A DNA stretch of 64,000 nt from Alphaproteobacteria bacterium (GCA_965225945.1 CBDDBZ010000037.1:1-64000); one strand, 5' to 3'. Positions 1 to 64,000 are shown, counted from the stretch's first letter. Notes: generated by a model not told the origin, from the letters alone. Translations and numbers: made by a program.

Positions 1-2
1 CG

Positions 3-1250
3 CGGGCGCAATCGGCCAATCTGGAAGCGATCGCCTACCTCGAGAAGGGAATCGCGATGTTGCGGAAAATTGCCGACAACGAGACCCACGCGCGCCAGGA
101 GCTGGCCCTGCAGGTCTCGCTGGGCCATGCCAACATCGTCGCAAAGGGGCACGGGTCGGCGGGAGCGGAAGCGGCCTACGCTCGGGCCTTGGCGATCTGC
201 GAGCGGCTGGGCGACGTTCCGGAGCTGGTCCCGACCCTGTTCGGTCTCTGGCGCTTTTATGTCGTGGCTCGGTCGCTCGATGAGGCCAACGACGTGGCCA
301 TGCAACTACGCCGCCTCGCCGAGGAGAAGCAGGAAACCGAGCGCCACGTCGTCGCCCATTATGCGCTCGGCTATACCACCCTCTGCATGGGCAGGCTTGG
401 CGATGCGCGTACCAACCTCGAGTCGGGAATCACCCGATACCTGCCGAGCCAACGTAGCGCGGAGATCTACCGTGCGGCGCAGGACCCCGGTGTCGCCTGC
501 CGCGCTTACCTAGCGATGACGGAATGGCTGCTCGGCTTTCCCGAGCTGGCTCGGGGGCGTATGCGGGAGAGCGTGGCTCTCGCCGAGGAGCTGGGCGATC
601 CTTTCAACTTGGCTTACGCGCTCTGCTTTCCCGGCGCGATGGTCTCCGAGATGTCCGGCGGCGACACCGGCACAGTGGTCGAGCGAGGCTTGGATGTCGC
701 TACGGAAGGGGGATTCTCGTTGTGGGTAGCGTTCGCAAAGGTGCACCGAGCGAGCCTGCGCTACGAAGATCAACGTTCGGATTTGGTGCTCGACGAACTC
801 CGCCGAAGCGTCGTCTCAATACCCGAGATCGGCGTCCTCATCAATTCGCCCTACTACATGTCGCTGCTCGCCAGGGCCTATCGGGAGGCGGGAAGGATCG
901 ACGACGGATTGCGGGTCCTCGACGACGCCCAAGAGAGCATCGAGGCGCGGGGCGAGCGTTGGTGGGAGGCCGAGGTTCTGCGCTCGAGAGGCGAGCTTCT
1001 GCTCTCCCGCTCGCCCGCCGATGGCGACGATGGGCAAGCCTGTTTCGCGCGGGCGCTCGATATCGCTCGGCACCAGAATGCCAAATCGCTTGAGCTCCGG
1101 GCGGCGACGAGCCTGGCTCGGCTCTGGCGATCGCAGGCCAAGAGCAGCGAAGCCCACGACCTTCTCGGGCCAATTTACGACTGGTTCACCGAAGGCTTCG
1201 ACACGCCCGACCTAAGGGACGCGAAGGCGCTACTCGACGAACTGAATTAG
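3..1250 (+). CDS. C-terminal TPR region of a STAND-like ATPase/adenylate cyclase-TPR protein (5' part outside window)
   Basis: Frame open from the window edge (RAQSANLEAIAYLEKG...). Family-typical motifs QDPGV, WWEAE, AKSLELRAATSLARLW and WFTEGFDTPDL. Confidence 0.85.
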   Translation, partial: RAQSANLEAIAYLEKGIAMLRKIADNETHARQELALQVSLGHANIVAKGHGSAGAEAAYARALAICERLGDVPELVPTLFGLWRFYVVARSLDEANDVAMQLRRLAEEKQETERHVVAHYALGYTTLCMGRLGDARTNLESGITRYLPSQRSAEIYRAAQDPGVACRAYLAMTEWLLGFPELARGRMRESVALAEELGDPFNLAYALCFPGAMVSEMSGGDTGTVVERGLDVATEGGFSLWVAFAKVHRASLRYEDQRSDLVLDELRRSVVSIPEIGVLINSPYYMSLLARAYREAGRIDDGLRVLDDAQESIEARGERWWEAEVLRSRGELLLSRSPADGDDGQACFARALDIARHQNAKSLELRAATSLARLWRSQAKSSEAHDLLGPIYDWFTEGFDTPDLRDAKALLDELN

Positions 1251-1254
1251 CAAG
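1174..1254 (+). repeat. 81-bp near-identical copy shared with 13385-13465 (3' end of STAND-TPR genes)
   Basis: 78/81 identical by manual alignment, extending 4 nt past the TAG stop. Confidence 0.9.
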
Positions 1255-1321
1255 TTCACGCGCCGCGCCGCGTCGACGTGTGTGCTGGCCTCGCCGAGAC
1301 GGACCAGGGCGGCAGGCAGGG
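1255..1321. repeat. 67-bp dispersed direct repeat, copy 1 (copy 2 at 4453-4519)
   Basis: 65/67 identical; minus strand reads LPAALVRLGEA(S/R)THVDAARRV, like a TPR-protein C-terminal fragment. Confidence 0.85.
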
Positions 1322-1432
1322 CGGCGCCGAGATCCCGACGCGGCGCGACAGCTCGACGTTGGTGATCCGCCCGTGGTCGCGCAGCTCGGCCAGGATCCTG
1401 AGGTCGATCTGGTCCAGCTTCACCCGCTGCAT
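1313..1432 (-). pseudogene. Lrp/AsnC family regulator, HTH fragment only
   Basis: MQRVKLDQIDLRILAELRDHGRITNVELSRRVGISAPPCL, then runs into the 67-bp repeat. Confidence 0.8.
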
Positions 1433-1525
1433 CCTCGGCCCTCCGTCCCCGCTGTCGCGCAATAATATTACTCATTCGCCCGAACGCAAGGATCATCGGG
1501 GCGAATGGGTGGGCCCGAGCCCGCC

Positions 1526-1917
1526 ATGGCTATCACCGGGCGGCGCGCGCTGGTCGATCCGGGCGGTGGTGTCGAGCACCTGGAGGCCGCAATCGCCGAA
1601 AACCGGGTCGAGATCGAGAAAATCCTGGTGACCCATGGCCAGCTCGACCACGCGGGCGCCGCCGCCCCGATGGCCTCGCGCCTGGAGGTGCCGATCGAGC
1701 GGCCGCGGCGCGGCGACCTGTTCCTGATCGAGAGCGGTGCTCGGTCGGCCGCTCGAACCTGCCGCGGGGCGATCCCGAAACGCTGATCCGGGCGATTCGG
1801 AGTGAACTCTGGCCCTTGGGCGACGACACCGGCTTCGTTCCCGGCCACGGCCCGCTCTCGACCTTCGGCAACGAGCGGCGGACCAACCCCTACGGCTCGG
1901 ATTTCGTCGAGATCTGA
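1526..1917 (+). pseudogene. YcbL/glyoxalase II-like MBL-fold hydrolase remnant with internal deletion
   Basis: ALVDPGG..EKILVTHGQLDHAG in one frame and GDPETLIRAIRSELWPLGDDTGFVPGHGPLSTFGNERRTNPY in another; middle missing. Confidence 0.75.
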
Positions 1918-2069
1918 GTGTCCGGGCGCCGCCACGACGTCGGGTTCACCGCCAACGCCCGATGTTCCATTAGGTAATGCTAAATGGCAAGGGCCGACCC
2001 GGAGCCGAAATTCAAGCAACAACATCCGCCTCGGCATAATCCTCTCGTTGTACGCCATCGCATTAACGG

Positions 2070-3017
2070 TCATCTTGCAACGTGGTTGCTGATCGGCGGC
2101 AGCGACTTGATGTAATACGCGATCGCGTCGAGGTCGTCGCCACTCAAATGGCTGAGCCCGTCCTCGATCGCCTCGGCCATGAGGCCTTCGGCGGCCTCGT
2201 AGTCGGGCTTGGTGCCCATCTTGAGGAAGAACACCAGCTGATCTTGCGACCAATCGCCGATGCCGGTGGCGTCGTCGGATGTGATGTTGGGCGCGAGGTC
2301 GCCTTCCGGGCCGTCCACCGTGCCCGCCATTCGCATGGTCCGGTCCAAGGCGCCGGCGAAATTTCGCGGCGTGTGACATTCGCCGCAATGGGCGAGCGTC
2401 GTGAGATAAGCGCCACGGTTCCAGGCTGGGTCCCGGTTCGGCTCCGGCTCGAACCGCCCGGCGTCGAAATACAGTGCCTTCCAGGAGCCGATCGTCCAGC
2501 GCCAGCCAAACGGCGGCGAGACGTCGTGGCGGCGATTTTGCCGCGTCACCGGCTTCAGGGAAAACAGATACGCCTTGATCGCACGGGCGTCGTCGTCGAG
2601 CATCTTGGTATAGCTGGTGTAGGGGAAGACCGGAAAGTAGTGCTCGCCGTCCGGGCTCAGGCCATTCTTGAGCGCGCGCAGGAAATCGTCGTCGCTCCAG
2701 GTGCCGATGCCGGTCTCCGGGTCGGGCGTGATGTTGGGGCTGTAGCAAGTGCCGAACGGCGTCTTGAGCCCACGCCCGCCGGCGAAGGCCGCGCCCTTAG
2801 CTTTCTTGTCGGTGTGGCAGCCGACGCAGCCGGCGGCGTGCACCAGATAGCTGCCCCGTGCGATCAGCCCATCGTCGGCGTACGACGTTTCCGGCGTCAG
2901 GTGAGCGAGTTGCAGCGCGACCAAGATGATTGATGCGCCGCCGCCGAGGCGCCATAACGCCGCCCGGTCTCTCGCGGGCTCGCCACCTGTCGTCGGGATC
3001 GAACGCCGGCGCATCAT
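2070..3017 (-). CDS. Periplasmic di-haem cytochrome c
   Basis: CVGCH and CGECH motifs, SPNITPD..TGIG.WS and APNITSD repeats, N-terminal hydrophobic stretch; start uncertain. Confidence 0.85.
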   Translation of the reverse strand: MMRRRSIPTTGGEPARDRAALWRLGGGASIILVALQLAHLTPETSYADDGLIARGSYLVHAAGCVGCHTDKKAKGAAFAGGRGLKTPFGTCYSPNITPDPETGIGTWSDDDFLRALKNGLSPDGEHYFPVFPYTSYTKMLDDDARAIKAYLFSLKPVTRQNRRHDVSPPFGWRWTIGSWKALYFDAGRFEPEPNRDPAWNRGAYLTTLAHCGECHTPRNFAGALDRTMRMAGTVDGPEGDLAPNITSDDATGIGDWSQDQLVFFLKMGTKPDYEAAEGLMAEAIEDGLSHLSGDDLDAIAYYIKSLPPISNHVAR

Positions 3018-3294
3018 GGCGCGCCGAACACCGTCGGCATCGAACGTCCGGCGTCTACGCCCGGACCCGACAACCGAATTTCGCCCGTGGCTGATCCATG
3101 CCGCTACACCGCCCGACCCATCGCCCGCCCCGCCGACGCGGCGCACCGGAACCGTCCGGATCGACGTCGCAGTCGCCGATCCAGCCCGCCGAAGCTATCC
3201 GGCGGGCCTCTATGCTCCGAGCGATCTCACATCGGATGTTTCCAAGCCGACCGCGGCGATGCGCCGCGAGCCGGCAATCATCCGGCCCGGGCGC

Positions 3295-3543
3295 CTATTT
3301 CATTTTCTTGCGCCGCTCGGCATCCCGAATATCGTAGTGGCAAGCACTGCAGGCCGCCAGGACCGCGCCGATTTGCGTGGCCATTTTCTGCTCTTCACCG
3401 GCTCTGGCCAAATCGGCGAGGATCTTGGCTTCGGTGGCGACCTTTGCGTGCCCCTTCCTGGTTTCTTCAGAGAGCCTAGCGATATTAAAAATATATGTTT
3501 CTCTTGCCGCCAGACCATCTGCTATTTTCACGGCTCGTTTCAT
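3295..3543 (-). pseudogene. Class II cytochrome c (c'-like) C-terminal fragment
   Basis: C-terminal CSACH after helical sequence, upstream of the cytochrome c gene; no signal peptide in frame. Confidence 0.45.
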
Positions 3544-4452
3544 GCTCGAATAGGCCGGTCAGGGCGGCCGTTTCTATGCTCTGAATGTCATTTAGGCCGG
3601 GCAGTTATGGTCTGGCCGGGCCATCGCCCCGGAGCCTATCACCGGCTTTGGCGCGGTGTGTTTCGGCTTTTGCGCCCAAGACTGTCGGCTCCGGGTGAAA
3701 AGCCTGACGGACCCGATTTCCTTGAATGGCCAGTGTCCAAAGGCCGACCGATTTTGAACGGCTAAACGAAGGCGATCCCCGGGCCAATTTTCTGACGCGC
3801 ATGATGGCGAGCCGGTACGGCAGTTGGGCTTCCGGCTCGAGCGTTGCGATGACATTGCCCGGATGACTTGACGGATAGGATCATTACCGGCCGACAGTTG
3901 CAGGTCGCCATGATGCCGTCTGGCCGGGTTTGGCCTACGGCCTCCAGCGGGTCTGTGCGGCCTGGGGTTTTGCCCGTTCCTCGTACGCCAAATCTAAGCC
4001 CTCGTGACGCCATCGAGGCCGCGATCGGAGCAAGAGGGTCTGCGTGGCATCGAATGTCGGTCGCCCCATCGTGCCGGCGTAATGTCGTAGCATGTTCCGG
4101 CGGGTGTTCCTGCCGGTCACCGCCATGGGGGCCATGCTCTCGGCTTCGGCCCTTCAGCCGATCTCCATGGGGCTTGCGAGGCTGTATGCCTCGACCTTGG
4201 CGGCTTGCGATCAATATCGGGAGTTCTGGGGCAAGCCGTCCTCGCTCGAACAGCCCCAGACCAACGGCGTCGCCGAGAGGTTCAAAGAAGGAAGTGGCCG
4301 AGTCGGGCTGCGGAACGCCGTCCGCGGGTTCGCCGGCCCTTCGGTGGGCATGGCGTACATGCGAGCCGGGTGGATACACGTACATGCGAGCCTGGTAGTT
4401 GGGGTGGCAATGCGGCATCGTCTGGTCGATAAAGACCAAGGACAGACGCGAT

Positions 4453-4519
4453 TTCACCCGCCGCGCCGCGTCGACGTGTGTGCGGGCCTCGCCGAGACGG
4501 ACCAGGGCGGCAGGCAGGG
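4453..4519. repeat. 67-bp dispersed direct repeat, copy 2
   Basis: Matches 1255-1321. Confidence 0.85.
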
Positions 4520-4648
4520 AGGAGGTCGAATTCAAACTCCCCCGCTTGACCGTCCGGGTGCTTGGCGGGCACGGTATTGCCGTGCTTTTCCGGGGGATCG
4601 TGCAAAGTCGCTGCCGGCCGACCGGTCGAGCTGCAAAACAGGGGTGTC

Positions 4649-5716
4649 ATGAACAAGGGCTACAACACGTTGATCATGGGGGCGTCCTATGGCTCGCTTC
4701 TGGCGGCCAAATTGTTGCTCGCCGGCCATTCGGCGAAGCTGATCTGCCTGCCCGAGGAGGCCGATCTGATCAACGCCGAGGGCATCCGCGTGCGCTTGCC
4801 GGTGCGGGGACGCGACGGCCACGTCGAGATCGATTCACGCGACTTGCCGGGCCGATTGTCCGCCGGCGGGCCGGAGGGCGCCGAACCGGGCGAATACGAT
4901 CTGGTCGCCTTGGCCATGCAGGAGCCGCAGTATCGCTTGGCCGGCGTGCGCGAGCTGTTGGATCGGGTGGCCACCTCCGGGGTGGCGTGCATGTCGATCA
5001 TGAACATGCCGCCCTTGCCCTACCTGGCGCGCATTCCGGGACTCGATACCGCGAGCCTGCGGGGCTGCTACACCGACCCGAGCGTCTGGGACAGCTTCGA
5101 TCCGGCGCTGATGACGCTCTGTAGCCCGGACCCGCAGGCGTTTCGCCCGCCCGAGGAGCCGCTCAACGTGCTGCACGTCGGCCTGGCGACGAATTTCAAG
5201 GCGGCCCGCTTCGAAGCCGACGGCCCGACCGCCATCCTGCGCCACATGCAGGCCGACATCGAAGCGATCCGCCACGACCTCGCCGGCGAGCGAATCGAGC
5301 TGCCGGTCAAGCTCAAGGTACACGACTCGATCTTCGTGCCGCTGGCCAAGTGGCCGATGCTGCTGACCGGCAACTATCGCTGCGTCCAAAGGCACGAGAT
5401 GCGCGCGATCAAGGAGGCCGTGCACGGCGAATTAGAGCTGTCGCGCGCGCTCTATGCCTGGGTCGGGGAGGTCTGCGGACGCCTCGGCGCCGATCCCGCC
5501 GACCTGGTGCCGTTCGAGAAATACGCTCACGCCGCGAACGGCCTGATCCGGCCCTCCTCGGCGGCCCGCGCGCTTGCCGGCGGTGCCCGCGACATCGAGC
5601 GCGTCGACCTCCTGGTGCAGACCATCGCGGGCCAGCAGGGCATGCAGTCCGACGTCGTCGACGAGATCGTGGCTCTGGTCGATTCCTGGCTCGCCGCAAA
5701 TCGGCAAGCCGCCTGA
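4649..5716 (+). CDS. Conserved protein with ketopantoate-reductase-like Rossmann fold
   Basis: LIMGASYGSLL N-terminal dinucleotide-binding-like motif, LAMQEPQY, SIMNMPP; 355 aa with typical codon usage. Confidence 0.7.
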   Translation: MNKGYNTLIMGASYGSLLAAKLLLAGHSAKLICLPEEADLINAEGIRVRLPVRGRDGHVEIDSRDLPGRLSAGGPEGAEPGEYDLVALAMQEPQYRLAGVRELLDRVATSGVACMSIMNMPPLPYLARIPGLDTASLRGCYTDPSVWDSFDPALMTLCSPDPQAFRPPEEPLNVLHVGLATNFKAARFEADGPTAILRHMQADIEAIRHDLAGERIELPVKLKVHDSIFVPLAKWPMLLTGNYRCVQRHEMRAIKEAVHGELELSRALYAWVGEVCGRLGADPADLVPFEKYAHAANGLIRPSSAARALAGGARDIERVDLLVQTIAGQQGMQSDVVDEIVALVDSWLAANRQAA

Positions 5717-5732
5717 GCTTCGTTCGTGACCG

Positions 5733-5810
5733 GGGCATTTCTCGTGGCCCGCGAGGCCAGGGCGGTCATGCCGCCGGGCGGATCCATCGTCTTGATCGGC
5801 TCGATGGCGA
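5733..5810 (+). pseudogene. Short SDR oxidoreductase internal fragment
   Basis: GAFLVAREARAVMPPGGSIVLIGSMA. Confidence 0.5.
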
Positions 5811-5928
5811 AGTGCATGGCTGAAGCCGCCTTGCTCCGCTTCCCGAAGCCATTGCGGCGCTTCGGCTCCTGGCCATGAGTGCGCCTCGTGGCCAGGTCCA
5901 CCTGACGCATGGTCCGCCCGCGAAACAC

Positions 5929-5948
5929 GATATTGGATATCCAATATC
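5929..5948. promoter_or_regulatory. Perfect 20-bp palindrome, possible GntR-type operator
   Basis: GATATTGGATATCCAATATC in an AT-rich intergenic stretch. Confidence 0.5.
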
Positions 5949-6165
5949 CGATTCCGACCCGTATACCACCATCATTTCCGCCGTTCTCGTTGCTCCGCAA
6001 GAGCAACGGTTTCTCGCGATAATGCGATTTAAATGCGCCGCCGCCGACGCGGTGTCTGCGGCTCGGAGGTAATTTCCACCAATTACGGCGCCGAAGATAC
6101 GGGCGCATTGGACTTCGAACGCGTCTGTTCCAAGCGACCGCAACCGGCAACCGGAATTGGGGCGC

Positions 6166-8056
6166 GTGCTGGTGGATAGTCTCACGCGTAGGCTCGCCGC
6201 CATCGTCTCGACCGACGTCGTGGGCTACTCCCGGCTGATGGGCGAGGACGAGGAAGGCACGTTGACGACCCTGCGCGGTCATCGGGCCGATCTGATCGAC
6301 CCGAAAATTTCCGAACACCACGGCCGCATCGTCAAGACCATGGGCGATGGCTTGCTGATCGAATTCCCCAGTGTCGTGGAGGCGGTGAAGTGCGCCGTCG
6401 AGCTGCAGCAGGGGATGGCGGCCCGAAATGCCGACATAGCGGAAGCGAGCCGCATCGAATTCCGCATCGGCATCAACCTCGGCGATATCCTCATCGAGGA
6501 CGACGACATCCATGGCGACGGCGTCAACGTCGCCGCCCGGCTGCAGGAACTGGCCGCGCCCGGCGGCATTTGTCTATCGCGCGCGGCCCGGGACCAAGTG
6601 CGTGACCGGATGGACGTCAGGCTCGACGATAGGGGTGAGATCGCGGTCAAGAACATCGCCCGCCCGGTCCATGTCTTCCAAGTGCTGAACGATTCCGACG
6701 CCGCCCAGGCCCCCGCCGCTTCGACCCACGCGACCCGCAAGCCGAAGCGGCTCGCGGCGATGCTGGTCGTCGTTTTGGCCCTGGCCGGCGGTGGCGCCGT
6801 CGCCTGGATGCAACCCTGGAAGGCGGCGCCGGCATTCGAGCCGCGCGGCGCTTCGGCGAGACCATCGATCGCCGTGCTGCCGTTCTCGAACCTGAGCCAG
6901 GACGCCGAGCAGGAATACTTCAGCGACGGCATCACCAATGACCTCATTACCGACCTCTCGAAATTCACCGAGCTTCTGGTAATCGCCAGCAATTCTGTCT
7001 TCACCTACAAGGGGAAGCCAGTGAAGGTGCAAGAGGTCGGCCGCGACTTGGGAGTCCGTTACGTTTTGGAAGGCAGCGTGCAGAAGATGGGCGAGCGGGT
7101 CAGGATCAACGCCCAGTTGATCGATGCCCGCACCGACCAGCACCTTTGGGCGGAGCGATATGACGGGGGCGTTGCGGATCTTTTCGAACTCCAGGACCAG
7201 ATCACGGAACGCGTCGTTCGCACGCTTTCGGTCAGACTGACCAGTATCGAGCGAGAACGTGCTTTTAAAAAGCAAACGGACGACCTCGACGCTTACGACT
7301 ACGTTTTGCGTCGTTCGGGGTTACTTCGACGTTTCAAAAGAACAGAGAACTTCGAAGCACGACAGCTGTTTCGCCAAGCGATCGACCGCGATCCGGACTA
7401 TGCGGGGGCCTACGCCGGTCTAGGCAACACTCATCTCCAAGCGGTGAAATACGGTTGGACCGGATCCATAAAAGCAGAGTTGAAACGGGCGGAACATTTA
7501 GCTCGCAGAGCTCTGGCCATCGACGACACGAATGTCCGTGCTCACCGTCTGTTGGGCGAGATCTACCTATTTTCTGTTGGGCGAGATCTACCTATTTTTG
7601 GGCCGATACGATCTCGCCTTGTTCGAGCTGGAACGGGCGATTGCGATTAATCCGAATGACGCGGCGAGCCACTCGATACAAGGGACTGTTCTGCTTTGGT
7701 CGGGTCATCCCGAGGGGGCCATCCTCGTTCTCGAGACAGCATTGCGCTACGACCCGATATTGGACCCGAGCGGATTGGCGAATTTGGGTTTGGCTTATTA
7801 CCTCAAAGTTCGCTACGATGACTCGATCAGGGTGTTGGAACGTTGTGCGAGGCGAAACCCGGATTTCCTGTACTGCCATCTCATACTTACCGCGGTTCAC
7901 GGTCAGATGGGCCGAAAAGATGACGCGACGCGCTCGGTTCTGACCGTACGCCGTCTCGCTCCCTTTTTCACGACCGACGAGTATGGCAGCTTGTTCCGTG
8001 ACCCGGCCGACGCCGCGCGGGTCGTCGACGGACTCCGCAAGGCCGGCTTGAACTAG
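6166..8056 (+). pseudogene. Class III adenylate/guanylate cyclase-TM-TolB-like-TPR protein, frameshifted
   Basis: RRLAAIVSTDVVGYS, KTMGDG, GDGVNVAARL, SIAVLPF, EYFSDGIT; frame broken by the 25-bp tandem duplication at 7549-7598. Confidence 0.9.
7549..7598. repeat. Exact 25-bp tandem duplication
   Basis: CTGTTGGGCGAGATCTACCTATTTT x2. Confidence 0.95.
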
Positions 8057-8079
8057 ACAGATGCACCTGAGATGGTGGC

Positions 8080-8595
8080 TTAGCCTCCGAGGTTGTTGCG
8101 AAGCTGATCCCGGTTCTTCTCCCAATTGTAGCTGGCATTGCCGATCAGCTGTTCCGGCGCCTTTCGGAAGACATCGTCGCGAAACTTCATCGAATAATTC
8201 AGGTACAGCTTGCCTTCGATAATGGTCCAGGCTTTCGGATCGCCATCGGCGTATTCGCCGGCCGACACCCCGAGCGCGCAATAGCCGCCATACTGCGGCG
8301 CGTAGCGTTCCGGGTTGGCGGTGAAGAGATCCCGGTTGCTCGCACTCGCGAACCGCCAATGCGCGTCCTGCCAGACGTGCTCGAACTGGCTCTTGCCCTT
8401 CGTCGGCTTGCCGTCGGTGAAATAGGCGACGGTGTCGTAGCCGTGAATCGCCACCTGCTCGGCATTCACGTTGTAGTCTGAAATTTCAGCCTTGGGTGAC
8501 AAAGCAAAAAAGCCCGCCAGGGCAATCGCGATCACGCCAACTGAAACTATTCCCAGGATGGCCGTACGGAAAGATTTAGAAGCTCGACTTAGCAT
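8080..8595 (-). CDS. Secreted YHS-domain-containing protein
   Basis: Signal-like N-terminus; AIHGYDTVAYF, WRFAS, PQYGGYCA, GKLYLNY. Confidence 0.9.
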   Translation of the reverse strand: MLSRASKSFRTAILGIVSVGVIAIALAGFFALSPKAEISDYNVNAEQVAIHGYDTVAYFTDGKPTKGKSQFEHVWQDAHWRFASASNRDLFTANPERYAPQYGGYCALGVSAGEYADGDPKAWTIIEGKLYLNYSMKFRDDVFRKAPEQLIGNASYNWEKNRDQLRNNLGG

Positions 8596-11237
8596 GATAC
8601 CCCCTCCAGTGGCTTGGCTCGATCGTAGGCCCTCGATGTTGTCCACACCCGCGACGGAAGCGAGATGGCGCTCTCCAAGAACCCTCCTTCCGGCATTCCA
8701 ATCGCCACGTGATGGTCGGAGCAATAGAGCCAACCACCTTGTAGGGTGAGGTTACCCTCGAGCCGCTGACACAATGACGGCAGCAGCGCATACATTTCGC
8801 ATAATCGTGCTCATGACGCTTTTTTTGCGGCTGGAGCGTGCTATAGTCTCGGCAGGGAATCAAGGCGCTTCACCGATGGCCGATCTAAGTCTCAGGCTCC
8901 TCGGCGGGTTTGAAGTCAGTCGCATTTCTGCGCCGACGATAGCTTTTCGCACCCGGAAGGCTAAGGCCCTTTTGGCCTATTTGGCCTCGCCTCCGGGACA
9001 GGTACACTCACGCGACAAGCTCGCCGCCGTGCTGTGGGAGAACAGCGACCAAGATCACGCGCGTAAGAATCTACGACACACCCTCGCTCTTTTGCGCAAA
9101 GCCGTGTCGGACAAGACCGCCCAGATCATCGTCAGCGACAATGACAGGCTGTATCTCGACCCAGAGACAGTCGAGGTCGATGCCGTCACGTTCGATAGGC
9201 TCGTTGCTCGCGGTGCGCCCGACGCGCTCGAGCAAGCGATGACGATCTATCAAGGCGAGTTCCTCGATGGCTTCGAGTTAAAGGAAGACACCTTTCTCCA
9301 GTGGGTTGCCTCGGAGCGCGCGCTCTTGCACGAAAAGGCGCTTGCGTGTCTGACGAAGCTCTTGGAGCACTACCTTGCCACCGGGAAAATCGACCAAGGT
9401 ATTCAATTGGCTCTCAGATTGCTCACCAACGACCCGCTTCAGGAATGGGTCCACGGCGCTCTGATACGATTGTACCTGCAACAAGGGCGGCACGGCGCCG
9501 CGCTCCGGCAGTATGAAAGCTGTCGAGAGGTGCTCGAGCGCGAACTCGGGATCGTGCCTGGACCTGAAATCGAGAGGCTCCACCAAGAGATCCGGAGCAA
9601 TCGCCGCCGATCCGAGCAAGCTGCCAGGCGCGACACCATCCTCGGCGGTGGCGCCGCGCCCGAGGTCCAGGGTGTTGCGCACGACCAAGGATACGCGGCG
9701 TCGCTCAGCACGTTCGTTGGCCGCGAGCACGAATTGGGACTGGTATTGGAATGCTGGCGCCGGGCCGAGGATGGCGAGGGCCAAGTTGTCCACATTACCG
9801 GCGAACCCGGTATCGGCAAGTCCCGAATTATCCAAATGCTTCAGGTGCGGGTAGCGGACCGTTCCCACCTCCGGCTGCGCTATCAATGCTCGCCATTTCA
9901 CACCAACAGCGCCTCCCATCCCATCATCGCCCAGTTGGCGGGAGCCGCGGGGTTCACTGCCGCCGACACGCCTGAGACAAAGCTCGATAAGGTGGAAGTC
10001 CTGCTGGCGCAATCGAGCGACAGGGCTGGCGACATTGCACCACTATTTGCCGCCTTGCTGTCGATCCCGACGGGCGAGCGCTATCCAGATCTGCAACTCA
10101 GCCCGCAAGCCCACAAAGAGCGGACCATGGAAGCGTTGATTGCGCAACTCTTCGCGCTTGCCGAGCGACAGCCGGTCCTGGTGATCGTCGAGGATGCGCA
10201 GTGGATAGACCCGACAACCGAGGAGTTCTTCGACCGTGTGATCGGGCGGTCGCAAGCCGCCCGGATCCTGACCGTCGTCGCCTACCGCCCGGAGTATTCC
10301 CCACCCTGGGACGGAAACATCCATGTTACCAACCTGACGCTGAACCAGTTGAGTCGGCGACAGGCAGCGGCGCTGGCGGAGAATGTCGCGCGAAGCGTGA
10401 CCTTGAGGAGTGAGCTGAACGAGCAAATTGTTTCTCGGACCGACGGCGTGCCGCTCTTCGTCGAAGAGTTGACCAAGGCGGTGTTGGAAGCGACCGGATT
10501 GTTCGCCACCAGAGACGGTTCACGCGAGGGCGAAACATTGCCTGAATTGACGATTCCGATGTCACCCATGGAATCGTCAATCGCTCGTCTCGACCGTCTT
10601 GGCCCAGCCAAGGAGGTCGCTCAGGTGGCGTCGGTGATCGGCCGCGATTTCTCGGCTGATCTGCTCGCGGCCGTCATTGTGCTCGACAAAATTGAGCTGG
10701 GGTCGGCGCTCGACGATCTCATGGCGGCCGAGTTGGTGTTCCGTCGCGGTTCGACGGTCCCGAAGAGCTATGTCTTCAAGCACGCCCTGATCCGAGATGC
10801 AGCATACGAGGGGTTGCTGCATGGCAAGCGGCAGTGGTTGCATGGCGCGGTCGCCGAGGCGCTGGTGCGGAAACATCCCGAGATCGCGAACAGCGAACCG
10901 GAACTGCTCGCGCATCACTATACGGAGGCCGGTGAGGCGGTAACGGCGATCGCGCATTGGCAGCGCGCCGGCGAACGAGCCATCGAGCGTTCGGCCAATG
11001 TGGAGGCGGTCAACCACCTCGCCCGCGCGCTCGAATTGCTCGAGGGCCTGCCCGAAACGTCGGATCGTGACCGACAGGAACTCGATCTCCAACTCACTCT
11101 CGGTGCGGCGATGATTGCGCCCAAGAGCTATTCCAGTGAAGACGTGCGGCTTGCTTTTGCCCGTTCGCACCAGCTTTCTCGGGGCGTGGGCGACGTGGAC
11201 CAACGCTTCAAAGCCGTCAAGGGTTTGTGGAACTGCC

Positions 11238-12460
11238 CACAGTACACGACTCGTTCATGCTGGCTTTGGCCTGGGCACCTGGACTGGTGGTTTTCCGGGG
11301 ACGAGGAAACGAATCAGCTCAATGGCTTGACGCCTGTCGATAGGATTGACGAGCTGTCGCCTTATCCACTCGAAACCGTATCGGAAGATGGATTTTGCCA
11401 TCCTTTTGTGGGTTTTGAGGCGGATCGGCTCGGCCTCGTGGAGCCAATCGCCGACTTTGTGCGCCCAGCAGAAGGTGATGGAAAGGACGGCGGTGAGCTT
11501 GGAGATGCGCTCCGGGTCGGTCATGTGGGTGTCTTCGAGGTTGAAGCCACGGGTTTTCAAGGCGGCGAAGAGGGTCTCGATTTGCCAGCGCTGGGCGTAG
11601 ATGGCCAAGGCCTCCTCGGGCGCGTCGTTGGTCACGACGATCAACAGTTCGCCGGTCTTGAGATGGAGCGCGGCGACGAAGACGGGCCTGGCCTTGGGTT
11701 TTCTGGCCTCCGAGAGGCGCCTGGCGTTGGAGAGGATGCGGCTTTCCCCGGGTTTGAGGTCGCGAAACAGCTCCCTCGCCTTGACCATGCGACCACGCGT
11801 GTTGGCGATCTTGATGTTGGATCGGATGCGGATGTGAAAGGGGATGGCCTTTTCCTGCAACCATGCCAGCCAGGCGTCGCCGATGAATTCCCGGTCGGCC
11901 AGGAGGCTGGCGATCTTGTCGACCCCGAAGAGCCGGAGGACGTGTTCGAGGATCGCGATCCGCTCCTTGGTATTGGAATTGCCCGCCTTGTCGAGCACCC
12001 GCCAGCACACGGGAATGGCGATGGCGCGGTTGACGATGCCGATCATCAAGATGTTGACGTCGCGGCGACCCAGCCGCCAGTTGGTCCGGTCCATGGTCAG
12101 CCGCCACGGCCCCGCCTGGAGCCCCATCATCGCGACCAGGAACTCGGCGAGGCGATCGTAATCGAAATCGACTTGCTCGAAAAACCGTTGCAGGCGCCGA
12201 TAGTTGGAGCTGGATCGCGCGCGCCCCGGAAAGTGGCAGGCCAAGTGAGAGAGGTTCACCGTCCGGGCGACGAACACGCCGAAGACCAAGACGCAAAGGC
12301 TCTCCAGACGGCTCTTGCGAAAGGCGAAGCCGCATCGTAGCGTCTCACGCAGGGCGTTGATCGGGTTGTCTCGCATGATTTCCCTCTTGACTCGTCGTGG
12401 AGTGAATCGGGAATCCTACAACCTTTTCAACGTCCTACGTAAATGCCGTCGTGTACCATG
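11238..12460 (-). mobile_element. IS4 family element (IS10-like group)
   Basis: IRs CACAGTACACGAC and rc CATGGTACACGAC; 9-bp TSD GGAACTGCC (11229-11237, 12461-12469). Confidence 0.9.
11255..12376 (-). CDS. IS4 family DDE transposase
   Basis: MDRTNW, LLADREF, YAQRWQIETLFAALK (YREK). Confidence 0.95.
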   Translation of the reverse strand: MRDNPINALRETLRCGFAFRKSRLESLCVLVFGVFVARTVNLSHLACHFPGRARSSSNYRRLQRFFEQVDFDYDRLAEFLVAMMGLQAGPWRLTMDRTNWRLGRRDVNILMIGIVNRAIAIPVCWRVLDKAGNSNTKERIAILEHVLRLFGVDKIASLLADREFIGDAWLAWLQEKAIPFHIRIRSNIKIANTRGRMVKARELFRDLKPGESRILSNARRLSEARKPKARPVFVAALHLKTGELLIVVTNDAPEEALAIYAQRWQIETLFAALKTRGFNLEDTHMTDPERISKLTAVLSITFCWAHKVGDWLHEAEPIRLKTHKRMAKSIFRYGFEWIRRQLVNPIDRRQAIELIRFLVPGKPPVQVPRPKPA

Positions 12461-13384
12461 GGAACTGCCACAACCTGCGGGGGGAAATGAGCGCTGCACG
12501 CGATTTGGCCAGGGAGCTATCGAATCTCGCGGAAGATTCCCGGGAACCAGATCGACTGCTCATGGCGCAACGTGTGTTGGCTTTGACATACTTGGGACTT
12601 GGCGAATACGGAAAGAGCCTCGATGCTTGCGATCGCGGTATCGAGCTCTACGATCCTGATCGCCAAACAACGTACCTCCGTCTATATGGCGAGGATCCGG
12701 GTTTATTTTGTTACGTGTACTGTGTCTGGACAAACTATTGGCTGGGTTACCCCGATGTCGCGTCGGCGCGAGCGGGCCAAGCGTTAAAACTTGCCAAGCG
12801 GTTGCCGAGTCGCTATGCGCTCTCCTACGTCCTTGTTCTAATCGCCGATTTCTTTCTATGGCAGCGGCGTCTCGATGAGGCGTTGGAATGCGCTTACGCA
12901 GCGCATGAGGTCGCCGAGGAACAGTCCATTGTCCAATGGCAAGCGTGGGCCGAGATAGTCATTGGCAATGCGCTCACTGCAAAGGGCCAATTGCAAGAGG
13001 GCCTAAGCCGGATACTAAAGGGACGAGAGGCTATTCGGATGATCCGAGGGCGGTTTGGACTGATACTCCTGGCGCCGACAATCGCGGATGCTTATCGCGA
13101 CCACGGAAAATACGCGGAAGGTCTCGGAGTACTCGAAGAAGCCGAGTCGACCTTGCGCGAAACCAGCATGTTGCAGCGCGTCAGTGAGATCTATCGGTTG
13201 CGGGGGAACCTACTGGGGGCATCAGGCGCAGCAGTTGATCAATCCGAGGCCGCATATCGAGAAGCGCTCGACTTCGCACGTACGCAAGAGGCCAAGACGC
13301 TAGAGCTACGCGCCGCGGCCGACCTGGCTAGGCTATGGCAAACCCAAGGTAGAAACCCAGAGGCCCACGATCTCCTTGCTCCCC

Positions 13385-13465
13385 TTTACGATTGGTTCAC
13401 CGAAGGCTTCGACACGCCCGACCTGAGGGACGCGAAGGCGTTACTCGACGAACTGAATTAGCAAG
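13385..13465 (+). repeat. 81-bp copy matching 1174-1254
   Basis: 78/81 identical. Confidence 0.9.
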
Positions 13466-13593
13466 CCCTTATGTCGACGGTTGGCGAGGACTCACCCAAT
13501 CGGTCGCCATGCGCCGGCAGATTCCAGCCGGGCGAAACGGGCTGACCGCCCCCCTTGCGGAAGCCGCTTTCGGGGAATTTCGGGTCGGACTTC

Positions 13594-14058
13594 TCAGAGC
13601 GCGGCTTCGATCTCCGGCCAGTTGGCGTCGGCCTTGGCGATGTTGCCGGCGACGTCGGATTCCCACTGGCGTTGCACGCCCTTGGAGTAGTTGAGGTAGA
13701 GCTTGTCGTCGACGACGCGCCAGGCGGCGGGATCGATCTTCGCCGTGTAACCCTGGCTCACCGCCCAGGCGCAGTAGCCGCCGTATTGCGGGGCATATTT
13801 CTCGGGCGCCTCGGTGAAGAGATCGCGGTTCGGTGCGTCGGCGAAGCGCCAGGTGGCGCCCTTCCATTCGACCTCGTGCGCGGATTTTCCTTCCACCGGC
13901 TTAGCTTGGGTGAAATAGGCGATCGCGTCGTAGCCCTCGATCGCGAGGCCACCGAAGAAGCTCTTGTTGATCTCGGCCCCGGCCTCGGCCGCGCCGCCGC
14001 CGGCCAGCATCGCGGCGAAGACCATCCCCAAAAGGATCAAGATTCCGGGTTTCCGCAT
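13594..14058 (-). CDS. Secreted YHS-domain-containing protein
   Basis: Signal peptide; AIEGYDAIAYF, PQYGGYCAW, KLYLNY. Confidence 0.9.
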   Translation of the reverse strand: MRKPGILILLGMVFAAMLAGGGAAEAGAEINKSFFGGLAIEGYDAIAYFTQAKPVEGKSAHEVEWKGATWRFADAPNRDLFTEAPEKYAPQYGGYCAWAVSQGYTAKIDPAAWRVVDDKLYLNYSKGVQRQWESDVAGNIAKADANWPEIEAAL

Positions 14059-14755
14059 CGTTTCCGTCCTCCCCGTCGGGAAATCCCTATCGAGCTTGGA
14101 TATGGGGCGTAACTGCGCGCCGTCCAGTCCCGGGACGGCGCCGGAGCCTGACGATCGCGTGAGCCGTGCCTGGGAGCCGTCAAATCTCCCCGGGCATGGC
14201 GGCGGCGGGGATCACGGCGCCGCGGTGGCCGATCACGCTCGCCGCCAGCCGGTGGCCCGCCCGCGCGGAGGCCTCGGGATCGCCGCCCGCCAGGCGCCGG
14301 GCCAGGTAGGCGGCATTGAAGGCATCGCCGGCCGCCGTGGTGTCGACAACCCGCGCCACCCGCTCCGCCGGAACTTCGAAGCCGCCTTCCGGCGCCTCGA
14401 TTCGACAAGGTCCGGGGCCGTTCTTGACCACGATCTCGGCCGGACCCTGGCCGGTGATCCGCCGGATGACGGCTTCCGCCGTCGCGTCGCCAAAGAGCGC
14501 CCGCTCGTCGTCGAGCGAGGGGAGCGCGATGTCGACCAGGGGATGGATCTCGGCCATCGCGCGGCGCGCCGCCTCGGGCTCGGGCCAGCCGCGCGGGCGA
14601 TAGTTGCTGTCGAAGGCGATACGGGTGCCGCCCGCGCGGGCAACCCGAAGCGTGTCGGTGGCGATGAAAAACCGCGCTTAGATGGTGATTTCAGCGACAT
14701 CGGGCATCGTGGCGCTGTAGCTGCGTGGTTTGCAGGCGGGAGTTGGCTCGGCGCA

Positions 14756-14823
14756 GCGGTGGGTAAGTAGCCCGCCGCAGCGACCGCCAAGAGTCTGGCG
14801 GCGGCGGGCTGCTTATCCACCGC
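14756..14823. other. 23-bp stem hairpin with DnaA-box-like TTATCCAC
   Basis: Arms 14756-14778 and 14801-14823 pair fully with two G-T wobbles. Confidence 0.7.
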
Positions 14824-15053
14824 GGGCGGGCGTCTCGATTCCTGTTTTGGCTGGCTGGCGGCGGCGGTTCCGCGGACCTGACAAGGGGAGCCGCGGGAGT
14901 ACACTCGGGCCGCTGAGAACGATGCGGCGCCGGCCCCGTTTGCTTGCTGGCAACGACCGGCACCGCACCCCCCGAGCCATGCAAGGCACGACCCATATGC
15001 GCAGTATCGTGCGGGTTTGGGCGTGGGTCCACCCCGTTCTCATCGGCTGCGCG

Positions 15054-15494
15054 ATGAAGAACACCGCCCGCCTGTTCAACTGCGCCTCGTGCCATCAACA
15101 GGTGGTTCTCTGCCGGCACTGCGACCACGGCAACATCTACTGTTCACGGAGCTGCAGCGATCGGGTGCGCCGGCGATCGCAGCGCCATGCCGGGCAGCGC
15201 TACCAGAACAGCCGGCGGGGCCGTCACAAGCATGCTGAGCGCCAGCGGCGCTATCGCGAACGCCGGCGGCGCCGGACGCCGGTGAATCGGCGCCGCGGGC
15301 AGGAAGTGACGCATCACCCTTTGACCGCCGCGCGGCGGCGTCCTGTTGTGGTGCGGACGCCGGCAGGGCGTCCCGGAACACGGCCCTTCGGGCACGAGCG
15401 GCCCGCCAGGGTCTTCCGCTGCGATCGCTGCGGCCGGTTCTGCGGGCAGGCGGTCTATCCGGGGCTGCGCCCGACGGGAAAGGGGGTGAGATGA
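15054..15494 (+). CDS. Cys-rich, Arg-rich putative Zn-finger protein inside the IS21-like element
   Basis: CASC, CRHC, CSRSC, CDRC motifs; basic helix; stop overlaps the istA start (ATGA). Confidence 0.75.
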
Positions 15495-16996
15495 CCATCG
15501 ACAAGGAGACCCGCGCGGAGATCCTGCGCCTGTATCACGTCGAGAAGTGGACGGTCGGCACGATCACACGCCAGCTCGGCGTGCATCGCTACACCGTCGA
15601 GCGCCTCCTCACCGCGGCCGGCGAGCCCCGGGACGCGAGGTCGCCCAGGCCGTCGATGATCGATCCATACGTGCCGTTCATCGCCGAGACGCTGGCATCC
15701 TGGCCGACGCTGCCCGCCAGCCGGCTCTACCAGATGGTGCGCGAACGCGGCTATCCGGGCGGCGGCGACCACTTCCGTCATCTGCTCAGCCACTTCAGGC
15801 CCAGGCCCGTGGCCGAGGCCTATCTGCGCCTCAAGACCCTTCCCGGCGAGCAGGCCCAGGTCGACTGGGGACACTTCGGCAAGGTGACGATCGGCCGCGC
15901 GGAGCGCCGCCTGATGGGCTTCGTGATGGTTCTCAGCTACTCGCGGCGGATCTTCCTGCGCTTCTACCTCGACGCCGGGATGAGCAACTTCCTGCGCGGC
16001 CATGTCGAAGCCTTCGAGGCGTGGCAGGGCGTGCCCCGCGAGCTCTGGTACGACAACCTGAAGAGCGTCGTGCTGGAGCGCCGCGGCGCCGCCATCCGGT
16101 TCAATCCCCGGATCCTCGACCTCGCCGGCCACTACCACTTCCTGCCCAAGCCCGTCGCGGTCGCGCGCGGCAACGAGAAGGGGCGCGTGGAGCGGGCGAT
16201 TCGCTATGTCCGGACCAGCTTCTTCGCCGCCCGCCGGTGGCGCGATATCGACGATCTCAACGCCCAGGCCCTGGCCTGGTGCCACGGCATCGCCGCCGAC
16301 CGCCCCTGGCCCGAAGACCGCTCGATCACCGTGCGCGAGGCCTTCGAGCGGGAACGCGGCTCTCTCATCGCGCTGCCCGGCGATCCCTTCCCCGACCACG
16401 ACCGGGTCGAGGTCGCCATCGGCAAGACCCCCTACGCCCGCTTCGATCTCAACGATTACAGCGTGCCGCACACCCATGTGCGGCGCACCCTCGTCGTGGT
16501 CGCGACGCTCGACGAGGTGCGCATCCTCGACGGTGTGGACGTCATCGCCAGCCATCCGCGCAGCTTCGACAAGGCGGCCCGCATCGAGAACCCCGAGCAC
16601 ATCGCCGAGCTGGTCAGGCGCAAGAGCCATGCCCGCCGCCTTCGCGGCCAGGACCGGCTGGTCCAGGCCGCGCCCAACAGCGAGCGCCTGCTCGCCGAGG
16701 CCGCCCAGCGCGGCGGCTATATAGGCGCCACCGTCGCCGCCCTGTTGCGCCTCCTCGACGCCTACGGCGCCGCCGAGCTCGAGGCGGCCATCGACGAGGC
16801 CCTGAAGCGGGACGTTCCCCATCCCAACGCCGTGCGCCTGAGCCTGACCCGGCGGCGCGAGCTGCGGCACCAACCCCCGCCCATCCCCGTCGAACTGCCC
16901 GGCGATCCGAGAGTGCGCGACATCACTGTCCGCGATCACGACCTCGTCGGATACGACGGGCTGGCCGGCGAACCCGAGGAGGACAGCGAGCAATGA
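15491..16996 (+). CDS. istA: IS21 family transposase IstA
   Basis: N-terminal [29 protein letters not shown]. Confidence 0.95.
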
Positions 16997-17785
16997 ACGA
17001 TACCCTCATGGGCCGTGCCCGGGCGCTCGGCCTGCACGGCCTCGCCGCCCACTGGGGCGAGGTCGCCGGGCATGACTGGCCCGCTGCGCTGGTCGCCTGG
17101 GAAGAGGAGGAACGGCGAAGCCGCAGCCTCAAGCGCCGCCTCGCCGACGCCCGCCTCGGACAGTTCAAGCCGCTCGCCGACTTCGACTGGGCATGGCCGC
17201 GCCGCTGCGACCGCATGGCCGTCGAGGATCTCATGAGCCTCGAGTTCCTCAACGAGGCCGCCAACGTCGTCCTGGTCGGCCCAAACGGCGTCGGCAAGTC
17301 GACCATCGCCGCCAATATCGCCCACCGCGCCGTCCTCGAGGGCCACACCGTGCGCTTCGCCACCGCGGCCAGCATGCTCGGCGAGCTCGCCGCCCTCGAC
17401 AGCGACAGCCAGGCTGCTTCAGCGCAGGCTGCGCTTCTACGCCCGCCAGCACCTGCTGGTGATCGACGAGGTCGGATACCTGTCCTACAGCAACCGCCAT
17501 GCCGATCTGCTGTTCAACATCGTCTCCAGCCGCAGCCAGCAGAACTCCACCATAATCACCACCAACCGGCCCTTCGCCGAGTGGGGTGAGGCCTTCCCCA
17601 ACGCCGCCTGCCTCGTCGCCCTGGTCGACCGCCTCGTCCACAACGCCGAGATCATCGCCATCGACGCCGAGTCCTGGCGCCGCAAGGAGGCCGAGGAACG
17701 CCAGAAGCAGCGCAGCGCCGAGCGCCGCCGGCGGCGAGCCGGCAAGGCCGGCGCGCAGGACCGCGGGGAACCGCCGCCGGCGTAG
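16993..17785 (+). pseudogene. istB: IS21 helper ATPase IstB, frameshifted near 17410
   Basis: GPNGVGKS before the shift; LLVIDEVGY, ITTNRPF, DRLVH after; one extra base. Confidence 0.9.
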
Positions 17786-17787
17786 CC

Positions 17788-18678
17788 ATGGATGGTCCCC
17801 GCCTCTGGGACCGGCGGGTGCGGGCCGAGGCCCTGCGAGGCTATCCCCTCGAAGACGTCGTCCGCCGCCTCGGCTACCGCCGCGATCCCACCGATGCCGC
17901 GCGCTGGAGGCGTCCCGGATCCGTCGTCAGCATCAACGGCTTTATGTTCTACGAACATCTGCGCGGCGAGGGCGGAGCGATCGACCTGGTAATCCATGCC
18001 TGCCGGTGCACCGTGCCCGAGGCCCTCGGCTTCTTCTCGGAACTGCCGTGCCGTGACCGGTTCCCGGCCGATCGCCACCCGAAGCCGCCGTGCCCGGACC
18101 GCCACTGGCCCGCCATCCAGAGCTACCTCGTCGAGCAGCGCGGCCTCGCGGATGTGCTCGTCGCCCTGTGCCGCGACCTCGGCTTGCTCTACGCCGACCG
18201 CCACGGCAACGCCGTGTTCGTCCGCCGAAACGCGGCCGGCGAGGCTCTCGGCGCCGAGATCGTCCCTGCCGCGGCGCCACGCCGCCTCGCGCCGACCGGC
18301 GCCGCCGCGCGCGGCGGCTTCTGGATGTCGTGGGAACCCGACTGGCCGAACTCCGTCATCCTCGCCAAGAACGCAATCGACGCCCTGTCGGTCCTCTCCC
18401 TCCACCTCGTCCCGGCCGGGCGCAAGGGATGCGCCGTGGTCTCAACCGGCGGCGCCACCGCAAGCCTCCCCGAATGGATCGAGGCCTGGAACCCCGGCCG
18501 GATCTTCTGCGCCTACGACGCTACCCGCCAGGGCGATGACGCCGCGGCACGGCTCATCCGAAACGACAGCAGGGTCGTCCGCCTGCGCCCTGCCCTCGAC
18601 GGCCTGGACTGGAACGACATGCTCATGCGCGACCGCGCCGGCGAACCGCTCCAGATCGATGACCGGCCCCTCGACTGA
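17788..18678 (+). CDS. Primase-like DUF3991/Toprim-domain protein inside the IS21-like element
   Basis: GGAIDLV, YLVEQRGL, NAVF, AIDALS, STGG, CAYD, DWND. The catalytic E and second D appear substituted (AKNAIDALS, YDAT). Confidence 0.75.
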   Translation: MDGPRLWDRRVRAEALRGYPLEDVVRRLGYRRDPTDAARWRRPGSVVSINGFMFYEHLRGEGGAIDLVIHACRCTVPEALGFFSELPCRDRFPADRHPKPPCPDRHWPAIQSYLVEQRGLADVLVALCRDLGLLYADRHGNAVFVRRNAAGEALGAEIVPAAAPRRLAPTGAAARGGFWMSWEPDWPNSVILAKNAIDALSVLSLHLVPAGRKGCAVVSTGGATASLPEWIEAWNPGRIFCAYDATRQGDDAAARLIRNDSRVVRLRPALDGLDWNDMLMRDRAGEPLQIDDRPLD

Positions 18679-19243
18679 ATAGCCACAGCGCGAAACAAAA
18701 TCAGCCAAGCCCAAAAGCATCCCGTCAGCCAACCGCCACCGACCGCTCAAAAAGAGCACCATATAAGCGCACCCTGGAACCACCGCTAACAAAGCGCCGC
18801 CAACAGGCGGGCCCGGCTGCCCGCGTCGAGGATCGAGAGGCTGATCAGGGTCAGATAGACGACGTCGTGGCGGGCCAGCGCCGCCAGGCGGGCCTCCGCA
18901 TCGCCCTCGGCGTCGGTCTTGACCGTGTGGAAGCCCGGAAGGCGGCCGGGAAGGCGCTCGACCAGCTCGGTGCCCACGCCCTCGGCCCGCCAGGCGGCCA
19001 CCATGTCGGCGCTGTAGGGATCGTCGCCGAGCGCGGTGACGTAGTTCACCCGCTGGCCGAGGCGGGCGAGATAGACGCTGGTGTTGAGGCTGTCGCCGCC
19101 GAAGCCGAGCGCCAAGCGGCCCGCGCCGCCGTCGACCAGCTCGATCATGCACTCGCCGATCGCGGCGAAGAGGGGCGCGCCATCCATGGCCCCTGAGAGT
19201 GCCCGCCGGCGGCGGCGGAGACAAGGCGGCGCTGGACGCGCTA

Positions 19244-19416
19244 CAGGGCAATCGCGTGAAGTGATGGACACGGCCTTGACACCGCGTCGACCGCCGCGAA
19301 TGGGCCATTGAGGCCCCGCGAGCCCATGCGAGCGAAGCCAAGCGCCCGGATGGGCGCGCCCGGCGTCTGAGGGAACAAGAAGAATCCAGGGCAATCGCGT
19401 TCACGCGATTGCCCTG
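19244..19416. mobile_element. MITE-like element with three copies of its terminal motif
   Basis: 17-bp IR CAGGGCAATCGCGTGAA (19244-19260 / 19400-19416); an internal copy forms a 15-bp hairpin at 19386-19417. Confidence 0.6.
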
Positions 19417-19478
19417 GGACGCGCCAAGGATGGCGAGGCGCCCGATCGATCAGCGCAATGGCCGTCGGCCGAGACCGG

Positions 19479-20315
19479 CTACTCGAGGCGGAACCTGCGC
19501 CCCCTCAGATAGGCGGCGAGGTCGTCGCGGTCCCGGTGCATGACCTGGCGGGCCTTGTCCTCGGACCAGCCATAGAATGGCGCCGTGCCGAGGCTGTCGA
19601 GATCGCGTTGCTTTTCCGCCGGAATGCTATAGCGCGCGTCGCGGCGGCGGTCGTAAGCGTCGATCTCGGCCTCGAGGCCTGAATCGTCGTAGCGATCGAC
19701 ATGCACGGTGACGGCGGGGGGCAGTCGGAGGCTGACGTAGGCCCGTTGCGCGGGATGGCCGATGCAGAGCCCGGCCAACGGAAACACCCAGTCCGGCAGG
19801 GCCAGGATTTCGCCCACCCGCTCGATGTGGTTGCGCACCACGCTGATCGGGCAGCAGCCCAGCCCCAGCGCTTCGGCCGCTCGGATCGCGTTTTGCAACG
19901 CCATCGCGGTATCCGAGGCGGCGTTGAGGAAGGCGTCGAGATGGTCGTTGGCGAAGCGATGGCCGCGCAGCTCCGAAATGCGCCGGATGCGTCTGCTGTC
20001 GCCGCAGAAGACCATGAAGACGGACGCGGTGCCGATCCAGGGCATCGAGGGGATCAACGCCGCCAGCCGTTCGCGCTGCGCGGGCTCGCGAAGCAGCACC
20101 ACGGAGGCCTGCTGCAGATCCGATTTCGACGGCGCCGAGAAGGCGCAGGCGAGGATCAGCTCGACCGTCTCGTCGTCGACGCCCTCGTCGGTGAAGCGGC
20201 GATGGGTGCGATGGCCGAGGCTGCCGGCCAATTCGCCCTCCGCCGGCAGCCCGCCGCCGGTCGCCGTCCCCAGCCCGAAGCGCTGCTCGATCATCTCCGC
20301 CAAGGTCTTCGCCAT
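19479..20315 (-). CDS. Nitroreductase family (NfsA-like) oxidoreductase
   Basis: HRTHRRF, APSKSDLQ, AEALGLGCCPIS, GLCIGHP, LRLP. Confidence 0.9.
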   Translation of the reverse strand: MAKTLAEMIEQRFGLGTATGGGLPAEGELAGSLGHRTHRRFTDEGVDDETVELILACAFSAPSKSDLQQASVVLLREPAQRERLAALIPSMPWIGTASVFMVFCGDSRRIRRISELRGHRFANDHLDAFLNAASDTAMALQNAIRAAEALGLGCCPISVVRNHIERVGEILALPDWVFPLAGLCIGHPAQRAYVSLRLPPAVTVHVDRYDDSGLEAEIDAYDRRRDARYSIPAEKQRDLDSLGTAPFYGWSEDKARQVMHRDRDDLAAYLRGRRFRLE

Positions 20316-20430
20316 CTCGTCCTCCGCTCCGGGCCACCCGCCGCGCCTCGCGTTTCCGCCGATCGTCGCTTCCTCGATCTAGGACTTTCGTTCCCCACGA
20401 TCAACCCGACTTCGGATTATGTTAATCTAA

Positions 20431-21532
20431 CGTCCCTATCCGGTTAAGGCAGGCAGCGCTCCCTGCGATTGTATACCGTCGACCAGTTCCCTTTAGGTGA
20501 TGGTCGGTCGGGTCATGGCGCGGTGCAACACGAAATCGGCAAGGTCGAAGATGCGTTTGCGCCGGTTGAAGCGGTAGTTCCATTCCCGGACGTAGCGCGG
20601 CAAATGCTTGGCGCTCACCCCGTGGTAGGTTCCGTTGAGCCACGTCTTCACGTTGGAAAACAGGACATGGACGACCGGCATGAGCTGCTCGGCGTTCTTG
20701 CCTTGGCCTTGAACGACGGGCTGGTGGCGATAAGTATCGCCAAGCTTGGCGTAACTCTTGAAAGCGTCGCTGTCGAGGCGGCTTCCCGGCTTCACCGAGG
20801 CGCGCACGAAGTCGCCCAACTCACGGGCGGTGGCCTCGGGCAGGATGGCGAGCCGCGCGGCGCCGGCGGCGAAGCCGCTCCCCTTGATGCCCTTGCCCGA
20901 CCCGACCGGCCACTTCTCGACCGCCATCACCAACAGGCTCTTGTTCGGGTTGGAAAGCCCGCGCCCCCGGCTCTCCGGCTTGCCCCGCCCGCCGTAATAG
21001 CTCTCGTCGACCTCGACCAAGCCCTCCAGCGGGAACTCCGGGCGCTCCGTCAGGGCATGGCGCAGCTTGTGGGCCATCAGCCAGGCGGTGTCGTAGCGCA
21101 GGCTCAACTCTCGCGACAGAAGCAGGCTCAACTCTCGCGACAGAAACAGCGCCGAGACCCCGCGCTTGTCGCGCCCCATCCACCACGCCGCCAGGAACCA
21201 TTTGCGCAACGGTGTGCGGGTGCGGTGGAAGACCGTGCCCGCGGTCACCGATTCCTGATGGCCGCAACCGGCGCATTCGAAGACCCGCGGCCGCGTCTTC
21301 AATTGGTAGTTCCGCCTCTCGCCGCAACGCGCGCAGACGTAGCCTTGCGGCCAGCGCAGCCGAGCCAGCGCCTCGATGCAGTCCGCCTCCGATCCATGGC
21401 GTTCGAGGAACTCCAATATCCCGCTCATCGAATAGTCCTCCAAAAGCTCCAGCCGATGCGATCAGCCTACACCTCTATGGAGAACATATCAAGAACATTC
21501 GGAGCCCATCCTGCTTTAACCAGATAGGGACG
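20431..21532 (-). mobile_element. IS1595 family element
   Basis: 23-bp IRs CGTCCCTATC(C/T)GGTTAA(G/A)GCAGG; 8-bp TSD TAATCTAA (20423-20430, 21533-21540). Confidence 0.95.
20493..21428 (-). CDS. IS1595 family transposase
   Basis: CARC/CAGC Zn ribbon, VEVDESY, SDAFKSY, YHGVS.KHL.RY..E..YRFNRR; in-frame 24-bp tandem duplication at 21098-21145. Confidence 0.95.
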   Translation of the reverse strand: MSGILEFLERHGSEADCIEALARLRWPQGYVCARCGERRNYQLKTRPRVFECAGCGHQESVTAGTVFHRTRTPLRKWFLAAWWMGRDKRGVSALFLSRELSLLLSRELSLRYDTAWLMAHKLRHALTERPEFPLEGLVEVDESYYGGRGKPESRGRGLSNPNKSLLVMAVEKWPVGSGKGIKGSGFAAGAARLAILPEATARELGDFVRASVKPGSRLDSDAFKSYAKLGDTYRHQPVVQGQGKNAEQLMPVVHVLFSNVKTWLNGTYHGVSAKHLPRYVREWNYRFNRRKRIFDLADFVLHRAMTRPTIT

Positions 21533-21637
21533 TAATCTAAACCTCGAGGGATGAACCGGTGGTTCATCGGAAATGAGGGTTGGCGGTCCGCGCCGCACGT
21601 CGCGTCGACCGCCCTAGGCGAGGGGATTTGGGAAGAG

Positions 21638-23104
21638 ATGCTGTTGGGCGACATCCTGGTGGCGAAGGGACTGGTTTCGCTGGCCGACATCGAGCAGGCG
21701 GTGCAGCGTCAGGTCGAACAAGGTGGCCGATTGGGCGACAATCTGATCGCCTTGGGCGTGGTGACGCAGGAGCAACTCGACGAGGTGTTCAACGAGACAC
21801 CGGCCTCGCCGCGCAATCTCGACGAAATCGACGTAGATCCGATTTTGTTGCTGCAGCTCATCATCAAGGGCATATACGCGGAGAGCCTGGAGACGCCCTC
21901 GCAGATGGCCGAGGCGACGAAGCTGCCGAGCATCATCGTCAACGCACTGATCAAGGACGCGGTCGATCGAAAGCTGATGGAGGCGATCGGCAGCGCCACC
22001 GCCGGTGGTGGGGTGGCGCTCGCCGAGATGCGCTATGCGCTGAGCCGAGCCGGACGCGACTGGGCCGTGGATTCGCTGGAACGGAGCCAGTATTTCGGCC
22101 CGGCGCCGGTCACGCTCGAGAGTTATCAGGATCGCATCCAACGCCAGCGGATCACCAACGAGTGGATCAGCCGGCCAATGATGGACGAGGCCTTCGCCGA
22201 CCTGGTGATGCCCGGTCGCTTCGTCTCTCGCCTCGGACCGGCGATCAACTCCGGCACCGCCATCCTGATTTACGGGCCGGCCGGCAACGGCAAGACGACG
22301 ATTGCCGAGATCGTCGGCGAGATATTCCAGAACGTGATCTACGTACCCCACTGCATCGAGGTCGACGGACAGATCATCAAGATCTTCGATCCGAGCGTGC
22401 ACAAGTCGGTCGAGGACACGGCGGCGACCGGCGGCGCCGAGGTGCGCGGAATTCGGCGCGACCAGATGGACAAGCGCTGGGTGCCTTGCTTCCGGCCGAT
22501 GGTGATCACCGGCGGCGAGCTGACGCTGGAGATGCTGGACCTCAAGTTCAACGCCATCGCCAAGTTCTACGAGGCGCCGTTGCACATCAAGGCGATCAAC
22601 GGCACCTTTCTGATCGACGACTTCGGCCGCCAGAGGGTGAAGCCGGCAGACATCCTGAACCGCTGGATCGTGCCGCTGATGAGCCGGGTCGACTACCTTG
22701 GGCTGCACACCGGCAAGAGCTTCGAGATCCCCTTCGACGAGCTGGTGATCTTCTCGACCAACCTGCATCCCAACGATCTGATGGATCCCGCCTTCCAGCG
22801 CCGGATCGCCTACAAGCTGGAGACCGTCGAGCCGCCGGAGGATCTGTTCCGCGAGGTGTTCGAGGCCATGGCGGCGAAGCAGGGTCTGGAACTGGAGGAA
22901 TTCGTTTACAACCAGGTCGTCTCGGGGATCCGCGAGAACGAGGCGCCGCTCGCCTACTTTCAGCCGAAATTCATCGTCGAGCAGGTGCTCGCGTCCTGCA
23001 AGTTCGAGGGCATAACCCCGCAGTTCACGCCCGAGAACGTCGAGGACGCGATGCTCAATCTCTTCGTCAAGACGGAGAGCCAGATGTTCGGCGTCAAGCG
23101 CTGA
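21638..23104 (+). CDS. AAA ATPase with N-terminal MshEN-like domain
   Basis: LLGDILVAKGLV...Q and RLGDNLIALGVV motifs; Walker A GPAGNGKT; LIDDFGRQ. Confidence 0.85.
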   Translation: MLLGDILVAKGLVSLADIEQAVQRQVEQGGRLGDNLIALGVVTQEQLDEVFNETPASPRNLDEIDVDPILLLQLIIKGIYAESLETPSQMAEATKLPSIIVNALIKDAVDRKLMEAIGSATAGGGVALAEMRYALSRAGRDWAVDSLERSQYFGPAPVTLESYQDRIQRQRITNEWISRPMMDEAFADLVMPGRFVSRLGPAINSGTAILIYGPAGNGKTTIAEIVGEIFQNVIYVPHCIEVDGQIIKIFDPSVHKSVEDTAATGGAEVRGIRRDQMDKRWVPCFRPMVITGGELTLEMLDLKFNAIAKFYEAPLHIKAINGTFLIDDFGRQRVKPADILNRWIVPLMSRVDYLGLHTGKSFEIPFDELVIFSTNLHPNDLMDPAFQRRIAYKLETVEPPEDLFREVFEAMAAKQGLELEEFVYNQVVSGIRENEAPLAYFQPKFIVEQVLASCKFEGITPQFTPENVEDAMLNLFVKTESQMFGVKR

Positions 23105-23156
23105 GAGTCGGACTCCAATGGTGCCAAAAGCCGGGGCGGCCTGGTGCGGCCCGGCT

Positions 23157-23214
23157 AAGATAAGGGGACACAATACTTATCCTCGCGAGGATAAGTATTG
23201 TGTCCCCTTATCTT
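23157..23214. repeat. Perfect 58-bp palindrome (REPIN-like)
   Basis: AAGATAAGGGGACACAATACTTATCCTCG followed by its exact reverse complement. Confidence 0.9.
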
Positions 23215-23263
23215 GAAGCCGAGGGAGCTTTTCACGATCAACCGGCAAGGAAAGGCCCAAGCC

Positions 23264-23578
23264 ATGATCATCACCACCACGAACGGGATCGAGGGCCGCG
23301 AAATCGTCGAATATCTCGGTGTCGTCAGCGGCGAGGCGGATTACGGCGCCAACGTCTTCCGTGATATTTTCGCCTCGGTCCGCGACATCGTCGGCGGCCG
23401 CGCCGGCGGTTACGAACACGTCCTCAAGGACGGCAAGAACACCGCCCTCGAAGACATGGCCGAGGAGGCAGGCGCGCTCGGCGCCAACGCCGTCGTCGGC
23501 GTCGACCTCGACTACGAGACGATCGGCAAGTCGATGTTGATGGTGAGCGCCAACGGCACCGCCGTGCGCGTCCGCTAG
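23264..23578 (+). CDS. YbjQ/UPF0145 family protein
   Basis: [51 protein letters not shown]. Confidence 0.95.
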
Positions 23579-23651
23579 AACTCGTCATTCGGGATCGTGC
23601 TCTAAACGTGGCGCGCGGCCATATGTCGGCGAGCAAGGGGAGCCTATCGCG

Positions 23652-24791
23652 ATGACCGCCGAGCGGCCGATCTTCGCCGAAGAGCACGAAATCTTTCGCC
23701 GGAGCGTCCGCCGCTTCGTCGAGACCGAGATCTCGCCCCACCACGAGCAGTGGGAAAAGGACGGCCAGATCTCCCGCGAGGCCTGGCTGAAGGCGGGCGA
23801 GAGGGGTCTCCTGTGCTGCTCGATCCCCGCGGAATACGGCGGCATGGGCGGCGACAAGCGCCATAGCGTCGTGGTCTTCGAGGAACTCGCCCGGGCGGGC
23901 GCGACCGGGCCGGGCTTCGGCCTGCATTCCGAAATCGTCGCCCCCTACATCCTCCACTACGGCTCCGAGGAGCAGAAACAGAGGTATCTCCCCGCCATGG
24001 CGCGGGGCGAGATGATCGGCGCCATCGCGATGACCGAGCCGGGAACCGGCAGCGACCTCCAGGGCATTCGCACCCGGGCCCGGCTCGACGCCGACCACTA
24101 CGTGGTGAACGGGTCCAAGACCTTCATCACCAACGGCCAGATGGCCGACCTGGTCGTCGTCGTCGCCAAGACCGATCCCGATCCCGGCGCCAAGGCGATC
24201 AGCCTGATCCTCGTCGAGCGCGACACCGAGGGCTTTCGCCGCGGCCGCAACCTGGAGAAGATCGGCCTCAAGGCCCAGGACACCTCGGAACTGTTCTTCG
24301 ACGACGCCCGCGTGCCGGCGCGGAACCTACTGGGCGAGGAGGGGCGGGGCTTCGTCTATCTGATGGAGGAGCTCGCCTGGGAACGCCTCCAGGTCGCGAT
24401 CACCGCCGTCGCCAGCGCCGAGGCGGCGCTTGCCTGGACGCTCGACTACACCCGTAACCGCAAGGCCTTCGGCCGGGCCATCGCCGAATTTCAGCATAGC
24501 CGCTTCACCCTCGCCGAAATCAAGACCGAAGTGACCGTGGCGCGGATCTTCGTCGACCACTGCATTCAGCTCGTGGTGGCCGACGCGCTCGACGCCGAGA
24601 CCGGCGCAATGGCGAAGTATTGGTGCACCGATCTGCAAGGCCTTGTGATCGATCGTTGCCTTCAGCTCCACGGCGGCTACGGCTACATGTGGGAATACCC
24701 GATCGCCCGGGCGCACGCGGATGCCCGGGTACAGCGAATCTACGCCGGCACCAACGAGATCATGAAAGAGATCATCTCGCGTTCGCTTTGA
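23652..24791 (+). CDS. Acyl-CoA dehydrogenase
   Basis: AIAMTEPGTGSD, NGSKTFITNG, QLHGGYGY, IYAGTNEIM. Confidence 0.95.
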   Translation: MTAERPIFAEEHEIFRRSVRRFVETEISPHHEQWEKDGQISREAWLKAGERGLLCCSIPAEYGGMGGDKRHSVVVFEELARAGATGPGFGLHSEIVAPYILHYGSEEQKQRYLPAMARGEMIGAIAMTEPGTGSDLQGIRTRARLDADHYVVNGSKTFITNGQMADLVVVVAKTDPDPGAKAISLILVERDTEGFRRGRNLEKIGLKAQDTSELFFDDARVPARNLLGEEGRGFVYLMEELAWERLQVAITAVASAEAALAWTLDYTRNRKAFGRAIAEFQHSRFTLAEIKTEVTVARIFVDHCIQLVVADALDAETGAMAKYWCTDLQGLVIDRCLQLHGGYGYMWEYPIARAHADARVQRIYAGTNEIMKEIISRSL

Positions 24792-24826
24792 TAGCTGCCG
24801 CGCCGATGGTTAGTGGATTCTATCCG

Positions 24827-25699
24827 CTAGATCGAGGCGAGCAGGCGCCACATCGCCTGGAACAACGGGCTTTCGGAATCGGCCATCGCCTCGCCGACCG
24901 AGAAATGGTTGGTGCCGGGAACGATCAGATACTCGGGCGCGAGGCCGGCGCTCCGGGCCAGCTCGGCGTAACGCTGGCTCTGATCGATCCAGCCCTCCGG
25001 CTCCCCGCCGCCGACCGCGACCAGGAGCGGAACCGCCCGGCGCGGCGGATCCGCGAGGCAGTCGTTGCGCGCCGCCATCGCCTTATCTAGCCGGACGTCG
25101 TCGTTGATCGGCAGCCGCATCACCACCTCGGGCTCGTAGATTCCACTGACGCAGATCCCGGCCTTGACGATATCCCCCGCCATCCCGTCCCTGGCCCAAT
25201 CGCGCCTGAGCAGCATCGCCACCAGATGCGCGCCCGCCGAATGCCCGGCGACGACGATTCGGCCGGGATCGCCGCCGAGATGGCGGCCGTTGCGATAGAC
25301 GTGGACGACGGCGCGGGCGATCTGGGCGACGATGTCGTCCAAGGTCACGTCGGGGCAGAGATCATAGTCGAGGTTGACGACCAGGGCGCCCGCCCGCGCC
25401 CAGGGAGGCGCGATCCAACTGAATTCGCTCTTCTCGAGCGCCCGCCAAAATCCGCCGTGAAGGTAGATCAGGATCGGCGGCGGCGTGCCCAAGGCGAGAC
25501 CGTTCGCGGGATGGCAATCATAGATCTCCCTCGGCCCCGGTCCGTAACGGAGGTCGTACCTGCCCTCGATCTCTTCGCGCGCCTGGGCCGCCATCACCGC
25601 CAAGTTGGCGATCCGTGCCTCGGCGTCGGGTATCGACGCCCTGGGCGAATAGTGCTGCGCGATGGTGGCGTCGTCCATATTGCGCCAATCGAAGCTCAT
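24827..25699 (-). CDS. Alpha/beta hydrolase (arylformamidase-like)
   Basis: YLHGGFW, GHSAG nucleophile elbow, NHF. Confidence 0.9.
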   Translation of the reverse strand: MSFDWRNMDDATIAQHYSPRASIPDAEARIANLAVMAAQAREEIEGRYDLRYGPGPREIYDCHPANGLALGTPPPILIYLHGGFWRALEKSEFSWIAPPWARAGALVVNLDYDLCPDVTLDDIVAQIARAVVHVYRNGRHLGGDPGRIVVAGHSAGAHLVAMLLRRDWARDGMAGDIVKAGICVSGIYEPEVVMRLPINDDVRLDKAMAARNDCLADPPRRAVPLLVAVGGGEPEGWIDQSQRYAELARSAGLAPEYLIVPGTNHFSVGEAMADSESPLFQAMWRLLASI

Positions 25700-25725
25700 G
25701 TTGCCTCCCGAGTGTCCTTGCCTCG

Positions 25726-26706
25726 CTATTGCGGATAACAGCCGGCGACCCGGGCCCGAAGCCGGGCGAGCCCGTGCACCAACTCGATCGTCGGCGTCGG
25801 CACGCCGACCAGGCGGCCGAGCTCTATCGCGGCCCCGCTGAGGGCGTCGAGTTCGATCATGCGACCGCGCTCCAGATCCTGCAGCATCGAGGTCTTGTGC
25901 GCGCCGACCTCGCGCGCGGCATCGAGCCGCTCGTCCACGTCGATCCGGAAATCGACGCCCAGCTTTTCGCCGACCAATCGCGCTTCCCCCATCATGGCCC
26001 GGCAGATCGCCCGGGTCTCCGGGTCCTCGACGATGCGATCGAGGGTGGCCCCCGTCAGCAGGCTCACCGGATTGAGCGAGAGATTGCCCCAGAGCTTGAT
26101 CCAGATCTCGTCGCGGATGTTGCGCGTGACCGGGGCCTCGATGCCGGCCTCGATGAGCGCGCGGGAGAGCGCCTGGACCCGTTCCGAGCAAGAGCCGTCG
26201 GGCTCGCCCAAGGGGATGGGGTTGGGGAAAGTCAGGTGGATGACGCCCGGCTCGGCGATCTCGGCGGCCTGCCAGAGGACACAGCCGATCGCGCGCTCCG
26301 GGCCGATCGCCTTCCACTGCGCGTCGCCCGGATCGACGCTGGCCAGTCGCTGGCCTTTATACGCGCCCTCCAGGCGATGGAAATACCACCAGGGGACGCC
26401 GTTCATCGCCGTCACCACCGCCGTCTTCGGGCCGAGCAGCGGCTGGATCCGCTCGACCGCGGACGGCACCGAATGGGCCTTCAGGGCGATGATGACGTAG
26501 TCCTGGGGCCCGAAGTCGGTTGCCTCGTCGCTCGCCGGCGGGCGCACGGTGAAGCGTTCCTCGGCGGTCACCAGGGTCAGGCCCTTCTCACGAATCGCGG
26601 CCAGGTGCGGGCCTCGCGCGATCAGCGACACCTCGGCGCCGGCACGGGCCAGTTGCGCGCCGATCTGGCCGCCGACGGCGCCGGCCCCGAAGACGCAGAT
26701 TTTCAC
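25726..26706 (-). CDS. 2-dehydropantoate 2-reductase-like protein of the oxalate operon
   Basis: KICVFGAGAVGG, IALKAH, NGVPWW, KLWGN, SMLQD; GTG start overlaps the upstream stop. Confidence 0.9.
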   Translation of the reverse strand: MKICVFGAGAVGGQIGAQLARAGAEVSLIARGPHLAAIREKGLTLVTAEERFTVRPPASDEATDFGPQDYVIIALKAHSVPSAVERIQPLLGPKTAVVTAMNGVPWWYFHRLEGAYKGQRLASVDPGDAQWKAIGPERAIGCVLWQAAEIAEPGVIHLTFPNPIPLGEPDGSCSERVQALSRALIEAGIEAPVTRNIRDEIWIKLWGNLSLNPVSLLTGATLDRIVEDPETRAICRAMMGEARLVGEKLGVDFRIDVDERLDAAREVGAHKTSMLQDLERGRMIELDALSGAAIELGRLVGVPTPTIELVHGLARLRARVAGCYPQ

Positions 26707-28247
26707 CGGGCGAGCCCCAGCTTCTCGGCCAGTCCGATGCGCTGCAGCTTGCCGGTGGCCCCCTTCGGGATCTCCTCCACAAGCACGACCCGGCGTGGCA
26801 CCTTGAAGTCCGCCAGCCGGTCCCGGGCGAAGGCGCGGACCTCGCCCGAATCGATTTCGGCGCCCTGGCGGGCGACGATCGCCACCGCCACCTCCTCGCC
26901 GAGCTTGTCGTGCGGCATTGCGAATGTGACCGCCTGGTCGATGTCGGGATGGTCCAGCAGGACCTCGTCGACCTCGCGCGGGCTCACCTTCTCGCCGCCC
27001 CGGTTGATGATCTCCTTCAACCGGCCGGTGATGGTCAGATAACCCTCGCCGTCCAGCACGCCCTGATCGCCGGTGCGGAACCAGCCGTCGTGGAAGGCGG
27101 TCGCGTTGGCTTCCGGGTTTTCCAGATAGCCGGCGGTGACGTTCGGGCCCCGGATCACGACTTCGCCGACCCGATCCGTGGCTAGAATCGCGCCCGCCTC
27201 GTCCATCACCTGGACCTCGGGGCCCGCCGCGACGCCGACGCTGCCGGGCCGCCGGGCCTGGGGCGGCAACGGGTTCGAGGCCATCTGGTGCGCCGCCTCG
27301 GTCATTCCGTAGCTCTCGATCACGGGGCAGCCGAAGGTCTCCTCGAGCGCCAGCATGATCTGGGGCGGCAGGGAGGAGGAGGAGGAACGGATCAGCCTGA
27401 GATCGAGCGCTTTCAGCACTTCGGGATTGCGTTCCGCCCGGGCCAGGATCGCTTGGTGCATGGTGGGCACGGCGGTGTACCAGCTCGGCCCGACCTCGGC
27501 CATCCAGGCGAAAAGCCTGAGCGCGTTGAAGCCTGGACAGCACCAGACCGAGGCCCCGGCGCGCAAGCTCGCCAGCACCGCCGCCATCAGCCCGTGAATG
27601 TGAAACAGCGGCATGATGTTGAGGCAGCGATCGCCCGGCTCGAGGCGCAGCGTCCGGGCGATGTGGCCGGCCGAGGCGGCGACGTTGCGGTGGAGGAGCG
27701 GCACCATCATCGGCCGCGAGGTGGTGCCGGAGGTATGCAGCACCAGGGCGACGTCGGCGGCGCCGACCGCGCGCGCGGCGCCCTCTCGGGCCTCGCCCGA
27801 AAGCGGAAAGCTGCGGGCCTCGCCCGAAAGTCGAAAGGCGCCGGCCGGACCGGACTCGTCCGGGCTCAGCTCGATCACCGGCACGCCGCGACGGGCCGCG
27901 ACCGTGCGGGCCGGTCCGTCCTCGCCGGCCAGCACCACCAGCGCCCGCGCGTTCAGGTCGCCGAGGTAGAAATCGAACTCCTGCTCCCGATAAGCGGGAT
28001 TGAGCGGCGCCGTCGCCGCCGCGCAAGCGATCGAGACGAAGGCGCTCGCCATCTCCGGGCCGTCCGGTAGCACGATGGCGACATTATCGCCGGCGCCTAG
28101 CCCCAAGGCGTTCAAATCGGCGACCACGCCGTCCGCGTGGCGGCGCAGTTCGCCGAAGCTCATCGCCCGGCGTCCCGGGGCGCCGATCGCCGGCGCGTCG
28201 TCGGCGCCGATCGAAAGCACGCCCCGCACATCGTCGTGGTCGCTCAT
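26703..28247 (-). CDS. Acyl-CoA synthetase, probable oxalate-CoA ligase
   Basis: LHTSGTTSRP, PLFHIHGL, ESYGMTEAAHQM, WFRTGDQG; located after oxc-frc. Confidence 0.85.
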   Translation of the reverse strand: MSDHDDVRGVLSIGADDAPAIGAPGRRAMSFGELRRHADGVVADLNALGLGAGDNVAIVLPDGPEMASAFVSIACAAATAPLNPAYREQEFDFYLGDLNARALVVLAGEDGPARTVAARRGVPVIELSPDESGPAGAFRLSGEARSFPLSGEAREGAARAVGAADVALVLHTSGTTSRPMMVPLLHRNVAASAGHIARTLRLEPGDRCLNIMPLFHIHGLMAAVLASLRAGASVWCCPGFNALRLFAWMAEVGPSWYTAVPTMHQAILARAERNPEVLKALDLRLIRSSSSSLPPQIMLALEETFGCPVIESYGMTEAAHQMASNPLPPQARRPGSVGVAAGPEVQVMDEAGAILATDRVGEVVIRGPNVTAGYLENPEANATAFHDGWFRTGDQGVLDGEGYLTITGRLKEIINRGGEKVSPREVDEVLLDHPDIDQAVTFAMPHDKLGEEVAVAIVARQGAEIDSGEVRAFARDRLADFKVPRRVVLVEEIPKGATGKLQRIGLAEKLGLAR

Positions 28248-28349
28248 CCGCCGCACCTGCCGTGCTCGCTACGAATCGACACCGTTGGAAATAGCACGAA
28301 AGCAGCGTTCCCAGAACTGCGGCCCGTGACCGGCGGCGCCCGGGGGCGG

Positions 28350-29600
28350 CTATTTACCGACGGCGCCGGCAATTTTTATGGCTTCGATCTCGGCATCGGT
28401 GAGGCCGAGGACGTCGGCGAGGATTTCCCGAGTGTGTTCGCCCAGCAGCGGCGAGCGTTCGATCTCGGCGGGGGAGGCCGAGAGTTTGACCGGACAGCCC
28501 ACGGTCAGATAGTTGCCGCGCTCGGGATGGGGCACGTCGACGACGGTGCCGCTCTCGCGCAGAGAGGGCTCTTCCGCCAACTCCTTCATCGAGAGGATCG
28601 GCCCGCAGGGCACGTTCAGCGGAGTCATGATCGCCATCACCTCGAACTTGTCCATGGTCATGGTCCATGCCTCGATGGTATCGAAGATCCGCTCGAGCTT
28701 CGGCAGGCGGGCATCGGGGGTGGCGTATTCGGGATCGTCGATCCATTCCGGCTTGCCGATCGCCTCGCAGATCGCCGGCCAGGCCGCGGCCTGGGTGATG
28801 AAGTATAGATAGGCGTTGGGGTCGCTTTCCCAGCCCTTGCATTTCACGATCCAGCCCGGCTGGCCGCCGCCCGAGGCGTTGCCGCCGCGCGGCACCGCGT
28901 CGCCGAATTCGCCGTTCGGATATTGCGGGTATTCCTTCATGACGCCCCGGTCGAGGCGCTGCTGATCGCGCAGCTTGACCCGGCAGAGGTTCAAGACGCC
29001 ATCCTGCATCGATGCCGAGACGCGCTGGCCCTTGCCGATGCGTTCGCGGTGCATCAGGGCCGCCAGTATGCCGAGCGCGAGATTGATGCCGGTGCCGGTG
29101 TCGCCGATCTGGGCGCCGGTCACCAGCGGCACGCCGTCGTCGAAGCCGGTGGTCGAGGCGGCACCGCCGGCGCATTGGGCGATGTTCTCATAAACCTTGT
29201 AATCCTCGAACGGCCCCGGCCCGAAGCCCTTGATCGAGGCGTAGACCAGGCGCGGGTTCAATTCTTGAATTTTTTCCCAAGTGAAGCCCATGCGGTCGAG
29301 CGCGCCGGGGGCGAAATTCTCGACCAGCACGTCGCAGGCTTGGATAAGCTGGGCGAAGACTCGGTTGCCTTCCGGAATCTTCGGGTTCAGCGTGATCGAG
29401 CGCTTGTTGTGGTTCAGCATGGTGAAATAGAGGCTGTCCACGCCGTCGATGTCGCGCAATTGGCCGCGGGTCGGATCGCCGGTGCCGGGGCGTTCCACCT
29501 TGATCACGTCGGCGCCGAGCCAGGCCAGCAACTGGGTGCAGGTGGGGCCTGCTTGAACATGGGTCATATCCAATACACGGATGCCATCGAGGGCCTTCAT
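28350..29600 (-). CDS. frc: Formyl-CoA transferase
   Basis: [51 protein letters not shown]. Confidence 0.95.
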
Positions 29601-29647
29601 CTGGCGCTCCTCCCTGGGTTCTGGGCGTTCGGGCTCGCGGCTGCCGC

Positions 29648-31381
29648 CTATTTCTTGGCGACCACGCTCTGCGGGTTGAGGTTGCCGATGCGCCCGCTCT
29701 CGGTGCCGGCGGTCGGATCGATCACGGCGTTGACCAGGGTCGGCCTGCCCGAGGCGATCGCCTCGCGCACCGCCCGGGCGAGTTCGTCCGGCGAGGTCGC
29801 GGTGACGCCGACGCCGCCGAAGGCCTGGATCAACTGGTCGTAGCGCGTGTCCTTGACGAAGACCGTCGTCGCCACGTCGCCGCCGGCGGGGTTGACATCC
29901 GTGCCGCGGTAGATGCCGCCGTTGTTGAAGACGACGACGCAGACCGACAGCTCGTAACGGCAGATGGTCTCGATCTCCATGCCGGAGAAGCCGAAGGCGC
30001 TGTCGCCCTCGATCGCCAGCACCGGGCAGCCGGTCTCCACCGCCGCGGCGATGGCCTGGCCCATGCCGATGCCCATGACGCCCCAGGTGCCGACGTCGAG
30101 CCGCTTGCGGGGCTTGTACATGTCGATGATGGAGCGGGCGAAGTCGAGGGTGTTGGCGCCCTCGTTCACCAGCACGACTTCGGGATTGTCGGCGATCACG
30201 CCCTTCAGCGCGCCCAGCGCCCCGTGGTAGTCCATCGGCACGTTGTTGTTCCGCAGGCGGGGCGCCATGCGGGAGATGTTGCTCTCCTTCTTCTCACCGA
30301 CCGTATCGGTCCAGGCCGCGGGCGGCGGCGCCCAGTCGTCACCCATGCCGTCGAGCAGGGCCTGAACGCAGGAACCGATGTCGCCGACCACGGGGGCGGC
30401 GATCTCGACGTTGCTGTCCATCTCCCTCGGGTCGATGTCGATGTGGACGAAGCGCTTGGGCGCCTCGCCCCAGGTCCGCCCCTTGCCGTGGCTCAGCAGC
30501 CAATTGAGCCGGGCGCCGATCAGCATCACCGTGTCCGCCTCCTTCAGCACGAGGGAACGCGCGGGGCCGGCGAAAAGCGGATGGTCGTCGGGCAGCAGGC
30601 CCTTGGCCATGCTCATCGCCAGGTAGGGGATGGAGCTCTTCTCGACGAGGGTGCGGATGCGTTGGTCCTCCTGGGCGTAGGCGGCCCCCTTGCCGAGGAT
30701 GATCAGCGGCCGCTCCGCCGCCTTCAGCACCTCCAGCGCGCGCTCAATCGCGTCCGGCGCCGGGATCGCCCTTGGGGCGGGATCGATGACCTCGACCAGC
30801 GAGGCGGCACCCGCCTCGGCCTCCATCACCTGGCCCAAGAGCTTCGCCGGCAGGTCGAGATAGACGCCGCCCGGCCGGCCCGAGACGGCGGCGCGGATTG
30901 CCCGCGCGACGCCGATACCGATGTCCTCGGCTTGCAGGATGCGGTAGGCGGCCTTGCAAAGCGGCTTGGCGATGGCGAGCTGGTCCATTTCCTCGTAGTC
31001 GCCCTGCTGCAGGTCGACGATCTCGCGCTCGGACGAGCCGCTCAATAGGATCATCGGGTAGCAGTTGGTGGTGGCGTGCGCCAGCGCGGTCAGACCGTTC
31101 AGGAAGCCGGGCGCCGAGACGGTCATGCAGACGCCGGGCCGCTGCGTCAGATAGCCGGCGATGGCCGCCGCGTAGCCGGCGTTCTGCTCGTGGCGGAAGG
31201 AGAGGACGCGCATGCCTTCGGCCTGCATGAAGCGGCCGAGGTCGGTGATCGGGATCCCGGGCACGTTGTAGATGGTCTCGATGCCGTTCAGTTTCAGCGC
31301 GTCGATCACCAGGTGAAAGCCGTCGGTGAGCGCGCCCGCTTCGCCCACCTCGTCCTGGATCTCGGCTTCCGTCGTCGCCAT
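29648..31381 (-). CDS. oxc: Oxalyl-CoA decarboxylase
   Basis: [56 protein letters not shown]. Confidence 0.95.
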
Positions 31382-31420
31382 GTCTCGCTCCTCCCTCCCG
31401 CGGGGCCCGATTTTCGGTGC

Positions 31421-31432
31421 CTGGTATACCAG
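31421..31432. promoter_or_regulatory. Palindromic FadR/GntR-type operator upstream of oxc
   Basis: CTGGTATACCAG, 40 bp upstream of the oxc start. Confidence 0.55.
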
Positions 31433-31587
31433 ATGGCGAAAACGCCTCCAAGCGGCCATGCGGCGCGGCTCGGGAGGCGCGCGCGAAGGGTCGCCTTGTT
31501 TTCCCAATGACGATGGCCGCGGAATCGTCGATCGACCATGCGGTCCTTCTTCGGACTTTATCGATCCGGCCTTTGGCGGTGGAATAG

Positions 31588-31686
31588 AGTAAAGGGGTCA
31601 GGCACCTTTTACGCGCCATCGATTGTCTGGACCCGAGGCGTCGGGGCGCTGGCAACTCACAAGCAATGGTGCCTGACCACATTACC
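31588..31686. repeat. 99-bp REPIN-like unit, copy 1
   Basis: AAAGGGGTCAGGCACC...GGTGCCTGACC inverted ends; 96/99 identical to 32517-32615. Confidence 0.85.
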
Positions 31687-31697
31687 CGCGATCGATT

Positions 31698-32423
31698 AAA
31701 GGGGTCAGGCTACTTTTCATTGCCCGAAGGACCTGATAGGATCCGGGCATGCCCCGACCCGCCCGCATGGCCGTCGCCGACTTGGCCTATCATGTCCTCA
31801 ATCGCGGCAATGGCAAGGCGACGGTGTTTCATGACGCGGAGGACTACGCCGCCTTCGTCCGTCTGCTGGGAGAGGCGTCGGACCGGGTGGCGATGCGGAT
31901 CGCCGCCTGGTGCCTCATGGCGAACCACTTCCATCTCGTGCTCTGGCCGCCGGAGGACGACACCTTGAGCCAGTGGATGCAATGGCTGACGACGACGCAT
32001 GTTCGCCGCCACCACCGGCGCCACGGCACCGGCGGGCACGTCTGGCAGGGTCGCTTCAAGGCCTTTCCGATCCAGCGCGACGCGCATCTGCTGACCGTTA
32101 TGCGCTACGTCGAGCGCAATCCGGTGCGCGCCGGCCTGGTCGCGCGGGCCGAGGACTGGCGCTGGTCGAGCCTCGCCGACCCGCCGCCCGCGGATGTGCC
32201 GCCCCGGCGCTCTCCAGTGCCCTTGCCGAGCGACTGGCGGGAGGTGGTCGCGCGCGCCGAGCCGGCGGCGGAGCTCGAGACGGTCCGCCGGAGCGTCGAT
32301 CGGGGCACGCCCTTCGGCGGCGCGCGCTGGGTGCCGCTCACCGCCCGGCGGCTCGGCCTCGAATCGACCGTGAATCCACGCGGCCGGCCGCGCAAGCCGC
32401 CATTAAAGTAGCCTGACCCCTTT
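31698..32423 (+). mobile_element. RAYT gene bracketed by perfect 19-bp inverted repeats
   Basis: AAAGGGGTCAGGCTACTTT (31698-31716) and its reverse complement (32405-32423). Confidence 0.85.
31749..32411 (+). CDS. REP-associated tyrosine (Y1 HUH) transposase
   Basis: MPRPAR, YHVLNRGN, CLMANHFHL, GHVWQGRF, YVERNPVRAGL, WRWSS. Confidence 0.95.
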   Translation: MPRPARMAVADLAYHVLNRGNGKATVFHDAEDYAAFVRLLGEASDRVAMRIAAWCLMANHFHLVLWPPEDDTLSQWMQWLTTTHVRRHHRRHGTGGHVWQGRFKAFPIQRDAHLLTVMRYVERNPVRAGLVARAEDWRWSSLADPPPADVPPRRSPVPLPSDWREVVARAEPAAELETVRRSVDRGTPFGGARWVPLTARRLGLESTVNPRGRPRKPPLK

Positions 32424-32430
32424 TTCTAGA

Positions 32431-32516
32431 TGGTCGCGCGCGCCGAGCCGGCGGCGGAGCTCGAGACGGTCCGCCGGAGCGTCGATCGGGGCACGCCCTT
32501 CGGCGGCGCGCGCTGG
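32431..32516 (+). repeat. Exact 86-bp copy of RAYT coding sequence 32245-32330
   Basis: Identical by manual comparison; lies between two REP arms. Confidence 0.9.
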
Positions 32517-32615
32517 AGTAAAGGGGTCAGGCACCTTTTACGCACCATCGATTGTCTGGACCCGAGGCGTCGGGGCGCTGGCAACTCACAAGCAATGGTG
32601 CCTGACCCCTTTACC
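32517..32615. repeat. 99-bp REPIN-like unit, copy 2
   Basis: See 31588-31686. Confidence 0.85.
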
Positions 32616-32833
32616 AACCTGCCGGCACATCGCCGGAGGAAAGGGAAGATGCGCGCTCTTGCAAACAGAGGCCTAATGGGTGACCCCATTGTGTGACCCC
32701 TAGCTTTACATTTCTTTAGGCTGCAGAGAAATGCCTGAAACAATAGGCTCCTAGAGAGGTGTTGTGACCGGGAAGGCAATCCCGCCACAGGGAACGGTCA
32801 GGTTGATTTTTGCAGACGGGAGGCATTGAGCAG

Positions 32834-33676
32834 ATGTACGGGTATGGGAGTTTCAATCGAGGTGTCGTCTCGGCGCTGGTTTTGGCCGCGCTGGTTTCAA
32901 TCGCAGTCCTGATGCCGGTGGCTCCGTCGCGGGCCGCGGGCGAGGTGAAAATCGAGTGGCTGACCTGGTCATTCTTCCGGATCACCACGCCCGGTGGAAA
33001 GGTCATCCTGACCAACCCCTGGTACACAAATCCAGACAGCAGTATCAAACTTGACGACATTCCGAAGGCGGACATCATCCTGGTGCCGACGGGGCATCCC
33101 GACGAAGTCGGCAATACCCTCAAGATCGCCGCGAAGACTGGTGCAACAATTGTCGCGTCCCACGAACTCGTTAACCTTGTGTGGAAAGACAAAAGCGCGA
33201 GATATCGAGATCCGATCACATTCAATGGCGTTGTCATTAAATCAAAAAATTTTCAACCAGGCTCAACGGAAACGATTGATGACATCACTATTCGCGCCGT
33301 CACCGCGTTGCACGGCAACGGGAATACCGGCGGTCCGGCCATGGGGTTTATCATCACTTTGGAGAACGGCTACACCATCTATTTCAGCGGCAGCACCGAT
33401 CTGACCCTGGATATGAAGCTGTGGGGCGAGCTGTTTAAACCGGACGCGGCGATCCTCTACCTGTCGAGCAGCGTGAACCCGCGCGATGTTGCGCTGATGG
33501 TGAAAATGCTGTCGGAGAAGAATCCCAATCTCAAGACGGTCATCCCCCACCACCATCGGCTGAAGCCGCCGGCGGGGCGCTCCCCGGCCGATCTCGGCAA
33601 AGCGATGGTGCGGATGGGGTTGGAAGCAAAGCTGATCGACCCCCGGCCCGGCGTGGTCTACACGCTGTCAAAATAG
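32834..33676 (+). CDS. Secreted MBL-fold metal-dependent hydrolase-like protein
   Basis: Signal peptide, ILTNPW, ILVPTGHPDEVG (degenerate THxHxDH), TIYFSGST, VIPHH. Confidence 0.8.
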   Translation: MYGYGSFNRGVVSALVLAALVSIAVLMPVAPSRAAGEVKIEWLTWSFFRITTPGGKVILTNPWYTNPDSSIKLDDIPKADIILVPTGHPDEVGNTLKIAAKTGATIVASHELVNLVWKDKSARYRDPITFNGVVIKSKNFQPGSTETIDDITIRAVTALHGNGNTGGPAMGFIITLENGYTIYFSGSTDLTLDMKLWGELFKPDAAILYLSSSVNPRDVALMVKMLSEKNPNLKTVIPHHHRLKPPAGRSPADLGKAMVRMGLEAKLIDPRPGVVYTLSK

Positions 33677-33726
33677 GCGAGACGCGGCTGCTAGCCCCAA
33701 TCATTCCCAACGCCGACGGGTGAGGA

Positions 33727-33808
33727 AAAGGGGTCAGGCACCTTTACGCACCATCGCTTGCCACGATCCGGGGCGTCGGAAACTCAAGAGTAAGGGCGCC
33801 CGACCCCA
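33727..33808. repeat. Degenerate third REPIN-like unit
   Basis: AAAGGGGTCAGGCACCTTTACGCACCATCG...GGGCGCCCGACCCC. Confidence 0.7.
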
Positions 33809-35352
33809 TGACTCCTGATCCCTCGCACCCCGCCGTCGAGCCCATGGGGGAGGCTTCGCCCGGGCCGAGGCGGCGGAGACCGGCAAGGCGTCGAAGAAGG
33901 AAGGCCGCGCGTCTTGCCGCGTGAAGCGCAAGAGGTCCCCGCAATCGAGAGGTCGGGCGGCCGCGTTTGGCGGCCGGGGCACGGGCGACGTCGATCGGAG
34001 AGCGATGTCTCGGACCAGGGGCACACTCGGTGATGGGGTTGTGGATGGGCAATAATTAGTCGGCTGTTAAGAAGCGGTTCTGACCGCCGGCATTGAGATC
34101 GAGTCGGCCGATATGGCGGCGATGGTTTTGCGCGAGAGAAGCTTCAGCCACCGGAGGAGGAGGCGGAAGTCGTAGCCAGGGGCGCTATGCGGGCATTGTG
34201 ATCAAGTCGGCCAATACGGCGGCGATGATTTTACGCAAAAAAAGCTTCAGCCACCTGAGGAGGAGGCGGAAGTTGTAGCCGGCGGCGCTCATCACGGCGT
34301 TGATCCGGTCGCCGAGCCGTCCCTTCAGGTAGTTCCGGTCGAGATGGCCGTCGGTCTTGCAATGGCCGATGACGGCCTCGATGGCGCTTCGTCGCCGGAG
34401 CTCCTTTTTGATCTGGCCGTGGACGCCGCGCTTCTGGCCCGACTTGAAGACCCGCAGCGGCTTCGGCGCATCGTGGCCCCGGTAGCCCTTGTCGACATAG
34501 ACCCGCTCGATCGCGCGCCCCGTCAGGGTCTCGGTCTCCTCCAGCACCTCCTTCAAGGTGTGGCGGTCGTAGGGAATGCCGGGGAGCGCCTTGGCGTGGA
34601 GGATGAACTGTCCGCCTTTGCAACGCTTGTTGGTGGTGGTGAGCGAGACCTTGACGCCGAACTCGTAGGGCTTCGCGGCTTTGCCTTTGCCGATGCACTC
34701 GACCTCGGGGGCATGCCATGAATAGAGCTTCCAGCCGCGCTGGCGTTGCTTCTGGCCACGGATCTGGCGGGCCCTGAGAAGCGCCGTCGCGAAGACTTCC
34801 TCCAGCGCCCGATCGCCCTCGATCTTGCGCTCGATATCACGGATGAGCCGGCCGAGCCGGGTCCGCAAGAACTTCAGCTCCCGGTTCATCCGCTTGAACT
34901 GTTTGGCGTGGGCGTATCGGCCCACCATCATCGCCGCCCGCCGCGCCACCCGAACATAGCTCTGGCGGAGCTCCACGCCATGGCGCTTGGCCAGCTCGCC
35001 GAGCTTGTCGATCGCCCTCTTCAGCAGTTTGGCGTCGGTCGGGAAGGTGATGTTCTTCGGCTGCACCGTGGTGTCGACCGTGACCCGGGCGAGATCGCTC
35101 TTCTTCAGGGCGCCGGTGTCATGGGCAACGCGCAGGCTCTCTTGCAGCAGGATATCCAGGCGATCACCCAGGCGCTTCCTCCAATGGCTCAATCCCGAGC
35201 GTTCGTGGGGGAGCCCGTGCTGGAAGAATTCCTCGCCGGTGAAGTACTGGAAGTAGGGATCGTGCTCCCAACGCTCCCAGAGCTGCTCGTCGGAGAGCGT
35301 GTAGGTGTGCTTCAGCACGAACATGCCGATCATGAAGCGGACCGGCTCGGCG

Positions 35353-36768
35353 GGTCAAGTCCGGATTCTGCTGGGAAATTTCTCCGGGGTTGCCTCCGTC
35401 GAGGCCTGTTCTGGTAGTTCCAGCTGGGCTTGGTATTCCTGATCGAGTTCCTTCCTGACGGCGTCCATCTGGCGCCGCTCGAAGACGGTGACCTTGACTG
35501 CTTTCCATCGCTCGGCGGCGCGGCTCATGGCACCGAACATGAGCTTCAGTACCGCCTTTTCGCCGAAGGCGTTGGGGGTGATCTTCAAGCGCCGGCGCTC
35601 CTCCCCGAACAATCTCTCCAGCAGGTTGGTGGTGCGGATCGCCCGGCGGTGATTGACCGGCATGCGCAGGTGCGCGATGCAGGCCTCGAAATCATCCAGG
35701 AAACAGGCCACCGCCGAGGGCAGCTCGCGCTCCCAGTCACGCACCACGCCCTCGGCCAGATCGCGGGCGATGGCGCGCGAGGGGGCCTGGTAGGCCGCTT
35801 GGGCGCGGGCCTTGAACTCCGGCCAGAGATCCTCGGGCACCTTCGCCGCCAAGTTCCTCATCCGGTGCGCGAGGCAGCGTTGGCGCGCGCTCCTGGGAAA
35901 ACAAATCTCGATCGCCTTGATAATGCCAGGCGCGCCGTCGGAGGCGATCAGGAGAGGATCGCCCAGGCCTCGGCTGCGCATGTCCTGGAAGAACGCGGAG
36001 ACGGTCTCGTTGTCCTCCTTCGAGCCCGCCATCAGATGCAGGAGAACCTTCTTGCCCTCGAGCGTGAAGCCCCAGGCCGCCAGCACCGGCTCTCGCCTCT
36101 GCCCGGCCCGCAGCCGCTCGGCGATGCCGTCGACGAAGAGGTAGGCGATCTCGAACTCGCTAAGGTCGCGCTTGGCGAAGCCGAGGTAGTCCGCCCAGAG
36201 CCGCTCCCCCATCTCCGAGACCGCCGTGCGCGACAGCAGCAAGCGCCCACTTTCTTCCCTGAAGGCATCTTCGATGTCGCGCACCGAGAGACCGCGCGCC
36301 AGCATCTCCACGGCTAAATCCTCCAGGCCCTCGGAATGACCCTTCAGGTGCGCTCGCAGATCCGAACGGAACGGTTCGTCCGTCCCGGCGACCTGCGGCG
36401 CCGCATACCTGATCCGCCCCTCGGCCGTCTTCAGATGACCTTCGCGCGAACCGTTCCGGTAACCTCGGCCAGGCTCGGAACCGTGCTCGTAATAGTCCCG
36501 GCCCAGGGCGTCGCGCACCTCGGCCTCCAAGCCTTCCTCGATGATCAACCGCGTCGCCAACCGCACCAATTCACTCTTCGCGTCGACCACGCGGGCGCGC
36601 CCTTCGATCAGGTCGTTCAAGGCTTCACGCGTGCGCTCGCTTCCGGGTAGTCTCTTCGTCATGGAGGTGCCTCCTGTGCTGGGCTGGCGCGCAGCCATGC
36701 CCGGGTGGGAATCGACACCTCGAAGGATGCACCTCCTACCAAATTCCCAGCAAGTCTAGGACTTCACC
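35353..36768 (-). mobile_element. IS256 family element
   Basis: IRs GGT(C/G)AAGTCC...TGCTGGGAA; 9-bp TSD GGCTCGGCG (35344-35352, 36769-36777). Confidence 0.9.
35355..36662 (-). CDS. IS256 family transposase
   Basis: GYRNG, YLFVDG, SDGAPG, QRCLAH, RTTNLLER. Confidence 0.95.
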   Translation of the reverse strand: MTKRLPGSERTREALNDLIEGRARVVDAKSELVRLATRLIIEEGLEAEVRDALGRDYYEHGSEPGRGYRNGSREGHLKTAEGRIRYAAPQVAGTDEPFRSDLRAHLKGHSEGLEDLAVEMLARGLSVRDIEDAFREESGRLLLSRTAVSEMGERLWADYLGFAKRDLSEFEIAYLFVDGIAERLRAGQRREPVLAAWGFTLEGKKVLLHLMAGSKEDNETVSAFFQDMRSRGLGDPLLIASDGAPGIIKAIEICFPRSARQRCLAHRMRNLAAKVPEDLWPEFKARAQAAYQAPSRAIARDLAEGVVRDWERELPSAVACFLDDFEACIAHLRMPVNHRRAIRTTNLLERLFGEERRRLKITPNAFGEKAVLKLMFGAMSRAAERWKAVKVTVFERRQMDAVRKELDQEYQAQLELPEQASTEATPEKFPSRIRT

Positions 36769-37434
36769 GGCTCGGCGGGTCGGCCGTTGTCGGCGAAGCG
36801 GTCCGTCAGGTGTTCCTCGATCCAGGCCCAATCGATCCTCTCGGCCAAGAGGACGAGCGGGTGGCGCATGTTGATGATGTGGTCGAGGCGCGAACGGAAG
36901 AGGTCGTCGTGATCGGCCTTGGGAGACTGCTTCGGTCGCATGGGAGCCCTCATAATCACGAGCTTGACTATAACATGAATCAGCGAAAAATAGAACATAA
37001 AATCAAACGAAATTGCAAGAAATCCACCTTGCCTCAGGCGATTTCTTGCAAACTCGAACCGTGCCTCACGACGAATACACCAACGATGCCGCCGAAATTC
37101 GGGAATTTAACGGCCGACTAATTACTGTAAATATGGTATTATGTATATTTTAACGTAGAAACGTCAATTTCGTAGAACGAAACCGCCCCCCGCCGGGGCG
37201 ATGGCGGAACGGCAATGATTTTCAAGGCTTTGGCGGACTCCCGCATATTCAAGACCAAGGATATATCGTCCCGTAAATGTCGTCATCGAGGGCAAAGTGG
37301 CGCGAATCGGCCCGCGAAACACTGGGTCGCGGGCTCCGGTGAGGCCTCGCGGTCGGAGTCGACCGGGCCGCCCTTGGTTTTCCGTCGCGGGCTGTCTTCC
37401 GTCGTGCCGACCGCCCTCCACATTTCCTCCCGAT

Positions 37435-38964
37435 TCACACCGCCCGCTTGCGCCCGCGGATCATCCGCATAACGGGTTTCACCGCGGGCAGGAGCAGAAG
37501 AATGATCGCCACGACCATGATCGGTCCGGCGTAGGGCCGGGTAAAGAAGATCGACAGCGAGCCGCTGCTGATCAACAGCGACTGGCGCAACGCCGGCTCG
37601 GCCAGCGGGCCCAGCACGATCGCCAGCACCGCCGGGGCCAGCGGATAGTCCAATTTGCGCATCAGATAGCCCACGAAGCCGAAGATCAGCATCAGCCAGA
37701 CGTCGTGCAGGTCCTTGGTCGGGGCATAGCCGCCGATCAGGCAGAGCACGAAGATGATCGGTGCCAGTATCGACAGCGGCATCTTCAAAATCCAGACGAA
37801 GGCGGGAATGAAGCCGATGTTGATGATCACGGCAAACAGGTTGGCGGCATAGAGGCTGGCGATCAGACCCCAGACGAAATCGCTGTGCTCGGTAAAGAGC
37901 AGCGGGCCCGGCTCCAGGCCCCAGATCACCATGCCGCCGAGCAGGATCGCCGTGGTGGGCGAGCCGGGAATGCCGAGCGTCAGCATCGGCAGCATGGAGC
38001 CGGTGCTGGCGGCGTTGTTGGCCGCTTCGGGGGCGACGACGCCTTCGAGCGAGCCTTCGCCGAAGCTCTCGGGCTGCTTCGACACTTGCTTGGCGAAGCC
38101 ATAGGCCATCAACGAGGCCGGCGTCGCCCCGGCGGCCGGTAGAATGCCGACGAAATAGCCCAGAATCGACCCCATGACCATGGTTTTCCAGGTCGCCAAC
38201 AACTGCTTCAAGTTCCCGATCGTGCGCTGGAAGGAAACGGTCGCCTCCGACATCATGCTCTTGCCGCCGGCTTTTCGGTTTTCCTCGATGGTCCACAGCA
38301 TCTCGCCGATGCCGTAGATGCCGATCGCGAGCACGAGGAAGTTGATGCCGTGCATGAAACCGATGATGTCGCCGAATATAAGTCTGGGCTCGCCCGAGAT
38401 GATATCCAGCCCCACCGCGCTCAGCACCAGGCCGATCGCGATCGAGAACAGGGTCTTGCAGATATCGTCGCCGCCGAGGCCGATGAAGGTGGCGAAGGCC
38501 AGCATCATCAGGGCGAATTCCTCCGGCGCGCCGAACACCAACGCAACGTGGGCCAAGGGGGGCGCGAAAAAGGTGAACAGCACCACCGATATGGTGCCGC
38601 CGACGAAGGAGGCGACGGCGGTCGCGGTCAGCGCCTTGTCGGCCATGCCCTTGAGCGCCAGCGGCCGGCCGTCGAAGGTGGTCGCCACCGCGGTCGAGGC
38701 GCCGGGTATGCCAAGCATCACGGACGAGATGGCACCGCCATACATCGCGCCATAGTAAATCGCGGCAAGAAACATGATGGCGCCGGTCGGCGGCACCAAA
38801 AAGGTCAGCGGCAACAGGATCGCGACCCCGTTCACGGAGCCGAGGCCGGGCATCGCGCCGATGAAGAGGCCGAGCGTGCAACCGAAGACGATCAGAGCCA
38901 AGTTCTGCGGCTCGAAGGCGACGGTGAAACCGCTGGCCAGGAGGTCGAGAGTCTCAATCATCAC
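37435..38964 (-). CDS. tctA: Tripartite tricarboxylate transporter large permease
   Basis: GAMPGLG, YGAMYGG, PEAANNA, LTLGIPGS. Confidence 0.95.
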   Translation of the reverse strand: MMIETLDLLASGFTVAFEPQNLALIVFGCTLGLFIGAMPGLGSVNGVAILLPLTFLVPPTGAIMFLAAIYYGAMYGGAISSVMLGIPGASTAVATTFDGRPLALKGMADKALTATAVASFVGGTISVVLFTFFAPPLAHVALVFGAPEEFALMMLAFATFIGLGGDDICKTLFSIAIGLVLSAVGLDIISGEPRLIFGDIIGFMHGINFLVLAIGIYGIGEMLWTIEENRKAGGKSMMSEATVSFQRTIGNLKQLLATWKTMVMGSILGYFVGILPAAGATPASLMAYGFAKQVSKQPESFGEGSLEGVVAPEAANNAASTGSMLPMLTLGIPGSPTTAILLGGMVIWGLEPGPLLFTEHSDFVWGLIASLYAANLFAVIINIGFIPAFVWILKMPLSILAPIIFVLCLIGGYAPTKDLHDVWLMLIFGFVGYLMRKLDYPLAPAVLAIVLGPLAEPALRQSLLISSGSLSIFFTRPYAGPIMVVAIILLLLPAVKPVMRMIRGRKRAV

Positions 38965-39054
38965 GTCGTCTCATGACCGACGCCATAGCGCTTCCCGCCA
39001 TGGCGTCACTGACACCTCGCGCGCCACGAGGTCGATCCGCGCGAGCGCGGCGCA

Positions 39055-39564
39055 TCACAGAAATATTTTGTAGAGCGGATAGAACCACGTCTCGGTCACG
39101 CCCTTGGGCAGGGTGATTTTCAGCATGATCTCGAAAAAGAAGAAGGTCACCACGGGGATCAGAAGTGCCAGGCCGCCCGAGAGCCGCCACGAATGCCGTC
39201 CCAGGACCTTCAAGTAGAACAGCAGGAACAGCGGCAGGGCGCCATAGACACCGATGAGGCTAAAGAGCGCCACCGTGACGATCAGCGCCGCCGCGACCAA
39301 CCCCACGGGCAACAAAACCCCGGGCTCGATATAGCGCTCGCTCGATTGCGCGATTGGACCCTTGCGTCTGATCCAGTTGACCACGATGCCGATACACGAC
39401 AGCAGCATGATGACCGAAAGCCAGAAGGGCCAGGCGCCGCCGCCCGGCCCTTCGTCCTCGATCCAGCCGATCGGCAACTCCGCGCTCTTGACCATCAGGT
39501 AAAGCGAGAAGGCTCCGAACAGGACAGCCATCATCAGCTCCGCGGTGCGCACGCTCACAGCCAC
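39055..39564 (-). CDS. tctB: Tripartite tricarboxylate transporter small permease
   Basis: Multiple TM segments, GPGGGAWP, C-terminal LPKG. Confidence 0.9.
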   Translation of the reverse strand: MAVSVRTAELMMAVLFGAFSLYLMVKSAELPIGWIEDEGPGGGAWPFWLSVIMLLSCIGIVVNWIRRKGPIAQSSERYIEPGVLLPVGLVAAALIVTVALFSLIGVYGALPLFLLFYLKVLGRHSWRLSGGLALLIPVVTFFFFEIMLKITLPKGVTETWFYPLYKIFL

Positions 39565-39601
39565 GGTCCTCCCCGCCGACCCAACTCGAGAACGCCGAGG
39601 T

Positions 39602-40594
39602 TCAGCCCTTGATGGCGCCCATATTGATCAGCATTTGCTTGTGCACGGCACGTTCGCCCTTCCAATAGTCCATCAGGGCATCGCCGGTCAGCAAATCGCC
39701 CTGCAGGCTCTTCTTCGAGCGATAGGTCTGCCATTCCTTCGAGTTGAAGACCTTGGTGAAGAGCGCGGTGTAGTAGGCCCGGGCATCGGCACTCATGCCC
39801 GGCGCGCCGACCACGGTGCGCTGCATGAAATAGACGAAATCCTTGCCGAGTTCGCGGAAGGTCGGCGCGTCCTTAAAGAGCGGCAGGCGTTCCGGCGTGA
39901 AGGCGGCGAGCGCCTTGGTGGTGCCGGCCTCGTAGAAGCCAAGCTGCTCGGAGGGGTTGTTTACGGTCGAATCCGCGTTCTTGCCGGCCAACTCCTTCGC
40001 GACTCTACCGCCGCCCTTGTAGGGCACGTACTTCATGGAAAGACCATAGCTCTTGTTCAGGAAATCGGTCAGCAGGTTGTCCTCGGAGTTCTTGCCGGTG
40101 CCGGCCATGATCCAATTCTTGCCCTTGGCCTTGGCGGCGGCCACGAAATCCTCGACGCTGTTGATGTCCTTGCGGTCGGTATGCACCCACAACAGGAAGG
40201 TGTCTTCCGCCATCCGGGCCACCGGCGTGAAGGTGGTGATGTCGATCCCGAGATTGGGCTGGCGGAGCGGCGTCGTGTAGAAACTATTCAGGGTGAACAT
40301 CAGCGTGTGATTGTCACCCTTCTTCTGGTTCATGTAGACCAGCGCCTCGGCGCCCGTGCCGCCCGGCTTGTTGATCGGCACCACCGGCACGGGAGCCATG
40401 TCGTTCTTCGCGATAATGCTTTGGAACAAGCGGACCGCCTTGTCGGCGCCGCCGCCCTTGCCCGCCATGACGATGAATTCGATCGGTTTCTGCGGCTCCC
40501 ACGCCGCTCCTACCTTTGTGCCCGTGCCGAGCGACGCGGCGCCCACGCCAAGAGCCAGCGCCAGCATGGTGATCATCGTTCTTCTTGAAGTCAT
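39602..40594 (-). CDS. tctC: Tripartite tricarboxylate transporter substrate-binding protein (Bug/TctC)
   Basis: Signal peptide, WEPQKPIEFIV..GGGAD, NKPGG.G, YVPYKGGG. Confidence 0.9.
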   Translation of the reverse strand: MTSRRTMITMLALALGVGAASLGTGTKVGAAWEPQKPIEFIVMAGKGGGADKAVRLFQSIIAKNDMAPVPVVPINKPGGTGAEALVYMNQKKGDNHTLMFTLNSFYTTPLRQPNLGIDITTFTPVARMAEDTFLLWVHTDRKDINSVEDFVAAAKAKGKNWIMAGTGKNSEDNLLTDFLNKSYGLSMKYVPYKGGGRVAKELAGKNADSTVNNPSEQLGFYEAGTTKALAAFTPERLPLFKDAPTFRELGKDFVYFMQRTVVGAPGMSADARAYYTALFTKVFNSKEWQTYRSKKSLQGDLLTGDALMDYWKGERAVHKQMLINMGAIKG

Positions 40595-40939
40595 CGGATC
40601 CTCCCGGTTTCCGGATTTAGGGTGCGGCCATATCAATGCCGCGCCCGCCATGGCGTAAAACCCCGGCGACACAGGGGAGCGCCCCCGGAATGAAATCGCC
40701 CAGCGGAACCTCGACCGACATGCCCCGGATGACCGCCGGTCCTGGGCATCACAATAGCCATCTAGGCTTCCGACCGCAATTTGGAACTCGAGGCGCGTGG
40801 CTAGAGCCTTCCACTGGCCTCCGGCACCGTCGGCGGATTTTGTTCGAATTGGGAACACGGTGTCTGGCCGAAACGTCGCCATCCCCGGCTTTTGGCGCCG
40901 CTGACGGCCCTCTCCCCCGGGGACTTTCGAGTCAGACTC

Positions 40940-41371
40940 TCACACGACCAATCCGGCGACGTAGGCCGGCCCGATGATATCGATCGCTTGGCCGAGCGCG
41001 CGGCGATAGGCGAGAAAGGCGGTGCGTCGCCGGAGACCATCTTCGACGGCGTTCTCATCGTCGGCCTGCGACAACTGCTGGGTCACGAACGCCGCCGAGG
41101 GCGCGAAATTGCCGGCGCCGCGTCCCCTCTGGTCGCGGTCCGCGTCGCGGGACGGGCGAAGCCCGCTCGGATGCGCGCGTTTGTCGAGCGATCGGCCCTT
41201 GGCGCCGCCGGCGATGAAATCGCGGGCGACGGCACGCCCCGCTCCCGACGGACGGTGGGCTCGGGCCTCCCGCTCGTGGTCTTCGATCGGCGCGAGCGAC
41301 CGCACCCCTCTCCCGTCCGTCGGGAGCGGTAAGGCTCGCCCTAGGCTCTCTCGCGCGGCGATGGTCGACAT
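40940..41371 (-). CDS. Hypothetical protein
   Basis: 143-aa ORF with SAAFVTQQLSQ...AYRRA; divergent from the GGDEF-EAL gene. Confidence 0.5.
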   Translation of the reverse strand: MSTIAARESLGRALPLPTDGRGVRSLAPIEDHEREARAHRPSGAGRAVARDFIAGGAKGRSLDKRAHPSGLRPSRDADRDQRGRGAGNFAPSAAFVTQQLSQADDENAVEDGLRRRTAFLAYRRALGQAIDIIGPAYVAGLVV

Positions 41372-41632
41372 CGACTTCCCGTCCGGGACCGGGCCGACGA
41401 CGATCGGGGCCCGCTCGGCCCCGATCAATCGGCATTCAGGTGAATATAGTGACTAAGGCCGCAACTGTAAACGAAGGGAAAAGAAACCGACATGGCGGAC
41501 GCCGCGCGCAAGATTTGGGAACGTGGTGAATTGCATCAATAAAAATTAACGATTTTCGGTGAAGAACGGGTAACGGTTTTCGGATCTACTCGACCGATCG
41601 CCAATCTTGGTCTTTGCCTGTCCGGTCCTTGC

Positions 41633-43374
41633 ATGTCCGATTGTCACACGCTCGTACCGTTCGCCGCCGCCGACATCGCCGTGGAGCCCCTGTCGCGGCT
41701 GCTCGGTGTCGCCCAGGACCACCTGTATCTCTGGGATCTGCGTAGCGACCGATCTACTCGACCGATCGCCAATCTTGGTCGCGGCCCTGGCCCGCCGTCT
41801 TCGGCGAGGCCCTCACGGGTGACCTGATGCTGCTGGGGCGCGCCCTTCAAGCTCGTATCGCCGTGGACCACGCGCCGGCCCGGGCGCTGGCCATCGAGGC
41901 CTTGACCACCGTGGGAACGCCGCTGGAATGTACCTACAAGATCCGCCGAACCGATGGGCTGCTCGAGTGGATCGAGGAGACCGCGATCTCGGCGCCCCGG
42001 CCCGGCGACGGCGCCCCCCGCGTCCTGGGCACGTTTCGCATCGTCACCGAGGCCAAGGAGCGTGAGGAACGGCTCCGCCGCGCGGCCGACCATGATCGAC
42101 TGACCGGTCTCTTCAATCGCGAGCGGCTGGCCGCCCTGATGGAGGAGATGCTGGTCGGCTGCCGCCGCGAAGGGCAGCGTTGCGGATTCCTCGTCGTCAA
42201 TATCGACAACCTCGGGATCCTGAACGAGGCGCATGGTTTCGCCGTGGTCGACGAGGTGATTCAAGGCGTGGCGCGCTGCGTCGAGCGTCAGATCGCCCCG
42301 GACGCGATTCTGGGTCGGCTCGGCGGCAACCAGTTCGGCGTGATTCTACCGGACAGCGATGCGAGCCAAACGGCCGGCGCCGCCGAGACCATCCGCAGCG
42401 CCGTTAGAGCCAGCATCTTCCTGGGCGGGACCGGCCCGCTCTCGGTCACCGTTTCGCTCGGCGGCGTCATCGCCCCCGATTGCGCCAACGACGTCGCCTC
42501 GATGCTCGGTCACGCCGAGGAGGCGCTCGCCCGCGCCAAGATCGGCGGGCGGGATCGCTATGTCGAGCACTATCACTCGCCCGAACAGGCTTCGGAGCGG
42601 CGGCGCTCGATGGTGATGGGGGACATGGTGCTCAACGCCCTGAAGGGACACCGCCTCCGCCTCGCCCTGCAGCCGATCGTGCGGGCCGACGACGGCACCG
42701 TCGCCTTCCATGAGGCCTTGCTCAGAATGGAAGGCGACGGCGGCGACCTGCTGCCGGCCTCCGCCTTCATGACCGTCGTCGAGCGTCTGGGCCTCGTCCG
42801 CCTGCTCGACCGCCATGCCTTCGAGCTGGGCATCGATGTCTTGCATGCCTCGCCCGAGCTCAATCTGGCGGTGAATATTTCCGGCGGCACGGCGGCGGAC
42901 GGCACCGCCTTCGCGCAATTGCTGTCCGCGCTCCAGGCCAACTCCGAAGTCGCGGATCGCCTGACCATCGAGATCACGGAAACCGTCGCGATGCAGGACA
43001 CGCACGAGATCGCCTGGTTCATCGACGGCTTCCGCGAGCTCGGCTGTCGCGTCGCGCTCGACGACTTCGGCGCCGGCTACACCTCGTTCCGCCACTTGAA
43101 GAACTTGGCGGTGGACCTGGTCAAGATCGACGGACAGTTCGTCCGCGACATCTCCAAGCGGGCGGATAATCATCTCTTCGTCAAGGCGATTTCGGAGTTG
43201 GCGCGGGGTCTGGGCGTGGAGACGGTCGCGGAATGCGTGGAGAGCGAGGCCGACGCGGCGACGCTCCGGCGCCACGGCGTCGATTACCTTCAGGGTTACT
43301 TCTTCGGCCAGCCCGTATTGGTCGAAACGCCGCCCAGCGACGCGCGGCCGACCCCCCTGGTCACCGTCGCCTAG
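41633..43374 (+). pseudogene. PAS-GGDEF(degenerate)-EAL phosphodiesterase, frameshifted near the N-terminus
   Basis: YLWDLRSDR then frame change to WSRPWPAVFG...; GGNQF; HEALLR; DDFGAGYTS; break coincides with the 30-bp repeat at 41751-41780. Confidence 0.8.
41751..41780. repeat. 30-bp direct repeat of upstream 41583-41612
   Basis: GATCTACTCGACCGATCGCCAATCTTGGTC x2. Confidence 0.9.
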
Positions 43375-43493
43375 CGCGGACTCCACCCGCCGAGCCGCCT
43401 CGAGGGTGGAGTTGGCCGAATCAATCCGGGGAAAAGGCTACCGAGGCGAAGGCCCGAGGGACTTTTCCCCGATCGACTCGGTATGCTCGGAGC

Positions 43494-43847
43494 ATGGAAT
43501 TTCTGGGTTTCGCATATGCCGAGCTGGCGCTGGGCGGGAGCCTCGTCGCGGCCGTGATCGGCCTCGCCTATTCGCTCGTCGACGCCGTGGCGAAGTCCAA
43601 ACGGGACGGCAAGGCGACATGGCAGCCGCTGCCCTTTGCCTTCGGCTTCGCGATCGTCTGGCCGGCGCTGCTCTGCCTGTTCCCGTTCTTCATCTTCGAC
43701 AATTTGGTGGCGCGGGCGGCCAGGGCCGAGCGAGCCTGGGCGGCCCGCCTGATGGACGCGCCTTGGTATCAGCACGCCGGGCGTCTGGTTCTGAGCTTCA
43801 GCTTCGGCATCATGGGCTGCTACGTCCTGGGTTTTTTCTTCTTGTAG
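43494..43847 (+). CDS. Small membrane protein (about 3 TM)
   Basis: Three hydrophobic segments; GGAG just upstream of ATG. Confidence 0.6.
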   Translation: MEFLGFAYAELALGGSLVAAVIGLAYSLVDAVAKSKRDGKATWQPLPFAFGFAIVWPALLCLFPFFIFDNLVARAARAERAWAARLMDAPWYQHAGRLVLSFSFGIMGCYVLGFFFL

Positions 43848-43961
43848 ACGGCAATGCCCGCGTCGGCCCCGCCGTGGGGCACGATCGTCTCGGCGGTGCT
43901 CATGATCTCACCTCCTCGCTGTCGTGGCCACGGGTTGGCACGGTAGCGATATCGCGACGCC

Positions 43962-45737
43962 TCAGGCGTCCAGGCCGGCTTTGCGCAGGCCCTCGACAAC
44001 ATAATCGAGATGCGCGGGATCGCGGAACGGCAAGATCTGGCGCACATGCTCGGCGTCGAGGCCCGGCTTGAGGCGCAGCACGTCGGCGAGCGCGTCCCGC
44101 GCTTGCGCCACGTTTCCGAGGTGTCCCAGAGCCGAGGCGAGGATGCCATAGGCGGTCCAGGCCGCCGTCGGCTGACGCACGGCCTCGCGCGCGGTCGCCG
44201 CCGCCTCCTCGAGCCGCCTCGCGCCGAGAAACGCGAACGCTTTCACGATCAAGAACAGCCACAGCAGCGGATCGTGAGGGCTCAGGCGAACGGCCAGATC
44301 GCAGCATTCGATGGTGCGATCCCACAGGCCGGCGAAGACCAACGCCGTGCCCAGCCCCAGGTGGGCATGCGCGAAGTTCGGATTGAGGGCGATTGCCGCC
44401 TCGAGTTCGGCAATCGAGGTGTCGAGATCATGTCTCAAATAAAGGATTCGCCCGAGCGCGAAATGCGCGTCGGCGTCGCGCCCGTCCGCCGCGACCGCGG
44501 CGCGCCCCGCGTCGTAAGCCTCGACCAGCGTCGCCGGCCGATCTTCCGCGTAGCCGTGCATGAACGAGAAGTAAAGCGCGTGCGCCACGCCCGAGTGGGC
44601 CGGCGCGAAGTTCGGCGCGGCGGCCACCGCGCGCTTGAACAGCCGTTGCGCCGCCGCGTTATCCTCCCGGTTGAAGCGATAGAGGTGCCAGAGGCCGCGC
44701 TGATAGCTCTCCCAGACGTCGAGGTTCTCGGGCGCCAGCCGTTGCGCCCGGTCGCGCTCCGCCTGGTCGATCTCGGGCCCGATCGCGGCGGTGATCGCCT
44801 GGGTGATCTCGTCCTGAAGGGCGAAGATATCGTCGAGCTCGCGGTCGTAACGCTCGGCCCAGATGTGGTTGCCGCTCGCGCCCTCGATCAGCTGCGCCGT
44901 CACCCGGATACGCGGCCCGCCCTTGCGCACGCTCCCCTCCAGCACGTAGCGGACGCCGAGATCGCGCGACAGCTCGCGCAGGTCCGGCGAGCGGCCCTTG
45001 TAGGCGAAGGTCGAATTGCGCGCGATCACGAACAGCGAGCGATGGCGCGACAGGCTGGTGATGATGTCTTCCGCCATGCCGTCGGCGAAGAACTCCTGCT
45101 CGACGTCCCCCGACATGTTCTGAAACGGCAGCACGGCGATGGAGGGTTTGTCGGGAAGAGCCGGCGGCGTCGCCTCGGGCGCGGCAATTTTCGCGGCCGA
45201 GCCCTCGGGTCCCCACGACACGCGATAGGCCGACACCGGGCGATCGATGTTCTTGATCGACTGCGGGCCCATGTCCTCGAATTCGACATCCATGGCATTC
45301 GCGACATGTTCGTGGACGTTGCCGGAGACGCAGATCCCGCCCGGCTCGGCGAGCGTCTCCATCCGCGCAGCGACGTTGACGCCGTTGCCGTAGAGGTCGT
45401 CGCCCTCGACGATGACGTCGCCGAGGCTGATGCCCATGCGGAGCACGAAGCGGCCCTCCTCGGCCAGGCCGGCGTTGTGGCGGGCGAGCGCGCCTTGGAT
45501 CTCGGTCGCGCACTGCACGGCGTCGACGGCGCTCGGAAACTCGGCGAGCGCGCCATCGCCGGTGTTCTTGAAGATCCGGCCGCCGAACCGTTCCGTGATC
45601 GGATCGAAGATCTCCCGGCGCAGGGACTTCAAGCGGGCCAACGTGCCGGCCTCGTCCGCGTCCATCATGCGGCTGTAGCCGACGACGTCGGCGGCGACGA
45701 TCGCCGCGAGACGACGGGTGAGGCGCTGCTCGGCCAT
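43962..45737 (-). CDS. Class III adenylate/guanylate cyclase-TolB-like-TPR protein
   Basis: RRLAAIVAADVVGYS, KNTGDG, GNGVNVAARM, PDKPSIAVLPF, TPRs, GLRKAGL. Confidence 0.95.
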   Translation of the reverse strand: MAEQRLTRRLAAIVAADVVGYSRMMDADEAGTLARLKSLRREIFDPITERFGGRIFKNTGDGALAEFPSAVDAVQCATEIQGALARHNAGLAEEGRFVLRMGISLGDVIVEGDDLYGNGVNVAARMETLAEPGGICVSGNVHEHVANAMDVEFEDMGPQSIKNIDRPVSAYRVSWGPEGSAAKIAAPEATPPALPDKPSIAVLPFQNMSGDVEQEFFADGMAEDIITSLSRHRSLFVIARNSTFAYKGRSPDLRELSRDLGVRYVLEGSVRKGGPRIRVTAQLIEGASGNHIWAERYDRELDDIFALQDEITQAITAAIGPEIDQAERDRAQRLAPENLDVWESYQRGLWHLYRFNREDNAAAQRLFKRAVAAAPNFAPAHSGVAHALYFSFMHGYAEDRPATLVEAYDAGRAAVAADGRDADAHFALGRILYLRHDLDTSIAELEAAIALNPNFAHAHLGLGTALVFAGLWDRTIECCDLAVRLSPHDPLLWLFLIVKAFAFLGARRLEEAAATAREAVRQPTAAWTAYGILASALGHLGNVAQARDALADVLRLKPGLDAEHVRQILPFRDPAHLDYVVEGLRKAGLDA

Positions 45738-45979
45738 CGGGGAGGATCTCTTCGAAACCGGTCGCCGGATTGTAGGGGCGGCCGCTGCGAAGTGTCCAGC
45801 GACACGCGACCCTGGCCTCGTGCGGCCCTTGGATGGCGAAGCGCCCAACTGCGAACTGTTGGCGTAGGAACGGCACGAGGGCGCGCCGAACCCGACGCGC
45901 CCTCGTCAATCCCCCGTCGCCAGCCTCTTGGAGTGAACCGGCGACGCGGTGGCGATTGCCACCAACTAGGCTAAACGAG

Positions 45980-46198
45980 TTAGCTGTAGTTGGTAGCCAG
46001 CTTCGTCTGAATCGCCGTGAACAAGTTGTCCAGCTCGTCACCGATGGCGAACACCGCCGCGATGATGGCGACGGCGATACCGGCGGCGATCAAACCGTAC
46101 TCGATCGCGGTTGCGCCCGAATCGTCCGACACGTACTTGCCAAGCTTGCGCTTCAAGACGTGCGCGGTCGATTGAGCTTTCGTAATGAGCCTCAACAT
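45980..46198 (-). CDS. Flp family type IVb pilin
   Basis: DDSGATAIEYGLIAAGIAVAII; AGGA upstream of ATG. Confidence 0.9.
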   Translation of the reverse strand: MLRLITKAQSTAHVLKRKLGKYVSDDSGATAIEYGLIAAGIAVAIIAAVFAIGDELDNLFTAIQTKLATNYS

Positions 46199-46419
46199 GA
46201 GGATTCTCCTTAGGTATCCACGCCTAGCAGCAGTACAACACTCGCTTTTCGTCGTCCAAGGGTCGGCCACCACGTAAAGGTCCGACCACAGCTTGGGATC
46301 GACTGACCCTAATATAGCCTACGGGGACCCGAAATGACAAGTGATACCCATCACTGGGGCAGAGGTGCCGATCGATCGCCGGCATGATCGTGTCCCGGGA
46401 AGTGGTGTAAGAGGCGGCT

Positions 46420-46655
46420 GGATGGCGGCCCGGGCCATCGGACAGCGGGTGCGAAAGCGGCAGCCCGACGGCAGATCGCCGGGATCGGGTGGCTCGCCCT
46501 CGAGCCAGAAGTCGTCGGTAACGCGCCGGCCGCCGATTTCGGGAATCGCCGACGGCAATGAACGGGTATAGGGATGGCGGGGATGGTCGAAGAGAGTCTT
46601 GGTGTCGCCGAACTCGACGATATTGCCGAGATACCTAACCGCCGTCCGATCGCAA
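46420..46655 (-). pseudogene. Oligopeptide ABC ATPase C-terminal fragment
   Basis: DRTAVRYLGNIVE..PRHPYT..LEGEPPDP..PSGCRFRTRCP. Confidence 0.75.
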
Positions 46656-46932
46656 CATTCTCCCCGCCGGTATGCGTTTCCGGCTCCGGTCCGGCCCTGG
46701 CGAATGCCCGGCCACCCCTGTTCCGGATTGGTGTTGACGGCCATGGCGACCGTGGTCAATGGTTTGTTCAAGCGGTCGAAATTCGTTCAGATGGATGAAC
46801 GCATCGGTCGAATCGGCGGAGCTGTCGTGGAAAAGCACGAGATCGAGACGACGGACCTGCATAACAAGATCCCCGAGCTTGGCCCCGCGCGGGCATCCTG
46901 AGGCGGGCCGGGCACCGAGAGGGAGGCTGTAG

Positions 46933-47709
46933 GTGGAGATCGCCTTCGAGGGACGAACGGTGCTGGTGAGCGGCGCGGTGCACGGCATCGGTCGCGCCAT
47001 CGCGCATGGCTTCGCCGCCAGAGGCGCCAAGGTCTATGCCGCCGACATCCTGGAGCGGGAACTCGACGACGTCGTCGGCTCGGCCGCGCCCGCGTGCGGG
47101 GGCGAGGTCTTGGCACGCCCCTTGGACGTTACCGATGGCGAGGCGGTCGCCGCTCTCGTCGCCGAGATGGAAGGGGCGGCGGCGAGCGGGCGCATCGACG
47201 TCGTCGTCCATTCCGCCGGCGGCGTGCGCGGGCAGCTCGCCAAGCCGATCGAAGCGGTCGGCGAGGCGGAATGGCGCGAGATCTTCGAGGTCAACGTCAC
47301 CGGTGCGTTCAATCTGGCGCGCGCCGCGACGCCGGGCATGAAACAGAACGGTGGCGGCCGGATCATCGTCATTTCCAGCCGGGCCGGCCTCGGCGTCAGC
47401 CTGACGGGGATCCAAAGCTATGCCATGTCGAAGGCGGGCCAGCTCGGCTTCGTTCGCCAACTGGCGCACGAGCTCGGCCCCTTCGCCATCACCGTCAACG
47501 CCGTCGCTCCCGGTTTTATGCGCACGAATCCCGACTCCGAGCGGCAGTGGCAATCCTATGGCGAGGAAGGCCAGCAGACGATGCTCGAGCAGATCGCCTT
47601 GCGCCGCCTGGGCCAGCCCGAGGACATCGCCCATGCGGTGCTGTTTCTCGCCTCCGACTACGCGGCATGGATCACTGGCCAGACCCTGGCGGTGACGGGC
47701 GGCCCGTGA
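46933..47709 (+). CDS. SDR family oxidoreductase
   Basis: SGAVHGIG, YAMSK, VNAVAPG, ITGQ. Confidence 0.95.
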   Translation: MEIAFEGRTVLVSGAVHGIGRAIAHGFAARGAKVYAADILERELDDVVGSAAPACGGEVLARPLDVTDGEAVAALVAEMEGAAASGRIDVVVHSAGGVRGQLAKPIEAVGEAEWREIFEVNVTGAFNLARAATPGMKQNGGGRIIVISSRAGLGVSLTGIQSYAMSKAGQLGFVRQLAHELGPFAITVNAVAPGFMRTNPDSERQWQSYGEEGQQTMLEQIALRRLGQPEDIAHAVLFLASDYAAWITGQTLAVTGGP

Positions 47710-49808
47710 GCCATGAAGCAAGCCCCGTGACGACTACATCCGGACATGTCCTGGCGCTCGATGTCGGGGGCACCTTCACCGACGTCGTGCTGGTGGATTT
47801 GGCGACGGGGTCGCTGGTCACGGCCAAGGCGAGCTCGGTGCCCGATGATCCCTCCCTCGGCTTCTTCGCCGGGGTCGACAAGATCCTGCGGCAGACCGAG
47901 GTTTCGACCAGTGCCATCGACTTGCTGTTTCACGGCTCGACCGTGGTCACCAACGCCATCGTGGAGAACAGGTGTGCAAAGACCGCCATGCTGGTCAGCG
48001 ACGGCTTCAAATACGTGCTCGAGATCGGCCGAGCCGAGGTGCCACGAAAGGCGAACCTCTATGCCTGGGTCAAACCGAAACGCCCGGTGCCGCCCCGGCT
48101 GATCGAGGAGGTGCCCGAACGGGTGCGCCTGGACGGCTCGGTGGCCAGGCCATTGTCGGAGGCGGCCTGCCGCGAGGCCGCCCGGCGGCTGGGCGCGCTC
48201 GGGGTCGAGGCGGTCGCCGTCCTGTTCCTGCACAGCTATGCCAATCCGAGCCATGAGCGTCGCGCGGGCGAGATCCTGCGCCACGAGCTGCCCGGCGTCG
48301 AGATCGCGCTGTCGAGCGAGGTCTTGCCGGTGTTTCGTGAATTCGAGCGCGGCATGGCCACGGCCCTGAACGCCGCCGTCCAACCCCTGGTCGGGCGCTA
48401 CATGGCCAAGCTCATGGCGGGATTGCAGGATCGCGAGATTCGGGCGCCGCTCCGCATCATGAAATCGAACGGCGGGATCTTCTCGCCCGAACAGGCGGCC
48501 CGACAATCGATCCACATGGCGCTCTCGGGGCCCGCCGCCGGAGTCCAGGGCGCCGCCCGTATCGCCGGCCTGGCCGGCTACCCGGATCTCCTGACCATCG
48601 ACATGGGCGGCACCAGCACGGATGTCTGCCTGATCCAAAACGGCAGGCCCAACGTCACCAAGGACGGCGAGATCGGCCCCTTTCCCTTGTCGATCCCGAT
48701 CGTCGATATCCACACCATCGGCGCCGGCGGCGGCAGCATCGCCCAGGTCACGGAACAGGGTGGTCTGGTGGTCGGGCCGGAGAGCGCCGCCGCCGATCCC
48801 GGTCCCGCTTGCTATGATCAAGGCGGCGAGCGGCCGACGGTCACCGACGCCAACTTGGCTCTCGGCCGCATTCCACCGCATCTGCTCGACGGCGAGGTGA
48901 AAATCGACCCGGAACTGGCGATGCGCGCCATCGAGACCCATGTCGCCCGACCGCTCGGCATCAGCGTCGTCCGGGCGGCGCGTGGCATTCTCGCCATCGT
49001 CAACAACAACATGGTCGGCGCCCTGAAGGTGGTGTCGGTCGAGGAGGGCTACGACCCCCGCAATTTCACCCTCTGCGCCTTTGGTGGTGCCGGGCCGATG
49101 CACGGGGCTGAGTTGGCCCGCCTCCTCGGCGCGCCCAGAACCCTGATCCCGCGTCATCCCGGCATCCTCTGCGCCATCGGCCTGCTGAGTGCCGACCTGC
49201 GGTACGACTTCGTCAGAACGCGCATTCAGCGCGCACCCGAGTATGATCTCGCCGACCTGGCGCGGACTTTCGAGGGCCTGATGGGAGAAGCCGAGACACG
49301 CCTGATCGCCGAAGGGGTCGCCGCCGATAGACGGCGCCATGCCTGGTCGGCCGATCTCCGCTATGCCCGACAAGGCGTCGAAATCACCGTTCCCTGGTCA
49401 CACGAGGAGGTCTCGCCGGCGAGCATCGAGCGCCTCGTCGCCGACTTTCACCAGACCCACGAGCGGCTTTACACCTTCGCCGATCGCCAAGCACCCGTCG
49501 AGATCGTCAACCTCAGGGTCACCGCGACCGGGGTCATGGACGAGGTGGCGCTGCCGGAGGCCGAAGCGGTCGCGCCGGGCAGCTTGGCGGCGGCGGACGG
49601 CGAGCGCCTGGTGGTCTTCGAGGACGACAGCCCCAGGCTGGTCCCGACCTATCGGCGCGAGGCGCTATGCGCCGGCCATGTCGTCTCCGGCCCGGCGATC
49701 GTCGATCAGCTCGACGCCACCACCGTGATCCTTCCCGGACAGCGCGGGGATGTCGATTCGGGAGGCAATATTTTCCTCACCGACACGGAGGCCGGCCATG
49801 CGCCTTGA
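47706..49808 (+). CDS. Hydantoinase A/oxoprolinase subunit
   Basis: DVGGTFTD, HGSTVVTN, SGPAAG, DMGGTSTD, GAGGGS, PTVTDA. Confidence 0.95.
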   Translation: MSHEASPVTTTSGHVLALDVGGTFTDVVLVDLATGSLVTAKASSVPDDPSLGFFAGVDKILRQTEVSTSAIDLLFHGSTVVTNAIVENRCAKTAMLVSDGFKYVLEIGRAEVPRKANLYAWVKPKRPVPPRLIEEVPERVRLDGSVARPLSEAACREAARRLGALGVEAVAVLFLHSYANPSHERRAGEILRHELPGVEIALSSEVLPVFREFERGMATALNAAVQPLVGRYMAKLMAGLQDREIRAPLRIMKSNGGIFSPEQAARQSIHMALSGPAAGVQGAARIAGLAGYPDLLTIDMGGTSTDVCLIQNGRPNVTKDGEIGPFPLSIPIVDIHTIGAGGGSIAQVTEQGGLVVGPESAAADPGPACYDQGGERPTVTDANLALGRIPPHLLDGEVKIDPELAMRAIETHVARPLGISVVRAARGILAIVNNNMVGALKVVSVEEGYDPRNFTLCAFGGAGPMHGAELARLLGAPRTLIPRHPGILCAIGLLSADLRYDFVRTRIQRAPEYDLADLARTFEGLMGEAETRLIAEGVAADRRRHAWSADLRYARQGVEITVPWSHEEVSPASIERLVADFHQTHERLYTFADRQAPVEIVNLRVTATGVMDEVALPEAEAVAPGSLAAADGERLVVFEDDSPRLVPTYRREALCAGHVVSGPAIVDQLDATTVILPGQRGDVDSGGNIFLTDTEAGHAP

Positions 49809-51582
49809 GCGGACAGGCGACACGATCACCTTGGAGTTGATCAAGGGGACCCTCAGCGCAGCCCGCGCGGAAATGGAGGCCTTGATCGAGCGCACCGCGA
49901 TGAGTCCCTTCATCCGCGAGAAGAAGGACTATTTCACCGCCTTCCTGGATCGCGACGGCAAGCTCGTCGTCGCCACCTCCCTGACGCTCTCCGGCAATCT
50001 GGTCTCGGGCATCCTCGAGCACTATCCCCGCCAGAGCATGGCCGACGGCGATCTCTACATCTACAACGACGCCTACGGCACCGGCGGTGGCGTCTCGCAT
50101 TTGCCCGACATGGTCTTCGTCGCGCCGGTCTTCCACGACGGCGAGCTCTTCGCCTTCGCCGAGGCCTGGGGACACCTCTGGGATATCGGTGGCATGGTGC
50201 CGGGGAGCATCAGCCCGCAAGCCACCAGCACCTTCCAGGAAGGCATCTTGATACCGCCCGTGAAGGTGCTGGCGGGCGGGGTCCTGAACGAAGAGGTGTT
50301 TCGCATCTTCACGCGCAATTCGCGCTTCCCGGACATGATGCGCGGCGACGTGAAGGCGATCATGGCGGCCTGCCACCTCGGCAAGCGGCGGCTCGAGGAG
50401 ACGGTGGCGCGCTTCGGCGTGGCGGCGGTGGGGGAGGCCTTCGAATTCATGCTGGCGCAATCGGAAGGCGCGCTTCGCGCCGAGATCGAGCGACGGGTTC
50501 CCGATGGCGCCTATGGCTTTCGGGACTTCATCGATTCGGACGCGGTGAGCGAGAATAGCTATTCCGTGCACGTGACACTCGCCAAGTCGGGGGGCAAGGT
50601 CAGCCTCGACTTTACCGAGAGCGACGACCAGGCCGAGGGGCCGATCAACTTCATCATGGACGACAGCGTGCCGAAATACATGCTCGGCCTCTATTTCACC
50701 ATGGCCGACCCGAACGTGCAGATGAACGCCGGTTTCGAGCGCGCCATCGACGAGATCATCACCCGGCCCGGCAGCATCGTCGCACCGATCGAGCCGGCCC
50801 CGATCGGCCTGCGCGCGCATACCCTGATCCGGGTCAACACGGCGCTCCTCGGCGCCTTGGCCCAGGCCACCGGCGGCGAGGCCTCGGCCGCGTCCTCGGT
50901 CTATGTGCTCTACTATCTCAGGAGCCGGAATCGCGCCAGCGCTCGCGTCGAGCTTTGCATCGAAGGCCTCGCCGTCGGCTTCGGCGCCCGCACCCATGCC
51001 GACGGCATCGATGCGGTCTATTACGTGGCGCAGAAGAACTATCCCCTGGAGTTTGCCGAGATCGAGTTCGGCGTCGAGATCGAGGCCTTTCGCATCCACG
51101 CCGATTCCGGCGGACCCGGCCGCTGGCGGGGCGGTTGCGGCATCATCCGCGATGTCCGGGTGTTGAGCGACGCGGCCACGCTCGGCCTCCGGCTCGACAA
51201 CTGCAAGTATCCGGCTTTCGGCGTCAACGGTGGCCGGTCCGGCCGGCCGGGCCGCGTGGTGCTCAACCCGGACACCGCGAGTGCCCGTGAGCTGAAGACC
51301 ATGAGCGACGGCAATAGCCTCGAGAAGGGCGATCTGCTCCGCATCATCACGCCGGGCGGCGGCGGCTGGGGCTCGCCCTTGCAGCGGCCGGCCGAGACCG
51401 TGCTCGAGGATGTGCTGGACGGCTTCATCTCGCCCGAGAGCGCCTTCGACGATTATGGCGTCGTGTTGCGCCGGGACGGCGTATCGGTGGATCTGGCGGC
51501 AACCGAAGATCGCCGCGTCGAGATCGCCGGACCGACCAAGATGTTTCACCGCGGGGCGTATTTCGACCCCGCCGCGTCGTGA
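49798..51582 (+). CDS. Hydantoinase B/oxoprolinase subunit
   Basis: RTAMSPFIRE..D, HLPD, H..DIGG..PGS, SGGPGRWRGG, TPGGGGWG. Confidence 0.95.
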   Translation: MRLERTGDTITLELIKGTLSAARAEMEALIERTAMSPFIREKKDYFTAFLDRDGKLVVATSLTLSGNLVSGILEHYPRQSMADGDLYIYNDAYGTGGGVSHLPDMVFVAPVFHDGELFAFAEAWGHLWDIGGMVPGSISPQATSTFQEGILIPPVKVLAGGVLNEEVFRIFTRNSRFPDMMRGDVKAIMAACHLGKRRLEETVARFGVAAVGEAFEFMLAQSEGALRAEIERRVPDGAYGFRDFIDSDAVSENSYSVHVTLAKSGGKVSLDFTESDDQAEGPINFIMDDSVPKYMLGLYFTMADPNVQMNAGFERAIDEIITRPGSIVAPIEPAPIGLRAHTLIRVNTALLGALAQATGGEASAASSVYVLYYLRSRNRASARVELCIEGLAVGFGARTHADGIDAVYYVAQKNYPLEFAEIEFGVEIEAFRIHADSGGPGRWRGGCGIIRDVRVLSDAATLGLRLDNCKYPAFGVNGGRSGRPGRVVLNPDTASARELKTMSDGNSLEKGDLLRIITPGGGGWGSPLQRPAETVLEDVLDGFISPESAFDDYGVVLRRDGVSVDLAATEDRRVEIAGPTKMFHRGAYFDPAAS

Positions 51583-51651
51583 ATTGCAAAATATTGTCGC
51601 GCGTCAATTCCAGCGTCGGCATCGCCGATGGATAGGCGAAGGAGAGGAGCG

Positions 51652-53004
51652 ATGGACAACGATCACTCGGCGGTTCAGACCAACGATTACTGGCTCGATC
51701 TCGATCGGCGGTATCGGATCCAGTCCCGCCACACGCATCCGATCTGCCTGGCCCGCGGCGAAGGAGTTCGGCTTTGGGACGTCGAAGGTAATGCGTACCT
51801 CGACTTCGAAGCAGGACAGATATGCGTAAGCACCGGACATTGTCACCCGGAATACGTTGCCGCTTTGAAAGCGCAAGCGGAGACGTTGATTCAGACCGGC
51901 TCGGCCTATACCGCGACGGCGCCGATCCTGCTGCAAAAGAAACTCGCCGAGATCACCCCGGGCGCCTTTCAGAAATCATTCCTGGCCTGCTCGGGCGCCG
52001 AATCGAATGAAGCGGCGATCCGCCTGGCAAAGGCTTATACCGGCGCTTACGAGATCGTCTCCTTCTCGGGCAACTATCACGGCAAGACCTTGGGAAGCTG
52101 GAGCGCGACCGGCTTCGGCGGGGCTGCGCGGGCGCCTTACGGGCCAGGCCTACCGGGCATGATCTTCCTGCCGACGCCGTTCGCGTATCCGGTGCCGGGC
52201 GCCGAGCCCTATTCCCATGAGGACGAGGCGGTAGTGGATGCCTGCATCGCCTTCTGTGAGCGCCATCTGGACGCGGCGAGCAGCGGGAAACCGGCAGCCT
52301 TCATGGTGGAACTCATCCAGGGCGCGGCAGGGGTGCAGGTGCTGCCCAAACGCTTCGTTCAGTGGATCCGCCGCGCCTGCGACGAACGGGCTGCGCTGAT
52401 GATCGTGGACGAAGCGCAAACCGGCATGGGCCGTCTCGGCGGATCGTGGTGGGGCTTCGAGCATTTCGACATCGTTCCCGACGTCATCACGGCATCCAAG
52501 ACGCTCGGCGGCGGGGTCCCGCTGAGCGCAGTGATCACGACCGCCGAGATCGCCGACGCGGCCGTTGATCGCGGCTACGGCCAGAGTTCTTCGCACACCG
52601 GCGACCCGCTGCTGGCGGCGGCCGGACTCGCCAACATCGCCATAATCGAACGCCTGAGCCTCTTGGAGAACGTTGCCGAGCTCAGTGCCTACATGAGACG
52701 TCGGCTCGAGGCCTTGGCCGAAAGTAGTGCGGTTTTACGAGAGATTCGCGGCATCGGCTTCATCCTAGGGCTGGAGCTCGTGCGCTCGAAAGCCACTGGC
52801 GAGCCGAACGAAGACGCGACGGAAGCCTTCACGCTTGCATGCCGCGAGCGCGGTCTTCTTACCGGTTGGTGGCGGGACAGCAACCTGGCGCCGAACATCG
52901 TCCGCCTGATGCCGCCTTACATCCTGACGCGGGAGGAAGCCGACCTCGCCCTCGCCATTATCGAGGCGGCGTTGGCGACGGTCGAACCGGCGCTGGCGGC
53001 GTAA
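51652..53004 (+). CDS. Class III aminotransferase
   Basis: SGAESNE, YHGKT, DEAQTG, ASKTLGGG. Confidence 0.95.
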   Translation: MDNDHSAVQTNDYWLDLDRRYRIQSRHTHPICLARGEGVRLWDVEGNAYLDFEAGQICVSTGHCHPEYVAALKAQAETLIQTGSAYTATAPILLQKKLAEITPGAFQKSFLACSGAESNEAAIRLAKAYTGAYEIVSFSGNYHGKTLGSWSATGFGGAARAPYGPGLPGMIFLPTPFAYPVPGAEPYSHEDEAVVDACIAFCERHLDAASSGKPAAFMVELIQGAAGVQVLPKRFVQWIRRACDERAALMIVDEAQTGMGRLGGSWWGFEHFDIVPDVITASKTLGGGVPLSAVITTAEIADAAVDRGYGQSSSHTGDPLLAAAGLANIAIIERLSLLENVAELSAYMRRRLEALAESSAVLREIRGIGFILGLELVRSKATGEPNEDATEAFTLACRERGLLTGWWRDSNLAPNIVRLMPPYILTREEADLALAIIEAALATVEPALAA

Positions 53005-53024
53005 GAAGGGGCGGCATACGCCCT

Positions 53025-54803
53025 TCATGCGCGACTTGCCGAACGGCTGCGACGCAAGCCTGCCCGCTTGGTTCGCGTTGCCTCCAAATCCACGGCATCA
53101 GCGGCAACGTCGAAGCAGACGCCGTAGTTCTCCCGCGCCGCTTGCCGCCCTACCTTGCCTTCCCGGACGTCATCGTCGACGAGAGCCGGATCGCGCAGCA
53201 GCCGGTCACCCCAACCACCGGCGCCCGCGGTCCGGTGCACGACCATCTGGTCGCGCCTGAACGACGTCGTCACTTTCGTCGGCAGGAGTTCAACACCATC
53301 CTCCGAGACCAATCGAGTCATCGACGGCGCCCCCGGTCCACCGCCGGACAACGGATAGGGCTGGAACTTTCGCCGGTCGGAACGTACCTGCAGGAACGCC
53401 GTCCCGTCGAGCAACCGGTGCGCCCGCTCGATCGCCAGCCCACCACGGTATTGGCCGACACCGCCGGTATCGGGGACGAAGCCGTAGTGTTCGATACGGA
53501 TCGGATTATCACGCTCGATGATCTCGATTGGAATGTTGGAGACGTTGAGCGAGATGCCGGTGATGCCGTCGATCCCGTCCTTGTCGGGCCGCCCGCCCCA
53601 CCCGCAGCCGACCGAGTCCATCAGGAGATAAGCCTTACCGGCCTTCTCGCCGGCGATCATCACCACCGAGATGCCGCCTTCACTGGCAGCGAACACTCGG
53701 TCCGGCACGACCTCGGCCATTGCCCCCATCACGGCGTCGACAATCCGAAAACAGGTGAGCGCGCGGGCCGCCACCGCCGCCGGCGGGCGTGGATTGACGA
53801 TGACGCCCTCCGGCGCGCGCACGGTTATGGTCTTGAAGATGCCGGCATTGTTGGGAATGTTCGGATCCATCAGGGTGCGAATGGAAAACCACGTCGCGGA
53901 CTGGCTCGACGCGAAAGTCGAGTTGATGGCGCTATCGACCTGTGGCGAGGTGCCGTCGAAATCGACCGTCACCTGGCTGCCCGAGATCACCACCTTGACG
54001 CAAATCTCGATCGGAGAATCGAGGGTGATGCCGTCGTCGTCGATATAGTCGGTGAACTGGTAGGTGCCGTCCGGCCAGGCCGCGATATCTCGACGCGCCA
54101 TCTGCTCGCTCTGGTCGATGAGGTCCTGGCTATAGGCCAGAAGCGCTTCCGGCGTATAGCGGCGGGCGAGCCGGACCAGCTCGCCTTCACCGACGTGGAG
54201 GGCGGCGAGCTGAGCGCGAAAGTCGCCGAGCACGCTTTCGGGAACGCGGACGTTGCGTTCGATCATATCGAACAGCGTCTCGTTCTCCCGTCCACGGTGA
54301 TAGAGCCGGTTCGGCCCGATCCGAAGGCCCTCGGCGTAGATTTCGCTCGAATCGCAGGCATTGCCGCCGGGCGCGCGCCCGCCAATGTCCGCTTGGTGAG
54401 CGACGGTCGCGGGAAAGCCGATGAGCCGGCCGTCCACGAATACCGGCTTGATGATGAAGACGTCGGGCAAGTGCATGCCGCCGGCGTAGGGATCGTTCAT
54501 GACGAAGACATCGCCTGGCCCCATGTCGTTGCCGAAGCGATCCAGCACGCTTCGCATCGCCACCGGAAAGGCACCTAGATGGAGCGGCAACGTCAGACCT
54601 TGCGCGACCATCTCTCCCGCCGGATCGAGAAACGCGGTCGAAAAGTCCATGACGTCGCGGAGGGTTCCCGAATAGGCGGTGCGGACCACCGTCAGGGCCA
54701 TCTCATCGACCACCGATTCGAGCCCGTTCCTGACCAGTTCGCGGGTAATGGCATCGCGCTCTCCACCGGCGCGGGCCTTTGGGCGGGTCGGCTTTTCATT
54801 CAT
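53025..54803 (-). CDS. Hydantoinase B/oxoprolinase subunit
   Basis: RTAYS..RD..DFS, NDPY.GGMHLPD, HQADIGG, GAGGWGD. Confidence 0.95.
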   Translation of the reverse strand: MNEKPTRPKARAGGERDAITRELVRNGLESVVDEMALTVVRTAYSGTLRDVMDFSTAFLDPAGEMVAQGLTLPLHLGAFPVAMRSVLDRFGNDMGPGDVFVMNDPYAGGMHLPDVFIIKPVFVDGRLIGFPATVAHQADIGGRAPGGNACDSSEIYAEGLRIGPNRLYHRGRENETLFDMIERNVRVPESVLGDFRAQLAALHVGEGELVRLARRYTPEALLAYSQDLIDQSEQMARRDIAAWPDGTYQFTDYIDDDGITLDSPIEICVKVVISGSQVTVDFDGTSPQVDSAINSTFASSQSATWFSIRTLMDPNIPNNAGIFKTITVRAPEGVIVNPRPPAAVAARALTCFRIVDAVMGAMAEVVPDRVFAASEGGISVVMIAGEKAGKAYLLMDSVGCGWGGRPDKDGIDGITGISLNVSNIPIEIIERDNPIRIEHYGFVPDTGGVGQYRGGLAIERAHRLLDGTAFLQVRSDRRKFQPYPLSGGGPGAPSMTRLVSEDGVELLPTKVTTSFRRDQMVVHRTAGAGGWGDRLLRDPALVDDDVREGKVGRQAARENYGVCFDVAADAVDLEATRTKRAGLRRSRSASRA

Positions 54804-56765
54804 GGCGCGTGCTCCAGCCAAACGTTGCCCAAGGGGTCACACCGCGCCGTGAAGTCGGGCGGTACCAGGATCGTGGCATCGTACTCTTCGACGATCAGCG
54901 GTCCCGCCACCGCCGCTTGCCCGAGCGCGGAACGGGAGCTGTGAACCGGCGTCCAGCGGTTTCCGAACAAGGGCCCGAAATAACATTCCCGTTCTTCCCT
55001 TGCGCGCGCTCTCTCCGCCGGGACCGTTTCCGGCAGCGTCGGCTCGAAGCGCTCCGCTGTCCAGGGATTGGCGGCCCGCGTGACCAGCCGAAGATTCACG
55101 ACTTCCACCGGCGCCCCCGGTTTGTCATGGCCAAAGAGCCTTTCGTGTTCCGCCGCGAAGCGCGCCTCGATCGCCGCCAGTTCCTCGCCACCGCGCGGAA
55201 TTGGGATTCTCAGCTCATGGCCCTGGCCACGATATCTGAGATCCGCGAACCATTCGATCGCCACGTCGGCCGGTCGATCCCCCAAGGGCGGCGCGGGCGA
55301 TGCCGCAGCGCTCGCCTCCAGGCCATCGAAGTGCGTGAACATCGTTTTGTCGAGCCCGACTCTCGAGCCGGGCACCGTATGAACGAAGTGTCGGGTGATG
55401 TCGGCGAAGAGCAGCCCGAAGGCGCTGAAAAGGCCCGGATGCAGCGGAATGAGGACCGCCCTGATATCGAACTCCCGGGCGAGCGCGGCGGCGTGGATCG
55501 GGCCGCTACCACCGAAGGCCACCAAGTGAAAGTTCCGGACGTCGCGACCGCGTTCCGTCGACACCGCACGCACCGCCCTCGCCATGTTGGCGTTCGCGAT
55601 CTCGTGCACGCCGAAGGCGGCGGTCGGGATATCGAGTGACGTCGGCTCCGCCACTTCCGCCTTCATCGACCTCTCCGCCGCGTTCCGATCGAGCGGAACC
55701 GCGCCGCCGGCGATGCTGTTCGGGTTGATGTAGCCCAGAATGACATTGGCATCGGTGACCGTCGGCTTGTCGCCACCCTGCCCATAGCAGGCCGGGCCCG
55801 GATTGGCCCCCGCTCCCCGCGGGCCGACGCGCAGACCGCCACCGCCGTCGACCCAGGCGATGCTGCCGCCGCCGGCGCCGACTTCGGCGATGTCGATGAC
55901 CGGTGTGCGCAAGAGATAGCCGCTGCCCTTGATCAGCCGGCTATTGCGCGACACGTCGCCGCCGACCTCGAACTCCTCGGAATAGCTGAGCCTACCCTCT
56001 TCGATAATGGATGCTTTCGCCGTCGTGCCACCCATGTCGAAGCTGATCGCATTCGCGATCCCGGCTCGCTCGGCAAGCCATCGCGTGGCGATAACCCCCG
56101 CGGCCGGCCCAGACTCGATCGCATAGACCGGCCGTTCCGCCGTCGCCGCAATATCCTGGACGCCGCCGTTCGACTGCATGATGAAGACCGGACAAGTGAC
56201 GTTCGCTCCGTCGAGCCGATGGCGAAGGCTGTCGAGGTAGCGACGCATTTTCGGCTTGATATAGGCATCCGCGGCGGTGGTCGAGGTCCGCTCGAATTCC
56301 TTGATCTCCGGCAACACCTCTGAAGAGACGGACACTTCGATGTTCGGCAACGCCTCACGCAACACTTCCTTCGCCGCCAATTCGTGGGCTGCATTGACGT
56401 AGGCGTTGAGGAAGCAGACGGCGACCGACTCGACCCTTTGTTCGGCCAATGTCTCGGCGAGCCCCCTCAATGCCTCCAGATCGAGGGGGCGCACGACACT
56501 GCCGTCCGCCGCGATCCGTTCTGGCACTTCGAAGCGCAATCGTCGCGGCACCAACGGGTGCGGCTTTGTCCAGCCGATGTCGTAGAGACGTGGCGTGCGC
56601 AAGCGGCCGATCTCGAGAATGTCGCGAAAGCCTTCGGTGCATGGAACGAAACCGCTTTCAGCGGTAGTTCGTGGTGCCGGGCGGTGAGGTCGGTGGCGTA
56701 ACGGATGGGTCGATCCTGTGTTGAGGTTTGGAGTTCCGAAGCTCACGCAACACGGGAGCAGACCC

Positions 56766-57671
56766 ATGACCGATAGTGACAAGACCATCAGCCCGCTGCG
56801 CCAGCGCATGATCGACGACATGGTGCTTCGCGGCTTCAGTGCCAACACGCAGCGCGGCTACATCAGTGCGGTGGCCGGCTTTTCCGACTTTCTCGCACGC
56901 TCTCCGGATCGGGCGGAGGCGGAGGATCTCAGGCGCTATCAAGTGCATATGCGCAAAGCAGGCGCATCGGCGACGACGATGAACGCGGCGGTCTCGGCAT
57001 TGCGGTTCTTCTTCGGCGTCACGCTCGGCCGAGGCGACGCCGAGATCGGCATGACGACGGTGGCAATGCCGCGCAAGCTGCCGGTGATCCTGAGCGTCGA
57101 GGAAATGGCGCGGCTTCTCGATGCCGCCCCCGGTCCCAAATACAAGGCGGCCTTTTCGCTGGCCTATGGCGCCGGCCTGCGCGCTTCGGAGGTGGTCCAT
57201 CTCAAGGTCCCGGACATCGACAGCAACCGCAAGACGCTTCGCATCGAGCAAGGTAAGGGCCGCCGAGATCGCTACGCCATGCTCTCGGATCGCGCCGTCG
57301 AGCAGCTCAGGGTCTGGTGGTTGCTTGGCCGCGCCCGCGGCGTGATGCTGCCCGGCGGTTGGCTGTTTCCAGGCCAGAACCCGGTCAACCCGTTGACCAC
57401 CCGCCAGCTCCGTCGCGCCCTCGATGGCGCCAAGGCGGGGGCGGGGATCGAGAAGCGGATCTCGCTTCACACGCTGCGCCACTGCTTCGCCACCCATCTC
57501 CTCGAACAGGGCGTCGACATCCGCGTGATCCAGGTTCTACTGGGGCACAAGAAGCTGGAGACCACGGCTCACTACACCCAGGTCGCCAGCACCACCTTGC
57601 GGCGCGCCAAGAGCCCACTGGACCTGCTCGAGCCGCCGACGCCCAAGACCAAGCGCAAGCCGCCGAAGTGA
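56766..57671 (+). CDS. Tyrosine recombinase (integron-integrase-like SAM N-terminus)
   Basis: GLRASE, GKGRRDR, HTLRH, LLGH, TAHY. Confidence 0.95.
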   Translation: MTDSDKTISPLRQRMIDDMVLRGFSANTQRGYISAVAGFSDFLARSPDRAEAEDLRRYQVHMRKAGASATTMNAAVSALRFFFGVTLGRGDAEIGMTTVAMPRKLPVILSVEEMARLLDAAPGPKYKAAFSLAYGAGLRASEVVHLKVPDIDSNRKTLRIEQGKGRRDRYAMLSDRAVEQLRVWWLLGRARGVMLPGGWLFPGQNPVNPLTTRQLRRALDGAKAGAGIEKRISLHTLRHCFATHLLEQGVDIRVIQVLLGHKKLETTAHYTQVASTTLRRAKSPLDLLEPPTPKTKRKPPK

Positions 57672-57684
57672 GCCGGCGGCCTCG

Positions 57685-58899
57685 GTGCCGCGTCCCGCGC
57701 TCGAGGTCCAGGACATCTTCCGCGACCACGGGCCCGGCTTCCGTCGGGCCCGGGCCGGTCGTCTGAGCCTCGGCCAACTGAAGGTCATGTCGGCGATCGA
57801 GTGTTGCCGCACCGCCGCGCTCGGCGGTCATGTCGCGGCCTGCGAGGACTGCGGGCAGAACCACATCGCCTACAATTCCTGTCGCAACCGCCATTGTCCC
57901 AAATGCCAAGGCCAGGTCGCGCGCGAATGGCTGGCGGCGCGAGAGGCCGAACTGCTCTCCGTCCCCTACTACCATCTCGTCTTCACCCTGCCAGCGGCGA
58001 TCGCCGACATCGCCTATCAGAACAAGTCGGTGATCTACGATATCCTGTTCAAGGCGAGCGCCGAGACCATGCTCACCATCGCCGCCGATCCCAAGCATCT
58101 CGGCGCCAAGATCGGCATCACCGCCGTGCTCCACACCTGGGGCTCGGCCATGACCCACCATCCCCACATCCACATGATCGTGCCGGGTGGCGGAATCTCA
58201 CCTGACGGTAGCAGTTGGATCTCTTGCCGGCCCGGCTTCTTCCTGCCCGTCCGCGTGCTCTCGCGCCTCTTCCGCCGCCTCTTCATCGAGAAGCTCCTCG
58301 CCGCCCACGAGGCAGGGCGCCTGAAGTTCTTCACCGACCACACCAGCCTCGCCGAGCCGGCGGCCTTCCGTGTCTTCCTCGCACCGATGCGCAAACAAGA
58401 ATGGGTCGTCTACGCCAAGCCGCCCTTCGGCGGACCAGAGGCCGTGCTCGCCTATCTCTCCCGCTACACCCACCGTGTCGCCATCTCGAACAGCCGCCTG
58501 GTCAGCTGCGACAGCCAAGGCGTCATCTTCAAGTACAAGGACTACCGGCGCAAAGGACGCGAGCGCTACAAGACCTTGCCCCTGGCCGTGCCCGAGTTCA
58601 TCCGCCGCTTCCTCCTCCATGTCCTGCCCTCGGGCTTTCACCGCATCCGCCATTACGGCCTCTTCGCCAACGGCGGTCGCACCCGCAACATCTCCCTTGC
58701 CCGCGAACTGCTTGCCATGCCGGCACCGGAGAGTGAGGCCGACGATGCCGCGAGTGACGATGATACCGAACCGCCGTCCCTCTCAGAGCCCTGCCCGCAG
58801 TGCGGCGGCCGTATGATCGTCATCGAGCGCTTCGAGGCCGGCGCCCAACCACGCGCCCCGCCCCGTGCACGGCCCCTGGCCAGGGCCACGGCAGCATGA
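57685..58899 (+). CDS. IS91 family rolling-circle transposase
   Basis: CEDC..SCRNRHCPKC Zn finger, HLVFTLP, HPHIH (HUH), YLSRY (Y2), IRHYG. Confidence 0.95.
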   Translation: MPRPALEVQDIFRDHGPGFRRARAGRLSLGQLKVMSAIECCRTAALGGHVAACEDCGQNHIAYNSCRNRHCPKCQGQVAREWLAAREAELLSVPYYHLVFTLPAAIADIAYQNKSVIYDILFKASAETMLTIAADPKHLGAKIGITAVLHTWGSAMTHHPHIHMIVPGGGISPDGSSWISCRPGFFLPVRVLSRLFRRLFIEKLLAAHEAGRLKFFTDHTSLAEPAAFRVFLAPMRKQEWVVYAKPPFGGPEAVLAYLSRYTHRVAISNSRLVSCDSQGVIFKYKDYRRKGRERYKTLPLAVPEFIRRFLLHVLPSGFHRIRHYGLFANGGRTRNISLARELLAMPAPESEADDAASDDDTEPPSLSEPCPQCGGRMIVIERFEAGAQPRAPPRARPLARATAA

Positions 58900-59171
58900 C
58901 CGACACCGCTTCGAATAACGCTATTGCCGCCGCTCACCCGCGGCCACGATCCCGCTCGCCGCAACACCATCGAGCGCGCAGGGAACCACCTGCGAGACCC
59001 GCCGGCATCGACCCGAAGTCGCCATCAAACCACCCTGCCGGTGTCGTCGCCAATCAGATCCGAGCCATCCAGCAGCGCCGGCCACCCGAGAAAGCTGGCC
59101 CGCCGCTCGCAAATCCCCATAGACCGAGCGTGCCGCACCGCCGAGCCTAGTCCTGCCCGCGGTTTCCTCCC

Positions 59172-59250
59172 TTAAGCGTTGTCCGACACCTGCCGATCCA
59201 GTCCGCCGGATGCAACCCCTGCGCCTCGGCAGGTGTCCGACAACGCTTAA
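59172..59250. other. Terminal 25-bp stem hairpin, attC-like
   Basis: Arms 59172-59196 and 59226-59250, one C:C mismatch, 29-nt loop; minus-strand junction G|TTAAGC. Confidence 0.8.
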
Positions 59251-59503
59251 CAGATGAGCGCGGTTCGCGCGCCCTCGCGCTCGATGACGGCATTGGTTGC
59301 GATCGTGGTGCCGTGCACCAATGTCACAACGTCCCGCGCCTCATCGCCACCCTCTTCGATCAGCCTCGCAAGACCATCGACAGTCGCGATCGAATAGTCC
59401 TCGACCGTCGACAGGCGTTTCTCCACGGCAAGCCCACCAGCATCGCTCAACAATACGATGTCGGTAAATGTCCCCCCGATGTCGGCACCGACGAGCAGCA
59501 TTA

Positions 59504-60430
59504 CTAGACCTTCCGACGCAACGCCGGCCCGGTGTTCGCATTCCCCAACCAGGGCCCGAGTTCGCCGAGTGCCGTGCGCAGCGCGGCGGTCGTCTCATCC
59601 TGGATGTCGTAGAGCGGTGGCCGGGTCGGTCCGGCGCTTCGACCGACCATTGCCAATGCCTGCTTTAGCGGCGCCGGATTCGGCTCGGCATAGATCGCGC
59701 GGCAAAGCGGCATGATGGCGTGCTGCAAGGCGCGCGCGTGGGCGACGTCGCCGGCCCGGAAGGCATTGCACAGCTCGACAAACAGACGCGGCGCCAGGCA
59801 AGCGCCCGAGATGATCGCACCGCGACCACCGACGGCGAGCGTCGGCAGGATCAGCTCGTCAAACCCCTGCAAGACCGAAAACCGCCCGGGCGCGAGATGC
59901 GCCAGTTGCGTAACGGCGTGCATGTCGCCGCTCGCTTCCTTTATGGCGACGAGATGGGGAATTGCATCGAGGAGCTCCAGAATGAATGCGACCTCGAGAT
60001 CGACGCCCGCGCGCCGGGGCGTGTTGAACAGGATCATCGGCAGGTCGACAGCCGCCGCGACGTCGATGAGGTGCCGCTTGACGTGGTGCGGCGTCGCCAT
60101 GACGAAATAGGGGGGCAGCACCATGATGGCATCGGCGCCTGCCGCCTTCGCGTGCTTACCGATCTCGATGATATCGGGCTGCGATGCGTTGAGGCAGCCG
60201 ACGATCACTCCGATCCCGCCGTCCGCTTCCGCGACGACACACTCGATCACCTGCTTCTGTTCGTCGATCGTTTGGGCAAGCGGCTCACCGGTGCCGCCCA
60301 AAGCGCATACCCCCCGCACCCCCGCTGCAACTTGAAAGCGCACACTTTCCCGAATGGAATCAAGATCGAGGGCGCCGTCACGAGCGAAGGAGGTCACCAG
60401 TGCGGTGAATATGCCCTCCGCTTCGAACAT
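59504..60430 (-). CDS. Dihydrodipicolinate synthase family lyase
   Basis: GIFTALVT.F, GGTGE, PPYF, AIKEASGD, EPNPAPLK. Confidence 0.9.
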   Translation of the reverse strand: MFEAEGIFTALVTSFARDGALDLDSIRESVRFQVAAGVRGVCALGGTGEPLAQTIDEQKQVIECVVAEADGGIGVIVGCLNASQPDIIEIGKHAKAAGADAIMVLPPYFVMATPHHVKRHLIDVAAAVDLPMILFNTPRRAGVDLEVAFILELLDAIPHLVAIKEASGDMHAVTQLAHLAPGRFSVLQGFDELILPTLAVGGRGAIISGACLAPRLFVELCNAFRAGDVAHARALQHAIMPLCRAIYAEPNPAPLKQALAMVGRSAGPTRPPLYDIQDETTAALRTALGELGPWLGNANTGPALRRKV

Positions 60431-60962
60431 GACCGTGCCTCGCATCAGGTCCGACGTCCAAGGAACTCCGCGACCGGCTCGTCGACGTCGGTGAAATCCT
60501 CGTCCTCCGTCATCACCATCTGGTGTTGCGTCGGAAAGCGGTGACGCTTGAACGAGAGCTGGCGCATCGAGCTAGCCTAAGACCAAACTCACTTTCCGGC
60601 CAGTGGCGCGTCACCTACACGATTTTGTCATCGCGGTGGGGTTGGCGATCTGGCGGGTGGCCGTTTCGCGGTGATACGGGAGCCGACGGCCGAATGTCGG
60701 CTTCTCTATCGCGTCCTCGGTCAAGCCCTTTCTGGTTACGTCATGCCATATTCCTTCTTCACGTCGTTCCGCACTGGCGGATGTTGCCGCACGGGGCTCT
60801 TGCTTCTCTTCGAGGTTGGCGCGTGGCCACCTCATGATGGGATCAGAGGATGAGGCGGTTCAATCTTTCGCGCGTCCTTGCCGCCGGTCAGCGGCAGGGT
60901 CTACCGACATTACGAACTCACCCCACCCGTCGTCCCCGTGAGGACATCTCTCTGCCTAAGCA

Positions 60963-61430
60963 TGAGTCGGACCCGATTTCCTTGGACACAGAATTGGCTT
61001 AATCGAAGTGTCCAAGGAGGACCGGAACATGACCGACAATTTTGAGAACAAAGTTGCTGTTGATGGGCCTGTGGTAAACGAGGGCGAGCTTGGCTCGTCC
61101 ACGTTTTCCCCGGGCCAGGTTTCGCCGGCAGGCCCGCTGGGACTTGGCCAGCGGTGGACGGTGACGCGCAAGCGTGAGGTTGCCCTGCGGCTTTTGCGTG
61201 GCGAGCCGGTGGAACTTTTGTCGCGGCAGTTGGGCGTGGAGATTTTCCGGCTCGAGCAGTGGCGTGAGAAGGCGATCGCCGGGATCGATGCCTCGCTCAA
61301 GGAACGCAAGGGCGATCCGGTAAAGGCGGAACTGGACATCGCCATGAAGCGGATCGGGGAGTTGATCATGCAGGTGGAACTGCTGGAGGCCAAGACGGAG
61401 ACGTCCGGCCCTTTGGGGCGGCGACGAGCA
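60963..61430 (+). mobile_element. IS3 family remnant (left end + OrfA only)
   Basis: TG-initiated end; RWTVTRKREVALRLLRGE..LSRQLGV HTH; KRIGEL..QVELL zipper; no OrfB. Confidence 0.7.
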
Positions 61431-61620
61431 ATCGCGGATAGACGCGCTCGCCGGCGTCGACGCATCCGCCGTTGGCGTCCCACTTCCACATGGCCGGTCC
61501 CGTCAGAATCTTTCGACCTCGAGACTCTGGAGCAGGCCCCTTAAGAGAGAGATACTTTCGCGCGCTTCCACGCTCGGGCGAAGTTCTCTGCTCGCTCAAT
61601 GTCCGAGCCAAAAGTCACCA

Positions 61621-62109
61621 TCAGCGACTTTTGGAGGCCTCGCCGTCGTCGGCGAGGGAATAGCGGAAATCGCAGTGGCTGGCGCCCTGCATGATCGTCT
61701 GGCCCCGCTCCAGCTTGATAGCCGGATTGAAACCCTCGCAGAAAGCGCCGTCGCGATTGCAGCTCAACAGATGGCCGATCTCGCCCAGGCCCATCTCGCG
61801 GTACATCTCCGCGTAGCGGCAGCGCACGACGTCGAAGTCGAAGCGTTGTTCCGATTCCTCCAACACTTCGATTTGAAGCGCGTCCTCCTTCTGCCAGTTC
61901 GGCAGCAGGCGGGCGAAAGCCGGCAGGTCCGCCGCGCCCTCCTCCCGCGCCGCGAGGCCTTGCCCGTATTCGATGGCGTTGCGACGGATCGCCTTATCCA
62001 GGACGTCGCGCGCCGCCGCCTCGCCGAAGGCACGCACCATCTCCTCGTAGATCGGCTTGATGACGCTGGCCTCGATACGTCGGAGTTGGATGATCGGCAG
62101 GTCGTTCAT
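61621..62109 (-). CDS. L-2-amino-thiazoline-4-carboxylate hydrolase-like protein
   Basis: VRCRYAEMY, LSCNRD, QTIMQGASHCDFRY. Confidence 0.85.
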   Translation of the reverse strand: MNDLPIIQLRRIEASVIKPIYEEMVRAFGEAAARDVLDKAIRRNAIEYGQGLAAREEGAADLPAFARLLPNWQKEDALQIEVLEESEQRFDFDVVRCRYAEMYREMGLGEIGHLLSCNRDGAFCEGFNPAIKLERGQTIMQGASHCDFRYSLADDGEASKSR

Positions 62110-62255
62110 GGCTGCTCTCCGTGGGCTGAAACGGGGTGGGGGGCCGCTCGACCCCACTATAGCTCGGCTCGCGCCCCGACCCATGGCGCATGGCCCAATC
62201 CATTCGGTATGCTCGCACCCGGTACTCCCCTTCGCCAGCCTCGAGGAAACCAAAC

Positions 62256-63044
62256 ATGGAACGGGTTCTCATCACCGGCGCCGCCGGCGGCATCGGCAGC
62301 GGCCTGCGCCGTACCCTCGCCGGGGTCTATCCCAAGCTGCGCCTCTCCGACATCCAGCCGATCAGCTCGCCCGGCGCGGGCGAGGAATGCATCACCGCCG
62401 ACGTCGCCGATCTCGCCCGGATGGAAGCGCTCTGCGAGGGCGTCGACGGGATCGTGCATCTCGGTGGCAACTCCGGCGAGGCCTCTTGGGAGCGAATCCT
62501 GGAGGCCAACATCGTCGGCACTCGCAATATCTTCGAGGCGGCGCGGCGCCAAGGTGTCAGTCGAGTGGTCTTCGCGACCTCGAACCACGCCGTCGGCTTC
62601 TATCGCCGCGACCAACGAATCGACCACGAGGTGCCGGTCCGGCCCGACAGCCGCTACGGCCTCTCCAAGGCGTTCGGGGAGGCGATCGGCGCGCTCTATG
62701 CCGACCGCCACGCTATCGGCGTCCTCTGCATCCGCATCGGCAACTACGGCGACGCGCCGATCGACAAGCGCCGCTTGAGCATCTGGATCAGCCCGCGTGA
62801 TCTGACACAACTGATTCGCATCGGCCTGGAGCACCCCGAGATCCACTACGAGATCGTCTACGGGGTCTCGGACAACGCGCGCTCCTGGTACGACAACCGG
62901 AACGCCCATCGCCTCGGCTACCGGCCCGAGGACCGCTCCGAGCCCCATGCCGCCGACGTCTTGGCGCGCGAGCCCGCGCACGCGCCGGGCGAGCACGGCG
63001 AAATTTACCAAGGCGGCGTCTTCGTCGTCGATCCCGAACTCTAG
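62256..63044 (+). CDS. NAD-dependent dehydrogenase, uronate dehydrogenase-like
   Basis: ITGAAGGIG, SNHAVGFY, RPDSRYGLSK, RIG, W.SPRD, YGVSDN. Confidence 0.85.
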   Translation: MERVLITGAAGGIGSGLRRTLAGVYPKLRLSDIQPISSPGAGEECITADVADLARMEALCEGVDGIVHLGGNSGEASWERILEANIVGTRNIFEAARRQGVSRVVFATSNHAVGFYRRDQRIDHEVPVRPDSRYGLSKAFGEAIGALYADRHAIGVLCIRIGNYGDAPIDKRRLSIWISPRDLTQLIRIGLEHPEIHYEIVYGVSDNARSWYDNRNAHRLGYRPEDRSEPHAADVLAREPAHAPGEHGEIYQGGVFVVDPEL

Positions 63045-63310
63045 TGGATAGAATCCAACATATGGTACCCCTACGACGGTTTCCCGAGCCCGCCGGACGC
63101 GTTGCCCGGCGCTTGTGATGCGCTAGCATCACGGCGCACCAGGCGCCTTTCCGGACGAGCTCGGGAAACCGTCGTAGGGGTACCATATCCTGGCTTCTCG
63201 GGGCGTCGGGCACCCTTGACGATGTGCCGGCATCGTCGGCGGGCGCCCTCCTGCCGAGAAACCAGGATATGGGATCGTAGGGGTACCATATGTTGGATTC
63301 TATCCACTAG
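63041..63310. mobile_element. 270-bp MITE-like element with 36-bp perfect TIRs and nested hairpins
   Basis: CTAGTGGATAGAATCCAACATATGGTACCCCTACGA and its reverse complement (63275-63310); internal arm copy 63159-63188. Confidence 0.85.
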
Positions 63311-63323
63311 GCGGACTCGAGCC

Positions 63324-64000
63324 ATGAACGAGGGCAGACCCAGGGTGTCGGTGCCGCCGGGCGCCTGCGATACCCACATGCACATTTATGCCGAGGAAGG
63401 GCGCTATCCCCTCTCTCCGGCGGCCGTGGGGGCCAAACCGGTCGGGGACGTGCCCGATTATCTCCGGATCCAGGCCCGCCTCGGCCTCGCCCGCACGGTG
63501 GTGGTACAGCCGACCCACTACGGCACTGACAATCGCTGCACCACGGCGGCGATCGCGGCGCTGGGGAGCGCCCGCGGCGTCGCGGTGATCGATCGCGCGA
63601 CGACGGACGACGACCTCGCGGCATTGACGGCGGCCGGCATCCGGGGCGTCCGCTTCCAGATGGTGCCGGGCGGCAATACGCCCTGGGAGGAGACCGACCG
63701 CCTGGCGGCGCGCGGCCACGAGCACGGCTGGCACGCGCAATTGCAGCTCGACGGGGGCGAACTGCCCGATCGCCTGGCGCAAATCCGCCGCTGGCCGGGC
63801 GATTTGGTGATCGATCACATCGGCCGCTTCTTCGAGCCCGTCGGCACCGACGACCCGGCCTTCCGCGTCCTCCTGGATCTGGTGGAGGGTGGGCGCTGCT
63901 GGGTCAAGCTCTCGGCCCCCTATATCCATTCCGAGGCCAGCCTGCCCGGTTTCGACGACGTCGCCCCCCTGGCGCGGGCGCTGGTCGAGGCGGCGCCCGA
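63324..64000 (+). CDS. Amidohydrolase family lactonase/isomerase (LigI-like), runs off the window
   Basis: GACDTHMHIY, VVVQP..YGTDN, GIRGVRF, VIDHIGR, WVKLSAPY. Confidence 0.85.
   Translation, partial: MNEGRPRVSVPPGACDTHMHIYAEEGRYPLSPAAVGAKPVGDVPDYLRIQARLGLARTVVVQPTHYGTDNRCTTAAIAALGSARGVAVIDRATTDDDLAALTAAGIRGVRFQMVPGGNTPWEETDRLAARGHEHGWHAQLQLDGGELPDRLAQIRRWPGDLVIDHIGRFFEPVGTDDPAFRVLLDLVEGGRCWVKLSAPYIHSEASLPGFDDVAPLARALVEAAP

Follow-up and report, generated by a model that had tools for sequence, protein, structure and literature searches.

The window analysed here, a stretch of 64,000 nucleotides from Alphaproteobacteria bacterium (GCA_965225945.1, CBDDBZ010000037.1:1-64000), contains an autonomous, recently active IS21-family insertion sequence in a copy with slight damage. 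The element belongs to a variant subgroup of that family and is not a canonical member. Inside its inverted ends, the element carries an operon that encodes a zinc-finger protein (Znf), the transposase IstA, the helper ATPase IstB and a DnaG-like primase homologue. We consider the roles proposed below for this operon probable. The primase module is read as an integral accessory that was made non-catalytic in the clade of the window copy, and its function is inferred. These insertion sequences thus appear to have taken up a protein of DNA replication and later put it to another use. The features are, in window positions:

14180..14652, minus strand: 3' portion of kdgK, which the element interrupts (match to NF052444, model positions 152-303, E 9e-48)
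14648..14652, no strand: left copy of the target site duplication AAGCG, 5 bp (repeat of the right flank; empty-site contig)
14653..18791, plus strand: whole IS21-family element, 4139 bp here (19 full-length copies with at least 99.07% identity)
14653..14687, plus strand: left end, with TGT tip and subterminal 14-mer GCGCTTAGATGGTG at 14674-14687
14756..14823, plus strand: imperfect hairpin in the 400-nt leader (26-nt arms, 88% complementary)
15054..15494, plus strand: Znf ORF, 146 aa (218 homologous clusters, invariant Cys)
15491..16996, plus strand: istA, 501 aa, IS21-family DDE transposase (NF033546; HTH_23, rve, Mu-transpos_C_2)
16993..17785, plus strand: istB, AAA+ helper ATPase, broken here (PF01695 matches both halves)
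17788..18678, plus strand: DnaG-like primase homologue, 296 aa (DUF3991 6.4e-9, Toprim_2 1.1e-4)
18757..18791, minus strand: right end, with ACA tip and subterminal 14-mer (reverse complement GCGCTTATATGGTG, 18757-18770)
18792..18796, no strand: right copy of the target site duplication AAGCG (repeat of the left flank; empty-site contig)
18792..19187, minus strand: 5' portion of kdgK, which the element interrupts (match to NF052444, model positions 4-95, E 2.7e-32)

The element, its ends and its copies

In the same genome, 19 full-length copies measure 4133-4166 bp (consensus 4141 bp), and two more copies are interrupted by other repeats. Direct repeats of 5-7 bp flank 15 of the 19 full-length copies. 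The empty site is represented in public run X3, where a contig joins position 14647 to 18792 and omits 4144 bp, which is the element plus one copy of the target site duplication. These observations confirm the claim of an earlier note on this DNA that all 4139 bp moved as one unit. The boundaries described there were found as well: the element has TGT..ACA ends between the AAGCG duplications, the first 30 nt shown of the left end are identical in 19/19 copies, and the subterminal 14-mers (14674-14687 and the reverse complement of 18757-18770) are equidistant from the tips and match at 13 of 14 positions. Since both flanks match the KdgK model NF052444, the insertion indeed lies in kdgK. Position 14779 in the leader hairpin is polymorphic among the copies (A in 10, G in 9).

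The tight coupling of the genes also stood. The stop of Znf and the start of istA overlap in ATGA at 15491-15494, the stop of istA and the start of istB do so at 16993-16996, and the Toprim ORF starts with ATG at 17788 after a gap of 2 nt (17786-17787). Znf and istB (262 aa in the consensus) are intact in 18/19 copies each, the primase-like ORF is open in 18/19, and istA is full length in 17/19 with one further copy unscored. All four genes are kept in at least 14 of the 19 copies, again with one more unscored for istA; at most one copy per gene is broken, and all four breaks are private. The istB frameshift, which the earlier note had weighed as a sign of decay, is real in the window copy but uninformative about the element family because it is private: it results from a 4-bp insertion at 17410-17413 that is absent from the other 18 copies and missing in contigs of four out of four public runs. 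Neither a circle junction nor a tandem junction turned up in these four runs, as judged from contigs, in which such junctions show poorly.

IstA matched NF033546, the NCBI model for IS21 transposases, with 249.1 bits (cut-off 160) and combines an N-terminal HTH with an rve core. IstB is encoded just downstream of istA, and the element has TG..CA tips, imperfect terminal inverted repeats and short target site duplications, which range from 4 to 8 bp in the IS21 family. With canonical IS21 elements (IS21, IS5376) it shares the IstA model, a PF01695 IstB, the istA/istB overlap, the TGT..ACA tips, the subterminal repeats and duplications of 5-7 bp. However, a usual IS21 element is about 2-2.7 kb long and has two genes, istA and istB, whereas this one measures 4.14 kb (4139-4141 bp) and has four conserved genes, with a zinc-finger gene upstream and a primase-like gene downstream that lie inside the ends and are conserved across lineages. 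Within the genome, homologues of these two genes turned up only in copies of the element itself and in two remnants of a relative. A 5'-truncated relative with 64% identity in the same genome also ends in an IS21-like tip (...CGTTAACA).

The conserved Znf protein begins at ATG 15054; the first in-frame start codon, TTG 14730 further upstream, was rejected as its start. The protein has an N-terminal cluster of cysteines (C10, C13, C20, C23, C30, C34), two long basic helices and a C-terminal C123/C126/C130. It matched no Pfam or NCBIfam family, and its score against zf-MYND, an Atlas lead, was at chance level (0.81). Its structure model (pLDDT 73) had no real match in the PDB, the best being a weak one to YacG (E 2.3).

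Fold and active site of the primase-like protein

The earlier note called the Toprim ORF primase-like, and the predicted fold of its product (298 aa in 12/19 copies, 296 aa in the window copy) bears this out. The top Foldseek matches were all DnaG, T7 gp4, Twinkle or T4 gp61 (E 4.8e-5). VIA-align placed residues 92-295 on 2au3 with Z 12.4 and an rmsd of 3.6 over 187 aligned residues, and all rows with Z of at least 8 were DnaG, T7 gp4, T4 gp61 or Twinkle chains. Residues 5-88 matched the DnaG zinc-binding domain (Z 6.4 to 1d0q, 82 residues). The domain layout consists of a Cys-less part resembling this zinc-binding domain (about 1-88), then DUF3991, which is the N-subdomain of the RNA-polymerase domain, and then Toprim. 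Both DUF3991 (36.6 vs 24.5 bits) and Toprim_2 (22.9 vs 22.1 bits) pass the Pfam gathering cut-offs, as they do in plasmid DUF3991-Toprim primases. The Toprim ORF encodes a complete DnaG-type primase homologue, in which a zinc-binding-domain fold is followed by an RNA-polymerase domain made up of N-subdomain and Toprim, as in DnaG and the plasmid DUF3991-Toprim primases.

Unlike DnaG-type primases, the window protein lacks zinc ligands, a helicase-binding domain and the catalytic residues. No match to zf-CHC2 was obtained even at E 10, and a conserved Cys/His set is absent from residues 1-88 of the aligned primase-like proteins, although the fold of the zinc-binding domain is present. The protein ends about 15 residues past the last Toprim helix, where the C-terminal helicase-binding domain is missing. 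The gene also differs in setting, being encoded inside a DDE transposon, whereas the plasmid DUF3991-Toprim mobilisation primases stand alone or are fused to MobV, MobA or Mob_Pre relaxases; plasmids in PLSDB contain no homologue of the protein above 36% identity. A fusion to IstA occurred neither in the two longer homologues nor in 13 long representatives that were scanned out of 150.

The substitution of the Toprim Glu and DxD suspected in the earlier note is real, and it is clade-wide. A family profile aligned to E. coli DnaG (E 0.004) with the Glu and DxD columns in register, and in these columns the catalytic Glu is replaced by Lys in the window protein while the DxD reads D-A-T. Among the 87 clusters of the window clade (at least 57% identity), Glu occurs in 1/87 and the second Asp of DxD in 0/87. 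Glu and the second Asp are each present in 24 of 28 more distant clusters, and both are kept in all other transposon lineages examined. In the tree, the window clade lies on a long stem (0.73) within a supported clade of transposon-linked primases, and its nearest catalytically intact sister clade comprises P0089, P0096, P0098 and P0111. Among the lineages examined, the loss is confined to the window clade, where the primase module is read as non-catalytic. The element has reached 19 near-identical copies despite its dead active site, which speaks against a need for primase catalysis in the mobility of this clade.

The primase-like domain of metazoan Twinkle is of the DnaG/T7 gp4 type and is said to be catalytically inactive. 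As in the window protein, a DnaG-fold domain is kept there despite a degenerate primase site, and Twinkle chains scored Z 10-11.2 in the structural comparison. The Twinkle domain is fused to a helicase, however, whereas the window protein stands alone in an insertion sequence.

Gene order in related transposons

The extra ORFs are not a one-off passenger, since their gene order recurs in close loci and in two distant IS21 lineages. Among 23 window-clade loci from other assemblies, 10 encode Znf, IstA, IstB and primase in this order; the other 13 are either cut by a contig end but collinear (5) or 5'-truncated (8). Locus L057 has the same four genes, with identities of 50% for IstA, 60% for IstB, 38% for Znf and 40% for the primase. 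A deep IS21 lineage (L064, L068, L069, L070 and L079, IstA identity 25-29%) has the order istA-istB-primase. A Cys-rich ORF accompanies these genes in L064 and L069, and L064, L068 and L069 also carry a gene resembling ParB/KorB. We found no description in the literature of an IS21 element with the Znf-IstA-IstB-primase architecture.

Related primase genes also occur with other transposases. L041-L044 encode a Cys-rich ORF, an IS481-like DDE transposase, an AAA_22 ATPase, an AAA_25 ATPase and the primase, and L042 and L044 have 5.2 kb in common at 85% identity, ending about 70 bp past the primase stop. L049, L052, L053 and L055 combine an rve transposase, AAA_22 and the primase. In the elements compared, the primase-like gene is the last before the right end. 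In L041-L044, L039 and L054, the gene of an AAA_25 RecA/DnaB-like ATPase is directly followed by that of a primase homologue with an intact catalytic site. Pairs of a primase and a RecA/DnaB-like ATPase are found in satellites and plasmids, and the IS481-like relatives resemble primase-helicase modules such as T7 gp4 in this pairing. The window element differs from such modules in that it lacks the RecA/DnaB-like ATPase, and no origin or initiator was identified in it.

Proposed role and alternatives

We propose that the Znf and primase-like genes belong to the transposition module as integral accessories and are not cargo. IstA and IstB would do the chemistry and target capture, and the basic zinc-finger protein, whose translation is coupled to that of istA, could be a nucleic-acid-binding cofactor or regulator. 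The ancestral, catalytically intact primase may have primed DNA synthesis on the transposition intermediate, which would serve to make the lagging or second strand when the element transposes by copy-out or replication. The intact state is still found in two further IS21 lineages and in IS481-like transposons, where a RecA/DnaB-like ATPase is sometimes its neighbour. In the window clade, the protein would have become a non-catalytic DNA- or protein-binding subunit that is kept by selection, possibly in order to hold the intermediate's single-stranded DNA or to bring in replication proteins of the host. We counted against this proposal that the clade proliferates with a dead active site, which rules out priming as its current role. 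The constraint on the primase gene, the weakest of the four in most comparisons, and another abundant IS21 element in the genome weighed on the same side. We also counted against it that the wider DUF3991-Toprim family is mainly a plasmid transfer module, and a function in DNA transfer that has nothing to do with transposition is still conceivable.

A less probable explanation is that the two genes are passengers of a 'transporter IS' and serve something other than transposition. They could then derive from plasmid mobilisation modules, with a role in handling incoming single-stranded DNA, in plasmid establishment or in counter-defence. The wider family would fit this, as it occurs mainly in plasmid mobilisation and conjugation, where fusions to MobV, MobA and Mob_Pre relaxases and conjugative contexts dominate and a T4CP neighbour occurs, and a rhizobial plasmid DUF3991 gene is listed in PMC13055273 as up-regulated together with tra genes. 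The dispensability of primase catalysis in the window clade points the same way, as does a second, very abundant IS21 element in the same genome (roughly 50 copies, counted by eye). However, cargo genes would not readily explain why order and position are conserved across IS21 lineages with IstA identities of 25-50% and in IS481-like elements, why the genes are translationally coupled or why the primase-like gene always comes last before the right end. Moreover, primases linked to transposons group in a supported clade that excludes the conjugative and Tn3-adjacent ones, and the PLSDB plasmids offer no close homologue.

The earlier note left a choice between a decaying copy and a dead, repurposed domain. 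The evidence favours the latter, since Glu and DxD are substituted clade-wide while the ORF stays open. It is improbable that in the window clade the gene is a decaying relic that lost its function with the active site and survives only through the youth of the elements. The catalytic Glu position does vary (K, G, A, D, N, R, T), the window clade lacks the F[KR]GMAPGS motif found in the nucleotide loop of the intact clades or has a shortened form of it, and dN/dS of the primase gene was 0.45-0.59 against seven window-clade loci, making it the least constrained of the four genes in most comparisons (IstB 0.17-0.37, IstA 0.31-0.47; all crude Nei-Gojobori estimates, as the codons are very GC-rich). 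Against decay, the ORF is kept over at least 87 clusters spanning 57-99% identity and is open in the 19 copies at the same rate as Znf and istB. Thr occupies the second Asp position in 83/87 clusters, and therefore a new residue was fixed and is not drifting. Furthermore, 43 columns are invariant across 17 aligned proteins, six of them from the distant, catalytically intact group, and the check for purifying selection raised by the earlier note gave dN/dS below 1 in all eight pairwise comparisons, crude as these are. It seems very improbable that the protein is a nuclease or strand-processing enzyme (OLD-family, RecR-like or topoisomerase) that cuts or resolves transposition intermediates. Toprim domains do occur in nucleases and topoisomerases, and such Toprim-only proteins appeared lower in the structural list with Z 5-6.6, but bacterial DnaG and T7 gp4 chains reached Z 10-12.4, the match covers the whole DnaG RNA-polymerase domain plus the zinc-binding-domain fold, and the lost residues are the metal-binding ones that a Toprim nuclease would also need.

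Beyond the reading of the two genes as integral accessories, we tentatively raise the possibility of an undescribed class of DDE transposons in which the last gene encodes a DnaG-like primase of the element itself. IS481-like elements that have an AAA+ helper would belong to it together with several lineages of IS21, and some of its lineages also encode a zinc-finger protein, a ParB-like protein and a RecA/DnaB-like ATPase. The primase would prime, and perhaps drive, copy-out or replicative DNA synthesis, and in the window clade it would have turned into a non-catalytic subunit of the transpososome. If this is true, the class supplies its own priming of DNA synthesis instead of relying on the host primosome.

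Ends, copies and recent movement of the element

The earlier note described 4139 bp that had moved into kdgK as one unit, with a target site duplication (TSD), matching ends and tightly coupled genes, and each of these features was recovered. On either side lies one half of a 2-dehydro-3-deoxygluconokinase gene (positions 152-303 and 4-95 of model NF052444). IstA scored 249 bits against the NCBI IS21 transposase model (cut-off 160) and IstB matched PF01695. As an autonomous IS21-type element, the insertion relies on IstA and IstB for the known chemistry, and its operon includes two further conserved genes, encoding a zinc-finger (Znf) protein and a primase-like Toprim protein.

Features of the element in the window
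14648-14652 and 18792-18796: TSD AAGCG, on both sides
14653-18791: element, starting with TGT and ending with ACA
14674-14687 and reverse complement of 18757-18770: subterminal 14-mers, equidistant from the tips, 13/14 positions identical
14756-14823: imperfect hairpin (26-nt arms, 88% complementary) in the 400-nt leader upstream of the Znf gene
15054 (+): start ATG of the Znf gene (146 aa)
15491 (+): ATGA, stop of the Znf gene and start of istA
16993 (+): ATGA, stop of istA and start of istB
17410-17413: 4-bp insertion in istB
17788-18678 (+): primase-like gene on the same strand as the other three, its ATG following the istB stop after a 2-nt gap

The source assembly (6.27 Mb, 39 contigs) contains 19 full-length copies of 4133-4166 bp with 99.07-100% identity, as well as fragments and two copies split by small repeated elements. 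Of the 19, 15 are flanked by direct repeats of 5-7 bp without a common sequence, and four have none. No gene is broken in more than one copy. The istB frameshift seen earlier is real in the window copy but is not a trait of the family, as the 4-bp insertion occurs in only this one of the 19 aligned copies, and contigs of four public sequencing runs show the consensus form without it.

State of the four genes in the 19 copies
Znf gene: broken in the copy on contig C33; scored intact in 18/19
istA: broken in the copy on C25; scored intact in 17/19, with the copy on C26 unscored owing to a substitution within the anchor
istB: broken in the window copy; scored intact in 18/19
primase-like gene: broken in the copy on C36; scored intact in 18/19

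Near-identical copies were also present in contigs of runs X1-X16, which come from eight studies, including sponge metagenomes and two metatranscriptomic libraries. Contigs of the RNA libraries span the element (one of 4171 nt in run X4), but these may derive from DNA carry-over and hence are no measure of expression. In run X3, one contig joins 14647 to 18792 and so represents the uninterrupted kdgK site. The full-length, near-identical copies, the consensus-form contigs and this empty site together indicate that the 4.14-kb unit moves whole and has done so recently. A circle or tandem joint, with the right end running back into the left end, was absent from the contigs of four runs. The element represents a family that is live in this genome, the copy in the window being a damaged one.

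Copies also differ by a 6-bp in-frame indel between 17964 and 17965 of the primase-like gene, in the Gly-rich loop of the domain resembling a zinc-binding domain (ZBD); 12 copies have the 6 bp and seven, among them the window copy, do not. Position 14779 in the leader hairpin is polymorphic as well (A in 10 copies, G in 9). A repeat scan of the element returned GC-rich noise for the most part.

The genome as a whole is unusually repeat-rich. Another repeat, of more than 50 copies, carries the element at one and the same position in two cases (C18:73087 and C37:79541). These two copies of the element share the 7-bp TSD TGACGTT, with flanks identical over 984 bp on the left and only 51 bp on the right; the site is either a hot spot or a duplicated composite. 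In two further copies of the element, the 5' part of the primase-like gene is split, in one case by a 332-bp repeat with 167 BLAST hits in the genome (C27:62270-62601) and in the other by a 264-bp insert of repeated pieces with 53 hits (C39:307800-308063), and these inserts may be MITE-like elements. A second, canonical-looking IS21-family element occurs in roughly 50 copies, counted by eye (e.g., C37:230331-232551 and C38:9132-11352), and its IstA and IstB are about 31% and 35% identical to those studied here.

Gene order in related elements and other transposons

Homologues close in length to the fourth protein fall into at least 180 clusters, many on contigs of about 4.0-4.3 kb, which matches the size of the element. 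The four element proteins were mapped on four loci from species genomes and 67 from metagenomes. Among these, 23 loci belong to the clade of the window element (primase 61-70% identical), and ten of them carry all four genes in the order Znf-IstA-IstB-primase, so that the primase-like gene is not a one-off passenger.

Loci of the window clade
All four genes in order (10): L011, L012, L013, L021, L023, L024, L025, L026, L037, L040
Collinear, cut by the contig end (5): L014, L022, L028, L033, L034
5'-truncated remnants (8): L027, L029, L030, L031, L032, L035, L036, L038

The same four genes occur in the more distant locus L057 (identity 50% for IstA, 60% for IstB, 38% for Znf and 40% for the primase), of which L058 is a contig-cut counterpart. 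A deep IS21 lineage (L064, L068, L069, L070, L079) has the order istA-istB-primase at 25-29%, 26-34% and 35-37% identity, respectively, and in L064 and L069 a Cys-rich ORF precedes these genes. Between this ORF and istA lies a gene matching ParB/KorB models (L064:1127-2095, L069:2238-3134); the corresponding ORF of L068 (74-973), unlike these two, matched no family. With the ParB/KorB-like gene, the deep lineage has a five-gene IS21 element. Short-word BLAST for inverted repeats in the distant lineages gave clear ends in L011 and L057 only. A class-wide genome search matched one of 400 other genomes, by a 40-residue fragment only, and the element is either rare among species representatives or unassembled there.

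The source genome itself holds two near-identical 5'-truncated relatives (C30:9340-10134 and C38:350-1144; 64% amino acid identity), each followed by an IS21-like right tip. By eye, the opposite-strand sequence upstream of both resembles a tyrosine-recombinase gene. In metagenome locus L072, two Phage_integrase genes directly precede an IstB fragment and a primase gene. In L066, an IS110-family transposase gene (588-1529) lies directly 5' of a truncated primase-like gene, probably by insertion into another copy of such an element.

The primase homologue recurs in a second transposon type, which like IS21 pairs a DDE enzyme with an AAA+ helper. The gene set of loci L041-L044 begins with a Cys-rich ORF, continues with genes for an IS481-like DDE transposase, an AAA_22 (ExeA/TniB-type) ATPase and an AAA_25 RecA/DnaB-like ATPase, and closes with the primase homologue. 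L042 and L044 have 5.2 kb in common at 85% identity with differing flanks, and the shared block ends about 70 bp past the primase stop; this IS481-like element, about 5.2 kb long, resembles a transposon equipped with a putative primase-helicase-like pair. The AAA_25-primase pair stands at the contig start in L039 and L054, where, as in L041-L044, the catalytic residues are intact, and L049, L052, L053 and L055 combine rve, AAA_22 and primase genes. In L060 a homologue lies just after a Tn3-family transposase. We treated this as incidental, since the nearest relatives differ: in L062, L065 and L067 the similarity begins at the primase gene. The ORFs of L062 and L065 are longer (603 and 516 aa).

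A primase homologue with substituted catalytic residues

The DUF3991 and Toprim_2 scores of the fourth protein barely exceed their cut-offs. Its structural model (pLDDT 80.5, pTM 0.78) had DnaG primases, T7 gp4, T4 gp61 and Twinkle as top matches. Residues 92-295 matched the RNA-polymerase domain of DnaG with Z 12.4 (Toprim-only proteins reached Z 6.6 at most), and residues 5-88 matched its ZBD with Z 6.4, with the zinc ligands absent. The family profile matched E. coli DnaG with E 0.004, and the family's conserved Glu and DxD fall on those of DnaG. Because of these fold matches over both domains and the profile match, the protein is a full DnaG-type primase homologue without the helicase-binding tail, which bears out the primase-like reading given earlier.

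The suspected substitutions of the catalytic Glu and DxD proved to be clade-wide. ES..D and DxD are retained in all other transposon lineages aligned, and the window clade has either a shorter F[KR]GMAPGS loop than the intact clades or none at all.

Catalytic residues in the 120 best homologous clusters (five rows with gaps removed)
At least 57% identity, three columns filled (n=87), Glu: 1 (otherwise K 38, G 19, A 17, D 5, N 4, R 2, T 1)
At least 57% identity (n=87), Asp: first Asp 75; second Asp 0 (T 83, S 2, P 1, A 1)
Below 57% identity (n=28): Glu 24, first Asp 27, second Asp 24

Despite the dead site, the gene is still maintained in the window clade: it is open in 18 of the 19 copies and 43 columns are invariant among 17 aligned fourth proteins, six of them from the intact group. 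Nei-Gojobori dN/dS values against seven window-clade loci, which are rough because of the extreme GC bias of the codons, were 0.45-0.59 for the primase-like gene, 0.31-0.47 for IstA, 0.17-0.37 for IstB and 0.36-0.79 for Znf; against the distant L057 all four were higher (0.45-0.77), with istB highest.

In a quick maximum-likelihood tree of 34 hand-picked rows, made by a short-search method, rooted on L060 and L077 and with long branches flagged for L054, L057, L060 and L077, the transposon-linked primases group together (SH-aLRT 96). Within this group the deep IS21 lineage is the first to branch off, and the window clade (15 rows, support 100) sits on a long stem of 0.73.

The Znf protein matched no Pfam or NCBIfam family, and an Atlas search likewise gave no usable result; its homologues form 218 clusters, none of them named. 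Seven cysteines are invariant (C10, C13, C23, C30, C34, C123, C126) and two nearly so (C20, C130), with an Arg-rich segment between the Cys groups. In its model (pLDDT 73), an N-terminal knuckle is followed by two long helices, a disordered linker and a C-terminal hairpin; the model had no match in the PDB. When aligned by hhalign, the Znf protein showed weak similarity to the Cys-rich ORFs that come first in the deep IS21 lineage and in the IS481-like element (E 0.0074, at a probability of 5%, and E 0.12), and homology to these ORFs was not established. Predicted complexes of the Znf and primase-like proteins scored 0.45, 0.00 and 0.00 in three runs, against a mark of 0.32.

Possible roles of the two extra genes

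By the prevailing view, the movement of IS21-type elements requires DNA synthesis (tandem or circle formation, cointegrates); IstB is related to the helicase loader DnaC. The source of this synthesis in IS21-type, copy-out and replicative transposons is poorly understood and is assumed to be left to the host. The deep synteny, the coupling, the position inside the ends and the recurrence in a second transposon type argue that the extra genes belong to the transposition module. We therefore favor, as probable, the reading that they are integral accessory genes with a non-catalytic role in the window clade. The simplest task for a DnaG-like primase carried by the element would be to prime second-strand synthesis on a transposition intermediate; in some relatives the RecA/DnaB-like ATPase is encoded beside it. 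In the window clade, which has lost this chemistry, the protein probably binds something instead, either single-stranded DNA of the intermediate or a partner in replication or transposition. This would resemble the role ascribed to the primase domain of Twinkle, said to be inactive. The basic zinc-finger protein probably serves as a cofactor or regulator that binds nucleic acid. That such elements form part of a wider class of self-priming transposons is a tentative idea, which we hold to be rather unlikely.

The strongest point against an integral accessory function is the dead site itself, as its presence in a multiplying clade implies that primase catalysis is dispensable for the mobility of that clade. 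The extra genes could instead be cargo with a plasmid-type function. The wider family (8166 representatives at E 0.001 or below) is plasmid-type for the most part and includes fusions to MobV, MobA or Mob_Pre as well as stand-alone 'DUF3991 and TOPRIM' genes, and in L077 the homologue lies downstream of a T4SS coupling protein. Yet the gene's conserved order and position in IS21 and IS481-like elements speak for the accessory reading, and we judge cargo unlikely. None of the 85 matching plasmid records exceeded 36% identity. The search for fused forms gave only two longer homologues, one of them an IstB read-through and the other a MobV fusion, and no IstA fusion occurred among 13 long representatives scanned of 150 listed, which carried MobA/MobL, Mob_Pre, DUF6908 or no extra domain. 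A decaying relic would explain the lost catalytic residues, but the open frames and invariant columns make it improbable. A Toprim nuclease would share the Toprim fold; given the far better match to DnaG, we regard this as very improbable.

We class the element within IS21, as a subgroup marked by a zinc-finger gene and a gene for a DnaG-like pseudo-primase. A full-text literature search retrieved no report of an IS21 element with a primase or Toprim gene; the catalogue ISfinder lay outside this search, and prior cataloguing is possible. The subgroup enlarges the IS21 family by elements of four to five genes, which automatic annotation will split into a 'transposase' and unrelated 'hypothetical' and 'toprim' genes. 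It is a further case of an enzyme turned pseudo-enzyme within a mobile element. A conserved, transposon-borne DnaG homologue whose catalytic site is intact in some lineages, while another lineage retains it in a clearly dead form, offers a direct handle on transposon DNA synthesis, as natural intact and dead versions can be compared.
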